Shown piece by piece: positions 1-64,000 of a stretch of 64,000 nucleotides of DNA. The stretch's first letter is position 1, and each line of letters starts with the position of its first letter. The notes beneath the pieces are model-generated. The model saw nothing but the letters and a program-made list of their open reading frames with translations. It did not search any database and was not told the origin of the DNA. The DNA is from a virus. Position numbers and translations under genes: made by a program. The stretch lies in the IMG/VR virus record IMGVR_UViG_3300048620_000017, positions 6,005 through 70,004 of that record; one strand, given 5' to 3'.

Positions 1-314
1 GCCTTCACGAACGATACAGCGTCAGGGTCATCGCAGTTGACGAGCGGCTTGTCGGGCGCAAACCACCGACCGAGCAGATCCGGACTGGCCGTAAACATCG
101 CCCAGGCCTGCGTCATCTGTTCTTTCGTGAGCCGCGTCATCACAGTGGATTTCAGGACGGTGATTGGCGGTGGCGCCGGCGGCGCGTAGCCAGGGAACGC
201 CGTCGCCAGTTGCGCATCTGTGGCATAATCGAGGAAGAGGACTTCGCCGGCCTGCGCGACGTAATCGAGATCGACGGCCCGCATCGAAAGACCGCCATTC
301 GAATAAGCAAACAT
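1..314 (-). CDS. Putative tail fibre assembly/accessory protein (3' end outside window)
   Basis: Read by hand: MFAYSNGGLSMRAVDLDYVAQAGEVLF...; ATG overlaps the fibre stop (TGATG); absent from ORF track because it runs off the edge. Confidence 0.7.
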   Translation of the reverse strand, partial: MFAYSNGGLSMRAVDLDYVAQAGEVLFLDYATDAQLATAFPGYAPPAPPPITVLKSTVMTRLTKEQMTQAWAMFTASPDLLGRWFAPDKPLVNCDDPDAVSFVK

Positions 315-2728
315 CAGAGACTATCCTCCCATCCGCCCAGGAACACGGCGGCGCCACTGCCGTCGCTTGCAACTGCAATAGACAAAGCCTCCAGCACCAT
401 TTCCAGGCGGCTGTTTGGTGTAACTGTCGGATATCCTTGACCGTTTGAGCCCTGGATGCCGTTGTTTGTGCCGCCATACGTGGTGTTCGGGGCAACAATC
501 AGATTAGAGAGCGAGCCGGTTTTATAATAGCCAGTCGTATACAGGTAAACTTTCGATGCCGTAGAGGGCACGAAATTCGCCAGTGAAACGCTCACCATGG
601 TCGGAGAGGTCAGAGAAAAAGTGCCTTGAACGCCGCTCACTATTACTGGGGACAGCGTCGGATTGGTCCCGAGTACGATCTGAGCGGACTTGTCATACTG
701 AACCTTGAACCTGAGCTTTGAGCCAGAGTCATAATAGGTCGCGCCGACGCGCGCCTTGAAGGTATACCCGGCAGGCATGGTCGGCGCGGTCGAGCTGAGC
801 GACAGCAGCGACGCCACGGTGTTCGTCGTGGCGTTATAGATGACCCATTCGTAGTAAAAGGTCGAGGCTGCGATCGTGCCTGTGTCGAGGCCATTGGCGC
901 CCGACGTGCCAGTGGCATAGGAGACGTTGACTGCAGTGGCCCGATATGTGTTGCCAAAGGTGTCCTCGAGAACCAGTTGGTCGGCGGTGATCGTACCGGC
1001 CGTGATCGAGGTCGTGACGATTTTCAGGTTCTTGCGGGCAACATTCGTCGGCGATGCTGCAATGACTTCCTGGACGCGCCAGCCCGTCGAGGTGGTATCA
1101 TACCAGAGGTTGATCGACTGTGACGGCTGGACAATGATCGGCGAGCTGATCAGAAACCGATTTGCCGCCAGCGAGCCCGCATTGTTGCCCAGCAGAGTAA
1201 GGTTGGCCGTACCGATGTTGGTGAGGAAGAGGAAGGCATTTGTCGCGCTGGCGGAAAGGCCGGTCAGCACCGAACCAGCCGCATTTGGCGTAAGTCGCAG
1301 GACAGAAGATGTCGCAAGGTTCGCTGGAGCGTAGTCGTTGGTGTTGCCTGCGGCCAGCGCGGCCGGCGAGATGACGCCGGTCAGGGCAAACAGCCCGGAA
1401 TCGGTTACCGATGTGGCGCTCAAGCTCTTGTTGATGAGAGACTGAACGCTGGTCAGGTCGGCTGTGATGGACGTGTTGATCGAAAACTGCGAGCCGACGA
1501 GGTTGAGGCCATTGCCGGCGGTATAGGTGCCGAGACCAGCAGTCTGGGCGAACGTGATCGGATCGGTGCCGATGTTTGGATTGTCGGTGCCGTTCTGCGC
1601 CCAGGTCGTCGATGCGAACGTTGCTCCAGCAACGATGAATGTCTGGTCGCCGAGGTTGATATCAGCGGAGAGATTGTAATAGGTCGTTCGCGTCAGGACG
1701 AACGGTGCGCCGGCGCCGCCAGTCGCGGTGACCGTGTAGACGCCATTTTGGAACGTCGACGCCTGGTTCTTGACCAGGATCACGTCATTGACGGCTACTG
1801 CGGTGCCATCGACAGACAAAGCGCCGTTGGCAGTCGCCGTGAGCGTGGCGCCGACGCCAGAGGTGCCGTTCGCATAGGTGACGGTCGGAAGCGCGGCCGT
1901 TGTCGCGTATTTCGAAGCCGGCATCACGGTCGTGGCATAGATTGCTGCCTGCACATAGGCAGTCGTCGCAATCTTGTTCGAATTGTCGGCCGGTGTCTGC
2001 GTGACGGCGGTGGATGCCGTGCCGAGCGCAACAGTTGAGCCGTTCGCGAACACCAGAGGTCCAGTCCCGGTCCCATCGGGCACGGCTGTTGCAAGAGTTG
2101 CGCTCGTGCCGGCCGCGAGGAAGGCCGCCATGTTGGAGGCAAGACCGGAGATGTCTCCGATTGCCGGCTGGGCGAACGTTGGGTTGCCGGACGTGTCAAC
2201 GCCAGTCCCGAACTGGTGAGCAGGGGCCGCGGCGGACCTCACGCCACCCAAGGCCACCGTTTGTGGCACGGGAAGATCAGCCCCAACCAGTGCGCGGAAT
2301 GAGGGGGGCCCGCTTCCAAAGCCTGGGGTCGCGAGAATGAGGTTGTTGGACTGCGATCCCAGAGAGATTCCGCTGTCCGCAAAAGCCGTTCCGTTCGTGT
2401 TTGAAAAAGTGGGTATGTCGCCCACTACGGAAGTGGAAGGCCCGACGACGTTGCCGTTGCTGATCGGCCCGATGGTTTGGCCGCCGATCTGAAAATACAG
2501 GCCACTGATCGTCGTCCAGAAATCGCCGTTGACCGGCGCAGCTGGGGCTTGTCCTGGAGCAACGTTGAAACCGGCAGCGCTAGACGTCGATGGAGCGGTG
2601 CCTAGCGGACCCTGCATCGCATCGCCGCCCCGGTTGACCGGGGTGTAGCCGAGCGCATCCTGCTTTGAGGCGAAGTATGAGGTCCACTGGCCCGGCGTCG
2701 GAACGAAGCCATAGCTAAACGTCACCAT
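314..2728 (-). CDS. Long tail fibre / receptor-binding protein 2
   Basis: T/A/G/S-rich mosaic beta-structured protein downstream of baseplate; likely start MVTFSYG at 2728. Confidence 0.8.
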   Translation of the reverse strand: MVTFSYGFVPTPGQWTSYFASKQDALGYTPVNRGGDAMQGPLGTAPSTSSAAGFNVAPGQAPAAPVNGDFWTTISGLYFQIGGQTIGPISNGNVVGPSTSVVGDIPTFSNTNGTAFADSGISLGSQSNNLILATPGFGSGPPSFRALVGADLPVPQTVALGGVRSAAAPAHQFGTGVDTSGNPTFAQPAIGDISGLASNMAAFLAAGTSATLATAVPDGTGTGPLVFANGSTVALGTASTAVTQTPADNSNKIATTAYVQAAIYATTVMPASKYATTAALPTVTYANGTSGVGATLTATANGALSVDGTAVAVNDVILVKNQASTFQNGVYTVTATGGAGAPFVLTRTTYYNLSADINLGDQTFIVAGATFASTTWAQNGTDNPNIGTDPITFAQTAGLGTYTAGNGLNLVGSQFSINTSITADLTSVQSLINKSLSATSVTDSGLFALTGVISPAALAAGNTNDYAPANLATSSVLRLTPNAAGSVLTGLSASATNAFLFLTNIGTANLTLLGNNAGSLAANRFLISSPIIVQPSQSINLWYDTTSTGWRVQEVIAASPTNVARKNLKIVTTSITAGTITADQLVLEDTFGNTYRATAVNVSYATGTSGANGLDTGTIAASTFYYEWVIYNATTNTVASLLSLSSTAPTMPAGYTFKARVGATYYDSGSKLRFKVQYDKSAQIVLGTNPTLSPVIVSGVQGTFSLTSPTMVSVSLANFVPSTASKVYLYTTGYYKTGSLSNLIVAPNTTYGGTNNGIQGSNGQGYPTVTPNSRLEMVLEALSIAVASDGSGAAVFLGGWEDSL

Positions 2729-2839
2729 GAGAACCAATCCGATTTTTTTGTGAGGAGTCGCAGGTCGCGCGATCACAGGCGCTATGGCGCCAGGATTACT
2801 GCAGGGTCGAGTTCGAGCTCGTTGACGAAGGAAATCGCG

Positions 2840-3394
2840 TCAGGAATTTGCCGGCCAGGTCGTCACAGACGAAGGCGGCGACAGCACCCCGGCCGACGTT
2901 GTGATCGTTCCGGCCTTGATCGCGGTAATCACGTCCGACAGTGACGTGAACGTGCTCTGGATGAACTGGTTCACATCGTTGAAGATCGTGGTGATCTGCG
3001 TCGCCGTCAGGTTCTGCGTGGTGCCATCCGACTGCACCCAGGTAAATGTCGCGCCGGAATTGGCCTGAGCCATCGAATAGGCACCCAGAAGAAGCGTCAG
3101 GGACGCCGGATCAGTGGCGGCCTTCACATTGACCGGTGCCTGGCTTGTTCCGACGTTGACGGTAATGCCGCCGCTGGCGATCTGCTGCTGGATCTGGTTT
3201 GCACCAGCCATCAGTTCATTGGCCAGTGAAAAGCCAGGTGGTAGCGGTGGCGAAAATGCCGTGCCGTTGTACGTATCTCCAATGTTGGCTGCATTGGATG
3301 CAACGGCCAGGCTGTCAGCTACCCAATCGTCTGCCTCGATTGAAACTGAAACGACAGTGGTACGATCACTGCTCAGATGTGCAACGCGGATCAT
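2840..3394 (-). CDS. DUF4376-like tail fibre-associated protein
   Basis: C-terminal TFTWVQSDGTTQNLTATQI pattern; directly follows fibre 1. Confidence 0.7.
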   Translation of the reverse strand: MIRVAHLSSDRTTVVSVSIEADDWVADSLAVASNAANIGDTYNGTAFSPPLPPGFSLANELMAGANQIQQQIASGGITVNVGTSQAPVNVKAATDPASLTLLLGAYSMAQANSGATFTWVQSDGTTQNLTATQITTIFNDVNQFIQSTFTSLSDVITAIKAGTITTSAGVLSPPSSVTTWPANS

Positions 3395-3403
3395 TTTTTC
3401 ACC

Positions 3404-4879
3404 TCACGAGAATTCAAAGACGACAACGACACCGGCACCTCCTGCGCCTCCCTGGGCGTTAGGCGTGCCGCCGTCAGCGCCACCGCCACCGCCACCTAGA
3501 GAACCGGGACCGCCTGCGACGCCTGGGCCGCTCCCAACCTGATTTGCGCCGCCGAACCCGCCGCCGCCCCAGAAAGAAGATCCGCCACAGCCGCCATCCT
3601 CGCCTGAACCGGGGGAGCCGCCACATCCAGGCATCAACAGGGTTCCTGCGGTGCCGACGCCGACCGACTGGCCGCCCGCACCATTTGAGATGCCGCTACC
3701 GGAAGAATACCCGCCGCCGCCGCCGGTTGCGACGGCAAGAGAGCCGAATGAAGTCGTTCCCCCACTACCGCCGGGGAGGAGAGAGCCGAACGATGCGTTC
3801 GGTACGCCTCCGGCCCCGATGGTGACGACCTGCGACCCGACCGGGCCGAAGTAGAGTGCCGTTCCACCAGCACAGCCGCCGCCGCCGACGATGTTGCCCC
3901 CAGCGCCACCGCCACCAGTCGCAAAGGCGAGCATGTTATTTGCGCCAGACGTCGGAGTGTAGGTTCCACTCAGCGTGAAGACCCGCACATTGACGAGCGC
4001 TGCGCTATGGATCAGCGAGGCTACCTGCGAGAGCGGGACCTTGCGATCAACGCCGTCCGAACCGACATGTTGAGCGATGGTATCAGTGAGGGAAAGAGCG
4101 CCAGTCGGCGCCAACAGGCTTGAGATGTTGAGGGAAAGAACCTGCTGGGCCGTTGTAGCAAGGCCGGAGTTGGCTGCCACGGTGGCAACAGGATTGAGCA
4201 GCCGAAACGACGTTGTCGCTAGGTTATATTCGAGCATGCCAGTGCCGCTGGCCGGCCATTGATTGGGGGTCAGCGCGGTGCCATCCATGTTGACGATCGG
4301 ATGTGATCCCAGCGTCTGAATGTTGCCGGTCATGCTGCCGTTGTTTGGCGTTGCGACCTTCTGAATGATGTAGAGCTGGCCATCGGCATAGGCGCTCGGC
4401 GCAGGCAGGACATTCGCGGTCACGACGTTCGCCGAACCGGTATCGAGACCCACCATGATCGGGGAGGACGATGCCCCGATATTGGTCCAGTGGGCGCCAC
4501 CGGTATCCGGGTTGGATGTGTTGTTGTCGACGGTGCTGAGCCAGACGACGCCCGCAGTCGTGCCGGCCAGCAACGCGCCGAAGGGATAGCCGCCGATCGC
4601 TGTCGAGAACGCGGAATCGTATTGAACAAGTCCGCCAGCGTTCTGCCACTGCGACCATTCTGTGATCTGCCGCAGGATGCCGTTCATGTCCTGACCGAAT
4701 GGCGGCACGCCGCCCGATCCCACGGGCAGGAAGTTTAGCGGCGGAAAGCCATCGACCAGGGAAGCCGCGCCATTCACGATCCCGATCTGCGAGGCTGTCG
4801 GAACGTTGCGGATATAACTCGGGTTTGCCGAGGCTCCCCAGACAACGGGAAACTTCGTCGGCAGTGCTGAAATCTGCAT
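3404..4879 (-). CDS. Baseplate-anchored tail fibre protein 1 with Gly-rich C-terminus
   Basis: N-terminal AASLVDGFPPLNFLPVGSGGVPPFGQDMNGIL anchor typical of this myovirus group; GGGGAGG-rich C-terminal domain. Confidence 0.85.
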   Translation of the reverse strand: MQISALPTKFPVVWGASANPSYIRNVPTASQIGIVNGAASLVDGFPPLNFLPVGSGGVPPFGQDMNGILRQITEWSQWQNAGGLVQYDSAFSTAIGGYPFGALLAGTTAGVVWLSTVDNNTSNPDTGGAHWTNIGASSSPIMVGLDTGSANVVTANVLPAPSAYADGQLYIIQKVATPNNGSMTGNIQTLGSHPIVNMDGTALTPNQWPASGTGMLEYNLATTSFRLLNPVATVAANSGLATTAQQVLSLNISSLLAPTGALSLTDTIAQHVGSDGVDRKVPLSQVASLIHSAALVNVRVFTLSGTYTPTSGANNMLAFATGGGGAGGNIVGGGGCAGGTALYFGPVGSQVVTIGAGGVPNASFGSLLPGGSGGTTSFGSLAVATGGGGGYSSGSGISNGAGGQSVGVGTAGTLLMPGCGGSPGSGEDGGCGGSSFWGGGGFGGANQVGSGPGVAGGPGSLGGGGGGADGGTPNAQGGAGGAGVVVVFEFS

Positions 4880-4888
4880 GGTTTTTCC

Positions 4889-5638
4889 TTAGATGATGAC
4901 GACCGAGGCGCTGACGCCCGTTGGCTTCGGCAAGACGCCGGAATTCTGGACGATCGCGAGTTCCACCGGGGTGAGCTCGAACTCGAATGTGTATGTCATC
5001 GTCATCGTCGCGATGGCTGAGCCCGCATAGAACGATGCCTGGTTGAACCCGACGGAATTCAGCGATTCCTGAAAGCCGAACCATGTCCCGTCGTTGCCGC
5101 CTTCAGTGACGTAGGCGTTGCCCCTATTCGGGAAGAGGCCGAGCAGGATCTGATTGATTGCCGGGATCGAACCGTTGGTGATGTTCGCAGCCATCTTGGC
5201 AAAGATCAGCCGGCGATAGGCTTCGTCCGAAAGCGCGAAATTGCTCGTCAGCGTAGTGCCGGAATAGAACGAGCCCTGCCCAAATGGATCGGATCCCGGC
5301 GTCGCTTCCTCGAAACCAAACCAGTCGCCGGCGGTGACCTGCAGGACGCGGTTGACGCCGACGATGCGCCCCCAAATGTCGAGCCCGTAACCCTGCGCTG
5401 TATCGACGTTCCAGATGTAGTCGAAGAACGCATCGAAATTGGCGGTCTGGTCGAGATAGGCGAAGAGGTTTCCGATCAGCTGCGTCAGGGCTGGCGAATT
5501 CGCATACTGGCTGATGACCGTGCGCCATACATCGAATGGCGGATAGTCGCCCATCGGACTGATGCCAATGGCGAACTGCCCCAAACCATTCGGGATCCCG
5601 GCGGGTGGCCTGGGATAGGGAGGTCCTGTGTCAGCCAT
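4889..5638 (-). CDS. Baseplate wedge protein (DUF2612-like)
   Basis: ISQYANSP...TAQGYGLDIWGRIVGVNR...LSDEAYRRLI motifs; follows baseplate J. Confidence 0.85.
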   Translation of the reverse strand: MADTGPPYPRPPAGIPNGLGQFAIGISPMGDYPPFDVWRTVISQYANSPALTQLIGNLFAYLDQTANFDAFFDYIWNVDTAQGYGLDIWGRIVGVNRVLQVTAGDWFGFEEATPGSDPFGQGSFYSGTTLTSNFALSDEAYRRLIFAKMAANITNGSIPAINQILLGLFPNRGNAYVTEGGNDGTWFGFQESLNSVGFNQASFYAGSAIATMTMTYTFEFELTPVELAIVQNSGVLPKPTGVSASVVII

Positions 5639-5640
5639 GA

Positions 5641-7077
5641 TCAGCTCAGGGTCACGATGATGTCGTTCGGCGAGACCGTCGGCACCTGGTCGATATCAAC
5701 GTTGATGTCGAAGAGATTGGGGACGGCCGCCACCATGCTCTCGCTCGACACATTCGGCGTGGTCGAGACGATGTATGTTCCGGTGCCGCCAGTGCCTGTG
5801 CCCAAGGCCGTGATTGTGGTGCCGACCTTCAATGCGCCGGAGGTGTCGGAAATGACCTGACCGACGGCCAGGGTGCCCGAGGCGACGGCCGAGACAGTCA
5901 GCGTATTGCCGGCGATAGCCCCGGTGAACACAGCCGCGGGATTATTGTTCGAACCTATCTCGATCGAGATGATCTGCGCCCACGAGCCGAGGGCGGCCAC
6001 TGGTGCGTAGAACCGGCTGGCGAACAGTTTGGTACCGATCTTGGCGCGCGGCCCTCCGTCGCCCCCGGCAAACGCCGTGACGATGGCATTCTGGATCTGG
6101 GTTGCGGCATCGGCCGGAACCAGGTTCGAATTCACGATATTGACCGCGAACAGGATCGCCAGCGGATTAGGGATCTCGAAGCTCACCCGATAGGCGGGGT
6201 ATGGCGGGACATACTGCGGGCTCTGGTCGTAGACCGTGACTGTCGTGTTGCCGTTGTAGGCGCATCCCGGAGCTTTCCGGGTCCAGATCGCCTTGGCGAT
6301 GTCGTTGGCATTGCCGCCAACCACGGCGACATATAGCGAGTTCGGATAGAGCGAGACGCCGCCGATGGTCTGAACGTTGTTGCTGACGTTTTCGGTGACG
6401 AACGCATCGATGACATTGGGGACTGCGAGCACCGCGCCCAATACGGACGGAAGCGAGCCTTGCGAGTTCAGCGCGACCGAGGCGGCGCGGCGTGCCTCGA
6501 AAGCGGCGCGACCCTCGACATTGTTGCCGAGCACGCCGTCATCGGGATTGTTGATGGAATCCCACCCGGGGATCGCCCGGTAAATCTGGTTCAGGCTGCC
6601 GGCGGGGCAAGGAATTGGGCCGACCACCAAGCATTCAAACGGCAGGGTGACAGTGCCGCCGGCGCCGATGACGCCATCTTCCGTGCACAGATACTGGTTG
6701 CCATCGGCGGCCAGCGCCAGCGAGCCGGAAGGGATCGAAACGCCAGGCAATCCATTGCAAACTGCTTGCACGACGGTCGGCTGAGACGGATTTCGTTCGA
6801 GGAAGTAGATGCGCGCGATCGCATCCTGCATCCGGCCAGTCGCAAAAGCCGGATCCACCTGGTTGGTGAATTTCAAGAAGGTCGCGTTGACCTCGTCGAT
6901 CACCGCCGTTTCGCTCGTCGCGAGCTGGCCCTGCGGCGTGTCGAGCGCCGGGTTTAGGCCACCGCCGAAGGCTTCGTTGATGTCCTCCGTGACACCGGCA
7001 AGCACGTCAGCGGCAGAAGGGATCAGGAATCCCGTATCGGTCCACTGTGGCGGCGGAACGTTGGTGGTATCGACCAT
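5641..7077 (-). CDS. Baseplate J-like protein
   Basis: [30 protein letters not shown] motifs; gene position. Confidence 0.88.
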
Positions 7078-7081
7078 GTGC

Positions 7082-7432
7082 TTAGAAGCCCGCTGCGGTG
7101 GTGTTGCCCGCCGCGTCCGTCACCTGCACTTGGCCGGTGAGCTTGCGATCGGTCCATGACTGGATGAAACTCTGCGCGGAAACGACGCCGGGCACCGTCA
7201 AGGCGGCGCGATTGAAGTATGCCTTCATCAGCGATAGCGCCGGCGCCTGCCCCAGGATCTGCTGGAAATAGGGAATTCCTTGCGTCGTGTCATAGTAGAG
7301 CTCGCCCTGGAACAGACGGATGGCGCTCGCAGCGTCTTGCGCCAGCGCATAGGGCTCTTCCGCCACGGCGATATTGCCCGATGCATCATCGGTCAGGTCC
7401 CACGCGTCAGTGGTCAGCAACAGCGTCTTCAT
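7082..7432 (-). CDS. Baseplate wedge / sheath initiator (gp25/W-like)
   Basis: [18 protein letters not shown] motif between spike and J. Confidence 0.8.
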
Positions 7433-8094
7433 CAGGTTCCCGGCTCCGGAGGACCGGACGTCCCGCCGCCAGGCTGGACGCCGGTATGGACATGGTTGAG
7501 GACACTGATGTTGGTGCCGCCATATCCGGCGATGATATCTCCCGTCACTCGCAGCTCGGCTGCGGTGACAGTGATGGCACCCGCCGCGAACTCGATGACC
7601 TGGCCGTTCTTGTCGAAGATCTTGACGCCACCCTCGGTGAACTGGACGGCCTGGTCCTGGTTGGCAGGATTGACGATCGCGCCGTGATAGATGCCGTCGG
7701 ACATGTTGCCGCGCCGGAAGCTGCCCGGATTAGATTGAGCACCAGCGTTCGCCTTCAGTGCCGAAATATCCCGGTCCATGATCGACATGTGGCCGATGTC
7801 GCCGACCTTCGGGTCGTTGATGATGCCGTTGGTGCCGCCCTGGTTTCGCGACGTAGCGATGCCATAGATGACACCATGGGGCGTCTGGTTGCCCTGCCCA
7901 TCGGTCTGGTTGATCAGCGGCATGACGTCGACCGTCGGCGGCGCGCCGACGCCACCGCCATGCACTGCGACGATTTTTACAGGGATGTTCGACCGGTGAA
8001 GCGCCAGTTCCTGGCGGATCAGGAAGCGCAGCCGGTTGATCTCGCTGGTGTCGTCAGACGTGGTCTGCTGGCCGAAAAACCCTTGGTCGCTCAT
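7432..8094 (-). CDS. Baseplate central spike (Gp138/gpV-like)
   Basis: TVDVMPL, DPKVGDIG, C-terminal HVHTGVQPG metal-binding tip. Confidence 0.88.
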   Translation of the reverse strand: MSDQGFFGQQTTSDDTSEINRLRFLIRQELALHRSNIPVKIVAVHGGGVGAPPTVDVMPLINQTDGQGNQTPHGVIYGIATSRNQGGTNGIINDPKVGDIGHMSIMDRDISALKANAGAQSNPGSFRRGNMSDGIYHGAIVNPANQDQAVQFTEGGVKIFDKNGQVIEFAAGAITVTAAELRVTGDIIAGYGGTNISVLNHVHTGVQPGGGTSGPPEPGT

Positions 8095-8954
8095 GCCGGC
8101 GCCGAGGCATCAACGGCGATGCATTCGAGGAGCATGAACCACTTTCCGTGCGGCATCATGGACTCCAGCTGATACTCGAGGCGGTTGACCTTCCACGTGC
8201 CGCAAGCGGGCGTGAGATCGCTTTGGATTTGCACCTTGCCCTGGTATTTTACGGCCGGGCTGTAGAGCGCTTTGACCAGCACGAAAGCCTGCTGGAAGAA
8301 CGGATAGCCAACCATCCCCGTGTCGGGCGAGATCAGCACGGTGTCGCTATTTCGCGCCTTGCCGGGCGGCGTGATCACCATGGTGCCGCGATCGATGCCG
8401 ACGTCGAAACCGCCGTCCCGGGCGATTGCCAGCGCCTGCGTCCACGCGGTACCGGGATAGTAGGGATTGGCGAACTTGACCTTGACGCCCACATCCTCGA
8501 ACGCCAGGCCCATCTGGCCGGCGAGGCTTTTCATCATCTGGGAGGCATCGCCAGAGCCCTTGATGCTCAACGGCGGTATGGGCTTGGCCGCTTGGAACAC
8601 GCCTGGAAGCGAGCTGATCCGGAAGCAGACATCGGGCATCGCCTGAGCGTCGACATAGGCGTAGACGATGTTGCCGGTCCACACGACGTTCTGACCGGTC
8701 TCGTCATCGCCGGCGAGCACCGAAATGCCGTTCTTGTACATCTGCAGATACTGTGAACCAACTGTGGATAGCTGGTTCATCACCGAGAGCGGCAGGCCCC
8801 AAATCGAGATTTCCGCTTGCCCTGAGCCCTGGCCCGCGTTGACGATGGTGCAGGAGACCCGTAGGCCGAACACCTCTGCGGTGTTGCCGCCTCCTTCAAA
8901 CTGCCCATTGGCGAGATCAAACTGGACGGTAATTCGCTTCTGGCTGAATGCCAT
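8091..8954 (-). CDS. Baseplate hub protein
   Basis: AEISIWGL, LISPDTGMVGYP, SMMPHGKW motifs. Confidence 0.8.
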   Translation of the reverse strand: MAFSQKRITVQFDLANGQFEGGGNTAEVFGLRVSCTIVNAGQGSGQAEISIWGLPLSVMNQLSTVGSQYLQMYKNGISVLAGDDETGQNVVWTGNIVYAYVDAQAMPDVCFRISSLPGVFQAAKPIPPLSIKGSGDASQMMKSLAGQMGLAFEDVGVKVKFANPYYPGTAWTQALAIARDGGFDVGIDRGTMVITPPGKARNSDTVLISPDTGMVGYPFFQQAFVLVKALYSPAVKYQGKVQIQSDLTPACGTWKVNRLEYQLESMMPHGKWFMLLECIAVDASAPA

Positions 8955-8992
8955 ATTAAGTTACGCCCCGCTTGTGAAAGGGAGATCGGTCG

Positions 8993-9310
8993 ATGAGGCG
9001 TTATCTGGTGGTCGGAATAATCGCGGCGTCCTGCGTGCCGGTCTGCGCCAGCAACACGATGGACAATCTGATGTTGAACGCGACCAACGTTGCCAAATGC
9101 TACCGTGACGCGGCGTTCCATTTCAGGGACAAGCTGCATCAGATATCGGTCCTGGGTGATGATGCCGCGGCTTCACTGGTCGAGAATTCATGCGACCTAG
9201 AAGCATCCGGATATATGCACTTTTGCGAGGAAGCTCACCGCTCTGAAGATCAGTGCATTGGCGACTTGAAGGTGATCGCTGTCGACGCCCTCCAGCATCC
9301 CGGCAACTAG
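8993..9310 (+). CDS. Small secreted Cys-containing protein (moron)
   Basis: Opposite strand inside baseplate operon; signal-peptide-like N-terminus; four Cys in mature part. Confidence 0.65.
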   Translation: MRRYLVVGIIAASCVPVCASNTMDNLMLNATNVAKCYRDAAFHFRDKLHQISVLGDDAAASLVENSCDLEASGYMHFCEEAHRSEDQCIGDLKVIAVDALQHPGN

Positions 9311-9621
9311 CCGACGCCAGGCGGAAGCTCGCTCGCCGACAGATAGGCCAGGCTGTAGCGCGTCCCCAACCCGGTATAATACGGGTCGGTGTCGCCCTGG
9401 TTGTCGATGAAGGCTAGGTCGCCGGAAAACCCGAGATATAGAGATCTCACAATCCGGTTGAGGTTTTGGCAAATCACGCCGCCGATCACGAGCGTGTTGT
9501 CGACATAGAGGTCGATGAACAGACCGGTGGACTTCTGATAGAGGTTGATCTGCGATACCTGCCCGCCGAGCGTCACCCCGACCGCTTGGTTCGGCACGGC
9601 CTGCAAGGGGATGATCACCAT
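9307..9621 (-). CDS. Baseplate plug/adaptor-like small protein
   Basis: IPLQAVPNQ...GLFIDL...GFSGDLAFID...DPYYTGLG; start MVIIP at 9621. Confidence 0.75.
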   Translation of the reverse strand: MVIIPLQAVPNQAVGVTLGGQVSQINLYQKSTGLFIDLYVDNTLVIGGVICQNLNRIVRSLYLGFSGDLAFIDNQGDTDPYYTGLGTRYSLAYLSASELPPGVG

Positions 9622-9622
9622 G

Positions 9623-10204
9623 TCATTGCGCCCCAATCCCAAGCGATCCGGTGATACTCGACAGCATCGAAGACTGCGCTCCGGTCGCTGGGACGGTCTG
9701 AACCGTGCCGCCGTTTTGCTGCGACGCGCCGCTCGGATCCTGTGTGTTCGACATGGCGGCGCTGACAGCCTCCCGCACTTCGAGCAGCCAGATATCGACC
9801 TTCAAGAGCCCAAGCCCTTCGTTGGAGCGCCGGCTGTAGTCGTAGTGCACGATGTTGCACGAGAGATAGACCGCCTCAGGCGTGACCACGTCGTAAAGGT
9901 TGGTGTCACCGGCAACGGCAGCGACTGACGCCAGCGTTGCGGCGCGGTTTGCGGCCGATCCGCCTGTGGTGAAGCTAATCCGCGCATCATAGGGAATCTG
10001 CACCTTGTCGTAGCTTGCGAAGGCCCCCTGCTCGACAGGAAAGTCAGAGATTGACCATTGCTGGCGATATTGCACCTTGACGACATTGTCGGCGATGATC
10101 ACCGGCACCCCACCGAAGTAGATGCCCCATGGCTGCTGCAGAAACGAGCCAGACAGCAAACCGATGGCGTCTTGCGTCAGAAGTTCGAGAATGCCGGCCA
10201 TCAC
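9623..10204 (-). CDS. Dit-like baseplate/tail protein
   Basis: SDFPVEQGAFASYDKVQIP motif after tape measure. Confidence 0.8.
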   Translation of the reverse strand: MMAGILELLTQDAIGLLSGSFLQQPWGIYFGGVPVIIADNVVKVQYRQQWSISDFPVEQGAFASYDKVQIPYDARISFTTGGSAANRAATLASVAAVAGDTNLYDVVTPEAVYLSCNIVHYDYSRRSNEGLGLLKVDIWLLEVREAVSAAMSNTQDPSGASQQNGGTVQTVPATGAQSSMLSSITGSLGIGAQ

Positions 10205-12309
10205 GCCAATCCACTGTTTGCCTGGGCGGTGAAGAGACGCCGGTTGAGCGCATCGTTGATATCGGATGCGATACCATTGGCGTCCGTCGCCTGGCTGTGA
10301 ACCTCAACCTTGCCGATATGGTTCTCGACCGAGCTGGTGGATGTCGTGGCGGTGTGCGTGCTCGAGATGTTCGACAACGCCGCCGCCTTGGCGCCGGTGT
10401 TGATGCCGCGCATGCCCCGGTAGGTTTTGCCCGTGAAATTGTCCGTGCCGCTCCAGGAATTGAAGCCCTCGGCGCGCTCATACATTGATGCGCCGGTGGC
10501 GCCCTGCGCATCGGTCTTGGCACTCCGAAGCGCTCGCCCCGCGGAGCTCTCTGGGCCGTTGAGTTCCGACAGCGCGAATTGCAACTGCGTATCGAAATCG
10601 TTCCAGTTCTTGCCGCGCGCCTTGGCGAAGGCCATGAGCCTCCTCTTGCGCGGCGTCGTCCACTGCGCGATGCCGGACGCGCCGATACCGTTGACCGTCG
10701 AAGGGCCGCCGCTGGCCTCGACATTCATCCAGCGAGACACAAGCCCGCGCGCGCCGGCATCAGAAAGGCCGCCGGCTGTGAGTGTCTGATAGGCCTGCGA
10801 TTGCCGCTCCGGCGTCCACCAGCCCTTGGTGCCGTTCGATCGGCTCTGCGGCCCCCCGACCGCATCGCCGCCGGCACCGCTGCCATCACGCTTGGTGCCG
10901 CCAAAAGCATTCCGCTCACCGGCGCTGAACAGACTGCCGATGCCGCTTACGAGGTTGCTCCAGAAGCCGCCGCCGTCGCTTTTCTGATCAGAGATGGTGA
11001 CAGGGAGTGGATTGCCCCTGGAAACAGGCTTGCCGTCGACAGTGGTCTCGCCGGCCGGCCGAGCATGGTTGCGAGCCTGCGGACCGCTGCGATCCCAGTG
11101 TTTGAGCTGCGTGATCTGGTCGAGTTCGAAATCGGGTGGATTATAACCGCCTTCCCTTTTCGGGGTGTCACCCGATAGCGTCAGCATGGCAAGCCAAGGC
11201 GTTAGCCTGCCGAGAAAGCCCATCACGCCGGCACCCGCGCCAGCGCCAGCACCGGCGGCACCCGCGCCGGCCAGCATGCGCATGTTGCCGAGAACGCGGA
11301 GGAATTTTGCGCCTAGCCATAGGCCAAACAGGATCTCGGTCGCGTTCGTAATGCCGCCCAGCCCGTCGACCACTTCCTTCGCACCGGTCGCGAAATTCTG
11401 CATGCCAACGCCGACGGCGTTCCAATCGATCTTTTCGAGAAAGTCGATGAACTTCTTCACCGCATCGACGATGCCGGTCTTGATCCAGTCCTGGTTCTTC
11501 TCGATCCAGGTCGTCATCTTGTCGGCCGCCTCAACCAGGAGCGGGCCGAGCCTGTCATAGACGGCATTGGCGAGCGCGATGATGTGCTGGAGCAGTTCGT
11601 TCCAACTCGCCTGCAGCTTCTGCGCTGCCTCGATCGCCGCATTCGAAGGCGACAGGCTTTTCTCAAGCTTGCCCAGATAGTCGTCGATGCCCCGGCCCAT
11701 CTTGTACATGAGCTGCTCGGTAGCAGGGTCTATGCCAAGCGCCTGGGCGACGTTGTGGGCCGCCGATGGGTCGATGTTGTGCAACCGCTGCAATGCCGCG
11801 GCGACATCGGAGAGATAGCGATCGAGCCCATGGTTTGGATCGATCTTCATGCCGGTCCAGGCTTGAAGCTGCGAGAATTCGCGCGGCAGCGCCTCGCCGT
11901 TCTTGTTGAGGTTGTAGAGCTGCTTGTTGACGCGCTCAAGGGTCGACGCGGTCTGGTCGGCAGACCCGCCGAAGCGCTCCGCTGCGTTTTCCCAAGCGGC
12001 CAATCGCTGCGGTGACTCACCGAGGCTCGAAGCGAAGCGGCCGAGCGATGCATCGGCATTGGTGAGCTTGCGGACGAACTCGCTGAGGGCCTGCGACCCG
12101 GTGACGACAGCGAAGAGCTCAAGCACGCGCCGGGTGATCAGATTGACCGTCTCGGCGGCGTTCTTCGAGCTTTCCTCGACCTTTTTGCCGCCTTTCTGGA
12201 ACTCAACAACGGTCTTGAGCCAGGTCTCGGACGTCTTCTTCTGCTGATCGTTGAAATTCTTGGGATCGAGACCGAGCGTGACGATCAGGCTGTCAATGAC
12301 CGTTGGCAT
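10201..12309 (-). CDS. Tape measure protein with C-terminal phage tail lysozyme domain
   Basis: Helical N-terminus (VIDSLIVTLGLD); ASGIAQWT..R..L...FDTQLQFALSEL lysozyme-like motif. Confidence 0.85.
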   Translation of the reverse strand: MPTVIDSLIVTLGLDPKNFNDQQKKTSETWLKTVVEFQKGGKKVEESSKNAAETVNLITRRVLELFAVVTGSQALSEFVRKLTNADASLGRFASSLGESPQRLAAWENAAERFGGSADQTASTLERVNKQLYNLNKNGEALPREFSQLQAWTGMKIDPNHGLDRYLSDVAAALQRLHNIDPSAAHNVAQALGIDPATEQLMYKMGRGIDDYLGKLEKSLSPSNAAIEAAQKLQASWNELLQHIIALANAVYDRLGPLLVEAADKMTTWIEKNQDWIKTGIVDAVKKFIDFLEKIDWNAVGVGMQNFATGAKEVVDGLGGITNATEILFGLWLGAKFLRVLGNMRMLAGAGAAGAGAGAGAGVMGFLGRLTPWLAMLTLSGDTPKREGGYNPPDFELDQITQLKHWDRSGPQARNHARPAGETTVDGKPVSRGNPLPVTISDQKSDGGGFWSNLVSGIGSLFSAGERNAFGGTKRDGSGAGGDAVGGPQSRSNGTKGWWTPERQSQAYQTLTAGGLSDAGARGLVSRWMNVEASGGPSTVNGIGASGIAQWTTPRKRRLMAFAKARGKNWNDFDTQLQFALSELNGPESSAGRALRSAKTDAQGATGASMYERAEGFNSWSGTDNFTGKTYRGMRGINTGAKAAALSNISSTHTATTSTSSVENHIGKVEVHSQATDANGIASDINDALNRRLFTAQANSGLA

Positions 12310-12538
12310 TCTCGTCCCTCTTCCGCATCAACATCATGTTGTGGGCATCCACCATGGCCACCTCGAGGAGGTCGTGGACGTCCTCGACCGATAGCCATTC
12401 ATCCAGTTCTCTCAGCGAGGTTTTGCCCTTTGAGAGAACCTGACCGATGGCTCGGGAGACGTTCCCGTATTCGAGGAGCTGGACGCCGGCGACGGTGTCG
12501 AGGTCGATGTCGACGGGCCGCCGCTGGTAAAAAAACCC
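12293..12538 (-). CDS. -1 frameshift extension of tail chaperone (GT-like)
   Basis: -1 frame after slip reads YQRRPVD...SLRELDEWLSVEDVHDLLEVAMVDAHN up to the tape measure start. Confidence 0.8.
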   Translation of the reverse strand, partial: GFFYQRRPVDIDLDTVAGVQLLEYGNVSRAIGQVLSKGKTSLRELDEWLSVEDVHDLLEVAMVDAHNMMLMRKRDENANGH

Positions 12539-12906
12539 ACGTGAAGGTTGATCACCTCCTGCCGCAGCTGGATTAATGTAGCGATCTCTTCGATATCGCC
12601 TTCCATCAGCGCGCGCGTGATCGCCGGATTGCGGGGATCGGGCTTGATCCTGACGCATTCCATCATCTCGTCGAGCAGTGGCTCGGCATCCTCGAAGGCG
12701 ATCTTGGTGATCGCCCTGATACCGATGATGGCGATGCCCTGCATACCCATGCCGGCGAAGTCGTCGGGAAGCTCGACGCCAGAGCGCGCTACGGCGAGAA
12801 GGGCGCGCATCGCCCATTTCTCCGCGCGAGTCGCCGGCATTTCCGTGATGTGGAATGTCTTGTCCATGTCACGATCGAAGATCGTGACGTCGATCTCTTT
12901 ACGCAT
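12412..12906 (-). CDS. Tail assembly chaperone (G-like)
   Basis: Between tube and tape measure; contains slippery GTG GGT TTT TTT ACC. Confidence 0.85.
   Translation of the reverse strand: MRKEIDVTIFDRDMDKTFHITEMPATRAEKWAMRALLAVARSGVELPDDFAGMGMQGIAIIGIRAITKIAFEDAEPLLDEMMECVRIKPDPRNPAITRALMEGDIEEIATLIQLRQEVINLHVGFFTSGGPSTSTSTPSPASSSSNTGTSPEPSVRFSQRAKPR
12529..12538 (-). promoter_or_regulatory. Programmed -1 frameshift slippery site GGGTTTTTTT
   Basis: In-frame G GGT TTT / T TTT TTT, both fitting X XXY YYZ. Confidence 0.8.
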
Positions 12907-12915
12907 GACTTACCC

Positions 12916-13347
12916 TCAATGTGGGACGCTTTGAACGCTCTGCCAGCGGATCGCGAACCGGCGCGGCTGCAGGATCTTGGCCGCCGCCGGCATCGGCGGC
13001 AGGCTGACCAGAAAGCCCTTGGTGGAAATGTAGGAGCGCCCGACCGACGGCAGCGTCGTGCTGCCGTTGGCATTGTAGACGTCCTTGGCCTGGATCTGCG
13101 TCGCGGCCCATGTTTCGAAAAATGCGATGGATGGGGAATCGGCCTGCAACACGAAGGTCTGATTGACCGGGTTGAAGACGAAGCCGCCCGACAGGATGCC
13201 ATCCACGCCCATGGCCGTCTCGATCTGGTCGACATTGTCCATGTCGTAGATGTTGTCGGCGGCGAAGCCCTGCAGCTGGACCGGTGTCGGAAAGAGGTTC
13301 GGCACCGTAAGGGTAATGACCGCGTTCGCGGCGGTTAGGGTCGACAT
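12916..13347 (-). CDS. Tail tube protein
   Basis: 143 aa directly after sheath; LQGFAAD, MGVDG, LQADSPS motifs. Confidence 0.82.
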   Translation of the reverse strand: MSTLTAANAVITLTVPNLFPTPVQLQGFAADNIYDMDNVDQIETAMGVDGILSGGFVFNPVNQTFVLQADSPSIAFFETWAATQIQAKDVYNANGSTTLPSVGRSYISTKGFLVSLPPMPAAAKILQPRRFAIRWQSVQSVPH

Positions 13348-13380
13348 GATCTGGCTCCTGACGGGGGGATTGGTTGCCGC

Positions 13381-15339
13381 TTACTGGACGAGAGTCGAGG
13401 TGAGCGCGATCTTCTGCACGGACTGGCCATCCATGTACCAGAAGTTGATCGATGGGCTCTGGCGGGCCTGGCGCACCTGCGGCGTGGCATCCTTGACCTG
13501 CAGATACCAGCCCTGCAGCTGAAGCGTGTCGCTGGCCTTGAGGCCGGCCGCCGAATTGATCTGTGCGATCTGGAGCGCCGACAGCGTCACACCGGCGCGA
13601 ATGGCGCCGAAGTTGAGAGCCTGGTTGATCGGATCGGCGCAGGCTGCCTTGATCAGCTCATAGCCCTGGTTGTTGTAGGGCACCGAGTTGATGTTCTGGA
13701 GCAGCTCCATGAGCGCAAGCTGCAGCTGGTTGTTCAGCCAGATTTGGTTGATGTAGCTGTCCAGCCATTCGAACATGCCCGACACTATGCCGGGCTGGAA
13801 TTCGAGGAACTGCTGCGCCGCGGTCGCATAAGCGCCGTAGAAATTATAGCCGTTGGCGATGAGATTGCTCGCCACCGTTGCCGAGGTCACGCCGGCGAAC
13901 AGGCCATCCTGACCCCGGAAGGCAAAGGTGATGCGGCCGTTGGTCTGCTGGAAGTCGATCGACGCCGCAGCGCCACAGATGAAGGCGGCGATCTGTTCCG
14001 GCGTGGTCGCGCCGCCAGGAGGTTGATAGATCGCGCACGTGCCGTCGAGATTGCCCTGCTTGATGATGGCGCCAAAGCTCGACGTGGCATTGTTGCTTGC
14101 GGTCGGGGTGATGTCGGTATCCCAGGCGATATAGGCATAGCGCTTGTTGGTGCCATTGACCCATTCGGCAAAGTCCTGCTTCTGCAGTGATCCAGAGCCG
14201 CCATCCGGATCGAAGATCGTCATGAAGGTCGCCCAATTCTGGGTGAGCTGGGTGATGCTGGTCATGAAGCCACCGGCCGACGTTCCGGCAGCACCTTGCG
14301 AAAGGACCGCGCCAGTCGCCGAGGTGAGGTAGAGTGCGTCGGAAACCGTCCCGGTGGCAAAGGCGACGCTCGAAGCCGTGCCGGCAACACCCGAGGTGAT
14401 GACGAAGCCTCCAGAGACGGAGTCATAGGAGACGGCAAGCGGCGTTGCGGCTGCGGCGACGGTAGTGCTCGCCGCAGTCTGCGTCAGGTTGACGAAGTAC
14501 GTGCCCGTGAGGCCCGTTCCGGTGCCGAGCGCGGTAATGAGCGTGCCGGCGGTAATGCCGGAGCCAGAGAGCGTCTGACCGACGGCGAGCGTACCAGAGC
14601 CGACGGCAGAGACGGTCAGCGTGCCATAGGTCGCCGAGATGGTCGTGCTGGCCACGATCTGCGCAATCGAGACCGCGTATTCGCCGATGCCGCCCGGCGT
14701 GCCCGATATCTGATTGGCGATCTTCGTCCCGGCAGTGATACCGGTGCCGGAGATGGCCGCGCCAGCGACCAGAGTTCCCGAGGTCACGCCGGTGACATAC
14801 ATGACGTTGCCGGCAATCGAGCCCGTCACCGAGGCTGTTGCTGGAGCGATGGCACCAGTCACCGAAGCAGCGGCGGGAGGGCTTGCGTTCAGCCCGGTCT
14901 GGATCAAAGCGGCTGCAGCCGAGAAGCTGGTGGCGCTTGAGAGGTTGACCGCACCGGCGGTGCGCGCATAGCCGTCGACATTGACGGTGAGCGTGCCGCT
15001 CAATGCCTGCAGCTGGGCCAGCGAGAGTTGGTTGGCTGGACCGCCGCGCAGATAGGCGGGAACGGATGTCGAGGGATACTGCGCGAAAAGGATGGTCGCC
15101 GGCTTCTGGGTCGAGTTATTGAAGCCATTGAAATAGTTCATGGCGATCTCGGTTTCCTCGGCCGATGCGCCGAAGAAGTTCGACACCGAAACGCCGTCAT
15201 TCGGGAAGGCCAGGACCTGGCCGATCGGGACGCGGGGGTTCTGCGTCAGCACGAGACCGTTCATCACGAGCGCGTTGCCGCCAGCATTGAGAACGTTCGG
15301 AATGACGTTCACAAGTTGCGAGGCCGGGATGGTCGACAT
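13381..15339 (-). CDS. Tail sheath protein (DUF3383-like)
   Basis: [49 protein letters not shown] motifs; two inserted ~65-aa modules. Confidence 0.92.
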
Positions 15340-15372
15340 GGACCAGGTCCTTTCTGTTTCGATTGTTGGAGA

Positions 15373-16107
15373 TCAGGCCGGGAAGGTCGCTTCGACGTTC
15401 GTGACGTCGATCACTGGCTGATCGGCGAATTGTTGCGGCAGACCAGGCAGCGCCTGGTTGGCCTGGATATGGACATCGACGACATAGCGGGTCTCGTACT
15501 GCTGCTCGCCGTTGAGGAACGGGACTTGCCTGGGATCGTCGGCATAGAAGGGCGCGCCATCGAGACCAGCAGCGGAAAAGAAGGTCGTGGCGCGATCGTC
15601 GCGCATCAAGGTCGCGATCGTCTGCGCCATGTCAGATGCGTTTCCGTCTGATGCGCTATGCACGTCGAGCTGGATAACCACCTCGGTCGGCTGCATGACG
15701 GTCTCGCCGCCGCTGGCCAGCACCTCGGCGCCAACCGTCTGTGATGGCGCCACAGTGTAGGATCCGACGCCGCCGGGGGTGCCACCGGTCTGCGCGCCGA
15801 TCACCGTTCCGTCGGCCACCGAAGATCCGAAGACAGTCGCGCCGATCTCGATGATGCCGAGGTCCACATGGGTCACGGTCATCACCGTGCCGCTGATCGA
15901 AGCCTCGAAAGCGCAGTCTTGATAGGTGTCGACATTGGTGGAAAGGCGGCCGCGGCGGATCACGGTCATCGCCACGAAATCCCCGACCGGTTCAGGCACG
16001 CGGTTGTCCCGAGCCTGGATTACCTCGACGCCAGCCGGCAGGATCGAAAGCAGGAAGCCGCGCAGGACCGTCTGGATGGTCGACTGGCTCGGGACCGGTC
16101 CGCTCAT
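15373..16107 (-). CDS. Tail terminator / neck protein
   Basis: VEVIQARDNRVPEP, IQLDVH, FLNGEQQYETR; start MSGPVP at 16107. Confidence 0.8.
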   Translation of the reverse strand: MSGPVPSQSTIQTVLRGFLLSILPAGVEVIQARDNRVPEPVGDFVAMTVIRRGRLSTNVDTYQDCAFEASISGTVMTVTHVDLGIIEIGATVFGSSVADGTVIGAQTGGTPGGVGSYTVAPSQTVGAEVLASGGETVMQPTEVVIQLDVHSASDGNASDMAQTIATLMRDDRATTFFSAAGLDGAPFYADDPRQVPFLNGEQQYETRYVVDVHIQANQALPGLPQQFADQPVIDVTNVEATFPA

Positions 16108-16379
16108 TAGACGCCAGTGCCGATACCGCGCACCGTAGCGTCGGCCGCGCCGATTGGCCTGCACCAGAGCTTATCGCCAGTGGCGAGCGGGAAGGTGGTG
16201 AAGACCTGCGACAGGATGACGAAAGCTATCGAGCTAGCTGCCGGCACTGTGGCTGCGATTGCCGCCTGCACGCCGCCCTGGCTGGTGGCTTGAAGCTGGA
16301 CGCTCGTATAGGTGGCTGCGTCGCCAACCTGCGTCCATTGGCCAGTCGGGCATGGCACCGTGAAGGTTCCGTTCGCCAT
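16107..16379 (-). CDS. Small putative structural protein
   Basis: Coupled stop/start with neighbours; beta-rich composition. Confidence 0.65.
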   Translation of the reverse strand: MANGTFTVPCPTGQWTQVGDAATYTSVQLQATSQGGVQAAIAATVPAASSIAFVILSQVFTTFPLATGDKLWCRPIGAADATVRGIGTGV

Positions 16380-16381
16380 AG

Positions 16382-16771
16382 TCAGGCTCCATTCTGTAGC
16401 GTGATCGCCACCTTGTACCAGTCAGGCCATTCCTCGAGCACATGGGCGACGAGCCACGTCGTGCCTTCTGGCAATGTCCCGGACGGAAACACGAAGAGAT
16501 CGCCGCCCGTTTGCAGCGGCCGCACCACAGCCAAAGCGGCGCCATTCAGGTAGACGGCGCGCCGCACGCCCTGGATGTTGAGGCCGTCGAGCTGCTGCAG
16601 GTCGCCATAGGTCAGCGCCTGCACCTGCACCGAGATGTTGGGCACAATGCTATAGACCGGCGTTCGCTTGCCGTCGGCCGCCGTGGTGTAGCCCGCCGAC
16701 CGATTGAGGGTGGCGAGCACGAATGGATTGATCGTCGCGATCGCGCCCGAAACAATCCCGTGCAGGTTCAC
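16382..16771 (-). CDS. Head closure (stopper) protein
   Basis: MNLHGIV, VQVQAL, LDGLNIQG, EEWPDW motifs. Confidence 0.82.
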   Translation of the reverse strand: MNLHGIVSGAIATINPFVLATLNRSAGYTTAADGKRTPVYSIVPNISVQVQALTYGDLQQLDGLNIQGVRRAVYLNGAALAVVRPLQTGGDLFVFPSGTLPEGTTWLVAHVLEEWPDWYKVAITLQNGA

Positions 16772-16776
16772 TGGCT

Positions 16777-17766
16777 CTAGCCTCGGATTTCGTAGGTATA
16801 GGTCGACGTGTCCCCGGCAGCAGCCTTGACGCTAAATCCGGTGCCCGGCGTGATAGCGGATAGGAAGGGGGCGCCGGCCGGCGTGCCGCCGATCGTTTTC
16901 ATTCCGAAATCCACCACCGAATTGGCAGTCAGCGCCGGCTCAGCAACAACGACCGCAGTCGCGCCATTGGCGACGAAGGTTCCGATTTTGGGGAAGTATC
17001 CCTGCCCCATGCAGACCATGGTGATGGTGCCGGCCGCCGAATAAGTGACCAGGTACGTCGCCCATGAGTTCGCGGGAATGATTGTCGCTCCGGAGAGCGT
17101 GACACCCGCTCCTGCCGCCAGCGTGGCCGGGAAAACGGTGTTGTTGACGTAGGTATACTCCCACGAAAAGCCGACGTGCACATTTGGCTGCGCGCCGATG
17201 ATGTTGACCGCAGTGTCGGTCGTGTCGGTGAAGGCAGCAACCTGGACACCGCCGCGCGTCGTCACTGCACCAGCGATACCGGCTCCCGTGATAGTGCCTG
17301 CGCCGACCGTCGCCAGAGCCGTGGCGACTTCCGGCGTTGCATCGGCCAGTGGCACCGTGAAGACGTGGTTGAAAACAACCGCCGTTCCGTCGGCGCTGAT
17401 CGTCACGAGATATTCGGCCGCAGAATTTGCCGGAATGATCGGGCTGGAAGAGAACGTCACTCCCGTACCGCCGGAAAGCGTCTGCTGGAATGGCGTAGTA
17501 TTCTTGATCTTGCAGAGAAACGAGCCACCCGGAACCGCGCCCGCCAGCACAATATTGGCTGCGGTATCGGTGACATCGGCGAATGCGGCGGTCGGGCCGC
17601 TGCGATTGATCAAACCAGCGACGATATTGGCCGCGCTCAGAGTGGTCCCAACGGTCGCCGCTACGTTGCTCGGTTGGGGCGAGCCTGTGATCCCCAGAAG
17701 GGTCGCAGGGCTTAGAGTGATATCGCCCGTCTTCGGGCTCCAAAGCGACAGATTTCCCATGGTCAT
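16777..17766 (-). CDS. Putative virion structural protein with two tandem ~90-aa domains
   Basis: Repeat AAFxDxTDTAxNI...N.T.F..TL..G.GVT......IIPANS.A.YLVT twice. Confidence 0.75.
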   Translation of the reverse strand: MTMGNLSLWSPKTGDITLSPATLLGITGSPQPSNVAATVGTTLSAANIVAGLINRSGPTAAFADVTDTAANIVLAGAVPGGSFLCKIKNTTPFQQTLSGGTGVTFSSSPIIPANSAAEYLVTISADGTAVVFNHVFTVPLADATPEVATALATVGAGTITGAGIAGAVTTRGGVQVAAFTDTTDTAVNIIGAQPNVHVGFSWEYTYVNNTVFPATLAAGAGVTLSGATIIPANSWATYLVTYSAAGTITMVCMGQGYFPKIGTFVANGATAVVVAEPALTANSVVDFGMKTIGGTPAGAPFLSAITPGTGFSVKAAAGDTSTYTYEIRG

Positions 17767-17806
17767 AAGCCCTCTTGGGTTAGGATTTCACGATGTCGGC
17801 CGACGG

Positions 17807-18247
17807 CTATTTCTTCACGGCATAGTCGACCGACGCGAGCATGTGGCCGGTGTCGACAAGCTGCTTGTCGTTGCCTTTGCGGGCGATGGTGGCGGGTTTC
17901 AACGGCGTGCCGGAATAGGCGACGATTGCAGCTTGCAGCTGGCCTTTGATGGCCGCGCCGGTCTGGCCGAGCGTCTTGTCGGCGTCGTAGCCGTTCGCGA
18001 CGAGAAGGTTGCCTACGGCATCGGGCCATTCGGGGCTCTTCTCGACGATCATGCCTCGGAAGAACGGCCGGGGCGGAGTGTCGGCTGACCCAAACTCGTT
18101 GACCGCGGCGACGAGCGCGACGGAAGTGCCATCGGGATAGGTGGCACCCTCAAGAAAGCCGATGTCGACCGAGGCGGCCTTTGTGAGGTTCTTCGATATC
18201 TCGGCAAGCTTGGCGGCGAGCTTGTCGCCGCCCTTGAGCTGCACCAT
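17807..18247 (-). CDS. Tail completion / neck protein (HK97 gp10-like position)
   Basis: IGFLEGATYPDG, NEFG...PPRPF, TIARKG..K.LVDTG; start MVQLKG at 18247. Confidence 0.8.
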   Translation of the reverse strand: MVQLKGGDKLAAKLAEISKNLTKAASVDIGFLEGATYPDGTSVALVAAVNEFGSADTPPRPFFRGMIVEKSPEWPDAVGNLLVANGYDADKTLGQTGAAIKGQLQAAIVAYSGTPLKPATIARKGNDKQLVDTGHMLASVDYAVKK

Positions 18248-18251
18248 CGGC

Positions 18252-18443
18252 TTATGCGCCTGGTGCCTTGGCGGCGGCCGGCGCAGCCTTCTGCTGAGAG
18301 GCGTCACCAGCATTGGCACCGCTGTCGGCGTTGACTGCCGGAGCGGCGGCAGCCGCGTTGTTTTCGAGGCTGGAGATACGATCCAGGATCTCGGCCTTGA
18401 AAGCGCGAAATTCGCGCATGAACATTTGAAGTAGCTGTTCCAT
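18252..18443 (-). CDS. Small Ala-rich hypothetical protein
   Basis: MEQLLQMF... with GGAG upstream; fills gap between neck genes. Confidence 0.55.
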   Translation of the reverse strand: MEQLLQMFMREFRAFKAEILDRISSLENNAAAAAPAVNADSGANAGDASQQKAAPAAAKAPGA

Positions 18444-18454
18444 GACTATGTCCT

Positions 18455-18889
18455 CTACTGGTTTGGCCAGGGATTGAAGTTGCGGCGCGGGCCTGGGACG
18501 TAGCGCATGGTCCGGAACGGGGACGTCATCGCCCACCACATCGCGCCGAATGGCGTCGACATGAACCAAGCGCTGTTCGGCGTCGTCGGTATGCTGGCCG
18601 TTACCGAAACCGAGCCTTCTGTGGCCTGCGTGATCGGTCCGGCCAAACCGGTTGCTCCGGCGCCCGCTCCGGTCGGCCCGAACAGTTTCTCTGCAACATG
18701 CGCGACCATGAGGTTGAGCAGCTGCGTCTGCAGCGCGGCTGTGCTGACGGGGCCGCCGCCATCGTTCCGGTTGAACTGCTCCGCGATCGGCAGGATCAGG
18801 TTCGTCACCTGGTCCTCTGTCAAAGAAGGGCTGAATTGCGGGAAAGTGGCAGCCCAGGCCGTGTAGTTGAAAGTTACCTGAACACCCAT
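18455..18889 (-). CDS. Head-tail adaptor (DUF4054-like)
   Basis: FPQF, LLNLMVAH, ATEGSVSV, WFMSTPFGAMWW motifs. Confidence 0.85.
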   Translation of the reverse strand: MGVQVTFNYTAWAATFPQFSPSLTEDQVTNLILPIAEQFNRNDGGGPVSTAALQTQLLNLMVAHVAEKLFGPTGAGAGATGLAGPITQATEGSVSVTASIPTTPNSAWFMSTPFGAMWWAMTSPFRTMRYVPGPRRNFNPWPNQ

Positions 18890-19033
18890 GATGTACCTCC
18901 GGCGTCGCCGCTTCCCCGCTACATGGAACCGGGCCGATACCGGCCGCCCCGCACGGGCTCTTCCAAGGATCGAGCGAGCAACATTGTCCCCCTAGCCGGC
19001 ATTGGGAGTGGAAGCGCGGGGCGATCTATGGTG

Positions 19034-19459
19034 CTACGCGTCCTGCTTGAAAGCCTGGATGCCGCGCGGCAGATTGTTCGGGTCGATGGGCTCGAAGCCG
19101 GATTTCTGGGCCTCATGCTCCTTGATGAAGCCTTCGACCATGTCGGTTTCGGAATGCGCCCAGATCAGGTTGTTCTTGACCGCATCGAGGTCGTGGTTCT
19201 GAGCAAGCCACTTCTTGAAGAACTCGGCGTCAACGCCGGGGGTCAGCGCGAAGCTGCTGCTCTGCGCGGCAGGCGCCGGCTCGAGGCGACGATCGAAGCG
19301 GCGGCTGTAGCCCTTGACGACCTTCTCGGCGACGACCTTGGCGCGCTTTGACTTGCGAAAGCCGCCGCCGGCGGTTGGTTCGTTTACATCCTCCATCTCG
19401 TGAAGGCGAAGAACGAGGCCATGCGGGAGCTTGCAGGCGACAGTCACGGTATCGGGCAT
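19034..19459 (-). CDS. Conserved head-module phage protein
   Basis: TVACKLPHGLVL...LTPGVDAEFFKKWL motif; strong RBS. Confidence 0.75.
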   Translation of the reverse strand: MPDTVTVACKLPHGLVLRLHEMEDVNEPTAGGGFRKSKRAKVVAEKVVKGYSRRFDRRLEPAPAAQSSSFALTPGVDAEFFKKWLAQNHDLDAVKNNLIWAHSETDMVEGFIKEHEAQKSGFEPIDPNNLPRGIQAFKQDA

Positions 19460-19479
19460 CGAATGTACTCCGGTTGATC

Positions 19480-19529
19480 AAAGAAAGATGGACTGGCGGA
19501 GGGCGGCTGGGACCGCCTCTCCGCATCTA
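19480..19529 (-). terminator. Probable intrinsic terminator of the RNA cassette
   Basis: GCGGAGAGGCGG/CCGCCCTCCGC hairpin (19496-19524) followed by CATCTTTCTTT. Confidence 0.6.
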
Positions 19530-19535
19530 AGGGAG

Positions 19536-19835
19536 CTAGCAGCGCCGCCTGATATCGATGAGCGAATGACCATCGGTCTGCAGCGAAAGCGCGTAGACGG
19601 GGCCCAGGACGCTCCTTGCGGTCGCTCTGTCGCGAATAACCTTCTCGCCCTCGCGATGCAGCGCGACATGGTCGACCGCGACTGCGAAATCGGGCAGCAT
19701 GTGGCTTGGCTGGAGGTCAGTCGATGAGGCGTAGACACCATCGAATCGATAGCTTGAGGCCGTCGATGGCATGATGAAGGCGAGCGCCAAGGCTACCAGG
19801 CCAAAGCCGACGAAGATGAATGATCGAAAGCGCAT
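19536..19835 (-). CDS. Small exported/membrane protein
   Basis: MRFRSFIFVGFGLVALALAF signal-like N-terminus; last gene of the RNA cassette. Confidence 0.6.
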   Translation of the reverse strand: MRFRSFIFVGFGLVALALAFIMPSTASSYRFDGVYASSTDLQPSHMLPDFAVAVDHVALHREGEKVIRDRATARSVLGPVYALSLQTDGHSLIDIRRRC

Positions 19836-19886
19836 TTTCAGTCCTTTCGGTTGGGTTTGCCGAGATGGACCCGCTCGGCCGGGATT

Positions 19887-20240
19887 TCAGGCGAGCGCCT
19901 CGTCGACGACGCGGTACGGGCAGCGCAACAGCGCCGCGATCGCGGTCCGCCCTTTGCCCATCGCCGCCAAGCGCCGGATCTCTGCAACCGAGCTGACATT
20001 CGTCGCAGGCGAAGGCGCTGCAACATCGTCAACTAGAACATCGGCCAGAGGCGCCGGCTCTGTCTCAGCGGCCCGCTCTCGGGCATACTGGCGAGTGCCG
20101 CGCCTGATGTTGTAGCGGGCCGCCAATTGGCTGGGATAGCTCTGTGAGACGTTGAAGTCATAGGCGATCTGCGCCACTGGCACGCCGGCCACGTATTGCT
20201 TCAGCAGCGCTTGCCGCTGTTCCTCAGTCATCCGCGGCAT
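19887..20240 (-). CDS. Double helix-turn-helix protein
   Basis: N-terminal GVPVAQIAYDFNVS and C-terminal GKGRTAIAALL HTH-like segments; RBS AAGGGAG; start at 20240. Confidence 0.75.
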   Translation of the reverse strand: MPRMTEEQRQALLKQYVAGVPVAQIAYDFNVSQSYPSQLAARYNIRRGTRQYARERAAETEPAPLADVLVDDVAAPSPATNVSSVAEIRRLAAMGKGRTAIAALLRCPYRVVDEALA

Positions 20241-20265
20241 GCAAACTCCCTTGTTAAGGTCACCA

Positions 20266-20362
20266 GGCCCGCGACAGGAATCGAACCTGCATGGGATCTC
20301 GCTGCAGCGAGAGAACCGGCGGGGGACTAGCCCGCTGCGTCTACCTATTCCGCCACGCGGAC
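20266..20362 (-). ncRNA. Class II (Leu-type) tRNA-like RNA with aberrant anticodon loop and no CCA
   Basis: GTCCGCG/CGCGGGC acceptor, GCG-GAATAGGTAGA-CGC D arm, GCGGG-CTAGTCC-CCCGC arm, long variable arm, GCAGG-TTCGATT-CCTGT T arm. Confidence 0.8.
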
Positions 20363-20374
20363 CTGGTGCCTTTC

Positions 20375-20443
20375 TGGAGCGGATGCCAGGTGTCAATCCT
20401 GGCTCAGCGCCTATGGAACAGGCACCTCTCACGGAGCATCCGC
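20375..20443 (-). tRNA. Non-canonical 69-nt tRNA-Gly(UCC) with reduced D arm
   Basis: GCGGATG/CATCCGC acceptor + U73 + CCA; GTGCCT-GTTCCAT-AGGCGC anticodon arm; CCAGG-ATTGACA-CCTGG T arm. Confidence 0.78.
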
Positions 20444-20446
20444 GAA

Positions 20447-21178
20447 CAAATTATGAGGACCCGCTCAGCGATACCGAACGGGCGGCGCGCCGAGCGAGTC
20501 CCCTGGCTCCCCTTGCGGGAACCGTCGCAAGGCTGCGACTGCACGCGCCTCGCTGTCCTGGGAGGACCTCTGAAACTGTCTGGCTTGTAGCCTCCTATTG
20601 GAGAGCCATGCCCGCCGGTTTTCTGTTCGCCTCCATGCCCGGCTGCACCGGAAACAGGCATGGTCACGGCCGGGGAGTGTGCCGGCGCTCTCAGGGTCTC
20701 GAAGCCGGTCGGGGGAGGGATCAAAGCTTCGGACTGGTACACCGCCCGATCACCCTCCCCCATCTCCGGGGGTTTATATCGCAGCCAGACCGGCGTTGGA
20801 TTGCCGCGTTGTCGTCTCCCGCCCGCTATCCCAGCAGGCCTCGAACCTGGCATCTCGTTGCCCTGTCGGGCGAATAGGTTGGCGGGTGCCGGGTTAACTC
20901 CCCACCGAGCGATTTCTCGACCCGACTCTGCCTGTCCGCTCTGCGCTTCGTTACCGGACCCAGGGTCATCAGCTCTGCCGTCGCGAATGGCTTCAACGCT
21001 GGTGCGCACCCTCAAAACTGTTGCCCGGTCTCCCAACCGGGCTGGCCGCCGGGCTCTCCCATGGAAGAGCTTTTCAACAATCGGGGCGCGGCGGCTTCCC
21101 CTCCTATTATTCGGCTTGGGCGACAAGGTTTTCTGCAGACGTCATTTCAGCTGTAGTCTGCAAAGGCATTCGCCCAAT
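20447..21178 (-). ncRNA. Candidate large structured ncRNA (~730 nt) between tRNAs
   Basis: Many hairpins and junctions, G-U pairs that work only on the minus strand, T-loop-like GGTTCGAGGCC, no credible protein ORF. Confidence 0.65.
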
Positions 21179-21180
21179 TT

Positions 21181-21257
21181 TGGTTGCGGGGGTCCGATTT
21201 GAACGGACGACCTCCAGGTTATGAGCCTGGCGAGCTACCGGGCTGCTCCACCCCACG
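21181..21257 (-). tRNA. tRNA-Met(CAT), initiator (fMet) type
   Basis: CGTGGGGTGGAGCAGCCCGGTAGCTCGCCAGGCTCATAACCTGG...TTCAAAT...CCCCGCAACCA; C1:A72 mismatch; encoded CCA. Confidence 0.95.
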
Positions 21258-21266
21258 AAATCGCTT

Positions 21267-21306
21267 TGGTGCCATAATGGTTACAATCCGGCACCAATGG
21301 TGTCAA
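21267..21306 (-). promoter_or_regulatory. Sigma70-type promoter of the RNA cassette overlapped by a repressor operator
   Basis: TTGACA (21306-21301), 17 nt, TAACCA; operator TGGTGCCA-TAA-TGGTTACA at 21267-21285. Confidence 0.65.
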
Positions 21307-21312
21307 GCGGTG

Positions 21313-22407
21313 TTAGACGCCGACCATCTGCGAAATGCCCATCGGTTGGCGCACGATCGCGCCCCAGGTGCCGCTGGTCATCTTCTTCTTCCAGGACGAC
21401 AGCGCGCGGACGATCGGATGAGCGCGGAGCTTCTCGTTGAAAGCGCAATAGCCGGTCTGCTGGCCTTCGACGGCGTCAGCGATGAGCTGGACCGTATTTC
21501 CGGCCGCGATGCCCACAGGATTGACGGAGGTCAGCGCGCCATACTGCACCGCCGAAACGACCCGGAGACTCGGGAAGTTCTTCTTGAGCAGATCCTCGAC
21601 GTTGACGTTGAACGAGTTGGTCGCGGTCATTGCGAGCTGCGAACCCGGGTCCAGTGCCAGCGTCATCTTGGTGTTCTGGTCGACGAGGCCAGCGGTCTGG
21701 GTGACAAGCTGCAGCCAGAGCGACTGGATGTCGGCATAGATTTCGTTCGCCGTGGCGACGATCTGGCCGCTGTTGATCCACTTCACGCCGCCGTAGGCCT
21801 TCGGCGCCGGGGTGATCGGCGCCGACAGGTTCGGATCGTTGAGCAGACCATAGTTCTGCAGGCCCTGCACGCCCTTGAAATAGGTCGTGTTCAGGAAGCG
21901 GGCGAGCACGGTGACGCCGGCGCCGTCGACCTCGCTGACCCAATTGACGCGGCCCAGGCCAGCGCGCTCGACTTCCAGCTCGCCATATTCGGAGATGACC
22001 TGGAAGAGATAGGACTGGCGCTGCGGCCAGTTCATGTTCGCGCCGGCATGGCCGTTTTCGTTATAGTCGCCATAGCTCGACACTTCGCCGGTCTGCTCGA
22101 CAACCGGGAACATGGCCGTCTGATCGATCCATGTGCCCTTGCGGGTCTCGCCGAAGATCTCGGCGGCCTTCGTCGGGGCGAACAGGATGCGATAGACGTC
22201 CGGATCGACGAGCGTCGTCAGGAACGCCGGAATGCCGGTGTTCGCCGAGGTCGAGAGTGCCGGCTGCGCATCCATCGCGAGATAGTTGGTGCGGTACGGC
22301 TCGACGACATAGGCACGAGCGTCGGGAAGGTAGATGCCGGCCTGCTCGAACATTGGGCGATGCTGCGCCCAAGCTGAGGCGGCCTGGTTGAAGTCGTGGA
22401 ATTGCAT
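21313..22407 (-). CDS. Major capsid protein (DUF2184-like)
   Basis: FPVVEQTGEVSSYGD, YFKGVQGLQNYGLLNDPNL, GTWGAIVRQP; RBS GAGGAG. Confidence 0.93.
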   Translation of the reverse strand: MQFHDFNQAASAWAQHRPMFEQAGIYLPDARAYVVEPYRTNYLAMDAQPALSTSANTGIPAFLTTLVDPDVYRILFAPTKAAEIFGETRKGTWIDQTAMFPVVEQTGEVSSYGDYNENGHAGANMNWPQRQSYLFQVISEYGELEVERAGLGRVNWVSEVDGAGVTVLARFLNTTYFKGVQGLQNYGLLNDPNLSAPITPAPKAYGGVKWINSGQIVATANEIYADIQSLWLQLVTQTAGLVDQNTKMTLALDPGSQLAMTATNSFNVNVEDLLKKNFPSLRVVSAVQYGALTSVNPVGIAAGNTVQLIADAVEGQQTGYCAFNEKLRAHPIVRALSSWKKKMTSGTWGAIVRQPMGISQMVGV

Positions 22408-22472
22408 GGTGGTTCTCCTCACAGACCGCCGGCTTCAGGCCGGGCGAATGGTTCGAGGTTGATGGGAGGGGT

Positions 22473-23423
22473 TTAGCCCTGCGGCCAGGAACTGATCTTC
22501 ATCAGCTCGCCCGGCTGGGCGAAGGAACGCACGGTCCACTTGGTCTCGACGTTGGTGGCTGCCGTGAGAGCGGCCGAGCTGACGACGGTGTTGACGTCGA
22601 CGGCATACGTACCAGCGCCGCCGGCGGGACCGGTGAGCTGCTGCGTGATGGTGGTGGTGGCACTGATGCCGGTACCGGTGAGCGTGTCACCGATGCCGAA
22701 CACACCAGCGATGGTGCCGCCGGCGGTGAAGACGCCATAGGTGCCCGAAATCGCCGTGCCTGCGGCGACGTTCTGGCCCGGGATGCTGACCGAATACGTG
22801 CCGATGCCGCCGGGAGTGCCGGAAAGCTGAGACACGATCTTGGTGCCTGCGACGACATTGACGCCGGAAATGGTCGTGCCGGGATAGACGGTGCCAGCGC
22901 CGACTGCGGAGACATTCAGCACATTTCCGACGATCGAGCCGGTGAAGCTGCTGGTCGCCGCGGCGATCGAGCCGGCCGACGTGGTCGCGCCGTTCGGCGA
23001 GCCGGTAGCAGCTGCGCTTGCAGTGCCGTCGGCATAGTTGGCATAGACCTTCTGTCCAACCTGAGCCGGCGTGGCGCCGCCGTTCTTCATCCAGAAGTCG
23101 CCTTCATTGAAGACGGTGACCGGGAAGCCGGCAGGAACCAGCATCGAATATTCCTGCAGGTAGACCTCGATCAGGCCCTGCTGTTCGCGATGGATGAAGC
23201 CCGCGACCGGGCCACTGCCGAAGTTGTTGACCACGGCCGGCGCGTTGTCGCTGTCGAGCTGGCTATAGCTCAGCCAGGCGAAGCGGCCGACGATGGCGCC
23301 GAGAGCGCCGCAGACCAGCGCGCCAGCGGCGGCAAGGACGGTGGTGCGAGGATTGGTGGAAGCGAAGTCGCCCTCGACAGCCGGGGCTGGGTTGTAGGCG
23401 GCTTGCGTCTGAAAACCAGACAT
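22473..23423 (-). CDS. Capsid decoration/cement protein with two inserted modules
   Basis: PAVEGDFASTNP, GFIHREQQGLI, EGDFW, ETKWTV motifs; upstream of capsid. Confidence 0.8.
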   Translation of the reverse strand: MSGFQTQAAYNPAPAVEGDFASTNPRTTVLAAAGALVCGALGAIVGRFAWLSYSQLDSDNAPAVVNNFGSGPVAGFIHREQQGLIEVYLQEYSMLVPAGFPVTVFNEGDFWMKNGGATPAQVGQKVYANYADGTASAAATGSPNGATTSAGSIAAATSSFTGSIVGNVLNVSAVGAGTVYPGTTISGVNVVAGTKIVSQLSGTPGGIGTYSVSIPGQNVAAGTAISGTYGVFTAGGTIAGVFGIGDTLTGTGISATTTITQQLTGPAGGAGTYAVDVNTVVSSAALTAATNVETKWTVRSFAQPGELMKISSWPQG

Positions 23424-23440
23424 GGGCGGTTCTCCTCATG

Positions 23441-23467
23441 AAAAGAGCCGGCTCGCTGGCCGGCTCT
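23441..23467 (-). terminator. Putative intrinsic terminator
   Basis: AGAGCCGGC stem-loop followed by TTTT on the minus strand. Confidence 0.5.
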
Positions 23468-23497
23468 ATGGGGGGGTTGGAAGGGGAAAGCCGCTCG

Positions 23498-25429
23498 TTA
23501 GAGCGACTTGACGATGTGGGTCTTCGCGGCCGGGAACATCTCGTGGAACGAGTTCACCCCGGCGGCGTCCATGGCGACGCGCGGCTGCTGGACCGGGTTG
23601 GTGCCCGGCAGCGGCTGGGCCTTGAGAATGGCCGGGAAGGCGGCGGCGGGAACGCCTTCAATGTCGACGCCGAGCGAGGTGAGCGCAGTGCGATAGACAG
23701 CGTCCGCGCTATCATGGGCCATGGCGAGCTTGCCAATGTAGGGGCGTACAGCTTCTTCCGCGGTGCGGATGTCGGCTGCGAGTTTCAGCATCTCGGCGCG
23801 AACTTCGCGCTTGGTGCGATCGACTGCGGCCGAGATCGCCGAATCCATGGCCTTCTTGTCGACCTTGTCGTCGTCGTCTTTCTCGGCGTCCTCGGCGGCC
23901 TTCTTTTTGGCCTCTTCCTCGGCAGCGTCTTCGGCGGCCTTTTTCTTCTTTTCCTCCTCCTCGGAGTCCTCGGCCTTTTTCTTCTTCTTCTCGTCTTCCT
24001 CGTCGTCCTCTTCGTCCATGGCTTCCTGGACTTCGTCGAGCGCAACGAGAAGCGCCTCGAGGCCGTCGAGCTTGGCGTCGGCGGCGAGCTTGCCCTTCGC
24101 AGCCTTGCCGATCGCATCGATGATGGCGGGCCGCTTGGCCTTGAAGTTTTTGGCAGTGACGCCGACGAGAGCCGCACTGACGTCGATCTTCTGATCGGCG
24201 GCCAGCTTGGGCATGACGTGGGCAATGATCGCGCCGTGGGCGACGGACGCCATGCGCGACAGCAGAGCTGTTTTCTTCATCGTGATGATCTCCTGTTTGC
24301 TGTCGCCGACGACTACATCGGGCCCGGCGCGGCCCTCCTCAACCAAGGCGACGTGATTGGCGGAAATGTCCCGCATAACGCCGTCGTAGGATTCTCCAGC
24401 CAGCGTGCCGGGCGTCATGTCGGCCCGGTAGCGGTAGCTGCTCGAAAGTTCTTTCTGCCGATCGGATTCGATCAGCGCGATTGCGGCGCCATCCCAGATG
24501 TTCAACGGCGCCATCAGGTACGGTGCATGGAACTCCACCGCATCGCCGATCGAGCCGACGGTGATTTCGCGCGGATGATCCTTGGCGCTGACCGGGACGT
24601 GCTTGAGCAGCAGCGGCTTGCCGATGAAGGTCGAGGCGGCCTTCGCCAACTCGTCGGCATCGCGGTAGAGGTTGTAGAGCCGCTGTGGATCGAGCCCAAG
24701 CGCCTCGAAATCGGGGATTTCCCGGCCATAGTACGGGCAGACATTGGCCTTGGAGATCGGCGTCATCTCGACGCGCAGATGACCGTCCTGGTCGAAAGTG
24801 CGCACGCTGTTGCGATCCATCGCCAGCGCGTCGTTCGCCGCAACGACGTCGGGCTCTGGCTCGATGTCTTCGCCCTTCGTCCATTTCACGAAGTTGGAGC
24901 GCAGCGCGTCCCAAGCCTCGACAGCCATATCGGCAGCGATGCCGAGGCGTTCGGCGAGCATGTCGCGGAGCCCGGGATGCAACGGCTCGGGCAGCGAGCG
25001 CAGAGGCGCCCAGGCATAGCCGGAATGCTCGTCGGTAAGAACCGGTGCGAATTTCTTCTCGACGGATTGGGCGAAGGTGTGATGCACCCAACCGTTCGGC
25101 GTGCCGCGCGCATCGATGTGTTGGCGCGTGCCCGACGGAAGCGTGCCGATTTCCTCGGTGGTCTCGCGGGCCGCCGTCGTCTCGGCGTCCTCGCCCTCTT
25201 CCGACTTGCCGCCAGGCCAGCACCAATGGCCGGGCCAGTTGGTGTCGTTCGAGGCGCGGCGCAGCACCAGGACATCGCCATCGGGCGCAACCAGCATCAG
25301 CGAGGCTGCTTGCCCCGCGCTGTCCTTGCCGACGAACTCTTCGCCTACCTTTTTCGGAATGCCGAGCGTGCTCCGGCCCTCGGCCGCAGCGTACATCGCG
25401 CGGCGCTGGGCCTCAGAAGTGGCACGCAT
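23498..25429 (-). CDS. Nudix domain fused to DUF2213 prohead protease/scaffold
   Basis: Nudix box GKSEEGEDAETTAARETTEEIG; DUF2213 ISKANVCPYYGREIP, QKELSSSY, NHVALVEEGRAG; acidic/basic scaffold tail. Confidence 0.88.
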   Translation of the reverse strand: MRATSEAQRRAMYAAAEGRSTLGIPKKVGEEFVGKDSAGQAASLMLVAPDGDVLVLRRASNDTNWPGHWCWPGGKSEEGEDAETTAARETTEEIGTLPSGTRQHIDARGTPNGWVHHTFAQSVEKKFAPVLTDEHSGYAWAPLRSLPEPLHPGLRDMLAERLGIAADMAVEAWDALRSNFVKWTKGEDIEPEPDVVAANDALAMDRNSVRTFDQDGHLRVEMTPISKANVCPYYGREIPDFEALGLDPQRLYNLYRDADELAKAASTFIGKPLLLKHVPVSAKDHPREITVGSIGDAVEFHAPYLMAPLNIWDGAAIALIESDRQKELSSSYRYRADMTPGTLAGESYDGVMRDISANHVALVEEGRAGPDVVVGDSKQEIITMKKTALLSRMASVAHGAIIAHVMPKLAADQKIDVSAALVGVTAKNFKAKRPAIIDAIGKAAKGKLAADAKLDGLEALLVALDEVQEAMDEEDDEEDEKKKKKAEDSEEEEKKKKAAEDAAEEEAKKKAAEDAEKDDDDKVDKKAMDSAISAAVDRTKREVRAEMLKLAADIRTAEEAVRPYIGKLAMAHDSADAVYRTALTSLGVDIEGVPAAAFPAILKAQPLPGTNPVQQPRVAMDAAGVNSFHEMFPAAKTHIVKSL

Positions 25430-25446
25430 CGTTAGGTTTTCCATAT

Positions 25447-25507
25447 TTTGTAAGGCAACGCCTCACAATTCAGTTGACTTAACGCCTGTGAGGCGCTACC
25501 TTACAAA
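25447..25507 (+). promoter_or_regulatory. higBA promoter with long inverted repeat (probable HigA operator)
   Basis: TTTGTAAGG..CGCCTCACA / TGTGAGGCG..CCTTACAAA around TTGACT. Confidence 0.6.
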
Positions 25508-25508
25508 C

Positions 25509-25787
25509 ATGATCCGGTCATTCAAAAACAAAGCCCTGCAACGCTTCTTCGAGACCGGCAAAGCGCGCGGTCTCAGCGTTCAAGACGATAAGCGGGTTGC
25601 CCGCATCCTTCGGGCTTTGGAAGCAGCTTCGAAGCCGGAAGACATGGACCTGCCCGGCTATCGCTTCCATGGCCTGTCGGGCGATCAAAAGGGGCGCTAT
25701 TCTGTTCGGGTGAACGGAAACTGGCGCATCACTTTCGGGTGGGACGGCGAAGACGTTATCGAGGTCGAACTAGAGGACTATCACTGA
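25509..25787 (+). CDS. higB: HigB (RelE/ParE-fold) toxin
   Basis: MIRSFKNKAL...HGLSGDQKGRYSVRVNGNWRITF...EDYH. Confidence 0.95.
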   Translation: MIRSFKNKALQRFFETGKARGLSVQDDKRVARILRALEAASKPEDMDLPGYRFHGLSGDQKGRYSVRVNGNWRITFGWDGEDVIEVELEDYH

Positions 25788-26098
25788 TGAACACGGCACC
25801 CATCAAGCGCGGCCTGCCCGCGATGCATCCTGGCGAGCTTCTGCGCGAAGACGTCATTCCGGCGCTCGACAAGTCGAAGACCGAGATTGCCAAGCTGCTC
25901 GGCATTTCCCGTCGCACGCTCTACGACATCCTGGACGAGAAGCAGCCTGTCACCGTTGGCATGGCGCTGCGCATCGGCAAGCTGATCGGCAATGGCCCGG
26001 TGTTCTGGCTCAACCTTCAGCGCATGTACGACCTGGAGCAGGCAGAGAAGGCGCTGAGCGCCGAGATCGAGGCGATCCCGACGCTGCACGCGGCGTGA
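25787..26098 (+). CDS. higA: HigA antitoxin (XRE HTH)
   Basis: MHPGELLRED...MALRIGKL...FWLNLQRMYDL; TGATG coupling to toxin. Confidence 0.95.
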   Translation: MNTAPIKRGLPAMHPGELLREDVIPALDKSKTEIAKLLGISRRTLYDILDEKQPVTVGMALRIGKLIGNGPVFWLNLQRMYDLEQAEKALSAEIEAIPTLHAA

Positions 26099-26130
26099 TC
26101 TTTACTGGCCCGAGCAAATGGGGGAATTGC

Positions 26131-26787
26131 ATGGCAACCGATCGGTTTGACCGTCTTGCTTTGGTTCTTGCAGCAGGAACAGGCGGGTTCTGTTTCGGTG
26201 AGTGGCTGGCGCCGGCGATGGTGAACCAGCGAATTCAATGGGAAACACTCGCGACCGGCGTTCTGGCTATTGCTGCTGCGGCGTGGTCTGTTCGTGCGGC
26301 TATGAGGCTGGACGGTGAGCAGGAACGCCGTCACAACGCCGCTCAGCGGTTGATCACACGGGCAGATCGGGCGAGCGCTGCCCGAGCAGCTTTTCTTGCC
26401 GACGACTTCTTCGACCTCACCTACTTGGCTGAAGTCGATGATCTTCCCGCTGACGCTGGGCGCGAAGATGTGATGGCATCCAATACGAGGCTCGTTGACC
26501 GTGCCAAAGACTGGACAATGGACATCAAGGACAAGTTGAAATCGGTTCTGATCATCGAGGCCAGACCGCTGTTCGATCCGCTTACAGCGGTGCACTACGA
26601 ACAGATGGAAGGGATGTTGCAAGAGATCGAAGATCCGCTGCGCATGCTAGGAAATGCGATCCCTTTCGAAGGGGTCGAGCGGCAGCTTCAACTGCGCTCG
26701 CACGTCGTTTCGTTGATGGAAGATTTACGAACCCACCTTGAAATGTTCGCTGACGATCTAGCGGAACTTGGGGAGACCTATTTGTAG
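26131..26787 (+). CDS. Membrane-anchored hypothetical protein (moron)
   Basis: Two N-terminal hydrophobic segments plus acidic helical domain; codirectional with higBA. Confidence 0.7.
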   Translation: MATDRFDRLALVLAAGTGGFCFGEWLAPAMVNQRIQWETLATGVLAIAAAAWSVRAAMRLDGEQERRHNAAQRLITRADRASAARAAFLADDFFDLTYLAEVDDLPADAGREDVMASNTRLVDRAKDWTMDIKDKLKSVLIIEARPLFDPLTAVHYEQMEGMLQEIEDPLRMLGNAIPFEGVERQLQLRSHVVSLMEDLRTHLEMFADDLAELGETYL

Positions 26788-26788
26788 G

Positions 26789-27613
26789 TCACGAAAACCC
26801 CTTGATGACCGGCTTGCCCACGCATTTGCAGTTGATCAGTTCACCCGGCTGGATGTGCTTGCCGACGGCCGGGTCATACCAGCCCTCGGAAATGGTGTAG
26901 CGGGTGCCTTCACGCCCAGCCTTGAGATGCGTCGGGCGGGGCTCTTTGCCGCCGCCGCTGTGCATCCAGATCGCCTCTGTTACGCCGACCTCGACCAGCC
27001 GCGCCTTGTTGAAGGCCGATGTCGCCTTGTTGTTCTGGTCGAGCGCGATGAAGGCGGCGCGACGCTTGGTGACGCCGAGCCGTTCCTGCAGGTCCTTGGT
27101 GACTTGGCCGACATCGCGGCCGGTCTGGACGCCGCGCATCACGATGCCCTCGACCTGGTCGAAATACTGCGACGGGATCGATTTGATCAGCGCCACATTG
27201 GCGTGGATCGTGGCATCGACGACGTCGCGCATCGCAGCGGTCATCTTGAACTCGACCGAGATGCCGCCATCGCGCAGGATCTTGCGCAGCGCTCCGCTGG
27301 AGCGCCTTTCAACCGAGAGCGCGAAATAGTCGCCCAGCTTCACCGCCGCATCGTCGAAGCGCTTGGTCCATTGCGAGGCGAGCTTGCGGATCGAACGGCG
27401 CAGCGCATCCGCCGGCGTTTCATCCTGCGCCATGCGGGGCGTATTGGCCCGGTAGGAGGCTCGGAGCCAGTAGACCACGCTATCGCTCATGGCATCGATG
27501 AGGCGCGTCAGGCGGCCTCGGTAGGCCGCTTCAATCCCGGCGTTTGGTCGGACGGGGCGGAGAACCTTTTCGTTCCGCTTCGCCATCCGTCGGCTTTGCA
27601 GGCTGGACATCAC
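26789..27613 (-). CDS. Minor head protein (Mu gpF/SPP1 gp7-like)
   Basis: RAAFIALDQNNKA, WMHSGGGKEPRPTH, PGELINCKC. Confidence 0.9.
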   Translation of the reverse strand: MMSSLQSRRMAKRNEKVLRPVRPNAGIEAAYRGRLTRLIDAMSDSVVYWLRASYRANTPRMAQDETPADALRRSIRKLASQWTKRFDDAAVKLGDYFALSVERRSSGALRKILRDGGISVEFKMTAAMRDVVDATIHANVALIKSIPSQYFDQVEGIVMRGVQTGRDVGQVTKDLQERLGVTKRRAAFIALDQNNKATSAFNKARLVEVGVTEAIWMHSGGGKEPRPTHLKAGREGTRYTISEGWYDPAVGKHIQPGELINCKCVGKPVIKGFS

Positions 27614-27704
27614 GATCCCTCAGCGTCTCGGCGATCTCGCGATCGTCGGGCGTCTGTGCTTTGAGGAGTTCCAGAAGATGGAGCGTGATCACGCGCCAGC
27701 TTTA

Positions 27705-27950
27705 TCACGCGAGCTTGAATTTGCCACCTGCAGCGCGCGCGCCGCGAGCGATGTTATCCTCAGCTTTGCTCATCGCCTCGTCAAACGAGCCGTCCACCGT
27801 CACAGATATACTGGCTTCGGCACGACCACCGGCCGCCATGACAAACCGTTCCAGTTCGAGAACGGTTTCGATCACTTGGTCTTTGGTGAGGTTTTCGGCG
27901 GGCGCCACAAGTTCGAGCAGCCGGAGCCGGATTTCGCGTGCCTCGTTCAT
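27705..27950 (-). CDS. Hypothetical protein
   Basis: ATGA-coupled to portal stop. Confidence 0.55.
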   Translation of the reverse strand: MNEAREIRLRLLELVAPAENLTKDQVIETVLELERFVMAAGGRAEASISVTVDGSFDEAMSKAEDNIARGARAAGGKFKLA

Positions 27951-29545
27951 GCCGCGTCCTTCTCTTCCTCGGTTCCACCAAGACCTTCGATCATCTTGCC
28001 GCCCTTCGGGGCCAAGCCTTCCTCTTCTTCTTCGAGGAGGTCGGGCACGTCTTCGATGTCGATCGACGAGAAGTCGGAATCCGGATCGGCGGCGACGCGC
28101 TTGCGCGATTCCTCCGGCGAGATGACGCCCGCATCGATCAGGATCTGATCGCGCTCGGCTTTGGTCTTTTCGACGTCCGCAGCTTCCTTTTCATCGGTCT
28201 CTTCGAGCTTCTCGAACTCGAAGTCGATGCCGGGGTCAGGTTTGCCCCAGAGCGAGATCATGACGAGTCCCATGAGGCGATGAAGCGGGTGCCGGAACAG
28301 ATGTTCCTGGTACGAATGCACGTAGTCGTTGAACACCCGGATTTCGCCTTCGGACGAGGCGTTGAGGCCTGCCGGCTGCGTGCCGAGCAGTTTCACCAGC
28401 GGGATATGGCTGACCGACGCCATGTGCTCCTGCGACTGCGCCTGGAGCATGTCGAGACCAGCGAGCGAAGCTGCGACATTCTTGAAGTCTTCCGTCTCCT
28501 TGTCGATCATCATCAGGCCGCGGTTCGACCGCATCAGATTGAACAGATCGGCACGTTTGAAGATCTGATCGCCGTCGGACTGCAACGTCTCGCCGAGGTT
28601 GGTGAGCAGCACAAAAACAGTGAACGCGCTGATGATGTCGTTCACCGATTGGCGCGTCTGAAGCCAGTTGTCGACATAGGGCTTGACCATCTGCGACAGC
28701 GACAGACCGCCGAACGAATAGGTCGGCTTCAGCAGGTCGGGCACTTCGCGGCCGATGAGCGTGATCAATCGCGTGGTGTGGACGATCTTCGCCTGCACGT
28801 ACCAGCTGTCGGGCCGATACCAGTTGTCTTTCAGCGGATCGTTCGAATTGTAGGCCGTCGGATAGCACCAGACCGCCTCGACCGTGCGCATTGCCTTGAT
28901 CGGCTTCTTCGCGAACTTGGCGATGCTGAGCTCGTCCCAGCCCGTGCCAATCGGCTTCTGCAGCTCGTCTGGATTATCGGTGTCGCCGGTGTCGATGTAG
29001 ATGTGACCACGGCCGAAAAAACCATCCTGCTCAGCGGCGCGGCAAAACAGGTCGCGCACGTTGAGGCGCTTGAACTCGGCCTCCAGCTTTTTGATCTTGG
29101 CCGATTTGTCCTTGCCGTCATTCGAGGTGAAGCGGATCCACTTCCGCGTCATCTCGCTGGCGATGGTTTCCGAGATCACCCGATATTCCGGGCGCTGGGC
29201 CAATTCCGACAGATAGGCGTAGCCGAGGAAGGTGATGCCCTCGCTGAAATAGCCATTCAGCGCGAAGCTGTTGGCCCACGACTGGACACCGTTGACGGCG
29301 CTATCCATCGCCAGTCCGCTATTGCCTTCGGGCAGAACGCCCTTCGGATGCTGCGGCATCGTGAAGACGGGAACAGCTTGCGCCGGCGCGGCTTGGGCGC
29401 GCATCGCCGCCAACATGGCATCGGAGATGCGCATCGGGGCGCGCGCACCAGGAGGGGCTGCAGCCAGCGGCGGTGCCGGCATGGCGTCCGCGACTGGCTT
29501 GCGCTTGAACAAGCCGCGCGCTGCGCGAAGAGCCTTCCTGATCAT
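27947..29545 (-). CDS. Portal protein (DUF1073-like)
   Basis: ETIASEMTRKW, GGLSLSQ, SHIPLVKLLG..P.GLNASSEGE; start MIRKAL at 29545. Confidence 0.92.
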   Translation of the reverse strand: MIRKALRAARGLFKRKPVADAMPAPPLAAAPPGARAPMRISDAMLAAMRAQAAPAQAVPVFTMPQHPKGVLPEGNSGLAMDSAVNGVQSWANSFALNGYFSEGITFLGYAYLSELAQRPEYRVISETIASEMTRKWIRFTSNDGKDKSAKIKKLEAEFKRLNVRDLFCRAAEQDGFFGRGHIYIDTGDTDNPDELQKPIGTGWDELSIAKFAKKPIKAMRTVEAVWCYPTAYNSNDPLKDNWYRPDSWYVQAKIVHTTRLITLIGREVPDLLKPTYSFGGLSLSQMVKPYVDNWLQTRQSVNDIISAFTVFVLLTNLGETLQSDGDQIFKRADLFNLMRSNRGLMMIDKETEDFKNVAASLAGLDMLQAQSQEHMASVSHIPLVKLLGTQPAGLNASSEGEIRVFNDYVHSYQEHLFRHPLHRLMGLVMISLWGKPDPGIDFEFEKLEETDEKEAADVEKTKAERDQILIDAGVISPEESRKRVAADPDSDFSSIDIEDVPDLLEEEEEGLAPKGGKMIEGLGGTEEEKDAA

Positions 29546-31179
29546 CGCGGCCCCGGCTGGGCAGCGCGCCGAAGCACGTCGTCGCTGATCACCATGGCCC
29601 CCTTGATGTTGAGCAGCCTCGTAAAGGCGCCGGAAGATGCGTCGACCTGATCCATCAGCTTGCCAGCCGGGAAGAGGCATAGTTCGTCGAGGTAGAGCGT
29701 GTTCCACTCGCCTTCGACGATGTAGACGTTGCCGCCTTCGCACTGAGCCGCGAATGGCTCGGCGCGCGTGATCTTGTCGCCGGTTTCGAGTTCGGTGTGG
29801 ACTTTGTAGCCGACGAGATCGGCGACGAAATCCTGGGCCTGGGCTTTACCTGCCTGCCCCGGATCCTGCGGCAGCGAAATGTGGACCGCCTTCGTGTCGA
29901 GCTCGGCTTGCGCCTTGATGGTCTTGCGGACTGACTTGCCTTCCTCTCGGAGGGCCACGACATGACCGACATAGAGGTGGCCATCGGCGTCTCGCCCCAG
30001 CTTCACACCGGCAGTGCGCGCGCCGGTGCCGCCTTTCGTGCCGGCCAAGTCCCAATGTCGGACCCAGACGGTGCTCCTCGGCGCGGCCCTGACGAACCGG
30101 CCCTCGAACCAGGCGCGCTTGAACATGCCGCCTTCGCGGGGCGCCGGCCGCTGCTGGTACTGGCCGGCGACGGCGAACGCCGTCATGTCGTTGTAGAGCT
30201 GCTTCAGCTCATCGGGAGGGAAGCGGACCGGATCGAGGATTTCGCCGTCTTTGGTGCGAGGATCCTGGCGCCAGACTAGCTGGAGCGGATTGGCCTCGAT
30301 TTCGGCGCGGCGCTCGGCCGGCAAATTGTCGTTCTCGCCATACCAATGCTGCTTGGTGGCGTCGTAGCGTGCCAGGATCGGCTCGCCGATCGAACTGCTG
30401 ACCTTGATCGGGGTGTAGCAGCACCGTTCCGGCTCGAACTGCATCGGAAGGCAGAGGTGGACATAGCCCATCTTGCCTTCGAGGATGACGCCGGTGACGT
30501 CGGCCTCATTCAGGCGCTGCATGATGACAATGATCACGCTGCGTCGCTGGTCGTTCAGGCGGTTTTGCGCGCCTTCACGAAATTTGCGGGTGGTCTTGGC
30601 TCGCTCTGTCGGCGATTCCGCTGTCTCGGTAGAATGCGGATCGTCGATGATCAGCCGATCGCCGCGCTGCGATGTCAGCGAGCCAAAGGCCACACCTTCG
30701 CGGGTGCCAGTGTTGTCATTGGCGAATGACGTCTCGGCCCTTCGGTTGAGCCGAACCTGGGGCCAGCGCTCCTGGTACCAATCCGATAGGATCAGATCGC
30801 GGCATTTGCGCGTGTCGCGATTGACGGGGCCGTCGTTGTAAGCGGTCGACAGGTACCGCATGCCTGGCCGGCCGGCAGGCCCCCACTCCCATGCCTGCAA
30901 CAGCACCGACACGACGAGCGATTTCGACGTACCTGGCGGCACGTTGATGACAATGCGATTGCGCAGACCGAGTTCGAGGAACTTCCCCTCGAGCAGCGCC
31001 TGGAGGTGGTCGCAAACCACCTGCATGTGCCAGTTCCAGACGAGCGGCGTCTCTGGCTCAAGCTGAGACCATGCGAGCTTGACGAACTCGGCGAACGAGC
31101 CTTTCGCCTTGCGGCGATCACGCTCGATCAGCAGTTCTTTCAGCGTCGGCGGCTGAACGGCGACAGCTCTTTGCGCCAT
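29542..31179 (-). CDS. Terminase large subunit
   Basis: NVPPGTSKS Walker A, LIIDDP Walker B, WDLAGT and DQVDA nuclease motifs. Confidence 0.96.
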   Translation of the reverse strand: MAQRAVAVQPPTLKELLIERDRRKAKGSFAEFVKLAWSQLEPETPLVWNWHMQVVCDHLQALLEGKFLELGLRNRIVINVPPGTSKSLVVSVLLQAWEWGPAGRPGMRYLSTAYNDGPVNRDTRKCRDLILSDWYQERWPQVRLNRRAETSFANDNTGTREGVAFGSLTSQRGDRLIIDDPHSTETAESPTERAKTTRKFREGAQNRLNDQRRSVIIVIMQRLNEADVTGVILEGKMGYVHLCLPMQFEPERCCYTPIKVSSSIGEPILARYDATKQHWYGENDNLPAERRAEIEANPLQLVWRQDPRTKDGEILDPVRFPPDELKQLYNDMTAFAVAGQYQQRPAPREGGMFKRAWFEGRFVRAAPRSTVWVRHWDLAGTKGGTGARTAGVKLGRDADGHLYVGHVVALREEGKSVRKTIKAQAELDTKAVHISLPQDPGQAGKAQAQDFVADLVGYKVHTELETGDKITRAEPFAAQCEGGNVYIVEGEWNTLYLDELCLFPAGKLMDQVDASSGAFTRLLNIKGAMVISDDVLRRAAQPGPR

Positions 31180-31184
31180 TCACA

Positions 31185-31700
31185 TTACCTTGGGGTCGTG
31201 CCGCTCTCCACCCGCTGGGCAGCCCTGATCATGATTTCGAGTTCTTCGTCAGTGTAATTGGACGCGTCCAATTTCTGCGTGACCTCGGTCTGAAGAGCCC
31301 CGCCATTCCGCCCGGTGATCTCCCGTCGATTGGTGAAGGCGTTGCCCTGCTCTTTGGCCGCCTGCTCGAGCAGCTGGGCCGACAGTGCCATGTTGCCCTG
31401 CGTTTCCGCCTTTTCGGCCATGCGCTGCAGAGCACGAAGCCGGACGGCGCGATGGGAGATCGCTATCGCCGCGGTGTCTTCCAGGAAGGCCCGGCGCGTT
31501 TCCTCGAATATGGCCTTCCACTTTGCCGAGCAGTTTCGCCCGGCCCGTTTTGTCGGATCATACGCCTCGACTGTCTGCGGCGTGATCGACTCGCCGAATT
31601 CCCGTCTGATTGCGGCAACCACAACCGACGGACTATCGAAGCAGGCGACGGCTTGCACGATAAAGATCTTCGCCGGTTCCGTGAGTTTGGGGCTGGCCAT
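31185..31700 (-). CDS. Terminase small subunit (DUF2280-like)
   Basis: FIVQAVACFDSP...YDPTK...W..IFEETR...LEQAAKEQG. Confidence 0.88.
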   Translation of the reverse strand: MASPKLTEPAKIFIVQAVACFDSPSVVVAAIRREFGESITPQTVEAYDPTKRAGRNCSAKWKAIFEETRRAFLEDTAAIAISHRAVRLRALQRMAEKAETQGNMALSAQLLEQAAKEQGNAFTNRREITGRNGGALQTEVTQKLDASNYTDEELEIMIRAAQRVESGTTPR

Positions 31701-31718
31701 AGCTGTTTCAGACCCGCA

Positions 31719-31838
31719 TCAGATTCGCTTGGTCGACGACCGCTTGCCGGTCTTGCGCGTTTTTGCCTTTGGCGAACGCCGCTTTTTTTTGGCCGGCTTG
31801 GATGCGGCTGACCCTTCGATCGGCTTGAACTTGATCAC
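31719..31838 (-). CDS. 39-aa Lys/Arg-rich peptide
   Basis: GTG start with AGGGG upstream: MIKFKPIEGSAASKPAKKKRRSPKAKTRKTGKRSSTKRI; below ORF-track cutoff. Confidence 0.45.
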   Translation of the reverse strand: MIKFKPIEGSAASKPAKKKRRSPKAKTRKTGKRSSTKRI

Positions 31839-31858
31839 GGTACACAACCCCTTTGCGC

Positions 31859-32488
31859 CTATGCGGCGCGTAACATGCATGTGCCACAGGCTTGAGCTAT
31901 GCGAACGCTGGCGATCTCTGGTCCGGCCTTTGCCGCTTCCACCAGATCGCGAACATGCGCTGCGTCCGCGCCATATCTGCGCACTACGCCGATGAACTCC
32001 TCAACGTCGTGTCCGCGTATGGTGAAAGCGGGAAGGCCGCTCTTGCGGAACTTGGGAGCGCCGAACGCGTCCCGCTCTTGCCCGCAATGGTAAAGCTCGT
32101 GCTCGACCAGGGCGCAGAACTCACCGTCGGAACACTCGGCGCCGTAGCTGGCATCGAACGTGAGCAGGAAATCGGGGATCTGTCCGAACCAGTCGAGAAG
32201 CTGACGCTCGATCCGGCCGCGAAGCCACCTGCCCGCCGGCGGAAGGCCTCTCTCACACTGGCCGATAACGGAACGCCCTGCCCTGCCGTTCGGGACGTTG
32301 GTCCATAGTGCAGCGATGGAGGCGAAGCGGAGATGCTGGTGATCGAGATTGAGGAGCGTGGCGCTCTCGTCGATGAAGGTGGTGCGGGCCCAGGCGATGA
32401 CGTCCATCGCCGGACGGAAGATGGGCTCGCCGGAAATTTCGAGCATGTCCTCCGGCGGCCGTGGCCGAGACGGAAAGTCAGTCGACAT
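31859..32488 (-). CDS. Putative phage metallopeptidase
   Basis: HELYH (HExxH) plus HDVEEF. Confidence 0.85.
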   Translation of the reverse strand: MSTDFPSRPRPPEDMLEISGEPIFRPAMDVIAWARTTFIDESATLLNLDHQHLRFASIAALWTNVPNGRAGRSVIGQCERGLPPAGRWLRGRIERQLLDWFGQIPDFLLTFDASYGAECSDGEFCALVEHELYHCGQERDAFGAPKFRKSGLPAFTIRGHDVEEFIGVVRRYGADAAHVRDLVEAAKAGPEIASVRIAQACGTCMLRAA

Positions 32489-32490
32489 GC

Positions 32491-32736
32491 CTAAACCGGC
32501 CGATTTGACGGTGCGGGCTGAACGCCCTCAGCGACTACGATGAAACCGACAGGCTCGTAGAGCCCAATGGGCTCAAATCGGTTCTGACCTGGAGCGAGCC
32601 ACCACGCACAGCAGCGACCGCGAAATTCCCATGTGGCGCGGTAGACGCGGCCCGATTTCATCTTGAGGTCCGCGACCGTGTGGTCCGGAATGAACTGCGC
32701 CTCAGCTATGGGGCGCCAATTACGGACGGATGACAT
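32491..32736 (-). CDS. Hypothetical protein
   Basis: WRPIAEA-type start; operon position. Confidence 0.55.
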   Translation of the reverse strand: MSSVRNWRPIAEAQFIPDHTVADLKMKSGRVYRATWEFRGRCCAWWLAPGQNRFEPIGLYEPVGFIVVAEGVQPAPSNRPV

Positions 32737-32959
32737 CGATCTCGTCCTGAAGCGGCCAGAACCGCGACCACCGATAACGTGTCTCGAACTCGGCTGGATT
32801 GCGTCGCGAGCCGAAGGCGGCCCAAAGCCCGAGTTGATGGCGCATCGCACTCCAGCCGAAATAGACGGCAAAGTGCCGCGTGCGAAAACCGTACTGCCAC
32901 CAGGTGGGCGAGCGGCGACCGGTCCAAGCCGAAGAATCGAATTCGCGTTGCATCTGCAT
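32720..32959 (-). CDS. Aromatic-rich hypothetical protein
   Basis: TGATG-coupled to upstream ORF. Confidence 0.45.
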   Translation of the reverse strand: MQMQREFDSSAWTGRRSPTWWQYGFRTRHFAVYFGWSAMRHQLGLWAAFGSRRNPAEFETRYRWSRFWPLQDEIDVIRP

Positions 32960-33114
32960 CACGTGAACACGATGCCGGCGATGCAGACGGCGACGCCCAG
33001 CGCCAGGAACGCCATGACGATGACGAACGACTGATCGAAAGAGGCACGCTCCGGATTATCAGGCCAGCCGAAGTCTTTGAACGCGCCCCGAAGGTTCGGC
33101 AGTTCGTCACGCAT
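32959..33114 (-). CDS. 51-aa single-TM protein, first gene of the leftward operon
   Basis: Read by hand: MRDELPNL...FVIVMAFLALGVAVCIAGIVFT; G-rich RBS. Confidence 0.55.
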   Translation of the reverse strand: MRDELPNLRGAFKDFGWPDNPERASFDQSFVIVMAFLALGVAVCIAGIVFT

Positions 33115-33169
33115 CTGATTTCCCCCCGCGCGAAAAAGGTCGATGCCTCCCCTTTTAATGCTTGCCGCG

Positions 33170-33188
33170 TGTAACCATTTTGGTTACA
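33170..33188. promoter_or_regulatory. Perfect 19-bp operator TGTAACCA-N3-TGGTTACA
   Basis: Palindrome recurring across the prophage. Confidence 0.85.
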
Positions 33189-33390
33189 ACAATTGCAAGG
33201 AAGGACGGCGATCGTCGGCCCGATCATCAACGAACGATGACGAAAGAACCGACGAAACCGACTGATTTTTGAGGGGGTTGCCCGATGCGCACAGAAGAAT
33301 CAGGCTGCATGTTTTGTGCCTTCCCCCCTGGCATTCTGTCAAGTGACATTTGCAACCGTTTCGGCACCATCCCCTACCACGGAGAGACCA

Positions 33391-33579
33391 ATGACTGAGA
33401 AATTGGACGCGCCCAAAGTTGAGCCGCCAGCGCAAAAGCTTCGCTATTCGTTCATCTCGGCTACGACGCTCGATGAGGCTCGAAAGCGCATCCCTCTATC
33501 CCTCAGCAAACTCGGCGACTGCCGTCTGGTGTGGGTTAACGAGGGCGATCTCACGATGCTGGGCGAGGAGATGCGCTGA
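33391..33579 (+). CDS. Hypothetical protein
   Basis: Preceded by CCCTACCACGGAGA motif. Confidence 0.65.
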   Translation: MTEKLDAPKVEPPAQKLRYSFISATTLDEARKRIPLSLSKLGDCRLVWVNEGDLTMLGEEMR

Positions 33580-33917
33580 TGGCCCGCTATCTCGTCACAT
33601 GGGAGATCGACTACGAAGGCACCGGCGATCCAGAAGCCGCCGCCCGCTGGGCATGGGAAATCCTGCGCAAACCACACTCGACCGCCAACGTGTTCACGAT
33701 GGTCGACGAAAGCGGCAACGAGACCAAGATCGATCTCACCGAAATCGACCAGGCGGGCGAAGACGATGGATGCCCGAAGTGCGATCCCGGTAAAGCCGGC
33801 CTTGCCATGGCGCGTCATCTGCATGGGAAGCGCGTCAATCTCATGCAACCGTCGACGGCGCAAACAGCCGTACGCAACATCGGGGACGTGCTCCGCAACC
33901 TGCAACAGGGGGCATGA
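33579..33917 (+). CDS. Hypothetical protein
   Basis: Coupled start; MARYLVTWEIDY. Confidence 0.65.
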   Translation: MARYLVTWEIDYEGTGDPEAAARWAWEILRKPHSTANVFTMVDESGNETKIDLTEIDQAGEDDGCPKCDPGKAGLAMARHLHGKRVNLMQPSTAQTAVRNIGDVLRNLQQGA

Positions 33918-33920
33918 TCG

Positions 33921-34655
33921 ATGCCGATCGGTAGTCATCATTCTGCGGCGGCAGGCACTGATGTCTGGCTTACCCCTCCCACTATCCTTGCCGCGCTTGG
34001 CGGCGCGGAGAGTTTCGATCTCGATCCATGCGCGCCGCTCAATCGGCCTTGGGACATGGCCCGCCAGCACTATACGATCGAAGACAACGGGCTGGTCAGA
34101 CCGTGGCACGGTCGGGTGTGGCTCAATCCGCCATATTCGAATAGCTCCCTCGGCCGCTGGATGGGGCGCATGGCCGACCATGCCCATGGAATCGCCCTGA
34201 TCTTCGCGCGCACAGAAACGCAGGTGTTCCACGAGACGGTGTGGCGCGCCGCCGACGCGTTGCTGTTCCTGGAAGGCCGATTGCATTTCCACGATGCGGC
34301 CGGCGTCCGCGCCAAGGCCAACGCCGGCGCGCCGTCGGTGTTCTGCGCCTATGGCTCCGATGACGCCGATAGGCTGGCGGGCTGCGGCTTGCCCGGCGCG
34401 TTCGTGCCGTTGCGGCTCCGCTCGCTGATCTTCGGCTTTGCCTCGATCGGCTCTTGGGTCGACGAGGTGATGAAGGTCATGCAGCGCGCAGGCGACGCGG
34501 TGCGGCTCGACGATCTCTACCGCGAGATGGCTGGCAATCCGAAGTCGGGCCGCAACCCGAACTGGAAGGCAAAGGTCCGGCAGACGCTCCAGCGCGGGCC
34601 ATTCGAGCCCCTGGGCGACGGTGTATGGAAGGTCGCGGAGGGCCGGCTGATATGA
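33921..34655 (+). CDS. Phage N6-adenine DNA methyltransferase (Dam-like) with C-terminal winged-helix extension
   Basis: WLTPP, FDLDPC, WLNPPYS, ARTET motifs. Confidence 0.9.
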   Translation: MPIGSHHSAAAGTDVWLTPPTILAALGGAESFDLDPCAPLNRPWDMARQHYTIEDNGLVRPWHGRVWLNPPYSNSSLGRWMGRMADHAHGIALIFARTETQVFHETVWRAADALLFLEGRLHFHDAAGVRAKANAGAPSVFCAYGSDDADRLAGCGLPGAFVPLRLRSLIFGFASIGSWVDEVMKVMQRAGDAVRLDDLYREMAGNPKSGRNPNWKAKVRQTLQRGPFEPLGDGVWKVAEGRLI

Positions 34656-34867
34656 GCCCCGGCGAGAGAATGGCGGTTATCTCCGCATTTGTTGCGCTCA
34701 AAATGCTCCACGACAACTCGCTTACCCCGAAGGCAAAGAATGTGGCCGCGCGCGGCGCCGGCTATTGCCTCTATGCACTCGGAATAGAGGCTTACGGCGA
34801 CATCTCCGCATGCGCGCCCGAGGGGAAGACGATCGAACTCTTGGCCGATATGCGGAGGCTGGGATGA
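34652..34867 (+). CDS. Hypothetical protein
   Basis: ATGA-coupled. Confidence 0.55.
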   Translation: MSPGERMAVISAFVALKMLHDNSLTPKAKNVAARGAGYCLYALGIEAYGDISACAPEGKTIELLADMRRLG

Positions 34868-35115
34868 CCTCGCTGCCAGGCTATGACGCATGGAAAACCC
34901 AAGTTCCCCGCTGGTGGGATTGGGATGACGGCGAGGAAGACGCTCTCGCTGAGGCGCAATACCTCTTCGAACTTGAAGAAATGATCTTCCCGCCGTCGTG
35001 GGGGAATTGGGAACGACAGCCCTTCGCCGGCCCCGACGAACTCCCCGACTATGGGCAGCTTGAGCACATGGCGTGGGATCCGTGGTCCACAACCGAAAAT
35101 GAAAGCAAATCATGA
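34864..35115 (+). CDS. Small acidic Trp-rich protein
   Basis: 83 aa, about 19 D/E versus 4 K/R, 8 Trp; coupled to both neighbours. Confidence 0.6.
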   Translation: MTSLPGYDAWKTQVPRWWDWDDGEEDALAEAQYLFELEEMIFPPSWGNWERQPFAGPDELPDYGQLEHMAWDPWSTTENESKS

Positions 35116-37574
35116 ACCTTCTTACGAGCGCCATCGAATTTCGGCACTTCCATCTCTTCTGCGGCCTTGGCGGCGGAGCCAAGGGCTTCAACAAGGGGCA
35201 TGCTCGAGTCGGCACCCTCCAGGCGAAATGGCGTTGCATCGGCGGCGTTGACGTCGATTCTGCATCGATCCGCGATTTCAGCCGAGCCGCCGGCGTGCAA
35301 GGCACGGTGCTCGACATGTTCAGCCGCGAGCAATACATCGCTTTCCACGGCAAGGAGACTCCGGCCTCTTGGCGCGAAGCAACGCCGGCCGACCTTCGTC
35401 GCGCAGCGCATGGCGAGCGGCCGCATGCCGTCTTCCTCTCGGCACCGTGCAAAGGGTTCTCGGGCCTGCTGCCGGAAGCCTCCAGCGTCACCGACAAATA
35501 CCAGGCCCTCAACGGGCTCACGCTGCGCGGCGTCTGGCTCATGCTGGAGGCGTTCAAGGACGATCCGGTTGAACTGATCGTCTTCGAGAATGTGCCCCGC
35601 ATTGCCAAGCGCGGCCGGAAACTCCTCGACCAGATCGTCGCGCTGTTGCGATCCTATGGTTACGCGGTGCGCGAAACGACGCACGACTGCGGCGAGCTCG
35701 GCGGCCTCGGCCAGAGCCGCAAGCGATTCCTCCTGGTCGGCCGCCATGAGGCCAAGGTGCCCCCGTTCCTCTATGAGCCGGAGAAGCGCCGGCTGCGCGG
35801 TGTCGGCGAGATCCTGGAAAAGCTACCTCGCCCGGGCGATCTTTCCGCCGGCCCAATGCACAGGATGCCGGCGCTGCAATGGAAGACATGGGTGCGGCTG
35901 GCCTTTGTCGAAGCAGGGTCGGACTGGCGCTCGCTAAACAAACTGGCGGTCGAGAACGGCGCGCTGCGCGATTTCGGGATACTGCCCGACATCGAATGGC
36001 AAGCCGGCGTGCTCGGTGTGCGCCGATGGTCCGATCCATCGGGCGTGGTCGCTGGACGGTCGAGCCCGACCAACGGCGCCTTCGCCGTAGCCGATCCCCA
36101 CTTCGACAGTGGCGGCAATGACTTCCATCAATGCGGCGTCCGGCCATGGGACGAGGCCAGCGGCGCAGTGATCAACGTGAAATCACCGGGGCAAGGCACA
36201 TTCGCCGTGGCCGATCCTCGCGTCGATGGGCACGACAAGTCGGTGCAGCTGGGCGTTCGCAAATGGGACCAGACCGCCGCTTGCGTCAAAGGCGACGTGT
36301 CGGTCGGCACCGGCCCTTACGCCGTGTCCGACCCGCGCATGGAAGGTAAGCCGCGCTTCAACAACACCTTCCGCATCGTGCCATGGGGCGAGCGATCGCC
36401 AACCGTGGCCGGTCCTGGCGGTCCGGCCGGAGGCCTCGCTGTGGCCGACCCGCGCCCATCGCAACGCGACGACTACAAGCAGACCAAGTATCGGGTGACC
36501 AGCCTCGACGAGGCGGCTGGCGCCGTGATCGGCGCATCGACGACGGGCAATGGCGCGTTCGCTGTCGCTGACCCTGCGCTGAATTGGGGCGAGAACGCCC
36601 ACGGCAGCAAACTGGCGGTGCAGGGCTGGGAGGAGCCGGCTCGCACCGTCACCTCGAGTCGCATTCTCGCCGGTGGTGGCGCGGTCGCCGATCCCAGGCC
36701 TGGCAAGGCCACGGAAGACCTGCAGGGAAACTGGCACGTAACCCCCTACGATGAGCCTGCTCACGCTGTGGTCGGTAATCGAAAATCAGGCGCGAGTGCC
36801 GTCGCTGATCCTCGGCCCGGCTATGGCGAGGGCGCGCACCAGAACATCTTGGCGGTGACGGACTGGTCCGACGAGGCCAAGACCATCACGAGCGCGAAGC
36901 ATGTCGCCGGCGGCGCTCTCAGCGTCGCGGACCCTCGCCCGATCGACGATCTGCGCCGCGCAGCGCTCGGCGTACTCGGTTGGGAGGAAGCGAGTGGCAC
37001 GGTGCAGGGCGAGTCCCTGCCCACCAATGGCTCATTTGCAGTCGCCGATCCGCGCCCGGTCGGGCTCAATGCCAACCGAGAAAACTACAAGACCGGCGGT
37101 CACTATGGCGTCATCCCTTGGGAGGGTGTGGGTTACGCGGTCCCAGGCTATGCGAAATACGATCGCGGCAACTGGTCGGTGGCCGATCCGCGCGAGACAA
37201 CTGCCGAGCCGCTGTTCGAGCTGCCTCAGCCTGCCGACCGGCTGGTAGCGGTGATCCGCGCCCTCGACAACACCTGGCATCGCCCCTTCACGACATTGGA
37301 ATTGGCGGCCCTCCAGAGCCTCGTCGATCCGGACGACCTGGACGGCTTCAAACTCGACGGCCAGTCCGACTCGGCATGGCGGGAGCGCATTGGCAACGCC
37401 GTCCCGCCTGACGCTGCCGCAGCGATCGCCAGCGTGATGGCGACGACCTTGCTTCTGGCCATGACGGGCGAGACCTTCATGCTCAGCTCGCAACCGATAT
37501 GGGTGCGCGATGTTGCAGTGGCACTGGCGGTCGACGACCGAGGCAACATCCCGCTGGAGGATATTTCGTCGTGA
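35112..37574 (+). CDS. C5-cytosine DNA methyltransferase with expanded repeat region
   Basis: FCGLGGG (I), APC (IV), ENV (VI), QSRKR (VIII), RIGNAVPP (X). Confidence 0.93.
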   Translation: MNLLTSAIEFRHFHLFCGLGGGAKGFNKGHARVGTLQAKWRCIGGVDVDSASIRDFSRAAGVQGTVLDMFSREQYIAFHGKETPASWREATPADLRRAAHGERPHAVFLSAPCKGFSGLLPEASSVTDKYQALNGLTLRGVWLMLEAFKDDPVELIVFENVPRIAKRGRKLLDQIVALLRSYGYAVRETTHDCGELGGLGQSRKRFLLVGRHEAKVPPFLYEPEKRRLRGVGEILEKLPRPGDLSAGPMHRMPALQWKTWVRLAFVEAGSDWRSLNKLAVENGALRDFGILPDIEWQAGVLGVRRWSDPSGVVAGRSSPTNGAFAVADPHFDSGGNDFHQCGVRPWDEASGAVINVKSPGQGTFAVADPRVDGHDKSVQLGVRKWDQTAACVKGDVSVGTGPYAVSDPRMEGKPRFNNTFRIVPWGERSPTVAGPGGPAGGLAVADPRPSQRDDYKQTKYRVTSLDEAAGAVIGASTTGNGAFAVADPALNWGENAHGSKLAVQGWEEPARTVTSSRILAGGGAVADPRPGKATEDLQGNWHVTPYDEPAHAVVGNRKSGASAVADPRPGYGEGAHQNILAVTDWSDEAKTITSAKHVAGGALSVADPRPIDDLRRAALGVLGWEEASGTVQGESLPTNGSFAVADPRPVGLNANRENYKTGGHYGVIPWEGVGYAVPGYAKYDRGNWSVADPRETTAEPLFELPQPADRLVAVIRALDNTWHRPFTTLELAALQSLVDPDDLDGFKLDGQSDSAWRERIGNAVPPDAAAAIASVMATTLLLAMTGETFMLSSQPIWVRDVAVALAVDDRGNIPLEDISS
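36000..37195 (+). repeat. Ten ~40-aa repeats ending (A/S)V(A/S)DP in the MTase variable region
   Basis: AVADPH, AVADPR, AVSDPR, AVADPR, AVADPA, AVADPR, AVADPR, SVADPR, AVADPR, SVADPR. Confidence 0.9.
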
Positions 37575-37580
37575 CCCACT

Positions 37581-37599
37581 TGTAACCAAATTGGTTACT
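37581..37599. promoter_or_regulatory. Operator TGTAACCA-AAT-TGGTTACT
   Basis: One mismatch to consensus; upstream of a start-associated motif. Confidence 0.8.
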
Positions 37600-37646
37600 C
37601 TGTATATTGTTCTGGTTACGATATTTCCCTACCACGGAGATTCCAA

Positions 37647-37955
37647 ATGACCAGCCTTCTCGCCCAGACCAAGCCTGAATTCCTCCGCGACGTCGCCATG
37701 ATGAAGCGCAATCGCGGAGATCATGACGTGTCGGAATTCCTCGACGTCTGCAAAGACTTCGCCTCCGGCATCTATGCCACGATCGGCGGTGCTGAGCGCT
37801 TCATGCGCCGCAAGGTCGAAGGCAAGAGCCGGTTCAATACCTACTGGCAGCCGCGTTTTGCTTTCCTCGCCGATGTCGAGGCCGTCCTCAACGGCTCGTT
37901 CGCGCACGATTTCAGGGCAACCAGCAAGGGAGAAGCGATGCGCGTCAGGGCCTAG
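37647..37955 (+). CDS. Hypothetical protein
   Basis: Start-associated motif upstream. Confidence 0.7.
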   Translation: MTSLLAQTKPEFLRDVAMMKRNRGDHDVSEFLDVCKDFASGIYATIGGAERFMRRKVEGKSRFNTYWQPRFAFLADVEAVLNGSFAHDFRATSKGEAMRVRA

Positions 37956-38035
37956 CGCCGAGGAAAAGAACCCTTTCGATAGGGCGGCGGGAATTGACCC
38001 GTCGCCCGCCAATTCCTGCCACGGAGACCAGACCA

Positions 38036-38371
38036 ATGACCCTGAACTGCTACGATATAGACTGCACGGGCTGGGCTCTTACCCATCCGCGCGCGACCTT
38101 CGACATGCTCGGCTATGTGCCTCAATTCTTGCGCGACGACGATCCGCGCCCGGCACGAGAGCAGTTCAACGAACGCTACGAGTTCGGAGGTTGGTCCCCG
38201 AACAAAGGGTTCACCAAGGATAACCGCGACTTCATCACCTATCCGGGTGATCCGGCCCTTCCGCCGGTCGCAGAACGGAAACTCGGCGTCGAGCGCATCG
38301 TCATGTATCCCGGTGCCCTGCTGGCGATCATCCAGCCGAACGGCGACTTCGAAATTGCTCGGTTGGATTGA
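38036..38371 (+). CDS. Hypothetical protein
   Basis: Variant start-associated motif upstream. Confidence 0.7.
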   Translation: MTLNCYDIDCTGWALTHPRATFDMLGYVPQFLRDDDPRPAREQFNERYEFGGWSPNKGFTKDNRDFITYPGDPALPPVAERKLGVERIVMYPGALLAIIQPNGDFEIARLD

Positions 38372-38520
38372 TGCAAAAGCCGATCGAATACGAGTTCACG
38401 CTGCCCGACGGCAGCAAGTGCTACGAGATCGTGATCGAGCGCAAGGACGTCTTCACCTTCAAGAAGATGCACGGCGCCGTCAGCGCCAAGCCTGTCGAGC
38501 GCTCCGATGCAGCCGCATGA
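38371..38520 (+). CDS. 49-aa hypothetical protein
   Basis: Read by hand: MQKPIEYEFTLPDG...; TGATG coupling. Confidence 0.5.
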   Translation: MQKPIEYEFTLPDGSKCYEIVIERKDVFTFKKMHGAVSAKPVERSDAAA

Positions 38521-39298
38521 CACACACCGCAAACGCCTCATCAAGCTGGTCGACGAGGTCGGCCGCGCCGAGGGCCGCGCGCAATATGAGGTCTTCCGCG
38601 ACTTCCTCGACGCCGGCTACCGCGCGATCCGCGGCACCTTCCTTAAGGGCGACGCGTGGCAGCAGAACGAGGACGAATACATGAAGATCGTCAAGCACTG
38701 CCGTAAGCCGACCGAGACCATGGGCCGCTATGCTGAGATGCTGGCCGTCACGACCGAAGCTCTCGAAGCCGAATGCTCGGATTTCCTCGGCCCGACCTTC
38801 ATGGAGGTTGGCGGTTCCAAGGATCTCGGTCAGTTCTTCACGCCGAACTCGCTCTCGAAAATGATGGCGATGATGACTCTCGATCTCCCGAAGCTGATCG
38901 ACGGTTCGCCGCGCGGCTATTTCACCGGCCAGGAACCGGCTGCCGGCATGGGCGGCATGGTCTTGGCTGCAGCCGAGGTGATGCGCGAAAAGGGATACGA
39001 CCCAGCCAGGCATTGCCACTGGCTCATGGTCGACGTTGAATTCAAGGCCATGGCCGGGTGCTATATCCAGACCTCGCTTTGTGGCGTGTCAGGTTTCGTC
39101 ACTCACGGCAACACGCTCAGCCTTGCTGAATGGGCGTCATCGCCGACGCCGATGGCAGTCCTATTCCCGAAGCGTTTCGGCCAGGTCGAGATAGAGCCGC
39201 TAATGGAGGCCGACATGCCGGCCGCTGCAGAGCTTCCCGCTCCCCTACCTGCGACCAAAAAAGGCACGTCTCAAATGGCGTTCGACTTTTCTTGCTGA
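38507..39298 (+). CDS. HsdM-like N6-MTase fragment (SAM-binding half, no NPP(Y/F))
   Basis: GQFFTP, EPAAGMGGM, HGNTL, then diverges and ends. Confidence 0.8.
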   Translation: MQPHDTHRKRLIKLVDEVGRAEGRAQYEVFRDFLDAGYRAIRGTFLKGDAWQQNEDEYMKIVKHCRKPTETMGRYAEMLAVTTEALEAECSDFLGPTFMEVGGSKDLGQFFTPNSLSKMMAMMTLDLPKLIDGSPRGYFTGQEPAAGMGGMVLAAAEVMREKGYDPARHCHWLMVDVEFKAMAGCYIQTSLCGVSGFVTHGNTLSLAEWASSPTPMAVLFPKRFGQVEIEPLMEADMPAAAELPAPLPATKKGTSQMAFDFSC

Positions 39299-39304
39299 CC
39301 TAAT

Positions 39305-39323
39305 TGTAACCATTTTGGCTACA
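39305..39323. promoter_or_regulatory. Operator TGTAACCA-TTT-TGGCTACA
   Basis: One mismatch to consensus. Confidence 0.8.
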
Positions 39324-39354
39324 TTGTAGTTCGTCCCTACCACGGAGACCACCA

Positions 39355-39717
39355 ATGTTTCACCCGAGAGAAGCGCCCGAAGACGAAGCGGAGCGGCGCC
39401 GGCATCGCCCTACCATCACCCAGGCCCTCGACATGTGGGGAAGCTGGCACGCCGACTGCTCGCCGCTCGGCTGCACTGGAGACTATGCCCTCGACATGCA
39501 GCTCGCCGACGCGTTCCGCGCGCTGCTCTACCGGCCGGCGCTGAAAGACCGGCTCGAATGGATCGAGCGCGAATGCTGGAATTGCGGTCACCGCCAGCAT
39601 GACCATCGCTACTTCGCAGAAATTATCCGCTGGTGGCTCGCGATCTGGGAGGCCGAGAAGGCTCCTGTCGTAGCGAACCGGATGCACGAAAGGGCTTTGC
39701 AATGCGCTTCATGCTGA
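39355..39717 (+). CDS. Hypothetical protein
   Basis: Start-associated motif upstream. Confidence 0.65.
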   Translation: MFHPREAPEDEAERRRHRPTITQALDMWGSWHADCSPLGCTGDYALDMQLADAFRALLYRPALKDRLEWIERECWNCGHRQHDHRYFAEIIRWWLAIWEAEKAPVVANRMHERALQCASC

Positions 39718-40148
39718 TCGACGCCAGCAATCGCAAGGTGTTCGACATGATGACACCTCACCGGATCGACGAGGATTTCATCGGCAGGACCTTGCGACGC
39801 GACCATGTGGAACGAGTCGAACTGGCCGACGACCTTGACCTGTGGGTGTCACCCGAGCCGGTGAAAAGCCGATTCAGGTTCTTCGTCGATGGCCCCGAAT
39901 ATGTCGGGAGCGGCTTCCTCTCAGGGCGCACTTGGCTGGGCGACATCAAGAGCGTGCCACGCTGGCTGACCTACGAGGCCATCAACAGTTGGGTCGTCTG
40001 GCCGCGTGTCTACGACCAGCCGCAGCCCCGCCGAAAAATAGTGAGGCCGACCGGGTTTCCCCTGATCGGCCTTTCTCTCAATCCCTACCACAGAATCGCG
40101 CCGGAAAGCGCCAGAGAGAACCCATACGTAATGCAGATGTACGGGTGA
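39702..40148 (+). CDS. Hypothetical protein (DUF3846-like)
   Basis: MRFMLIDA...DLDLWV...YVGSGFLSG. Confidence 0.55.
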   Translation: MRFMLIDASNRKVFDMMTPHRIDEDFIGRTLRRDHVERVELADDLDLWVSPEPVKSRFRFFVDGPEYVGSGFLSGRTWLGDIKSVPRWLTYEAINSWVVWPRVYDQPQPRRKIVRPTGFPLIGLSLNPYHRIAPESARENPYVMQMYG

Positions 40149-40186
40149 AGGCAACGCACCAAAACGGCAACATTTCGCTTGCATGT

Positions 40187-40205
40187 TGTAACCAAATTGG
40201 TTACA
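40187..40205. promoter_or_regulatory. Perfect operator TGTAACCA-AAT-TGGTTACA
   Basis: Degenerate partner at 40154-40172. Confidence 0.85.
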
Positions 40206-40275
40206 GATTTGGACATGAGGAAATGTGAGCCATCGCCCACGCGACCTCGGATCATCCCTACCACGGAGACCCGAA

Positions 40276-40485
40276 ATGATGACCTCGACCAAGACCAGGA
40301 TCGCCTACATCGGAGAGCTTTCCGAAGCTCTGGCCGACAATCCCCAAGATGTCGCGATCAAGATGCATCTGCGCTCGGTGAGCTCCATGGACGAGGCGGA
40401 TTTTGCCGTGCTTCGAGCCGCAATGATCGCGACTCCGAAGCCTGCGGAAGGCCACCGCAGGCCGTTCCTGCAACTCGTACGCTGA
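40276..40485 (+). CDS. Hypothetical protein
   Basis: Start-associated motif upstream. Confidence 0.6.
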   Translation: MMTSTKTRIAYIGELSEALADNPQDVAIKMHLRSVSSMDEADFAVLRAAMIATPKPAEGHRRPFLQLVR

Positions 40486-40506
40486 ACGATATAGAGGAGC
40501 CCGCCC

Positions 40507-40818
40507 ATGAACGCCGACGCAACCGACGACAGATTTCTGATCACGCCGGAAGAGGCAGAGAGCCTGCTGAATGAAGGCGAGTTCGTCCACAATTTCATCG
40601 ATGGCAGATTTGTGATCCTGGGTTGCGACTACGACCGCGCCAGTGCCATCGCGGCTTTCAAGGCCGCGAAGTCCATCGAGATCGGCGGCGACGGATGCAA
40701 GGCCATGCGTCATCCGATCGTAGTGTTCGACCAGAACGGCAAGCATTCTTTCTTCGCCGCTGATATGGACAAGGTCGAGGCCTTGGAGGCATCCCGCGCT
40801 GCACAGGTGCCGGTATGA
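40507..40818 (+). CDS. Hypothetical protein
   Basis: GAGGAG RBS; protein-like composition. Confidence 0.7.
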   Translation: MNADATDDRFLITPEEAESLLNEGEFVHNFIDGRFVILGCDYDRASAIAAFKAAKSIEIGGDGCKAMRHPIVVFDQNGKHSFFAADMDKVEALEASRAAQVPV

Positions 40819-41048
40819 CCTTGCCAACCGTCAATCTCGACGCTCTCGAAGCGGCACATAAAGCCTTCCGCGACCCGGCCAATCGAGGCTGGCACTTAGA
40901 AGCCGCCATTCAATCTTATTTGGTCGCGTTGAAAGCTGAGACGCCCGTGCCCGTTGCCACCAACCGTCCCGGCGATCATGCCGCGATCTATGCCGAGGAA
41001 ACCGGCGTCGATTACGCGACCGCGCTTGTCCACTGCAACATGGATTGA
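40815..41048 (+). CDS. Hypothetical protein
   Basis: ATGA-coupled. Confidence 0.6.
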   Translation: MTLPTVNLDALEAAHKAFRDPANRGWHLEAAIQSYLVALKAETPVPVATNRPGDHAAIYAEETGVDYATALVHCNMD

Positions 41049-41053
41049 GGGGA

Positions 41054-41443
41054 ATGGCTGAGCTTCGAACCTTTTCCGTGCTGATCGCCTGGGATGACAA
41101 CGACGGCGAGCAGGGGAACTTCGGCGATATCGTGCGAGCCCGCGACTATACCCACGCGGAACGCATCGTGCGTGCCCGCATGTGTTGGTCCCATTGGGGC
41201 AACCATCGTTGGAAGGGTGACAGTCGGCGAGGGTCCCTCTCCTCCTACCGCAATGCAGACGGCAGCTATTTCGGGACAGTTCTTGATTGCCATGAGGGCG
41301 CCACTTGGAAAGCTGCCGAACTCGAAAAGGCGCTACGGGAATTACTGGCGGAGGTCGACGCCACGGCCGCTCGTACCGGCTGGGCAGACAATGGCCAACG
41401 TGAGAATGCCCGCAAGCTCATCGCCGAAATCGACAGGCTTTGA
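41054..41443 (+). CDS. Hypothetical protein
   Basis: GAGGGG RBS; last gene before terminator. Confidence 0.65.
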   Translation: MAELRTFSVLIAWDDNDGEQGNFGDIVRARDYTHAERIVRARMCWSHWGNHRWKGDSRRGSLSSYRNADGSYFGTVLDCHEGATWKAAELEKALRELLAEVDATAARTGWADNGQRENARKLIAEIDRL

Positions 41444-41496
41444 TCACGTGTGTACGCATCCGCACCGTCGGCCTCCAGCTGGCGGCGTGGTAGGGT

Positions 41497-41533
41497 GGCC
41501 GCCGCGACTGGTCCTCGCGGCGGCCGATTTTTT
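41497..41533 (+). terminator. Intrinsic terminator at the convergence of two operons
   Basis: GGCCGCCGCGA/TCGCGGCGGCC 11-bp stem followed by a T run. Confidence 0.75.
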
Positions 41534-41807
41534 ATCGGTGCTCCACCGGGATCATCCGGCCTTTGCGAAAAACGCGCTCGGCCGCGTTGCGGGCGCTGGT
41601 GATCGTTTCGCCGTCGCGCCGCAAATGACCGTTGAAATACTTGAGCAGGTTCTCGGTGACCGCCTTCTGCGCCTCGAGCTCGGTCGAGAACAGCATCGGC
41701 TTGCCCTTGGCGCAGAGCACCGGCTCGGCCTGGCCATCCTCGGCGAAGCGAAGCATCGCATAATGGCCGCCGACGACTGGCGTTGTGAAGCCTGCAAAAT
41801 GGTTCAC
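41532..41807 (-). CDS. Hypothetical protein
   Basis: Coupled to upstream ORF. Confidence 0.6.
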   Translation of the reverse strand: MNHFAGFTTPVVGGHYAMLRFAEDGQAEPVLCAKGKPMLFSTELEAQKAVTENLLKYFNGHLRRDGETITSARNAAERVFRKGRMIPVEHR

Positions 41808-42001
41808 CGGCCCTCCTCCTTGACCATGCGCGCATAGTCGGCCGCGATAGCGTTCAGCATGGTCAGTTCCTCGTGCTTCTGCGATATCTCGAAATCAGGG
41901 CGCTTGTTGCGACCGGACCCGAAAGAATTGAGCCATGTCTGCTTTGCGGCGATCATGGCCCGAACGGCTTCGAGCTTGCTGCGTGCTGTGATCGGGCTCA
42001 A
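41804..42001 (-). CDS. Hypothetical protein
   Basis: ATGA-coupled. Confidence 0.6.
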   Translation of the reverse strand: MSPITARSKLEAVRAMIAAKQTWLNSFGSGRNKRPDFEISQKHEELTMLNAIAADYARMVKEEGR

Positions 42002-42705
42002 AGCATGCTCTCCTGGCGACGAATGGAATCGGGGTGCGGCGGGACGATCTTTCGTTCGATGTCGATCGGCGGATCGGCCTCGGCGAAGGTCCGCGCGCGA
42101 AGGTGTTTGCAGACCGACTTTTCGATCTCGCGACCGGTCAGCAGACGGCCGAGCTCGAGCGACAGGTCAAAGCCGCCGGTGCGCTTGGTGTGTGCCACCC
42201 TATGTTCGGCTGCGACTGCCCGGATTTCTTCCGACCAGAGCAGCATGATCATGCGGTGATACCAGGGAATCGTCCTCGACGCGGGCGGCCGCCAATCTCG
42301 TCCAGAACGCAGGACAGGTTCAGGGTACGTCCAGACGGCAGTTGGTCCCCTTTCGCGGCCGGCCATTGCCTCCTCAAGCAGCGTTGGAACCTTGCTTTGG
42401 CGGCCGGCGCCGTGGTCGATCCAGCCCCGGTCCCTGCTCCACTTCTCATGGGCCGCAACGATGATGCCATGGCTGGCGGGCCCAAAATCCCGGAGCTGGC
42501 CGGCGAGCCTGTCGAGCTTGTCTCGCTCGCTCTTGATTTCGCAAATCCAGATGCGATCGGGCTGCACCGCCACGACATCGGCGCGGCTTCCGCCGTGCTC
42601 GACGTTCATCTCGTGGATTATCCTGGCATCGGGCCAAAGCTCGCGAAAGCGAGACACCACAGCCTCGCGGATCTCGACCTCGGCAGAGGAGCGGGTGTGC
42701 TTCAT
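41998..42705 (-). CDS. PD-(D/E)xK nuclease-like protein (MmcB/Sce7726-like)
   Basis: HEMNV...RADVVAV...ICEIKSERDKLDRLAGQL. Confidence 0.75.
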   Translation of the reverse strand: MKHTRSSAEVEIREAVVSRFRELWPDARIIHEMNVEHGGSRADVVAVQPDRIWICEIKSERDKLDRLAGQLRDFGPASHGIIVAAHEKWSRDRGWIDHGAGRQSKVPTLLEEAMAGRERGPTAVWTYPEPVLRSGRDWRPPASRTIPWYHRMIMLLWSEEIRAVAAEHRVAHTKRTGGFDLSLELGRLLTGREIEKSVCKHLRARTFAEADPPIDIERKIVPPHPDSIRRQESML

Positions 42706-43187
42706 GCCCTCACCCATTCGGGTCGGCACTCCAGGATGTGCAGTCGCTTCTTGGTCATGCCGGCGTAGCGCCATCCGGCTTGGTAGAAACAATGTCCCCA
42801 CGTCGGACGACCAGCACGCCAGGTTGGCGTGACCTCGCGCGGATCAACAAAGGTGAACAGCCGCTCGGCCGGCCACCTGGCCCAGACGATCGCCATGGCG
42901 GCAGTGAGCATCTCGCTCGCGACCTCGCCGGCCTCTCGTCGGAAAATGGCGCAGTTCACGCCCTCCTGTCCGTCGAGGCGATGCTTCTCGCGTCGCCAGG
43001 CAGCGAGGGCACCGGCGTCGGCGGTCAGTAGCAGGAGCTTTTCACCAGGTCCGACGATCAAGGCAGGCTGGCGGCCGTCGGCGTAGCGATAGCGTGAATA
43101 ATGCCGGTCGAAGATGTCGCGCGCAGTGTCGTTGCCGTCGATCACCTCGATCCAGCCTTCGCCGATCAGGAAGGGCTGCACGTTCAT
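42702..43187 (-). CDS. Mom-family GNAT DNA-modification protein
   Basis: ARDIFDRHYSR and LFTFVD...GHCFYQAGWRYAG resemble Mu Mom HYSRR and VQSFAD...GVVYQASNF (recalled from memory). Confidence 0.72.
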   Translation of the reverse strand: MNVQPFLIGEGWIEVIDGNDTARDIFDRHYSRYRYADGRQPALIVGPGEKLLLLTADAGALAAWRREKHRLDGQEGVNCAIFRREAGEVASEMLTAAMAIVWARWPAERLFTFVDPREVTPTWRAGRPTWGHCFYQAGWRYAGMTKKRLHILECRPEWVRA

Positions 43188-43191
43188 AAGG

Positions 43192-43563
43192 CTATCGCTC
43201 TTTGTCGCCTTCGAACTTGACCGAGATGCGCCAGCTTTCCGCCGCGACCTTCAGGACGGAACTGGCGACCGCATCGGCGATGTCATCATCGGCAAGCCGC
43301 TTCTTGACCGCCGCTCTGATTTCGTCACGGCGGCTTGCAAACTCGATCTGCACGGCGTTGTAGAGCTCAGTGCGGAGCGCATCACCGACGATGTATTCGA
43401 GATAAGGAACCTTGTTTCCATAACCAGTAGGCTTCCCTGTGTCGGGGTCTACAGGCTTCTCGATCGCCGCCTTGACCATCGCCTCAATCGCTTCGGGCGC
43501 AGCTTTCAAGGCCTTGAGAATTTCGGCCTGGAGGGTCGTCTTGACTATTTCCTCGACGTTCAT
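43192..43563 (-). CDS. Hypothetical protein
   Basis: GGAG RBS; helical composition. Confidence 0.65.
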   Translation of the reverse strand: MNVEEIVKTTLQAEILKALKAAPEAIEAMVKAAIEKPVDPDTGKPTGYGNKVPYLEYIVGDALRTELYNAVQIEFASRRDEIRAAVKKRLADDDIADAVASSVLKVAAESWRISVKFEGDKER

Positions 43564-43604
43564 TTCAACTCCTATTCCGCCGGCTTCGCGCCGGCTGCGT
43601 CAGA

Positions 43605-44561
43605 TCACGGTTGCTCTTTGCAGTCGGCGCGGGTCCACACTTCGAAATCGCATCTGGTGGCGCACGGGCTGTCCCAAATCGCGACCGCCAGTGCACGATC
43701 CGGGCTCCCGCCCTTCCCAAGATAGTCCTCTCGCCAGTCCAGATTTACCCAGAGACTCGGCCGATGACGTTCGAACTGCTGACGACCGATGCCGCTTGCC
43801 CAAATGCGCTCCGGTAGAACGAGACACATCTCGCTGATGCCAACGGCAAAGGCGTGATCAATGAACTCGCGGACACGCTCAAAAGGCGGATTGGTGAAGA
43901 GGGCTACGTCAATCGGCGGCGGAGCGACTTCAAAGAAGTCCTCGCCAGTGGTGATGTCGCCGGTGATGATCTCAAACCCAGCCTCCAGCAAAGCTTTCGC
44001 TATCCGGCCATCACCGGCGCATGGCTCCCAAATCACATTCGACCGCGGCTTCCATCGCGCCACGATTTCGGCGATCAGACTATCTGGCGTGGGGTAGAAA
44101 TCATTCTCACGCCGTCCCTGTTCGCGTTCCCCGGCTTTTAAGAGGTTGGTGGTGACGCGCTCGTTTTCGGCCTCGATGCGCTGGCGCCAGTCACCGACCA
44201 TCGCCTCGAACTCGCCTTCCGGTACCGCTGCCATCTTTTGCGCGCGGGCCGACATCTTTCGATCTATGCCTACATCTGAAAGTGTTGGTGGCTCCGGAAC
44301 CTGTTCCCTCTCGGCACGGGTTTTGGGGCGACCGCCGGGGTTAAGACCGACGGTCGCCTTCTGCGCCGAAATGAGCTCACCTAAACGCCGCTCCGCGCGA
44401 ATCCGGATCTCTGCTGCGTCGACCTCCAACTGATGGTTCTTGGCCTGTCTGGCATAGGCGCGCATGGCCTCCGCCTTGTCGACAAAGTCCTTCACTTCGT
44501 CGATCGACTTCGCGGTTGCCAAGGCAACGCAGGCGGCGTCATACCGGATGAGCAAGCCCAT
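43605..44561 (-). CDS. N6-adenine-type methyltransferase with N-terminal helical phage domain
   Basis: DFYPTP, WEPCAGDG, TNPPF; N-terminal DKAEAMRAYARQAK...RAERRLGEL domain. Confidence 0.85.
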   Translation of the reverse strand: MGLLIRYDAACVALATAKSIDEVKDFVDKAEAMRAYARQAKNHQLEVDAAEIRIRAERRLGELISAQKATVGLNPGGRPKTRAEREQVPEPPTLSDVGIDRKMSARAQKMAAVPEGEFEAMVGDWRQRIEAENERVTTNLLKAGEREQGRRENDFYPTPDSLIAEIVARWKPRSNVIWEPCAGDGRIAKALLEAGFEIITGDITTGEDFFEVAPPPIDVALFTNPPFERVREFIDHAFAVGISEMCLVLPERIWASGIGRQQFERHRPSLWVNLDWREDYLGKGGSPDRALAVAIWDSPCATRCDFEVWTRADCKEQP

Positions 44562-44565
44562 TGGC

Positions 44566-44922
44566 CTATGCCATTTCCGCCAGCTTGGCCCTGACTGGAT
44601 CGAGAACTTCCAGCGTCGTCCTGATCTGGTGAAGATCCGCGTCGGTCTCCTGGTGGCAATTGTCTCGGATCAGCTTGGCTGACGCGACGGCCCGCTCATA
44701 TTCGGCGGTTGCTGCAGCCTTGGTCGCCTCCAGTTCTGTTTCCTTGAGGCGCATCTGATCGACGAAGCGCTTCAGAGATTTTCCGGTGGTGGCGATCATG
44801 GTGCGGACAGATCGCTTGGGCTCGCTTGGGTCGCGCGCCAGTTCGGTGTCCACCGCCTCAGAGAACTCTTCATCGATTTCCAGCGGCTCGCTTCCGGCGG
44901 TCTGCACAGTGGGCATGTTCAT
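44566..44922 (-). CDS. Coiled-coil hypothetical protein
   Basis: Operon position and composition. Confidence 0.6.
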   Translation of the reverse strand: MNMPTVQTAGSEPLEIDEEFSEAVDTELARDPSEPKRSVRTMIATTGKSLKRFVDQMRLKETELEATKAAATAEYERAVASAKLIRDNCHQETDADLHQIRTTLEVLDPVRAKLAEMA

Positions 44923-45012
44923 GTCAGTTGATCCTCATGTGAATGCCGCGACACGACACGCGCGGGATTGCGCGGGCGCGAAGACGGCGGATGAAACGGG
45001 AAAGGCGCGTGA

Positions 45013-45321
45013 TCATTCGGCCTGATCGCCGTATTGCTCGGCAACGACGGCGCCGACGACCTCGTCGACGTGATCGTCGCTCCACCATTTGCCCTTTTTG
45101 GCGCTGATGACCTGCCCCTGGGCAGAACGAGGCGTTCCGTAGGAGAGGCATTCACCAAGGCCTGCCCTGCGGGCCTCGGGGAATGCTATGACCAAGGCTT
45201 CCATCGCCACATGACGGGCGCGCATGCCGAGCTCGCCGGAACAGACCGCAAAGGGATCTTCACCGAAGAGCCTGCAGGCAGTGACGATGGCCAAGGCTAT
45301 CTGATCGGCGGTGGGGAACAT
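45013..45321 (-). CDS. Small DNA-binding protein (DnaA C-terminal-like HTH)
   Basis: TADQIALAIVTAC...RARHVAM pattern. Confidence 0.55.
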   Translation of the reverse strand: MFPTADQIALAIVTACRLFGEDPFAVCSGELGMRARHVAMEALVIAFPEARRAGLGECLSYGTPRSAQGQVISAKKGKWWSDDHVDEVVGAVVAEQYGDQAE

Positions 45322-45746
45322 CAGATTATCCCCTCGGCAAACCGATCAGCTTCCCGATCCGCCTGACCTTTGAGCCTGGCGATCAACTCGGAATGCGACC
45401 AGATGGTCGACCGCAGGGTAGAGGCCTCTGCCGCGATCACGCTGCTGAGGGTTTCGAGACTTGCCCGGTACCAGTGCTGACCCAGATGGAAGTTCACCAG
45501 GAACCGCTCCGCAGCCAGCACGATGGTGCGCGCCACGGCCAGCCCTGGCGTCCAGACGACATGCGCGAAGTGAAGCCTTTCCCATCGGCCGGGCTGCAGC
45601 TGCGGAAGGTGCGCCTCAAGGTTCTCGGCTGTCGCGAGCCGGAACACGCCAGGATCAGCATCGAAGCCAACGGCACACACCGCGGCGTAGCCAGCGCTCT
45701 TCCTGCGATCGATGAGATTGCGCGGCATGGCGACGTTAACCGGCAT
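45321..45746 (-). CDS. Degenerate GIY-YIG/T5orf172-like protein
   Basis: FRLATAENLEAHLPQLQPG...LGQHWY pattern. Confidence 0.5.
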   Translation of the reverse strand: MPVNVAMPRNLIDRRKSAGYAAVCAVGFDADPGVFRLATAENLEAHLPQLQPGRWERLHFAHVVWTPGLAVARTIVLAAERFLVNFHLGQHWYRASLETLSSVIAAEASTLRSTIWSHSELIARLKGQADREADRFAEGII

Positions 45747-46428
45747 TTTCTTGAGCCTCACGCCGGCGGCGCTTTTCTTCGCGCTTGCGTTCCTTGCGCC
45801 GCCGCTCGATCTCCCTAATCGTGAGGCGCCGGAAACCCCGGCTGGTGCGGACCAGGCCGAACTCAAGCTCGATGCCGGCAAGGACCTGGCCGAGGATCCT
45901 GCTCTTGATGTCGTGCAGCGACTGCCGTGACATCAGATCGACGCGGTGCGGATCCCAAACGCGGGTGCAGAACTCGACGCCATAGCCGCCAGCATGAGCG
46001 AGGAACGTCCGCTTGTGGCGAAGCGCGTCAGCACCTTGGCGGCCGGCTCGTACGAACCGAAGCAGGTCCATGATGTCGACCATCCGATCGGCGGCAGACT
46101 CGTGGACGACAATGCGAACCTCGGTGGCGTCATATTGCGGTATGCCGTCCATCAGGCGGGACCGCTCGCGCGCAAAAGCTTCGTTCTCGGTTTCGCGAGC
46201 CGACGGCATCGCCGAGCCGACCCTGGATACCATGCGCCGTTCCACGTCTGGCATCTTGCGCGCCGTATCGACGGCGTCGGCGAACAGGAGCCACAGCAAA
46301 TCACGAGGTGTCGGCAGCCCACGCTTGTTGCTGGCGAAGAATATCCCCTCGGCATGCCGCATGTGCTCGATGAAGCGATCTATGCGTTTTTCGAGATCTT
46401 GGGGCGTGTCGAGAAAAAGGCGTGCCAT
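45736..46428 (-). CDS. Putative late-gene regulator (DUF6362/Q-like position)
   Basis: LFADAVDTARKMP...AADRM..IMDLL; downstream of replication genes. Confidence 0.6.
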   Translation of the reverse strand: MARLFLDTPQDLEKRIDRFIEHMRHAEGIFFASNKRGLPTPRDLLWLLFADAVDTARKMPDVERRMVSRVGSAMPSARETENEAFARERSRLMDGIPQYDATEVRIVVHESAADRMVDIMDLLRFVRAGRQGADALRHKRTFLAHAGGYGVEFCTRVWDPHRVDLMSRQSLHDIKSRILGQVLAGIELEFGLVRTSRGFRRLTIREIERRRKERKREEKRRRREAQENAG

Positions 46429-46431
46429 CAA

Positions 46432-47361
46432 TCAACCCCGATCTGCCGAAGCAGTTCCCATTCTTGATACAGATGGTGCCAAATTGGTTACATTATTGGC
46501 AAGCGAAAGGTCGGCCGGCCACCGTGTTTTCCGCAACAATCGCCTACTTTTGATGGCCGACTGAACGCCTGGCTCGCCAAACTCTCGGCGGATAGATCCC
46601 ATCCATTCGCGCCATTCAGGCCGCTCAGTCGTGATGATGAAATATCCCTTCGCGTCGATCTCGGGAGCGTCGTGGAATTCGGCCCACGCCCCATCGCGAA
46701 GAAACAGGATCATCCGCACCGGCTTATTCCGTCTCAGCATGGCGGTCCGATAGGGCTCGGCAGCGCTCAGGACCTTCTTCCGGTCAGCCTCGTCAAGTTT
46801 GCAGAACAGCCTTGCTGCGGCCTCGCGGTTGTCTGGGCGGCATTGCTCCGGCCATGCTGACCACAAGATATCGAAATCCTTCCCCCCTTCGCGCGCCAGC
46901 GCGCCATGGTGGGTTTTTGTTTTTGAATCAGTTCTTACTAATCCGTCCTGATTTGCCGTATCCGGCTCAGCCGTGTCTGGCTTTTCAGGAAGTAGCTCTG
47001 CCACTTCCGTGTTTTCAGTAAGTGGCTCATCCACTTCCGTCTTTTCAGGAAATGGCAATTGGTCTGGGACAGCATCATCATAGACGACATAGTCGTGAGA
47101 AACGATCCTGGCCTGCTCATCGCGCTTGATAGTGACCTTGATGTAACCAGCGTCTTTCAGCTCATTCAGGATCCGGTAAACCTTGTCGCGGCCAATGCCG
47201 CCAGCCTTCTGAATATCGGCTATCTGGACCTGCCAGTTGTGCGGCTTCGCTAGGAGATAGCAGAGCACCCCCCTCGCCTCGAAGGATATGCGGCTGTCTT
47301 CGGCTACAGCATTCGGAATGATGGCAAACCGATCGCTCCTGCGACGAGTGACGACGGTCAT
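46432..47361 (-). CDS. Replication initiator protein (N-terminal winged HTH)
   Basis: FAIIPN...DSRISFEARGVLCYLL...GRDKVYRILNELKDAGYI; internal iterons. Confidence 0.85.
   Translation of the reverse strand: MTVVTRRRSDRFAIIPNAVAEDSRISFEARGVLCYLLAKPHNWQVQIADIQKAGGIGRDKVYRILNELKDAGYIKVTIKRDEQARIVSHDYVVYDDAVPDQLPFPEKTEVDEPLTENTEVAELLPEKPDTAEPDTANQDGLVRTDSKTKTHHGALAREGGKDFDILWSAWPEQCRPDNREAAARLFCKLDEADRKKVLSAAEPYRTAMLRRNKPVRMILFLRDGAWAEFHDAPEIDAKGYFIITTERPEWREWMGSIRREFGEPGVQSAIKSRRLLRKTRWPADLSLANNVTNLAPSVSRMGTASADRG
46474..46492. promoter_or_regulatory. Operator TGGTGCCA-AAT-TGGTTACA inside initiator CDS
   Basis: Same half-sites as the operator at 21267. Confidence 0.7.
46911..47056. repeat. Putative replication origin: 30-bp-period iterons plus AT-rich flank
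   Basis: (C/G)TTTTCAG(G/T)AA units at 46981, 47011 and 47041; T-rich 46911-46940. Confidence 0.78.
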
Positions 47362-47816
47362 GCGGCGATCCTCGAACCCTTCCTGACATTGCAGGGTTTG
47401 CAAAGGCAGCGCAGATTGCCCAGTTCGATGGTTCCTCCCTTCGATTCCGGGAAAATATGGTCAACCTGCAGGTTGCGATGGTCTCCGCATTCCTGGCAGC
47501 GATATTGGTCCCGCTCAAGCACCTGTCTGCGCACCTTGGAAGGAATTGGCTGTTTGCCCGCCTTTTTTCGACGATCGCGCTCCGCCCAGTAGGCGTCATA
47601 CTCGCCCTTCGGAGCAAAGCGAGAATCTGGCTCGCCGGAATGTTTCATGATGAAGGCATGCGCGAGCTTTTTCACGCAGGTGGAGCAGACGCAACACTCC
47701 TCATATTCGCTTTCGACGAAACCAGGTTGGTCGCATATTTTGCAGACAAAGCGCGCGAAACCATCGCGCCCATAGAGCGCGATAGCTTCGGCGTTCAGAT
47801 AGTTCAAGCTGGTCAT
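47358..47816 (-). CDS. HNH endonuclease with N-terminal Cys cluster
   Basis: RDQYRCQECG...VDHIFPESKGG...NLRCLCKPCN. Confidence 0.9.
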   Translation of the reverse strand: MTSLNYLNAEAIALYGRDGFARFVCKICDQPGFVESEYEECCVCSTCVKKLAHAFIMKHSGEPDSRFAPKGEYDAYWAERDRRKKAGKQPIPSKVRRQVLERDQYRCQECGDHRNLQVDHIFPESKGGTIELGNLRCLCKPCNVRKGSRIAA

Positions 47817-47873
47817 GTCGCTCTCTCAACTGTGAGGAGCGGCAATCCTACGAATTACAAATGGTATTGCCGT

Positions 47874-48104
47874 TCAATGCTTTAGTTCAGTTTCAAATCC
47901 GATCGAGGCAATGACTGCTGAAAGGATTTCTCTCGTCCTGGCTGGACCGGCCGATTCTTGCAGGTATGCCGCCGCTGCTACCAGATGAATAGTAGCGGCA
48001 CGGTCAGCCGCACTTGTGCCATCGTTCATGGCTTTCATGCAAAAATCGGCCATCACGGTCTTTATTTCCCTATCCCGTGTTGATCCGTCGTCTACTTCTT
48101 TCAC
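47874..48104 (-). CDS. Hypothetical protein in an AT-richer patch
   Basis: ORF track only. Confidence 0.45.
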   Translation of the reverse strand: MKEVDDGSTRDREIKTVMADFCMKAMNDGTSAADRAATIHLVAAAAYLQESAGPARTREILSAVIASIGFETELKH

Positions 48105-48207
48105 TACTAGGCCTCCCTATAATGTTTCGTACCTGAAACATTTGCCGCGTAAGGATGAAGCCAAGTCGACATCGAATGAAATCACGACTCGGAAACCGTG
48201 GCACAAG

Positions 48208-48789
48208 TCAGCCTTGATCTCTGGCCTTATCGGAAAACTCCAACGCTTCAGCGGTCAGTTCCGGGCCAAGCAGCGAACGAAGATCGCGCAGCTCGAAAAG
48301 ATCAACACGAGCGACTTCCTTGGCGTAAATTCCCCTTACGCGGCGGCGTGTCCATGCTGGATTCCGCTCATTGAGAAGGCGGTAGACCTCTGAAATTGCG
48401 CGACCGATCGTCATGGCAGGGAGCGTCGCTATCACGTCGTCAAGTGCCGCACGGGCGATCTGGCGATCTTCGTCGAGTGGGCTTAGAGGCATGCTCTCGA
48501 TCGCCTTCAACCTACCCCAGAAACGGCGCGCACCCGCGAGATGGCCTAACGCAGCGATCGCTCTATTGATTGAAGCAGAAGGCTTGAACCATTCGCCATC
48601 AATGCGGTCCTCATCAAACAACAAGTGAAGTAGAGCTTCCGTCTGTATGTCGCCAGGGCATTGAGCTAGGAGCTCAATACCGCCATCGATTTCCGTTGCG
48701 ATGCAGGAAAGACGCTTGTTCAAATTGTCGGCAACGCCAATTTTGATCCTATCGGCATCGCCAATGGCGCGAATGAAATAAACGGTCAT
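48208..48789 (-). CDS. GIY-YIG (T5orf172-like) domain fused to a CII-like domain
   Basis: VYFIRA...IKIGVADN...RL...EALLH...GEWF; C-terminal WTRRRVR...ELRDL. Confidence 0.8.
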   Translation of the reverse strand: MTVYFIRAIGDADRIKIGVADNLNKRLSCIATEIDGGIELLAQCPGDIQTEALLHLLFDEDRIDGEWFKPSASINRAIAALGHLAGARRFWGRLKAIESMPLSPLDEDRQIARAALDDVIATLPAMTIGRAISEVYRLLNERNPAWTRRRVRGIYAKEVARVDLFELRDLRSLLGPELTAEALEFSDKARDQG

Positions 48790-48792
48790 CAT

Positions 48793-49185
48793 TCATCCCT
48801 CAGTTCGGGTGCCAGCCAAAGCGCGATAGAACGAGCGAAACGCATCAATGAACGGGCGATGGAAATCCGAATCCGGGCCCGCAAGGAGCGCGTCGGCGCG
48901 GGCGATGTATCTGTCGAGTTCCTTGAGTTCTTCTCGGCCATAGCGAAGTCCTGTGATTTCTTCGAGATCGCGGATTTCGTCCGCATTCGGGCTTATGCGT
49001 GGATCAGCGTACCAGGCGTCTCTGACGCGGTTTGCCGACCAGCCACGACGATTTAGGACTACCCTCGCGTAGCGGAGGCGCTCCTTGACGCTGCCATAGC
49101 TCTTTGGAGCAATGCGCTCCCGAAGCGCGAACTGCGCAAACTCAACACTCGACATTTTGGATTTCTCCGACAGCTTTTCGGACAT
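48793..49185 (-). CDS. CII-like regulator
   Basis: Downstream of cro; GWSANRVRDAWYAD motif. Confidence 0.65.
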   Translation of the reverse strand: MSEKLSEKSKMSSVEFAQFALRERIAPKSYGSVKERLRYARVVLNRRGWSANRVRDAWYADPRISPNADEIRDLEEITGLRYGREELKELDRYIARADALLAGPDSDFHRPFIDAFRSFYRALAGTRTEG

Positions 49186-49466
49186 TTCCGATTTTCCTTC
49201 CACTACCTCTGTGTCCGTCAGAGGCAGCAACTAAGCCGAAAGGTCGGCGGAATGGGCCGGATGATTGGATGGACTGAACAAGACGCGAAGGACGCAGCTC
49301 GACTCCTGGAAAGATTGGAGCAGCGTTCGAAACGAAGAGCCGGCCTGATACCGGCACAAGATTCCCGGGCGCCGGTTCCTGCGTCGAACCGGGAAGGCGC
49401 GGAGACGATGCCGAGCGGCGAGGCCGCCATGCTCGATGTGTCGTCTCCGCTTTCAGATCAACTTCG

Positions 49467-49703
49467 TTAGGCCGAAGCCTGTCGCTTCGCAACGACATCA
49501 GCAGCCTCCTTGCCCAACCAATCGTTTGCTGTCACCGCGCCGTCGGTCATAATGACGATGCGATCGAGAAACGGCTGGTCGGGCATACGACCAGCCTCGT
49601 AGCGAAATACGGTCTGCCGGGCGCACCCGATGCGCTCGCCGACCTCGGAAGGCGTCAGTTCGCTTCCAAGACGCCAGCTTTTCAAGGGATGACAATCTTC
49701 CAT
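49467..49703 (-). CDS. Cro-like HTH protein
   Basis: HPLKSWR...SEVGERIGCARQTVFRYEAG...TDGAVTAND; divergent from cI. Confidence 0.88.
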   Translation of the reverse strand: MEDCHPLKSWRLGSELTPSEVGERIGCARQTVFRYEAGRMPDQPFLDRIVIMTDGAVTANDWLGKEAADVVAKRQASA

Positions 49704-49713
49704 GCGCCGGATT

Positions 49714-49761
49714 TGGCACCATTCTGGTTACACGTCAAGGATTGTAACCAGTTTGGCGCAG
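49714..49761. promoter_or_regulatory. OR-like tandem operators between cro and cI
   Basis: TGGCACCA-TTC-TGGTTACA (49714-49732) and TGTAACCA-GTT-TGGCGCAG (49743-49761). Confidence 0.82.
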
Positions 49762-49796
49762 TTTCGCTGTGAATTATTTTGCGCTACCGCCGTCAT

Positions 49797-50393
49797 ATGA
49801 AGAACGGTATCAAGCTTTTCCGCGAGAAGGCTGGGCTCAGCAAAGCCGAGCTGGCGCGCCGCATTGGCACTAACCGCCAGCAATTGGGGCGCCTTGAAGA
49901 AGGCGAGCGAAAGCTGTCGAAGGAATGGGCCACGAAGATCGCCACCGTGCTCAAATGCACCCCGCAAGATCTCTTATTTCCTGAGCTTGCACGTATCGAC
50001 ACCACCCGCTTCAACAATGTGTTCGAGATCGCGAGCGGCACGGGAAGCCCCCCGGAATCGCCCGGTCTTGCCATCGAGAACGAGTTCCTGGCGCGGATGC
50101 TACCTAATGCAACCCGTCACAATCTGCGGTTCATGATGGTCGATGCCTATCAGGCAAACAGCATCGTCACCAAAGGTGATGCGCTTGTCATCGACATGGA
50201 CGACAACGAACCGAATCGACCGGGCCTTTACGCCCTCGATATCGCCGGCGTGGTGCAGTGGAGATACCTTTCGCCCACCACTGCCGGGCTCATACAGGTG
50301 CACAGCGAAAACCCGGCTGGAGCCGGCGAAACCGTCAAACCCACGGAATTGAAGGTCATTGGGCGTGCTAGGCTGAGGATATCCACACTCTGA
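49797..50393 (+). CDS. CI-like repressor (XRE HTH + degenerate S24 domain)
   Basis: IKLFREKAGLSKAELARRIG...; C-domain has GD..VID and SENP but lacks GDSM and VKR. Confidence 0.9.
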   Translation: MKNGIKLFREKAGLSKAELARRIGTNRQQLGRLEEGERKLSKEWATKIATVLKCTPQDLLFPELARIDTTRFNNVFEIASGTGSPPESPGLAIENEFLARMLPNATRHNLRFMMVDAYQANSIVTKGDALVIDMDDNEPNRPGLYALDIAGVVQWRYLSPTTAGLIQVHSENPAGAGETVKPTELKVIGRARLRISTL

Positions 50394-50414
50394 TCGCCTT
50401 TTTTTTGCGTAGGG

Positions 50415-50463
50415 TGTAACCAAATCGGCAACCCCTCTTGCAATACGCACCAAATTGGTTACA
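50415..50463. promoter_or_regulatory. OL-like tandem operators
   Basis: TGTAACCA-AAT-CGGCAACC (50415-50433) and ACGCACCA-AAT-TGGTTACA (50445-50463); a further site at 50669-50687. Confidence 0.8.
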
Positions 50464-50713
50464 GTCCTTCCTACGCAGAAGGATCGCTGACCGATGGCCC
50501 CAGTCCCCCTGGTTGTAGTCCCCCATCATCGCTCGCGGTCATGTGACGAGTATCTGCGTGTTCCCGGCCGGGCTGGTGTCACCCCCCACCCCCTCGCCCA
50601 CCGCCAGCTCGGCCGGGTTCTTCCATAAGCAGTCAACGGCACCCGCGACCGCATTGTCGTGCTCGTTTTGGTGCCAAAATGGTTTCACGTGTGACCGAAA
50701 AGGAAGCAGTTCG

Positions 50714-51781
50714 ATGACGGACCAGTATGACTGGTGGAGACAGGCAAAGAAGATTTCGGGCGGCCGTGAACTCACACGCGACCAGCTCGCCCTGCTCGGC
50801 GTCTCCGAGGATCACCCAGAGTCAGGATTTTTCAGGAACCGTCCGTTCAAGGACGCGCCGCTGATTCCCGTCGCCATCTGGCGTGATGCATCGGGCACGA
50901 TCATCTGCTTGCAGGGCGGCGAGGAAGCCGACGCGTTGCGCGTCTGGAGCTATGCCTGCCACTGGCCGATCGATGAAGATCTCTATCACTCGGTTCTGGC
51001 GGGGGGCACCTGGCCCGACGAGCCGCCTTCCGTTTCGAAGGAACACAACTTGCCGGCCAAGACCGGCGACGTCCACAAGGATCTCGCAGCTGAGCTTGCT
51101 GCCGAAAAAGAGATCGCATCGTCCTTCCTCAAGAAGCCCATCGCCACTCAGCAGCAGGCCGACCAGGCTGCCGTTTGGGCGAAGAAGGTCGCGGCGATCG
51201 CCAAGAAGGCCGATGAGCTATTCACGGTCGAGAAGCGGCCATGGCTCGATGGCGGCAACGCCGTCGACGACAAATGGCGCGACTTGCGCACGGATGCCAC
51301 CAAGCTCGCCAAAGACCTGAAAAAGGTCGGCGAGGCCTGGCTCAAAGAACTGGATCGGCTGGAGACCATCCGACAGCAGGAAGCGCGGGACAAGGCCGAT
51401 CGGATCAGACGAGAAGCCGAGGACGCACAGCGCGCGGCAGAAGCGGCTAAAGCCGCCAGTGAGACCACCGCTTCGGCCGGTGTCGCTTCGACGTTTAGCG
51501 AGGAAGCCGAGCGGGAAGCCGATCGCCTCGCCCAAAAAGCCGCCGACGCTGAGCGCGAGGCCCAGGCCCGCCCTGTCTTCTCCGGCAGGACCGGCGCCAA
51601 GGTGTCGCTGACCACCTTCTATGTCGCGAAAATCACCGACTACGACGCCCTGCTCCAGGCCGTGAAGAACGATCCCGAAGTTCGGGAAGCCGTCGAGAAG
51701 GTCGCCGGGCGCATCGCCCGCAACAAAGACGCCATCGTGCCAGCCGGCATGGAGCGGGTTCCAGACAAGAGGGCAGCATGA
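50714..51781 (+). CDS. Coiled-coil early protein (recombination module)
   Basis: Long A/E/K helical region with EKRPWLDGG..VD..WR; precedes the SSAP. Confidence 0.65.
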   Translation: MTDQYDWWRQAKKISGGRELTRDQLALLGVSEDHPESGFFRNRPFKDAPLIPVAIWRDASGTIICLQGGEEADALRVWSYACHWPIDEDLYHSVLAGGTWPDEPPSVSKEHNLPAKTGDVHKDLAAELAAEKEIASSFLKKPIATQQQADQAAVWAKKVAAIAKKADELFTVEKRPWLDGGNAVDDKWRDLRTDATKLAKDLKKVGEAWLKELDRLETIRQQEARDKADRIRREAEDAQRAAEAAKAASETTASAGVASTFSEEAEREADRLAQKAADAEREAQARPVFSGRTGAKVSLTTFYVAKITDYDALLQAVKNDPEVREAVEKVAGRIARNKDAIVPAGMERVPDKRAA

Positions 51782-52089
51782 CCGACCAAAAGATCGTCGC
51801 CGTGAAATTCGGCGAGAGCGACAAGACCTATGACTATTTCGCCGGTGCTTTCGACGTCGCCATCGGCCAGCGGGTCATGATCCCGATGCGCGGCCGCGAG
51901 GTCAGCGTCACGGTTGTGGAGGTCAAGGACCAATCCGAGGCGGCCAAGGTCACGATCCTGCGCCTCGACGTCCGGACCGACGAGCAGCGCCAGCAGAAGT
52001 ACCCGAACGGCGCGCACAAATGGTCGCCCGACGGGACGCTGCTCGACGAGCACGGCAACCGATCCGTCTTCGACGACGTGGACCAGTAG
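51778..52089 (+). CDS. Hypothetical protein
   Basis: VKFGESDKTYDYF; ATGA-coupled. Confidence 0.6.
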   Translation: MTDQKIVAVKFGESDKTYDYFAGAFDVAIGQRVMIPMRGREVSVTVVEVKDQSEAAKVTILRLDVRTDEQRQQKYPNGAHKWSPDGTLLDEHGNRSVFDDVDQ

Positions 52090-52098
52090 GAGATCACC

Positions 52099-53244
52099 AT
52101 GAACGAACGAGCAGTTCCTGCCCTGATGGTGGGCGGCGCTATCAGCGCCATCATCCCTCAGTCGATCGAGGAAACGTGGCGCCTCTCGACCATGATCGTC
52201 GAGGCCGGGCTGGCGCCGCAGGCTCTTGTCGGTCGAGAGCCGGCCGAAGATGCAGGCGACGAAGCCTGGAAGCGTTGGGGCAAGAAGGGCACGAGCGCGG
52301 TCGCCATTGTCATGATGTCGGGTGCAGAGCTTGGCCTGCCGCCTATGGTGGCGTTGCGATCATTCACCGTCATCGGCGGTAAGCCAGCGCTCTACGGCGA
52401 TGGACTGATTAATGTCGTAAGACGGTCGAACAAGGCCGCTTACTTGCGAACCGGCTTTGCTAAGGACGACATCGAGATCATGCGTCGTGCCGGCGTTCTC
52501 CCGACCGCACAAGACGAGGAGCGCAATCCCGGTGTCACTCAGCAGGCTTTGGCAAGGCTCAGCCTTGACGAGCGAACTTTCGGTTGGTGCTCTGCAAAAC
52601 GTGCCGACAATGGTGAAGAAAAGACCGTGCTGTTCTCCATTGCCGCTGCGAAGCTCGCTGGCCTGTGGGACGACCGCCCGACCCGCCGAGGCAAGATCTG
52701 GAAGAATGGGAAACAGGAGTGGGGCGACGTCCCGAACGACTCCACTTGGCACCGCTACTCTCAGCGCATGCAGGCTTGGCGAGCAGCCGGCTTCTGCCTG
52801 CGCGAACTGTTCGCCGATGTCCTCGGCGGCATCCGCGACGAGTTCGAGGCTCGCGAGATCGCCGGCGAGTTGATCGAGCACAGTGACGAACCCGTTGTCG
52901 CCAAGAAGCTCAGCCCGCCATCACCTCCCAAGCCGCCGAGCCCGGATGCGCCAATCGACACGATTCCCGACAACGGCTTCGACAAGGATCTCAACGACGT
53001 TCGCGACGGCGATGTGGTGGAAGACGGGGAGCAAGGCGAGGAAGGCGAGCCGTTCGATTTTGGCCAGTTCTTCGAATCCTTCCAGATCGCCCTGGCCGGC
53101 GCAAAGGATGAAGCCCAGGTCGAGGAAATCTGGAGCGAGTTCGACGTGGAAGCACGGTTCCAGGACGACGCAGACAGCCGCCAGCTGGCTGACCGGATTA
53201 AAGAGCGGCGGCTGGCCGCGCTCAACCCTTTGGCGAGCGGTTGA
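52099..53244 (+). CDS. recT: RecT/Redbeta-like single-strand annealing protein
   Basis: GAELGLPPMVAL...IGGKPALYGD...WHRYSQRM..WRA...LR..FADVLGG; acidic C-tail. Confidence 0.82.
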   Translation: MNERAVPALMVGGAISAIIPQSIEETWRLSTMIVEAGLAPQALVGREPAEDAGDEAWKRWGKKGTSAVAIVMMSGAELGLPPMVALRSFTVIGGKPALYGDGLINVVRRSNKAAYLRTGFAKDDIEIMRRAGVLPTAQDEERNPGVTQQALARLSLDERTFGWCSAKRADNGEEKTVLFSIAAAKLAGLWDDRPTRRGKIWKNGKQEWGDVPNDSTWHRYSQRMQAWRAAGFCLRELFADVLGGIRDEFEAREIAGELIEHSDEPVVAKKLSPPSPPKPPSPDAPIDTIPDNGFDKDLNDVRDGDVVEDGEQGEEGEPFDFGQFFESFQIALAGAKDEAQVEEIWSEFDVEARFQDDADSRQLADRIKERRLAALNPLASG

Positions 53245-53246
53245 CC

Positions 53247-53675
53247 ATGGCCGGCCGCATCGCAACCCTTCCCGACCACGGCGCGCCAGTGCTCGGGCCG
53301 CCGGTGAAATGGCGGCCGCGCCCGCTGACGATCAAGGAAAAACTGGAGATCGTCGTGCGCCAGAACGGCAAGGAACCAAGCGGCGCGCGGCTCAACCCGC
53401 TCGACGGCGTCCAGTTCGACCATGATCCAGCGCTACAGCGCCGCCGCTGGAGCGCCGAGGACCTGGACACGATCCCGCCTTCATGCGCGCTGGACTTCAT
53501 AGTCGCGCTGAACAAGCCGACCCACGGCACCAAGACGGCCAAAGTCGACGTACCCGAGATCGCCAAGCTCAAGCGCCTGGAAGGGCGCACCGGTCAGAAA
53601 AAGGTCAAGCGCAAGATCCCCGGACAGAAGTTGCAATCGAGGCCCTTCCCGAAATTGAACCGGGGGTTCCGATGA
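53247..53675 (+). CDS. HNH-like protein
   Basis: QFDHDPAL...THGTKT...AK.KR pattern. Confidence 0.6.
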   Translation: MAGRIATLPDHGAPVLGPPVKWRPRPLTIKEKLEIVVRQNGKEPSGARLNPLDGVQFDHDPALQRRRWSAEDLDTIPPSCALDFIVALNKPTHGTKTAKVDVPEIAKLKRLEGRTGQKKVKRKIPGQKLQSRPFPKLNRGFR

Positions 53676-53929
53676 CGCGGTCCAGCTACTCCGAGCATGC
53701 CGTGACCACCGGTTTCGTGTTCATCACCGACAACTGCCGACCGGGCGCGCGGAGCGTCACAAACGACGCCGAGCGCGTCGTGCAGGAGTGTCTCGGCATC
53801 TACGGCGAGCGCCGCATCATCTACCGCGACAGTGAGGGCGTGTGGGGCGAGCTGCTCCACACCGGCATCCAGTTTCGGGGCTTCGCACCATTCGACGGCG
53901 AGGTACCTGGTCAAGAGAGGGCAGCATGA
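53672..53929 (+). CDS. Hypothetical protein
   Basis: SVTNDAERVV...IYRDSEG.W. Confidence 0.65.
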   Translation: MTRSSYSEHAVTTGFVFITDNCRPGARSVTNDAERVVQECLGIYGERRIIYRDSEGVWGELLHTGIQFRGFAPFDGEVPGQERAA

Positions 53930-54261
53930 GCGACAGCTTTTTCACGACGCGCACAAGCGCTGATCTGCAATTCGATGACATCAATGTCATCACCTGCCAG
54001 ACCTATCTGGACGCCTGTGTTCGTCGCATCGCGAAGCTGGAAGGTCCGCTCGGAGCCGCGAAGCGTACCCAGCGCCTCGCCGACATCTGCGCCGGCGCCT
54101 ACGTGCTGCCGATCGAGCATTGGCAGAAGATCGAGCCTTCTAAAGCTCCCGTGGCGCCAGCCGCGACAACCATGCGCAAGCGCTTCTTCGATTTCATCGG
54201 CGGTCCGACCGGCAATTATTTGATCGGCTTCGTCACCGGCTATCTGATTGGGAGGTCCTGA
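53926..54261 (+). CDS. Hypothetical protein with C-terminal hydrophobic segment
   Basis: ATGA-coupled. Confidence 0.6.
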   Translation: MSDSFFTTRTSADLQFDDINVITCQTYLDACVRRIAKLEGPLGAAKRTQRLADICAGAYVLPIEHWQKIEPSKAPVAPAATTMRKRFFDFIGGPTGNYLIGFVTGYLIGRS

Positions 54262-54262
54262 C

Positions 54263-54721
54263 ATGGCCTTCGGCGTTAATCCGGAGACTGGCAGACCAGG
54301 GCCGGCTCCTAAGCCGGGACGGGACGACGATCGGGTCCAAGCTCGGGCGCGGGTGAATGAAGCCGTCAAGAATGGGCGCATGCCGCATCCGAATTCTCTG
54401 CCCTGCGCCGACTGCGGGCACGTTTGGTCTCCAGCCGAACGACGGCATGAATACGATCACTATCTCGGCTACTCGGCGAAGCACCAATTAGATGTCGAGC
54501 CCGTCTGTACCCAATGCCATGTGAAGCGCGACAGCGCCAAGGCGAAGCAGACCCACTGCGGCCAAGGCCACGAGTTCACGGCAGAGAACACGACGATCAA
54601 GGTGAACGGCACCCGCGAATGCAGAGCCTGCCGGAAGGTATGGGACAGCAATCAGCATCGCGGTCGTGACGCTGCCTACTGGCGTGCATACCGCGCGGAA
54701 AGGAAGGCCCGTCATGGGTGA
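54263..54721 (+). CDS. HNH-like / zinc-finger protein
   Basis: CADC..HEYDH..CTQCH and THCGQGHEFTAENT...RECRAC. Confidence 0.72.
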   Translation: MAFGVNPETGRPGPAPKPGRDDDRVQARARVNEAVKNGRMPHPNSLPCADCGHVWSPAERRHEYDHYLGYSAKHQLDVEPVCTQCHVKRDSAKAKQTHCGQGHEFTAENTTIKVNGTRECRACRKVWDSNQHRGRDAAYWRAYRAERKARHG

Positions 54722-55733
54722 GACCACGAGCATCAGTTGGTGCGACAAAACTTTCAACGGTTGGTTGGGCTGCATGAAGGTATCGCCCGCGTGCGACGGC
54801 TGCTACGCCGAGGCGCTGATGGACAAGCGCTATGGCCGCGTCCAGTGGGGCGCACCCGGCCATGGTCCTGGCACGCGCGTCCGGACTTCGGGCAGCAATT
54901 GGCAGCAGCCGATCCGCTGGAACAAGAAGGCCGCCGCCGAAGGCACCCGTCCGTTCGTTTTCTGCTCGAGCCTCGCCGACGTCTTCGACAACCAGGTTTC
55001 GCACCAGTGGCGGCGAGACCTTTTCGACCTCATCCGGTCGACGCCGAACTTGGTCTGGCTTCTCCTGACCAAGCGACCGCAGTTGATAGGTCGCTTGTAC
55101 GAGGAGGCTCAGCGCATCAATGACGGTGGCACTCGCTGGACGTCAGATCTTCCGCGAGAGCGAGCGATGTGGCCGCGCAACGCGGCGATCGGCACGACGG
55201 TTGAAGATCAGGACCGGGCCATCAATCTGTTTCGGCTCGCTGCGGCTGCACGAGACCTGAAACCGCTATTCACCTTCGCGAGCTTTGAGCCTTTGCTTGG
55301 TCCGGTCGACCCAACGCGCATCGTCGTCCACGAAGGTGGGGCGACCTTCTACAACGATCCGGAAATCGAGCACGCCAGCATTCTGTTCAATGCGCTGCTG
55401 GGAGCACCTTCGTTGAAATTGCCGCCGCTCGGCTGGGCGATCACGGGCGGCGAGACAGACCAGGGCGGTCACAAGGCGCGCCCGACGCATCCTGACTGGT
55501 TCCGCAGCCTTCGCGACCAGTGCGCCGCCGCCAGCGTCGCCTACCACCATAAGCAGAATGGCGAGTGGCTGCACGAAGATCAATCCGGCCATGTCTGGTT
55601 GCCGAGCGAGCGATCCATTCGAGGCATCCACCCATGGCCGGATGAGACTGCATCTGCGCTCATCGGCAAGAACCGCACAGGCCGGCTCCTCGACGGCGTC
55701 GAGCACAACGCCCGCCCGCAGGTGGCGGCATGA
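54714..55733 (+). CDS. Phage Gp37/Gp68 (DUF5131-like) protein
   Basis: TSISWCDKTFN..GC..SPACDGCYAE, SLADVF, LLTKRP, ITGGETD. Confidence 0.88.
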   Translation: MGETTSISWCDKTFNGWLGCMKVSPACDGCYAEALMDKRYGRVQWGAPGHGPGTRVRTSGSNWQQPIRWNKKAAAEGTRPFVFCSSLADVFDNQVSHQWRRDLFDLIRSTPNLVWLLLTKRPQLIGRLYEEAQRINDGGTRWTSDLPRERAMWPRNAAIGTTVEDQDRAINLFRLAAAARDLKPLFTFASFEPLLGPVDPTRIVVHEGGATFYNDPEIEHASILFNALLGAPSLKLPPLGWAITGGETDQGGHKARPTHPDWFRSLRDQCAAASVAYHHKQNGEWLHEDQSGHVWLPSERSIRGIHPWPDETASALIGKNRTGRLLDGVEHNARPQVAA

Positions 55734-56749
55734 CGCGCCCCGCGATCGATATCCGCATTCACGATGCCAGCATCGGCATCTGGCAGGACAATGCGCAAGA
55801 CGCCAGTTTCCGTGCCGAGGTGTACGGCGTCTTGATCCGCCAGATGCGCCACCGTGGCTGGTCGATCCACCAGGATCCTAGCATCCGACAGCACTATGGC
55901 ACTTTGAGCCCAAGCCACCGCCTTGGAGCTCGCGGCACGCTACGTTGCGCCATCGAGCTTTCGGGCCGCGTGGTGAAGGTCGAGTTTTGGTCCGTCACAG
56001 CACCGCAGGTGAACCAGAACGGCAGGCGATACGACTTTGACCGCATGGTTCGCATGCACCATCTAGACCAGCTTCGCACAGAACTGGAGTTCCGCCGCAT
56101 CATCGCTTGGCTGGAGACACTGGCGCCGGTGAAGGTTTCCCGCTCCGCCGGTCGGGATATGCCCCCGATGGAGCGCATCGCGAAGGGCTACGCCGAAAGC
56201 TGGCACCGAGACAAGGTGCTCGGACGGCCGACATGGAGCAGCGATTCACAGCGCAAGGTGAAAGACGGGACCTTTCTGGCGCATGGCCAGACGGTCTGGA
56301 TGCCCGACCGCAAAGGCCGCATCGTTCGTGGAACCGCCTACTACAATATCAACAATATGTGGTGGGTGGTGGCCGGTGGGCAGCTTTACAACGAGGGTTG
56401 CCATTCGCTGTTGACCGCGCCGCCGACCGATCTCCGGGTGAAGCGCAACCAGCGCTCCCGCCGATCGCGGCTGGAGAAGGAATTGGCCATTGCGGTCGAG
56501 CGGATGGATTTCCAACGCGCCCATCTGCTCAAGAACGTCCTGTTCGGTGGCGATCCGATCTTCATGATTTGGGCGCGTGACCACGGTGCTTTCTACCGCT
56601 CCCAATATTCCGGGTACACGACCGACCGCATGAGCGCCGGGAAATACACCCGCGAAGAGGCTGAACGCGAGTGCCGGCGCGTGCCTCATGAGCTGGAGAT
56701 GGTTTGCCCCGACGGCAAGCATGTTCGGTTCGATCGGGTGGCTGCATGA
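55730..56749 (+). CDS. Hypothetical protein
   Basis: 339-aa ORF coupled both sides; AYYNINNMWWV motif. Confidence 0.75.
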   Translation: MTRPAIDIRIHDASIGIWQDNAQDASFRAEVYGVLIRQMRHRGWSIHQDPSIRQHYGTLSPSHRLGARGTLRCAIELSGRVVKVEFWSVTAPQVNQNGRRYDFDRMVRMHHLDQLRTELEFRRIIAWLETLAPVKVSRSAGRDMPPMERIAKGYAESWHRDKVLGRPTWSSDSQRKVKDGTFLAHGQTVWMPDRKGRIVRGTAYYNINNMWWVVAGGQLYNEGCHSLLTAPPTDLRVKRNQRSRRSRLEKELAIAVERMDFQRAHLLKNVLFGGDPIFMIWARDHGAFYRSQYSGYTTDRMSAGKYTREEAERECRRVPHELEMVCPDGKHVRFDRVAA

Positions 56750-56931
56750 AGGTCCTGGACTTTGCCCGGCACTGCGCCGGCGTCTCGCTGTCGGCCCTGA
56801 AATGGTCGCACGACACTTTGTCGACCGCTCCGGTGAACGTCGACCAGAAGGAACACCCCGACACCGTCCGCAGGTTCATCGCCGAAATGCGGGAACGTCT
56901 CAACTACATCGAGGAGAAACTGAATGGCTGA
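56746..56931 (+). CDS. Hypothetical protein
   Basis: ATGA-coupled. Confidence 0.55.
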   Translation: MKVLDFARHCAGVSLSALKWSHDTLSTAPVNVDQKEHPDTVRRFIAEMRERLNYIEEKLNG

Positions 56932-57169
56932 CCACATCAACATCGCCGCACCGCGCCACCGCTACGAGATGCAGGACGCAATCGCTCGCGCCCACATGGA
57001 AGCGGAGATGAAGCTGCTCCAGATGCATCACGACAAGCTGGCGGCCGATCTCGACGCCATTTTCACGCGCATTGCTCGTGGCGACCAGGTCGAGCTGCAC
57101 TATCCCGACGGCAAGGTGATCTTGGTGACCAAGGCCAAGCCTCGCAAAGCTGGCGAAGGCGAGGACTGA
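56924..57169 (+). CDS. Hypothetical protein
   Basis: GAGGAG RBS. Confidence 0.6.
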   Translation: MADHINIAAPRHRYEMQDAIARAHMEAEMKLLQMHHDKLAADLDAIFTRIARGDQVELHYPDGKVILVTKAKPRKAGEGED

Positions 57170-57384
57170 TGCCCGTCATCTCTGTCTATGTCGACGAGCA
57201 AACCGCAGCCCGCATGAAGTCCATAGCGGCCGAGAAAGGCCGGTCGATCGAGGACCTTGCAGAGTGCGCCGTGTCCGAAGCCGCGCTCGACTATTTCAGG
57301 CACGCGCCGCTCTCCTCAGACCCTGGTCGCGCCGACGGCGGCACGACCATAATCACCAAGCATACCAACATCGCGGGGACGTGA
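57169..57384 (+). CDS. Ribbon-helix-helix-like DNA-binding protein
   Basis: ISVYVDEQTAARMKSIAAEKGRSIEDL. Confidence 0.65.
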   Translation: MPVISVYVDEQTAARMKSIAAEKGRSIEDLAECAVSEAALDYFRHAPLSSDPGRADGGTTIITKHTNIAGT

Positions 57385-57563
57385 TGAGTGCGGCCCTTCT
57401 ATTTCTCGGCCTTGCGATGCTTTCAGGTTCGGTCGCACGGGTTGTTCATATTGAGGCGACGCGCGGCGGCATGCCGCCCGAGACGTTCATCGTCCTATGC
57501 TCGACGAGCGGTTTTGGCGTCGTCCTCATGCTCATCGGCATCCTTTTGGCAGGTGCGATGTGA
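57384..57563 (+). CDS. Small two-TM membrane protein
   Basis: Two hydrophobic stretches; TGATG-coupled. Confidence 0.55.
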   Translation: MSAALLFLGLAMLSGSVARVVHIEATRGGMPPETFIVLCSTSGFGVVLMLIGILLAGAM

Positions 57564-57961
57564 TGGACGATGCAGTTGGACATGTCCAAACTCAAATTGA
57601 TCCGCGAGATGTGGCGCTGATGAAGCTGCACGACGCCTTGGCAAAGCGCAACGCGCCGAAGCCCGGCAGCTTCACAAGCCTCGACGAGGATCAGAAGCGG
57701 GAATATTTCCGCCTCTCCCGCCGGCGCAGCCGGGCCAAGGTGCGCGCCGCCCCATCGGTCCCCGCCACGGCATCCAACATCAACCAGGCGCTGGCCGACG
57801 CAGCGCTGATGATCCTCGCCACGGGCGCGCCCGGCGCCGACCAGGTGCGGACCGTCCTCGCCACCATTTTCGCGAAGCGGCCAGGTGTTCCGATCTCGGT
57901 CGAGAACAAGGCCAAGCGCGGCAAGCTGAGACCGAAACTCATCGCTAGGAGTGACCCATGA
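57563..57961 (+). CDS. Hypothetical protein
   Basis: TGATG-coupled. Confidence 0.6.
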   Translation: MDDAVGHVQTQIDPRDVALMKLHDALAKRNAPKPGSFTSLDEDQKREYFRLSRRRSRAKVRAAPSVPATASNINQALADAALMILATGAPGADQVRTVLATIFAKRPGVPISVENKAKRGKLRPKLIARSDP

Positions 57962-58482
57962 ATGATCTTCCTCAGATGGCCTTGTCCGTCCGGCAGCCAT
58001 GGGCCTTCGCGCTGGCGCATCGGTGGAAGCCGGTGGAAAATCGCTCTTGGAGAGCCGGCAATCCCGGACTGAGATTCCGCGGCGACTTCGCGATCCACGC
58101 ATCGAGCGGGATGACGCGCGACGAATACGAAGACTGCGCCGATCTCTGCCAGTCTCTCGGTTTCAGCTGCCCGCCGGCCGCCAAACTTGAACGCGGTGGC
58201 ATCGTCGGCGTCGGCACGATCGTCGACATCGTCTCCGAGTTTGACAGTCCATGGTTCTTCGGGCCGAAGGGGCTGATCATCGAGAATGCCCGGCCCGTCG
58301 ATTTCATCCAGGTCGGCGGCCAGCTCGGGTTCTTTGACTGGCGCAAGCTCCTGCCCTTCGCGAAGAACGGCAAAACCGTCATGCCGGCGAAATGGATGCT
58401 CCCGCAGGCACCCAAGCCCGCCAATGCCAAGCCGGCGAAAGTCCCACCTTCCACCATCGACGAACAAGGATCGCTGCTATGA
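57958..58482 (+). CDS. ASCH domain protein
   Basis: ALSVRQPWA...KPVENRSW...RG..AIHAS...GGIVG. Confidence 0.88.
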   Translation: MNDLPQMALSVRQPWAFALAHRWKPVENRSWRAGNPGLRFRGDFAIHASSGMTRDEYEDCADLCQSLGFSCPPAAKLERGGIVGVGTIVDIVSEFDSPWFFGPKGLIIENARPVDFIQVGGQLGFFDWRKLLPFAKNGKTVMPAKWMLPQAPKPANAKPAKVPPSTIDEQGSLL

Positions 58483-58691
58483 GTGGCATTCAAGACTTGA
58501 AACGCGGCCAGCTCCTGGACGCGATCGGCGAAGAGATCATCACCGCCGAGATGCTGGCCGAGAAAGTCGGCATCTGCACCCGCACCGTCTACCGGTATGT
58601 CCGGCAGCTCCGAGAGATGGGCCACAAGATCTTGTCGGGGCCCGGCTTCGGCTACCTGAGACTCGAGCGGGGGCCGGAGGCGCGGCCATGA
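58479..58691 (+). CDS. Winged HTH protein
   Basis: TAEMLAEKVGICTRTVYRYVRQL...GPGFGY. Confidence 0.78.
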   Translation: MSGIQDLKRGQLLDAIGEEIITAEMLAEKVGICTRTVYRYVRQLREMGHKILSGPGFGYLRLERGPEARP

Positions 58692-59293
58692 GTGAAGCAC
58701 CAAAGCTGCTGGCATTCCAAGACCGTGTGCAGCCATGGATGATGGCATGCTTCGGCGCTGAGATCAGTGCCGATACGCTGGAGCGCGGCGACAGGCTTGT
58801 CGAGGAAGTCTTCGAAACTTTGCAGGCGGCAAAGTACCCGCGCGAACGACTGGCGGCACTCGAAAGCTACGTTTGGGCGCGCCCGGTTGGCGAGTTACCG
58901 CAGGAAGTCGGCGGCGTCATGGTCACGCTGGCCGCGTTCTGCTTGGCTCACGGCATCGATATGCATGCGGCTGGCGAAACCGAGCTGGCCCGCATCTGGA
59001 CCAAGGTCGAAAAGATCAGGGCGAAGCAAGCCGCCAAGCCCGTCGGGTCGGCGCTTCCTATGACCGTCCCGCCACTAGAGCAGAGCGAACCGAAGCCGGT
59101 AGAGGGCGACCGAGCCGAAACTGTCACGGAGAACCCGAAAAGCTGGATCGCATGGAAGCGCGAGGCTGACGATCTGCGGCGCAAGCTGGACGAGGCGATC
59201 CGTGAGCGGGATCTCTGGAAAGGCCGATGCGAGGATTCCTGTGAGGCGATGGACCGCGCAATCAGCGACATGCTGGAGCGCGATCATGGTTGA
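58688..59293 (+). CDS. MazG-like nucleotide pyrophosphohydrolase
   Basis: ER..RLVEEVFE...QEVGGVMVTL acidic helix motif. Confidence 0.65.
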   Translation: MSEAPKLLAFQDRVQPWMMACFGAEISADTLERGDRLVEEVFETLQAAKYPRERLAALESYVWARPVGELPQEVGGVMVTLAAFCLAHGIDMHAAGETELARIWTKVEKIRAKQAAKPVGSALPMTVPPLEQSEPKPVEGDRAETVTENPKSWIAWKREADDLRRKLDEAIRERDLWKGRCEDSCEAMDRAISDMLERDHG

Positions 59294-59705
59294 GCGCATC
59301 ACCGACGATATGGTTGAGCGCCTGCCGCTGACCTTCAAAGACACACCAGACTATGCCGAAGTCTACGATGCTAAAGGCGAATTGGTGGCGCTGACAACAC
59401 GTCCCGAGTTCTTTGCGTCTCTGGCTACCGCCGCCCTTCAGCATCAAGCCTCTCTCCCCGTAGAGGCGGAAGGGTGGCAGACGATCGAGACTTGTCCGCG
59501 CAATGTTCCAGTTAACCTAGCCCGCAAGCGAGCCGGGCGGTGGGAGGTTGTCGCTGGCTTCTACGATGAGGGAACGGATGTCCTCGACTATCCTTGGTCT
59601 TTTCTGGATCTCGACTGCGTCGGGAACTTGAATGCTTTCCATGAGGATGACGGCCCGACTCTTTGGCAACCGCTCGCCGCAGCGCCGTCTACAGGAGGGA
59701 AGTGA
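59286..59705 (+). CDS. Hypothetical protein (WQxIETxP type)
   Basis: GWQTIETCP...PTLWQPL. Confidence 0.6.
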   Translation: MVERITDDMVERLPLTFKDTPDYAEVYDAKGELVALTTRPEFFASLATAALQHQASLPVEAEGWQTIETCPRNVPVNLARKRAGRWEVVAGFYDEGTDVLDYPWSFLDLDCVGNLNAFHEDDGPTLWQPLAAAPSTGGK

Positions 59706-60046
59706 TGAAGCTGACCGAGATCAATCTGAAGCGGCTTATCGACTACCTCACGCCGTTCGACTGGCAGCGGGACTGCGAGATCATCCCCGCATACATGCCG
59801 CCGTTCCCGAGGGCTGACACGCGTCCACGGTGCGTCATCCGCTGGCGCGGCGAAGATGGGAGCGACACCTTCCTGCGCCACAGCGCCGGCCCGATGCAGG
59901 GGCATTTCTGGGACAACTATGGCGATGACTATAACAACCCAGAACTGGCCATCATGGCGCTCTACCAGGCACCCCCGCCATCGCGCGTCGGGCGCGTCAT
60001 TGCCAACCACGGGAAGCCGTCACTCCCATCGGATTCCCGCCCATGA
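59705..60046 (+). CDS. Hypothetical protein
   Basis: GGAGGG RBS; coupled. Confidence 0.6.
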   Translation: MKLTEINLKRLIDYLTPFDWQRDCEIIPAYMPPFPRADTRPRCVIRWRGEDGSDTFLRHSAGPMQGHFWDNYGDDYNNPELAIMALYQAPPPSRVGRVIANHGKPSLPSDSRP

Positions 60047-60345
60047 GCGCGACAGACAAGCTGATCGAGACCCTTCGCGAAGATATAGCGCACGACGAAG
60101 CCCTTGGTCTGAAGACCCGTCTCCATGCGGAGGTTGGCCTTCTCCTCGACACCATCGCGCGCCTGGAGGAAGAGAATGGGCGGCTGAAGGCTGCGCTGGA
60201 ACCGTTCGAGGAATTGGCCGACGAGGGCAATGAGGATCAGCCCGACGATACCAAGGTCGTTGTCCATGCAGGCCGGTCGATAATCTACACGCTGCGACTG
60301 CTCGACCTTCGACGCGCTCGCGATACCTATCGCGCCCTAGTATGA
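60043..60345 (+). CDS. Hypothetical protein
   Basis: ATGA-coupled. Confidence 0.6.
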   Translation: MSATDKLIETLREDIAHDEALGLKTRLHAEVGLLLDTIARLEEENGRLKAALEPFEELADEGNEDQPDDTKVVVHAGRSIIYTLRLLDLRRARDTYRALV

Positions 60346-60554
60346 CGCTCGACCTTCAGCACGAGGTGGAAGCCATCTTCCGCGCCAAGTTCATGGAATT
60401 CCTGTCGTGGACAGAGGCTAACTGGAAGGTCACCGAGCGCGATCTGACGGCTGATTTTGCCGGCAAGAGCCCCGACTACATTGAAGGCTACAACGCCGCC
60501 ATCGAGGGCATGAAGGGCGCGTTTGAGTGCTGGAACGAGGAGTTCGGGCCGTAG
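60342..60554 (+). CDS. Hypothetical protein
   Basis: ATGA-coupled. Confidence 0.6.
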   Translation: MTLDLQHEVEAIFRAKFMEFLSWTEANWKVTERDLTADFAGKSPDYIEGYNAAIEGMKGAFECWNEEFGP

Positions 60555-60567
60555 GCGCCTTTTCTTC

Positions 60568-60596
60568 TTGACTATGCTGTAACCAAAATGGTTACA
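60568..60596 (+). promoter_or_regulatory. Promoter with perfect operator upstream of mucR
   Basis: TTGACT at 60568-60573; TGTAACCA-AAA-TGGTTACA at 60578-60596. Confidence 0.8.
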
Positions 60597-60652
60597 TCAA
60601 ACATCGATTTGGCGACGCGCCATCGAGCACAACCCTACCACGGAGAGAGACA

Positions 60653-61093
60653 ATGGAAGACAAGAACCTACGCTTCATCGAACTGACCGCCGGGATTGTC
60701 TCGGCCTATGTCGGCCACAATCCAGTGCCGGCCGGCCAGCTTCCCGACCTGATCGCCAGCGTCAACGCGGCGGTGCGCAAACTTGAAGGCCCGATCGTCA
60801 CGGCAGTTGTAGAACTGGTGCCGGCGGTGAACCCGAAGAAGTCGGTGTTCCCCGATCACATCATCTGCCTGGACGACGGGAAGCGTTTCAAATCGCTCAA
60901 GCGCCACCTCGCGATACTCGGCATGACGCCGGAACAGTATCGCGAGAAGTGGAGCCTCGACCCCTCCTACCCCATGGTGGCACAGAACTATTCCGAGCAG
61001 CGCTCGGCGCTGGCAAAGTCCTCGGGTCTCGGCCGTCATGCGAAGGTGGTGCCCAGCCGCGCCAGCAACGGCACGCGCCGCGCATTCCAGTAG
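60653..61093 (+). CDS. mucR: Ros/MucR family regulator
   Basis: LTAGIVSAYVGHN...PAVNPKKSV..D.IICLDDGKRFKSLKRHL...TPEQYREKW.L...YPMVA.NY. Confidence 0.93.
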   Translation: MEDKNLRFIELTAGIVSAYVGHNPVPAGQLPDLIASVNAAVRKLEGPIVTAVVELVPAVNPKKSVFPDHIICLDDGKRFKSLKRHLAILGMTPEQYREKWSLDPSYPMVAQNYSEQRSALAKSSGLGRHAKVVPSRASNGTRRAFQ

Positions 61094-61098
61094 TTGCC

Positions 61099-61380
61099 AT
61101 GGTCACGCTTCACATCATGGACGAGTGGGGCGAGAACAACCGCACCCGGCGGTTCGTCTGCGGCATCGTGGGGGCGTTGCCCGACGGTGACCAGTGGTGC
61201 GAGGACGAGGTGCGCGCGGCCGCCCATTTGGCCGCGCATCCCGAAAAATCGCATTGCGTCGGCTGTCTCGGCGAAAAGCGGCCGACGCTCGGCACACCGA
61301 TCTCTCAGCTTTCGGGCCGGCCGGGCGAGCCTGGATTCGACGAGTTCTGCCGCATTGCCAGATCATGGGGATATGATTGA
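61099..61380 (+). CDS. Hypothetical protein
   Basis: ORF with Cys pair; coupled downstream. Confidence 0.55.
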   Translation: MVTLHIMDEWGENNRTRRFVCGIVGALPDGDQWCEDEVRAAAHLAAHPEKSHCVGCLGEKRPTLGTPISQLSGRPGEPGFDEFCRIARSWGYD

Positions 61381-62078
61381 TGACTGCGCTGCGCGCCTTT
61401 GCCGTCACCGAGCATGACGAGAACACCGGCGGGGTCTACTTCGCCAGGCACGACATCGTTGCGAAAAAGGCCGGCGCTGCTGAGGTGGCCGACGGCGACA
61501 TATCGGCTGTGTCATGCCGGCGCGCGCCGTGGGCGGATGCCTATGCCGGGAAAGCCGTGCCGGTGCGCCTCATGATAGCCAACGGATGGCATTTCGAATG
61601 CACAGGCTGCGGCGCCCGGATCGACGAATATTGGCTGGAGGAGAACCACCTCCCTGTCGATGGTGTCATCGGCACGCAATGGTCGGCCGTCTATTGCTGC
61701 TCTCGCTGCCTGCGGAAAAGGCTCAGCCTCAGCAGGCGCCGGAAAGCTGAGGAGGCGCGCGCGATCGACGCCTTCAAGGCGATAGTTCGCCGCAGGCTCC
61801 CCGCCGCTGTCTTTCTCGACGGCCCCGAGCCCTGCTTCTGGCGTCATCGTGTCTATGTGACGCGCGACTTCAATGCCGGCGGCGGCTGGCATTGGGAAGA
61901 TGTCGTCGTGGCATTCAAGTTGCCCGGACTGGAGCATCCCGCAACGTTCGAGCTGAGCCGATCGTGGCGCGGTTACGGCAATCCTGCAATCGGCCCGCTC
62001 CAGGCCGTCTACAAATGCGCGGTAGCCGACAAGGCTGCGTTCGAAGCCTATGCCGCCGCGACGAAGGTGCGGCCATGA
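61377..62078 (+). CDS. Cys-cluster hypothetical protein
   Basis: CTGC and CCSRC motifs. Confidence 0.7.
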   Translation: MMTALRAFAVTEHDENTGGVYFARHDIVAKKAGAAEVADGDISAVSCRRAPWADAYAGKAVPVRLMIANGWHFECTGCGARIDEYWLEENHLPVDGVIGTQWSAVYCCSRCLRKRLSLSRRRKAEEARAIDAFKAIVRRRLPAAVFLDGPEPCFWRHRVYVTRDFNAGGGWHWEDVVVAFKLPGLEHPATFELSRSWRGYGNPAIGPLQAVYKCAVADKAAFEAYAAATKVRP

Positions 62079-62257
62079 TCGAGCGCCTGGGCGAGAAGAT
62101 CGAGCTCTGCTGCAACGAGTGCGGTGTCAGCGCCGGCCGCGTCTTCGACCGCGGCGATTTCGACATCATGATTCAGCACGCCAAGGACGAAGGCTGGCGC
62201 GTCTTCAAGGTCGGCCGGGACTGGCAGCACAACTGCGCGGATTGCAGGGACGACTGA
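62075..62257 (+). CDS. Small zinc-ribbon protein
   Basis: CNEC...GW...HNCADC. Confidence 0.65.
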   Translation: MIERLGEKIELCCNECGVSAGRVFDRGDFDIMIQHAKDEGWRVFKVGRDWQHNCADCRDD

Positions 62258-62451
62258 TGACCAGGCGCTGGCAAATGGAACGGGTCGGCAAAGGCATCAA
62301 CGACCGCTCGGCGGCGCGTCGCATCGTCATATGCTTCGACGACGAGACCTTCGAGACGATCCGACAGCGCGCCATCGGGGCCGAGACCAGCTTTGCCGAG
62401 CAAGTTCGCCTGCTGGTCGAATGGGGCCTTGAAACGGAGAACCGAACATGA
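62257..62451 (+). CDS. RHH-like small protein
   Basis: IVICFDDETFETIRQRA...SFAEQVRLLVEWGL. Confidence 0.6.
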   Translation: MTRRWQMERVGKGINDRSAARRIVICFDDETFETIRQRAIGAETSFAEQVRLLVEWGLETENRT

Positions 62452-62756
62452 GCCCTCGCAACAGCCGCGTCACCAGCACCCATGTCGAATATGGCTTCTG
62501 GCTTGTGTTTGAGGAAGCCGGCGGCGTTCGACTGACGCGGACCGAGCCTGGCTTGGATCGCGCCGAACGCTCGATGTTCATTCAAGCGACATTGCCGCGC
62601 AGCTTGTGGCGAACGCCAACGCTGCGAGCAACAATAGGCGTGAAGGCCGACCCGGCCGGCAGCTACACAGCCGAGATCGAAGCTGCGGCCGAAGCAGTCC
62701 GCAGCGCCATCGGCGTCGACATTGATCTGAAAATTATCCCGCCAACATCAGCATAG
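62448..62756 (+). CDS. Hypothetical protein
   Basis: ATGA-coupled. Confidence 0.6.
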   Translation: MSPRNSRVTSTHVEYGFWLVFEEAGGVRLTRTEPGLDRAERSMFIQATLPRSLWRTPTLRATIGVKADPAGSYTAEIEAAAEAVRSAIGVDIDLKIIPPTSA

Positions 62757-62766
62757 GAGAACACCG

Positions 62767-63099
62767 ATGGCACACCACGGCCCTAATCCGTTCGAAGGAT
62801 TCGACGACAAGCCGGAGTTTCAGAAGCGGCGCGAGTTGATGCGCGAGCTTCTGACCAGCACAGTGAATTTCAGGGGGGCTCTCGGCGAGTTCCCTCAAGG
62901 GCAACTGGCGAAGGACGACGAAGGTTCGATCCAGTTCGCCATCGGCGAGAAGGAAGGCAAGGTCGTGATTGACTTCGGGACGCCCGTCCACTGGCTCGGC
63001 ATGACGCCTCAACAGGCAGCTGATTTCGCCAGCGCTATCCTCAAACGCGCTCGCCAGGCCGCACGCAAGAACGGTGAAACCGTCGGCTTCACGATCTGA
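62767..63099 (+). CDS. Hypothetical protein
   Basis: AGGAG RBS; VVIDFGTPVHWLGM. Confidence 0.65.
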   Translation: MAHHGPNPFEGFDDKPEFQKRRELMRELLTSTVNFRGALGEFPQGQLAKDDEGSIQFAIGEKEGKVVIDFGTPVHWLGMTPQQAADFASAILKRARQAARKNGETVGFTI

Positions 63100-63106
63100 C
63101 GCGGCA

Positions 63107-63442
63107 ATGAACGATCAGCCGCCCGAGGTTCTGACGGTCGCGCATACGCCGGACTATTGGTCGGCGCGATTCCGCGACAAAGGATTGCGCATGTCCGCCA
63201 GGTCGTTGCGCGAGAAGGCCATAAAGGCGGGCCTCTGCTACCATGTCGACAAGCAGGTGCTGATCTCGCCCAGGCAGATCGACGAGTTGTTTTTGTGGAG
63301 TAAATCGTCATGCCGCTCACCGTCTATAAGCGCGGCCGCTTCTGGTGGCTCACCGGCACAGTCCCAACGCGGGACGGCGAGCAGCGCGTACATGAGAGCA
63401 CGGGCCAAACTGACGAAAGGCAAGCGAACAAAGTCCGCTTGA
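63107..63442 (+). CDS. Excisionase-like protein
   Basis: Small basic ORF overlapping the integrase 5' end in another frame. Confidence 0.6.
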   Translation: MNDQPPEVLTVAHTPDYWSARFRDKGLRMSARSLREKAIKAGLCYHVDKQVLISPRQIDELFLWSKSSCRSPSISAAASGGSPAQSQRGTASSAYMRARAKLTKGKRTKSA

Positions 63443-64000
63443 GCCGCGAGAACCGCGCGCAAGCCGAGATCGACCTCGACCCGAAAGACCTCTTCACCTT
63501 CGCCCAGGCGGTGGAGCTCTATCTCGGCGCTGGTAGAAGCGACCGCTTCATCCTGGCGCTGCTCGATCACTTCAAGGAAACGCGCATCTCCGACCTTACA
63601 GGACTGACGGTGCGCGCCGCCGCGCCAGCTATCTATCCCACTGCCACCTACACGACATGGAATCGGCAGGTTATCATTCCGACGCGAGCCGTGATCAATT
63701 TGAGCGCCGATGAGGGCAAGTGTCGCCCCGTTGTGATCAAAGGTTTCAACAGGAAAGACCGAAACATTCGTTGGTCCGAAGCGCCGCCCAAGCGCGCCGT
63801 TGACCGCAGCTATATCGACAGTTTCCGGGAGGCGAGCGACGATCCACGACTGAGCGCCTTGTTGCTCTTCCTTTTCCAAACCGGCGCGCGCGTGGGCGAC
63901 GCGATCAAGCTCGAAGACGATTCAGACGATATCGACCTCGTGAACCGCAAGGTCATCTTCCGCGACATGAAGAACGGCGAGGATGGCGCAGCCGATCTCA
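63310..64000 (+). CDS. Tyrosine integrase (3' end outside window)
   Basis: Read by hand: MPLTVYKRGRFWWLTG...HESTG...LFLFQTGARVGDA...FRDMKNG. Confidence 0.9.
   Translation, partial: MPLTVYKRGRFWWLTGTVPTRDGEQRVHESTGQTDERQANKVRLSRENRAQAEIDLDPKDLFTFAQAVELYLGAGRSDRFILALLDHFKETRISDLTGLTVRAAAPAIYPTATYTTWNRQVIIPTRAVINLSADEGKCRPVVIKGFNRKDRNIRWSEAPPKRAVDRSYIDSFREASDDPRLSALLLFLFQTGARVGDAIKLEDDSDDIDLVNRKVIFRDMKNGEDGAADL

Follow-up and report, generated by a model that had tools for sequence, protein, structure and literature searches.

We know of no function for GOLLD and ROOL, the large structured RNAs encoded beside phage tRNAs. A preliminary description of a 64,000-nt stretch of DNA, here called the window, proposed that about 730 nt of it might be a further large ornate RNA in a similar setting, possibly of a new class. 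The window comes from a 70.5-kb IMG/VR provirus, and the region in question lies on its minus strand at 20448-21180 (~733 nt). What kind of element is this: a protein gene, a member of a known RNA family, one large folded RNA, or something assembled from smaller parts? Our analysis favours the last of these. The region is best explained as a composite, tRNA-linked phage RNA made of exchangeable modules and carried in an accessory ("moron") cassette of a temperate Mesorhizobium-type phage, a reading to which we assign a probability of roughly 0.55.

A tRNA-bearing cassette directly behind the major head gene

The head protein of the provirus is 88% identical to prophage proteins of two Mesorhizobium genomes, so that its host, judged from this similarity, is probably Mesorhizobium or a close relative. 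All genes around the region are read from the minus strand. A cement or minor head gene (22473-23423) is followed by the major head gene (21313-22422; phrog_264), a gap of 1.07 kb that is devoid of codon periodicity, a 117-aa helix-turn-helix (HTH) gene (19887-20240) and, beyond it, a 99-aa ORF and then the phrog_2085 and DUF4054 head genes. Within the gap are a tRNA-Met(CAT), the ~733-nt RNA region and an aberrant type-II tRNA. In full, the cassette runs from a promoter-like site with an operator palindrome through tRNA-Met, the ~733 nt RNA and a tRNA-Gly-like element without a D-arm to a Leu-like tRNA, and it is located directly after the major head gene and before the next head gene.

The tRNA-Met (21181-21257, minus strand) was called by ARAGORN and scores 56.1 bits with the Rfam tRNA model. 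Alignment shows that its first and last acceptor positions are unpaired (C1xA72), as in initiator tRNAs, and the same initiator-type tRNA-Met stands at the start of RNA cassettes in at least six further loci from phages or prophages (L002, L095, L101, L104, L106 and L114).

The 3′ boundary of the cassette is formed by M8 (20375-20443, minus strand), a 69-nt tRNA-Gly(UCC)-like element that has no D-arm and an encoded CCA. It has a 7-bp acceptor stem and is conserved in six loci (the window, L002, L095, L014, L006 and L030). ARAGORN calls M8 solely in its relaxed or mitochondrial mode, in the window, L002, L095 and L014. In the L014 copy the anticodon is CCC, and its stem carries a compensatory G-C to A-U substitution; this looks like the mark of selection for a functional tRNA. 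When IMG/VR was scanned for the M8 pattern, only already known loci were returned.

The last element is a type-II Leu-like tRNA (20265-20363, minus strand) with the aberrant anticodon loop CUAGUCC, which ARAGORN reports as "tRNA-???" and which scores 38.8 bits with the Rfam tRNA model. In the standard register its anticodon reads AGU; position 37 is a pyrimidine, the discriminator is C and no CCA is encoded.

Upstream of tRNA-Met, a promoter-like TTGACA box and an inverted repeat resembling an operator (TGTAACCA-N3-TGGCACCA) occupy 21267-21306 (minus strand) and are conserved in L002, L095, L006 and L030. A 19-bp palindromic operator-like site of the type TGTAACCA-N3-TGGTTACA occurs four times in the phage, with none expected by chance: besides the 19-mer at 21267 there are copies at 39305, 46474 and 50669 with two or three mismatches, and the copy at 46474 is placed between a TTGATA box and a TTACAT box. 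Judged by this recurrence, one regulator appears to serve both the cassette and three further phage promoters. A consensus promoter scan made no call at 21267-21306, and a Pfam search of the genes adjoining the operator copies gave no informative match. A candidate for the protein that binds the four copies is the 117-aa HTH protein of the cassette itself.

The region is non-coding

One alternative is that the region encodes a 240-aa protein, since a frame of that length is open at 20404-21126 on the minus strand. Neither PHROG nor Pfam gives a match for this frame. The spread of GC content among codon positions is flat (0.02-0.22 over 20275-21250), as compared with 0.3-0.5 in the flanking head gene. 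Homologs are separated by 1-nt and 2-nt indels, and the X2 copy described below exchanges 76 nt for 107 nt, a 31-nt length change; both disrupt the frame. The frame also spans conserved RNA hairpins and enters the tRNA-Gly-like element. Because codon-position GC is flat, protein families are silent and indels break the frame in homologs, we conclude that window 20448-21180 is non-coding. The earlier claim of about 730 nt with no credible coding sequence thus stands, and a protein-coding gene that lacks periodicity, a conserved frame and a family match is effectively refuted.

The region belongs to no known RNA family

To place the RNA among known families, the whole window was scanned with cmscan against all 4227 Rfam 15 families at gathering thresholds, a library that covered every large ornate RNA family in Rfam; tRNA alone was matched. 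This is the check that the preliminary description had called for, and it assigned no family besides tRNA. A permissive scan of 20000-21600 (E≤10) yielded the two tRNAs and one chance miRNA match, and scans of 18 homolog loci, by gathering threshold and by E-value, found tRNAs only. A direct search of the whole 70-kb record with the ROOL model (RF03087; gathering score 99.1 bits) gave nothing at E≤10, a search in which the control genomes were silent too. ARAGORN with the -m option reported no tmRNA. The region therefore belongs to no GOLLD, ROOL or other Rfam family: GOLLD was rejected on the library scans of the window, the region and the homolog loci, and ROOL on the same library scans together with the direct search, whose controls were likewise silent. 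We also considered a hammerhead ribozyme around CUGAUGA in the module M3 (below). L002 reads CAGAUGA and L095 AGGAUGA at this position, Rfam gave no match, and the candidate was dropped.

The resemblance in context is nevertheless real. GOLLD and ROOL are both carried by prophages near tRNAs, GOLLD env-38 sits downstream of a Met-tRNA, and GOLLD combines a conserved 3′ region with a variable 5′ region (PMC12286853). Like GOLLD, the present RNA is phage-borne, several hundred nucleotides long, non-coding and directly downstream of a Met-tRNA, with conserved and variable parts and tRNAs at the locus (PMC12286853); the location near or just downstream of a tRNA in a phage or prophage is reproduced here by a tRNA-Met immediately 5′ of the RNA in an IMG/VR provirus. 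It differs from GOLLD in that its conserved part is central (M3) and not the 3′ domain, in that no global fold supported by covariation was found, and in that its modules also occur independently elsewhere. GOLLD is further characterised by the P-helices of its universally conserved 3′ domain and by assembly into a homo-oligomeric cage. ROOL (RF03087) is likewise prophage-borne, often near tRNAs, ~580-700 nt long and non-coding; the difference lies in the blank library scans and in the lack of a match at E≤10 in the direct search with its silent controls. Hence, of the proposed GOLLD/ROOL-like context, the phage-borne, tRNA-adjacent and non-coding character is retained and family membership, with Rfam scans blank to E≤10, is not.

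Long copies are mosaics of exchangeable modules

Four long copies were found: the window itself, X2, L002 and L095. X2 is a contig in an isolate run that is 97.7% identical to the window, with 19 differences and with 20778-20853 (76 nt) replaced by 107 other bases; L002 is an IMG/VR locus and L095 a 2.2-kb metagenome contig. The long copies measure 0.7-1.2 kb between identical boundaries, tRNA-Met and M8, and their alignment demonstrates that they share differing subsets of modules. Directly after tRNA-Met, the window carries M1a and L002 and L095 carry M1b. M2 is present in the window and L095, while L002 keeps only its P3 hairpin. The middle is variable, with M5 in L002 and L095 and M6 in the window and L095. 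M3, M7 (a GNRA-capped hairpin and a long closing stem) and then M8 are found in all long copies. The 733 nt are thus a concatenation of separately evolving, exchangeable structured modules, namely M1a, M2, M3, M4, M6 and M7.

Several modules also stand alone in other prophages. The RNA was compared by BLAST with 202 Mesorhizobium genomes, and further copies came from a model of M2 (R1) and from a pattern scan of IMG/VR. In L101, tRNA-Met and M2 lie behind an HK97-type head gene; in L104, tRNA-Met and M1b lie beside an HTH homolog; L100 has M6 alone, near a small terminase gene; and L102 combines M8 and an HTH homolog with an M6 of which only the 3′ half is present. Model R1 identified L106, in which a phrog_1005 head gene is accompanied by tRNA-Met and M2. 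The pattern scan added L112 and L113, where M2 lies behind phrog_371 head genes with no tRNA; in L113 it ends up ~20 nt upstream of the ribosome-binding site of a head-tail adaptor gene. M2 is always found within a few hundred bases downstream of a major head gene, in five phage backgrounds, and it has been kept behind capsid genes of three different PHROG families. Dispersed repeats of the REP, RIME or MITE-like kind are rejected for now, since the modules are single-copy in the five genomes holding them.

Two observations concern the neighbourhood of M2 in these prophages. A further module, "M9", follows M2 in two unrelated prophages (L106, reverse complement, 1587-1700; L112, 1528-1600), and its lead, GAAUUACCCGAGGGG, resembles that of M2. 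In L112, a 254-codon open frame (1241-2005, plus strand) encloses both M2 and M9, and its last ~120 residues match the phrog_6188 protein of L101. Either this frame is open by chance in DNA of 75% GC, or an RNA element lies within a disordered linker.

The RNA is otherwise sparse. BLAST against GenBank phages and PLSDB plasmids returned tRNA-Met matches only, and an exact-pattern scan of IMG/VR with two core 17-mers found the L002 record and one chance intragenic match (L054). In 401 genomes of the family, searched at the DNA level, there was nothing beyond short, chance-level matches. A model of the M3 core (R2) produced nothing above 21-24-bit matches in 151 Mesorhizobium genomes, which we treated as noise, and model R1 found no M2 in 151 genomes of the order.

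Covariation within the modules

Read along the minus strand, the region begins with M1a (21108-21180), a long hairpin of UUGGGCGA/UCGCCCAA with inner UGCAGAC/GUCUGCA. It has no counterpart in L002 or L095, its place being taken by M1b in both and in L104, and the X2 contig stops within it at 21156.

M2 (21022-21102) is a three-helix motif that consists of the lead AGGGGAA, the helices P1, P2 and P3, and a U-rich tract. Model R1 gives six distinct sequences scores of 34-107 bits. P1 (GCCRCCG/CGGYGG) has one covarying pair, a G-C to A-U change in L106. The P2 stem differs in five of the six sequences, with pairing always kept; the three-sequence alignment contains six compensatory pairs, a number reached in 0 of 500 shuffles, and slid controls gave 0-2. 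P3 (GCCCGGY-UGGGAG-RCCGGGC) occurs as four different stems under a loop of the UGGRAG type. Four of the six P2 apical loops centre on the self-complementary CAUG. Invariant GGGG and CCCC beside the 5′ strand of P1, where there is no variation, could form a pseudoknot.

The 142-nt core M3 (20880-21021) is common to all long copies and is 87-92% identical in L002 and L095. It holds one compensatory pair only and has a folding z-score of +0.75; given this near-absence of covariation, its conservation may have a non-structural cause. M4 (20689-20879) is a variable filler with GCCC-GACA-GGGC, a T-loop-like hairpin and a GGGGGAGG/CCUCCCCC hairpin. As such it occurs in the window only: X2 replaces 20778-20853 within it, and L002 and L095 carry other modules there. 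M6 (20571-20688) comprises three hairpins, including CCAUGCC/GGCAUGG, and is also present in L095, L100 and partly in L102. It shows two compensatory changes, a number reached by 66 of 500 shuffles, and several G-U-compatible (C-G to U-G) changes. Between L002 and L095, M5 has three and M1b four compensatory pairs; the same pairs arise on the reverse complement, as expected for local hairpins.

M7 (20448-20570) combines the GNRA-capped hairpin with a terminator-like end, made of a 16-bp terminal stem and a U-rich tail (AUAAUUUGUU). In a pattern-based terminator scan it went uncalled, since an interior loop interrupts the stem and the U tract is not continuous. L002 and L095 have an analogous closing stem, and L014 has an M7-like piece. 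The covariation sets comprise few sequences, too few for R-scape. The comparisons suggest that several modules are under selection for structure, with M2 as the clearest case and the other modules weaker.

The helices listed from the window alone can be re-read in this light. All the local ones occur in the sequence and in the minimum-energy fold, but several are not conserved. GCUCU/AGAGC and GCCCGGU/ACCGGGC, which are P2 and P3 of M2, CCAUGC/GCAUGG in M6 and the terminal stem with its G-U pairs are all backed by homologs. The M1a hairpin, GCCC-GACA-GGGC and GGGGGAGG/CCUCCCCC are present but specific to the window, and the T-loop hairpin, also present, lies in the segment that X2 replaces and is missing from L002 and L095. 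CCUUGCG/CGCAAGG competes with the conserved GNRA-capped hairpin (GGUUCCC-GCAA-GGG..) and is missing from L095. The proposed long-range pair UUGAAGCC/GGCUUCGA (20989-20996 with 20699-20706) is disrupted in X2 by three uncompensated changes, and neither L002 nor L095 offers a partner segment. Finally, the palindrome GGUGCGCACC, suggested as a multimerisation site, is confined to the window and X2; UGCGCA survives of it in L095, and L002 shows no palindrome at this place.

Fold stability, strand and expression

Over the whole region, the excess of folding stability over shuffled sequences is greater on the minus strand (z -3.1) than on the plus strand (z -0.9; 20 shuffles each). Per-module folding with 200 shuffles each placed the excess stability mainly at the two terminal hairpins: M1a has z -4.3 on both strands, and M7 has z -5.4 on the minus strand versus -1.1 on the plus strand. 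With dinucleotide shuffles, the interior modules score -1.6 (M2), +0.75 (M3), -0.2 and -1.3 (M4) and -0.6 (M6). Since interior modules are no more stable than shuffles at 65% GC, their folding is ordinary for such sequence, and the impression that the region folds end to end is largely expected. The L002 homolog is hairpin-rich as well, with z -4.45 in sense and -4.06 in antisense.

One-sided changes favour the minus strand: C-G becomes U-G at 21067, G-U at 20473 becomes G-C in X2, and M6 and M5 contain C-to-U changes opposite G that fit minus-strand pairing. A contrary case is 20988, where the window has A-C and its relatives pair G-C. Thus, of the minus-strand, end-to-end fold that had been described, the preference for the minus strand is borne out by the z-scores of the whole region and of M7 and by the G-U changes, but the interior is at shuffle level.

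In a metatranscriptome from the same habitat, one identical 243-nt contig covers 20819-21061, including M3, at a depth of ~2, where DNA carry-over is possible. For the rest of 20240-21320, the same dataset gave nothing but tRNA-Met matches from other organisms. We regard the contig as a hint of expression, not proof.

A variable slot between head genes

Both the head gene and the phrog_2085 gene are visible in 46 of 51 related IMG/VR loci. The two genes are at most ~400 nt apart in 38 of the 46 and are separated by an insert of 1.0-3.1 kb in the remaining eight; 43 of the 46 loci are without any piece of the RNA. Among the eight, the long RNA is confined to L002 and a remnant of it to L014, whose insert carries an M7-like piece as well as M8 and two small ORFs; protein cargo was found in six. 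The inserts of L006 and L030 encode a PAS-HWE histidine kinase and a response regulator, and those of L003, L004, L005, L007 and L011 an HTH protein and a SulP/STAS sulfate permease. The same protein cargoes are present in Mesorhizobium genome loci, the kinase type in L055 and the permease type in L058; the kinase cargo of L006, L030 and L055 lies at about 5280-7120. The borders are kept despite the change of cargo, with the TTGACA box and inverted repeat at the 5′ side and the 69-nt M8 (20443-20375) at the 3′ side. This slot, bounded by the head gene and phrog_2085, is a hot spot of lysogenic conversion.

In L005 (5110-5800), and also in L003, L004, L007, L011 and L058, ~700 nt without codon periodicity directly follow the head gene. 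By BLAST this stretch is unrelated to the RNA studied here, and it has no Rfam match; it may be another non-coding element in the slot.

Discussion

Together, our results favour a composite RNA in an accessory cassette over a single ornate RNA or mere filler. In favour of the composite reading, the long copies are mosaic, modules are found alone elsewhere, and compensatory pairs fall within modules; the non-coding character, the control region of the cassette and the identical metatranscriptome contig are in line with it. The cassette is regarded as accessory because most related loci are without the insert and the cargo of the slot varies, and the RNA is assigned to the minus strand because of the G-U-compatible changes and the asymmetry of the M7 z-scores. 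Several results weaken the composite reading. Interior stability equals that of shuffles, covariation in M3 is near nil and only four long copies are at hand; homologs were not found in the 401 genomes of the family or the 151 of the order; consensus scans called neither the promoter nor the terminator; and the M2 of L112 lies inside a long open frame.

One possible alternative is that the region is, after all, one large ornate RNA of a new class, an analogue of GOLLD and ROOL with a core of M3, the P3 hairpin and the M7 closing stem, a variable periphery and possibly self-assembly. The 0.7-1.2 kb copies do share the boundaries tRNA-Met and M8, and P3, M3, the GNRA hairpin and the closing stem are kept in every one of them; the context is GOLLD-like, down to the Met-tRNA upstream of env-38 and the division into conserved 3′ and variable 5′ regions (PMC12286853); L002 folds with z -4.45; and the CAUG loops of P2 in four of six M2 sequences are self-complementary. 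Against this stand the lack of any conserved long-range pairing, the one proposed pair being broken in X2, and the non-conserved GGUGCGCACC palindrome. M2, M6 and M1b stand alone in other phages, L002 does without M6 and P1 and P2 of M2, the window does without M5, and M3 itself, at z +0.75, offers one compensatory pair. We therefore consider this account unlikely, and the single 730-nt ornate fold first proposed gives way to modules that are swapped among homologs and found singly in unrelated prophages. It is tempting to speculate further, at similarly long odds, that there is a new class of 0.7-1.2 kb phage RNAs co-transcribed with an initiator tRNA, in which plug-in domains surround an M3 core, which would parallel GOLLD and ROOL in function, with self-assembly or an effect on translation initiation as possible activities, M2 being a separate, new and independently mobile motif tied to capsid genes.

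Even less likely, in our judgement, is that most of the region is functionless filler, a recombination-prone moron slot that collects hairpin-rich scraps, with the terminal hairpins and tRNAs alone of importance. The RNA is rare and turns over fast, as illustrated by the swap of 76 for 107 nt in the otherwise 97.7% identical X2; interior z-scores are near zero; the window has A-C and G-A mismatches where relatives pair; and unrelated protein cargo occupies the slot in relatives. Filler would not account for the compensatory changes in M2, M6, M5 and M1b, for the retention of M2 behind capsid genes of three PHROG families, or for an M3 that holds 87-92% identity while its flanks are replaced. 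A role as a cis-acting element of the head operon, one that would raise capsid output above that of downstream proteins through mRNA stability or partial termination, seems to us quite improbable. It would fit the placement of M2, in five phage backgrounds, no more than a few hundred bases downstream of a major head gene, the GC-rich P3 hairpin with its U-rich tract, the strong M7 hairpin with its U-rich tail, and the M2 of L113 placed ~20 nt before a ribosome-binding site. However, 730 nt far exceed the need of such a signal, the cassette has its own promoter-like region and operator, 43 of the 46 related loci do without any piece of the RNA, and excision of the intervening tRNA would uncouple the RNA from the capsid gene.

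We then propose a model for the composite RNA. A promoter bearing a phage operator would drive one transcript that comprises the initiator-type tRNA-Met, the ~733 nt of structured RNA and a strong, strand-specific terminator-like hairpin, followed by the minimal tRNA-Gly-like element. RNase P and 3′ trimming enzymes would free the tRNA and leave one or several stable structured RNAs. These may act in trans or as processing or termination signals, like the stable RNAs of the T4 tRNA cluster. The neighbouring initiator tRNA, minimal tRNA-Gly-like element and aberrant Leu-like tRNA suggest a role tied to translation or tRNA biology; as the position behind capsid genes does not vary, a cis effect on the expression of the head operon is also conceivable.

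Two known systems are close to this model. The tRNA cluster of phage T4 encodes small stable RNAs, species 1 and 2, of ~120-140 nt. Like them, the RNA described here is structured, non-coding, linked to phage tRNAs in what would be one transcript, and presumably freed by tRNA-processing enzymes. The T4 RNAs are single units of ~120-140 nt in a lytic phage, whereas the present RNA, from a temperate alphaproteobacterial phage, strings modules together over ~730 nt; the likeness drawn here is one of description. Phage morons are accessory cassettes between structural genes with their own promoter and terminator. The cassette resembles them in its slot between head genes, its own control region, its terminator-like end and a cargo that varies among close relatives; it differs in that the cargo is RNA only, tRNAs and structured RNA, with no protein genes.

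If the reading is true, a third unrelated example, in alphaproteobacterial prophages and immediately downstream of an initiator tRNA, would show that the tRNA-linked arrangement of large phage RNAs arose more than once, and a rhizobial example would offer a genetically tractable system. The modular build suggests that such RNAs assemble from small mobile structured units, of which M2, covarying across three capsid-gene lineages, would be one. The cassette also brings together an initiator tRNA, a minimal tRNA-Gly and an aberrant Leu-like tRNA, all of them unusual, a grouping that points to a phage that manipulates translation or tRNA-directed defence.
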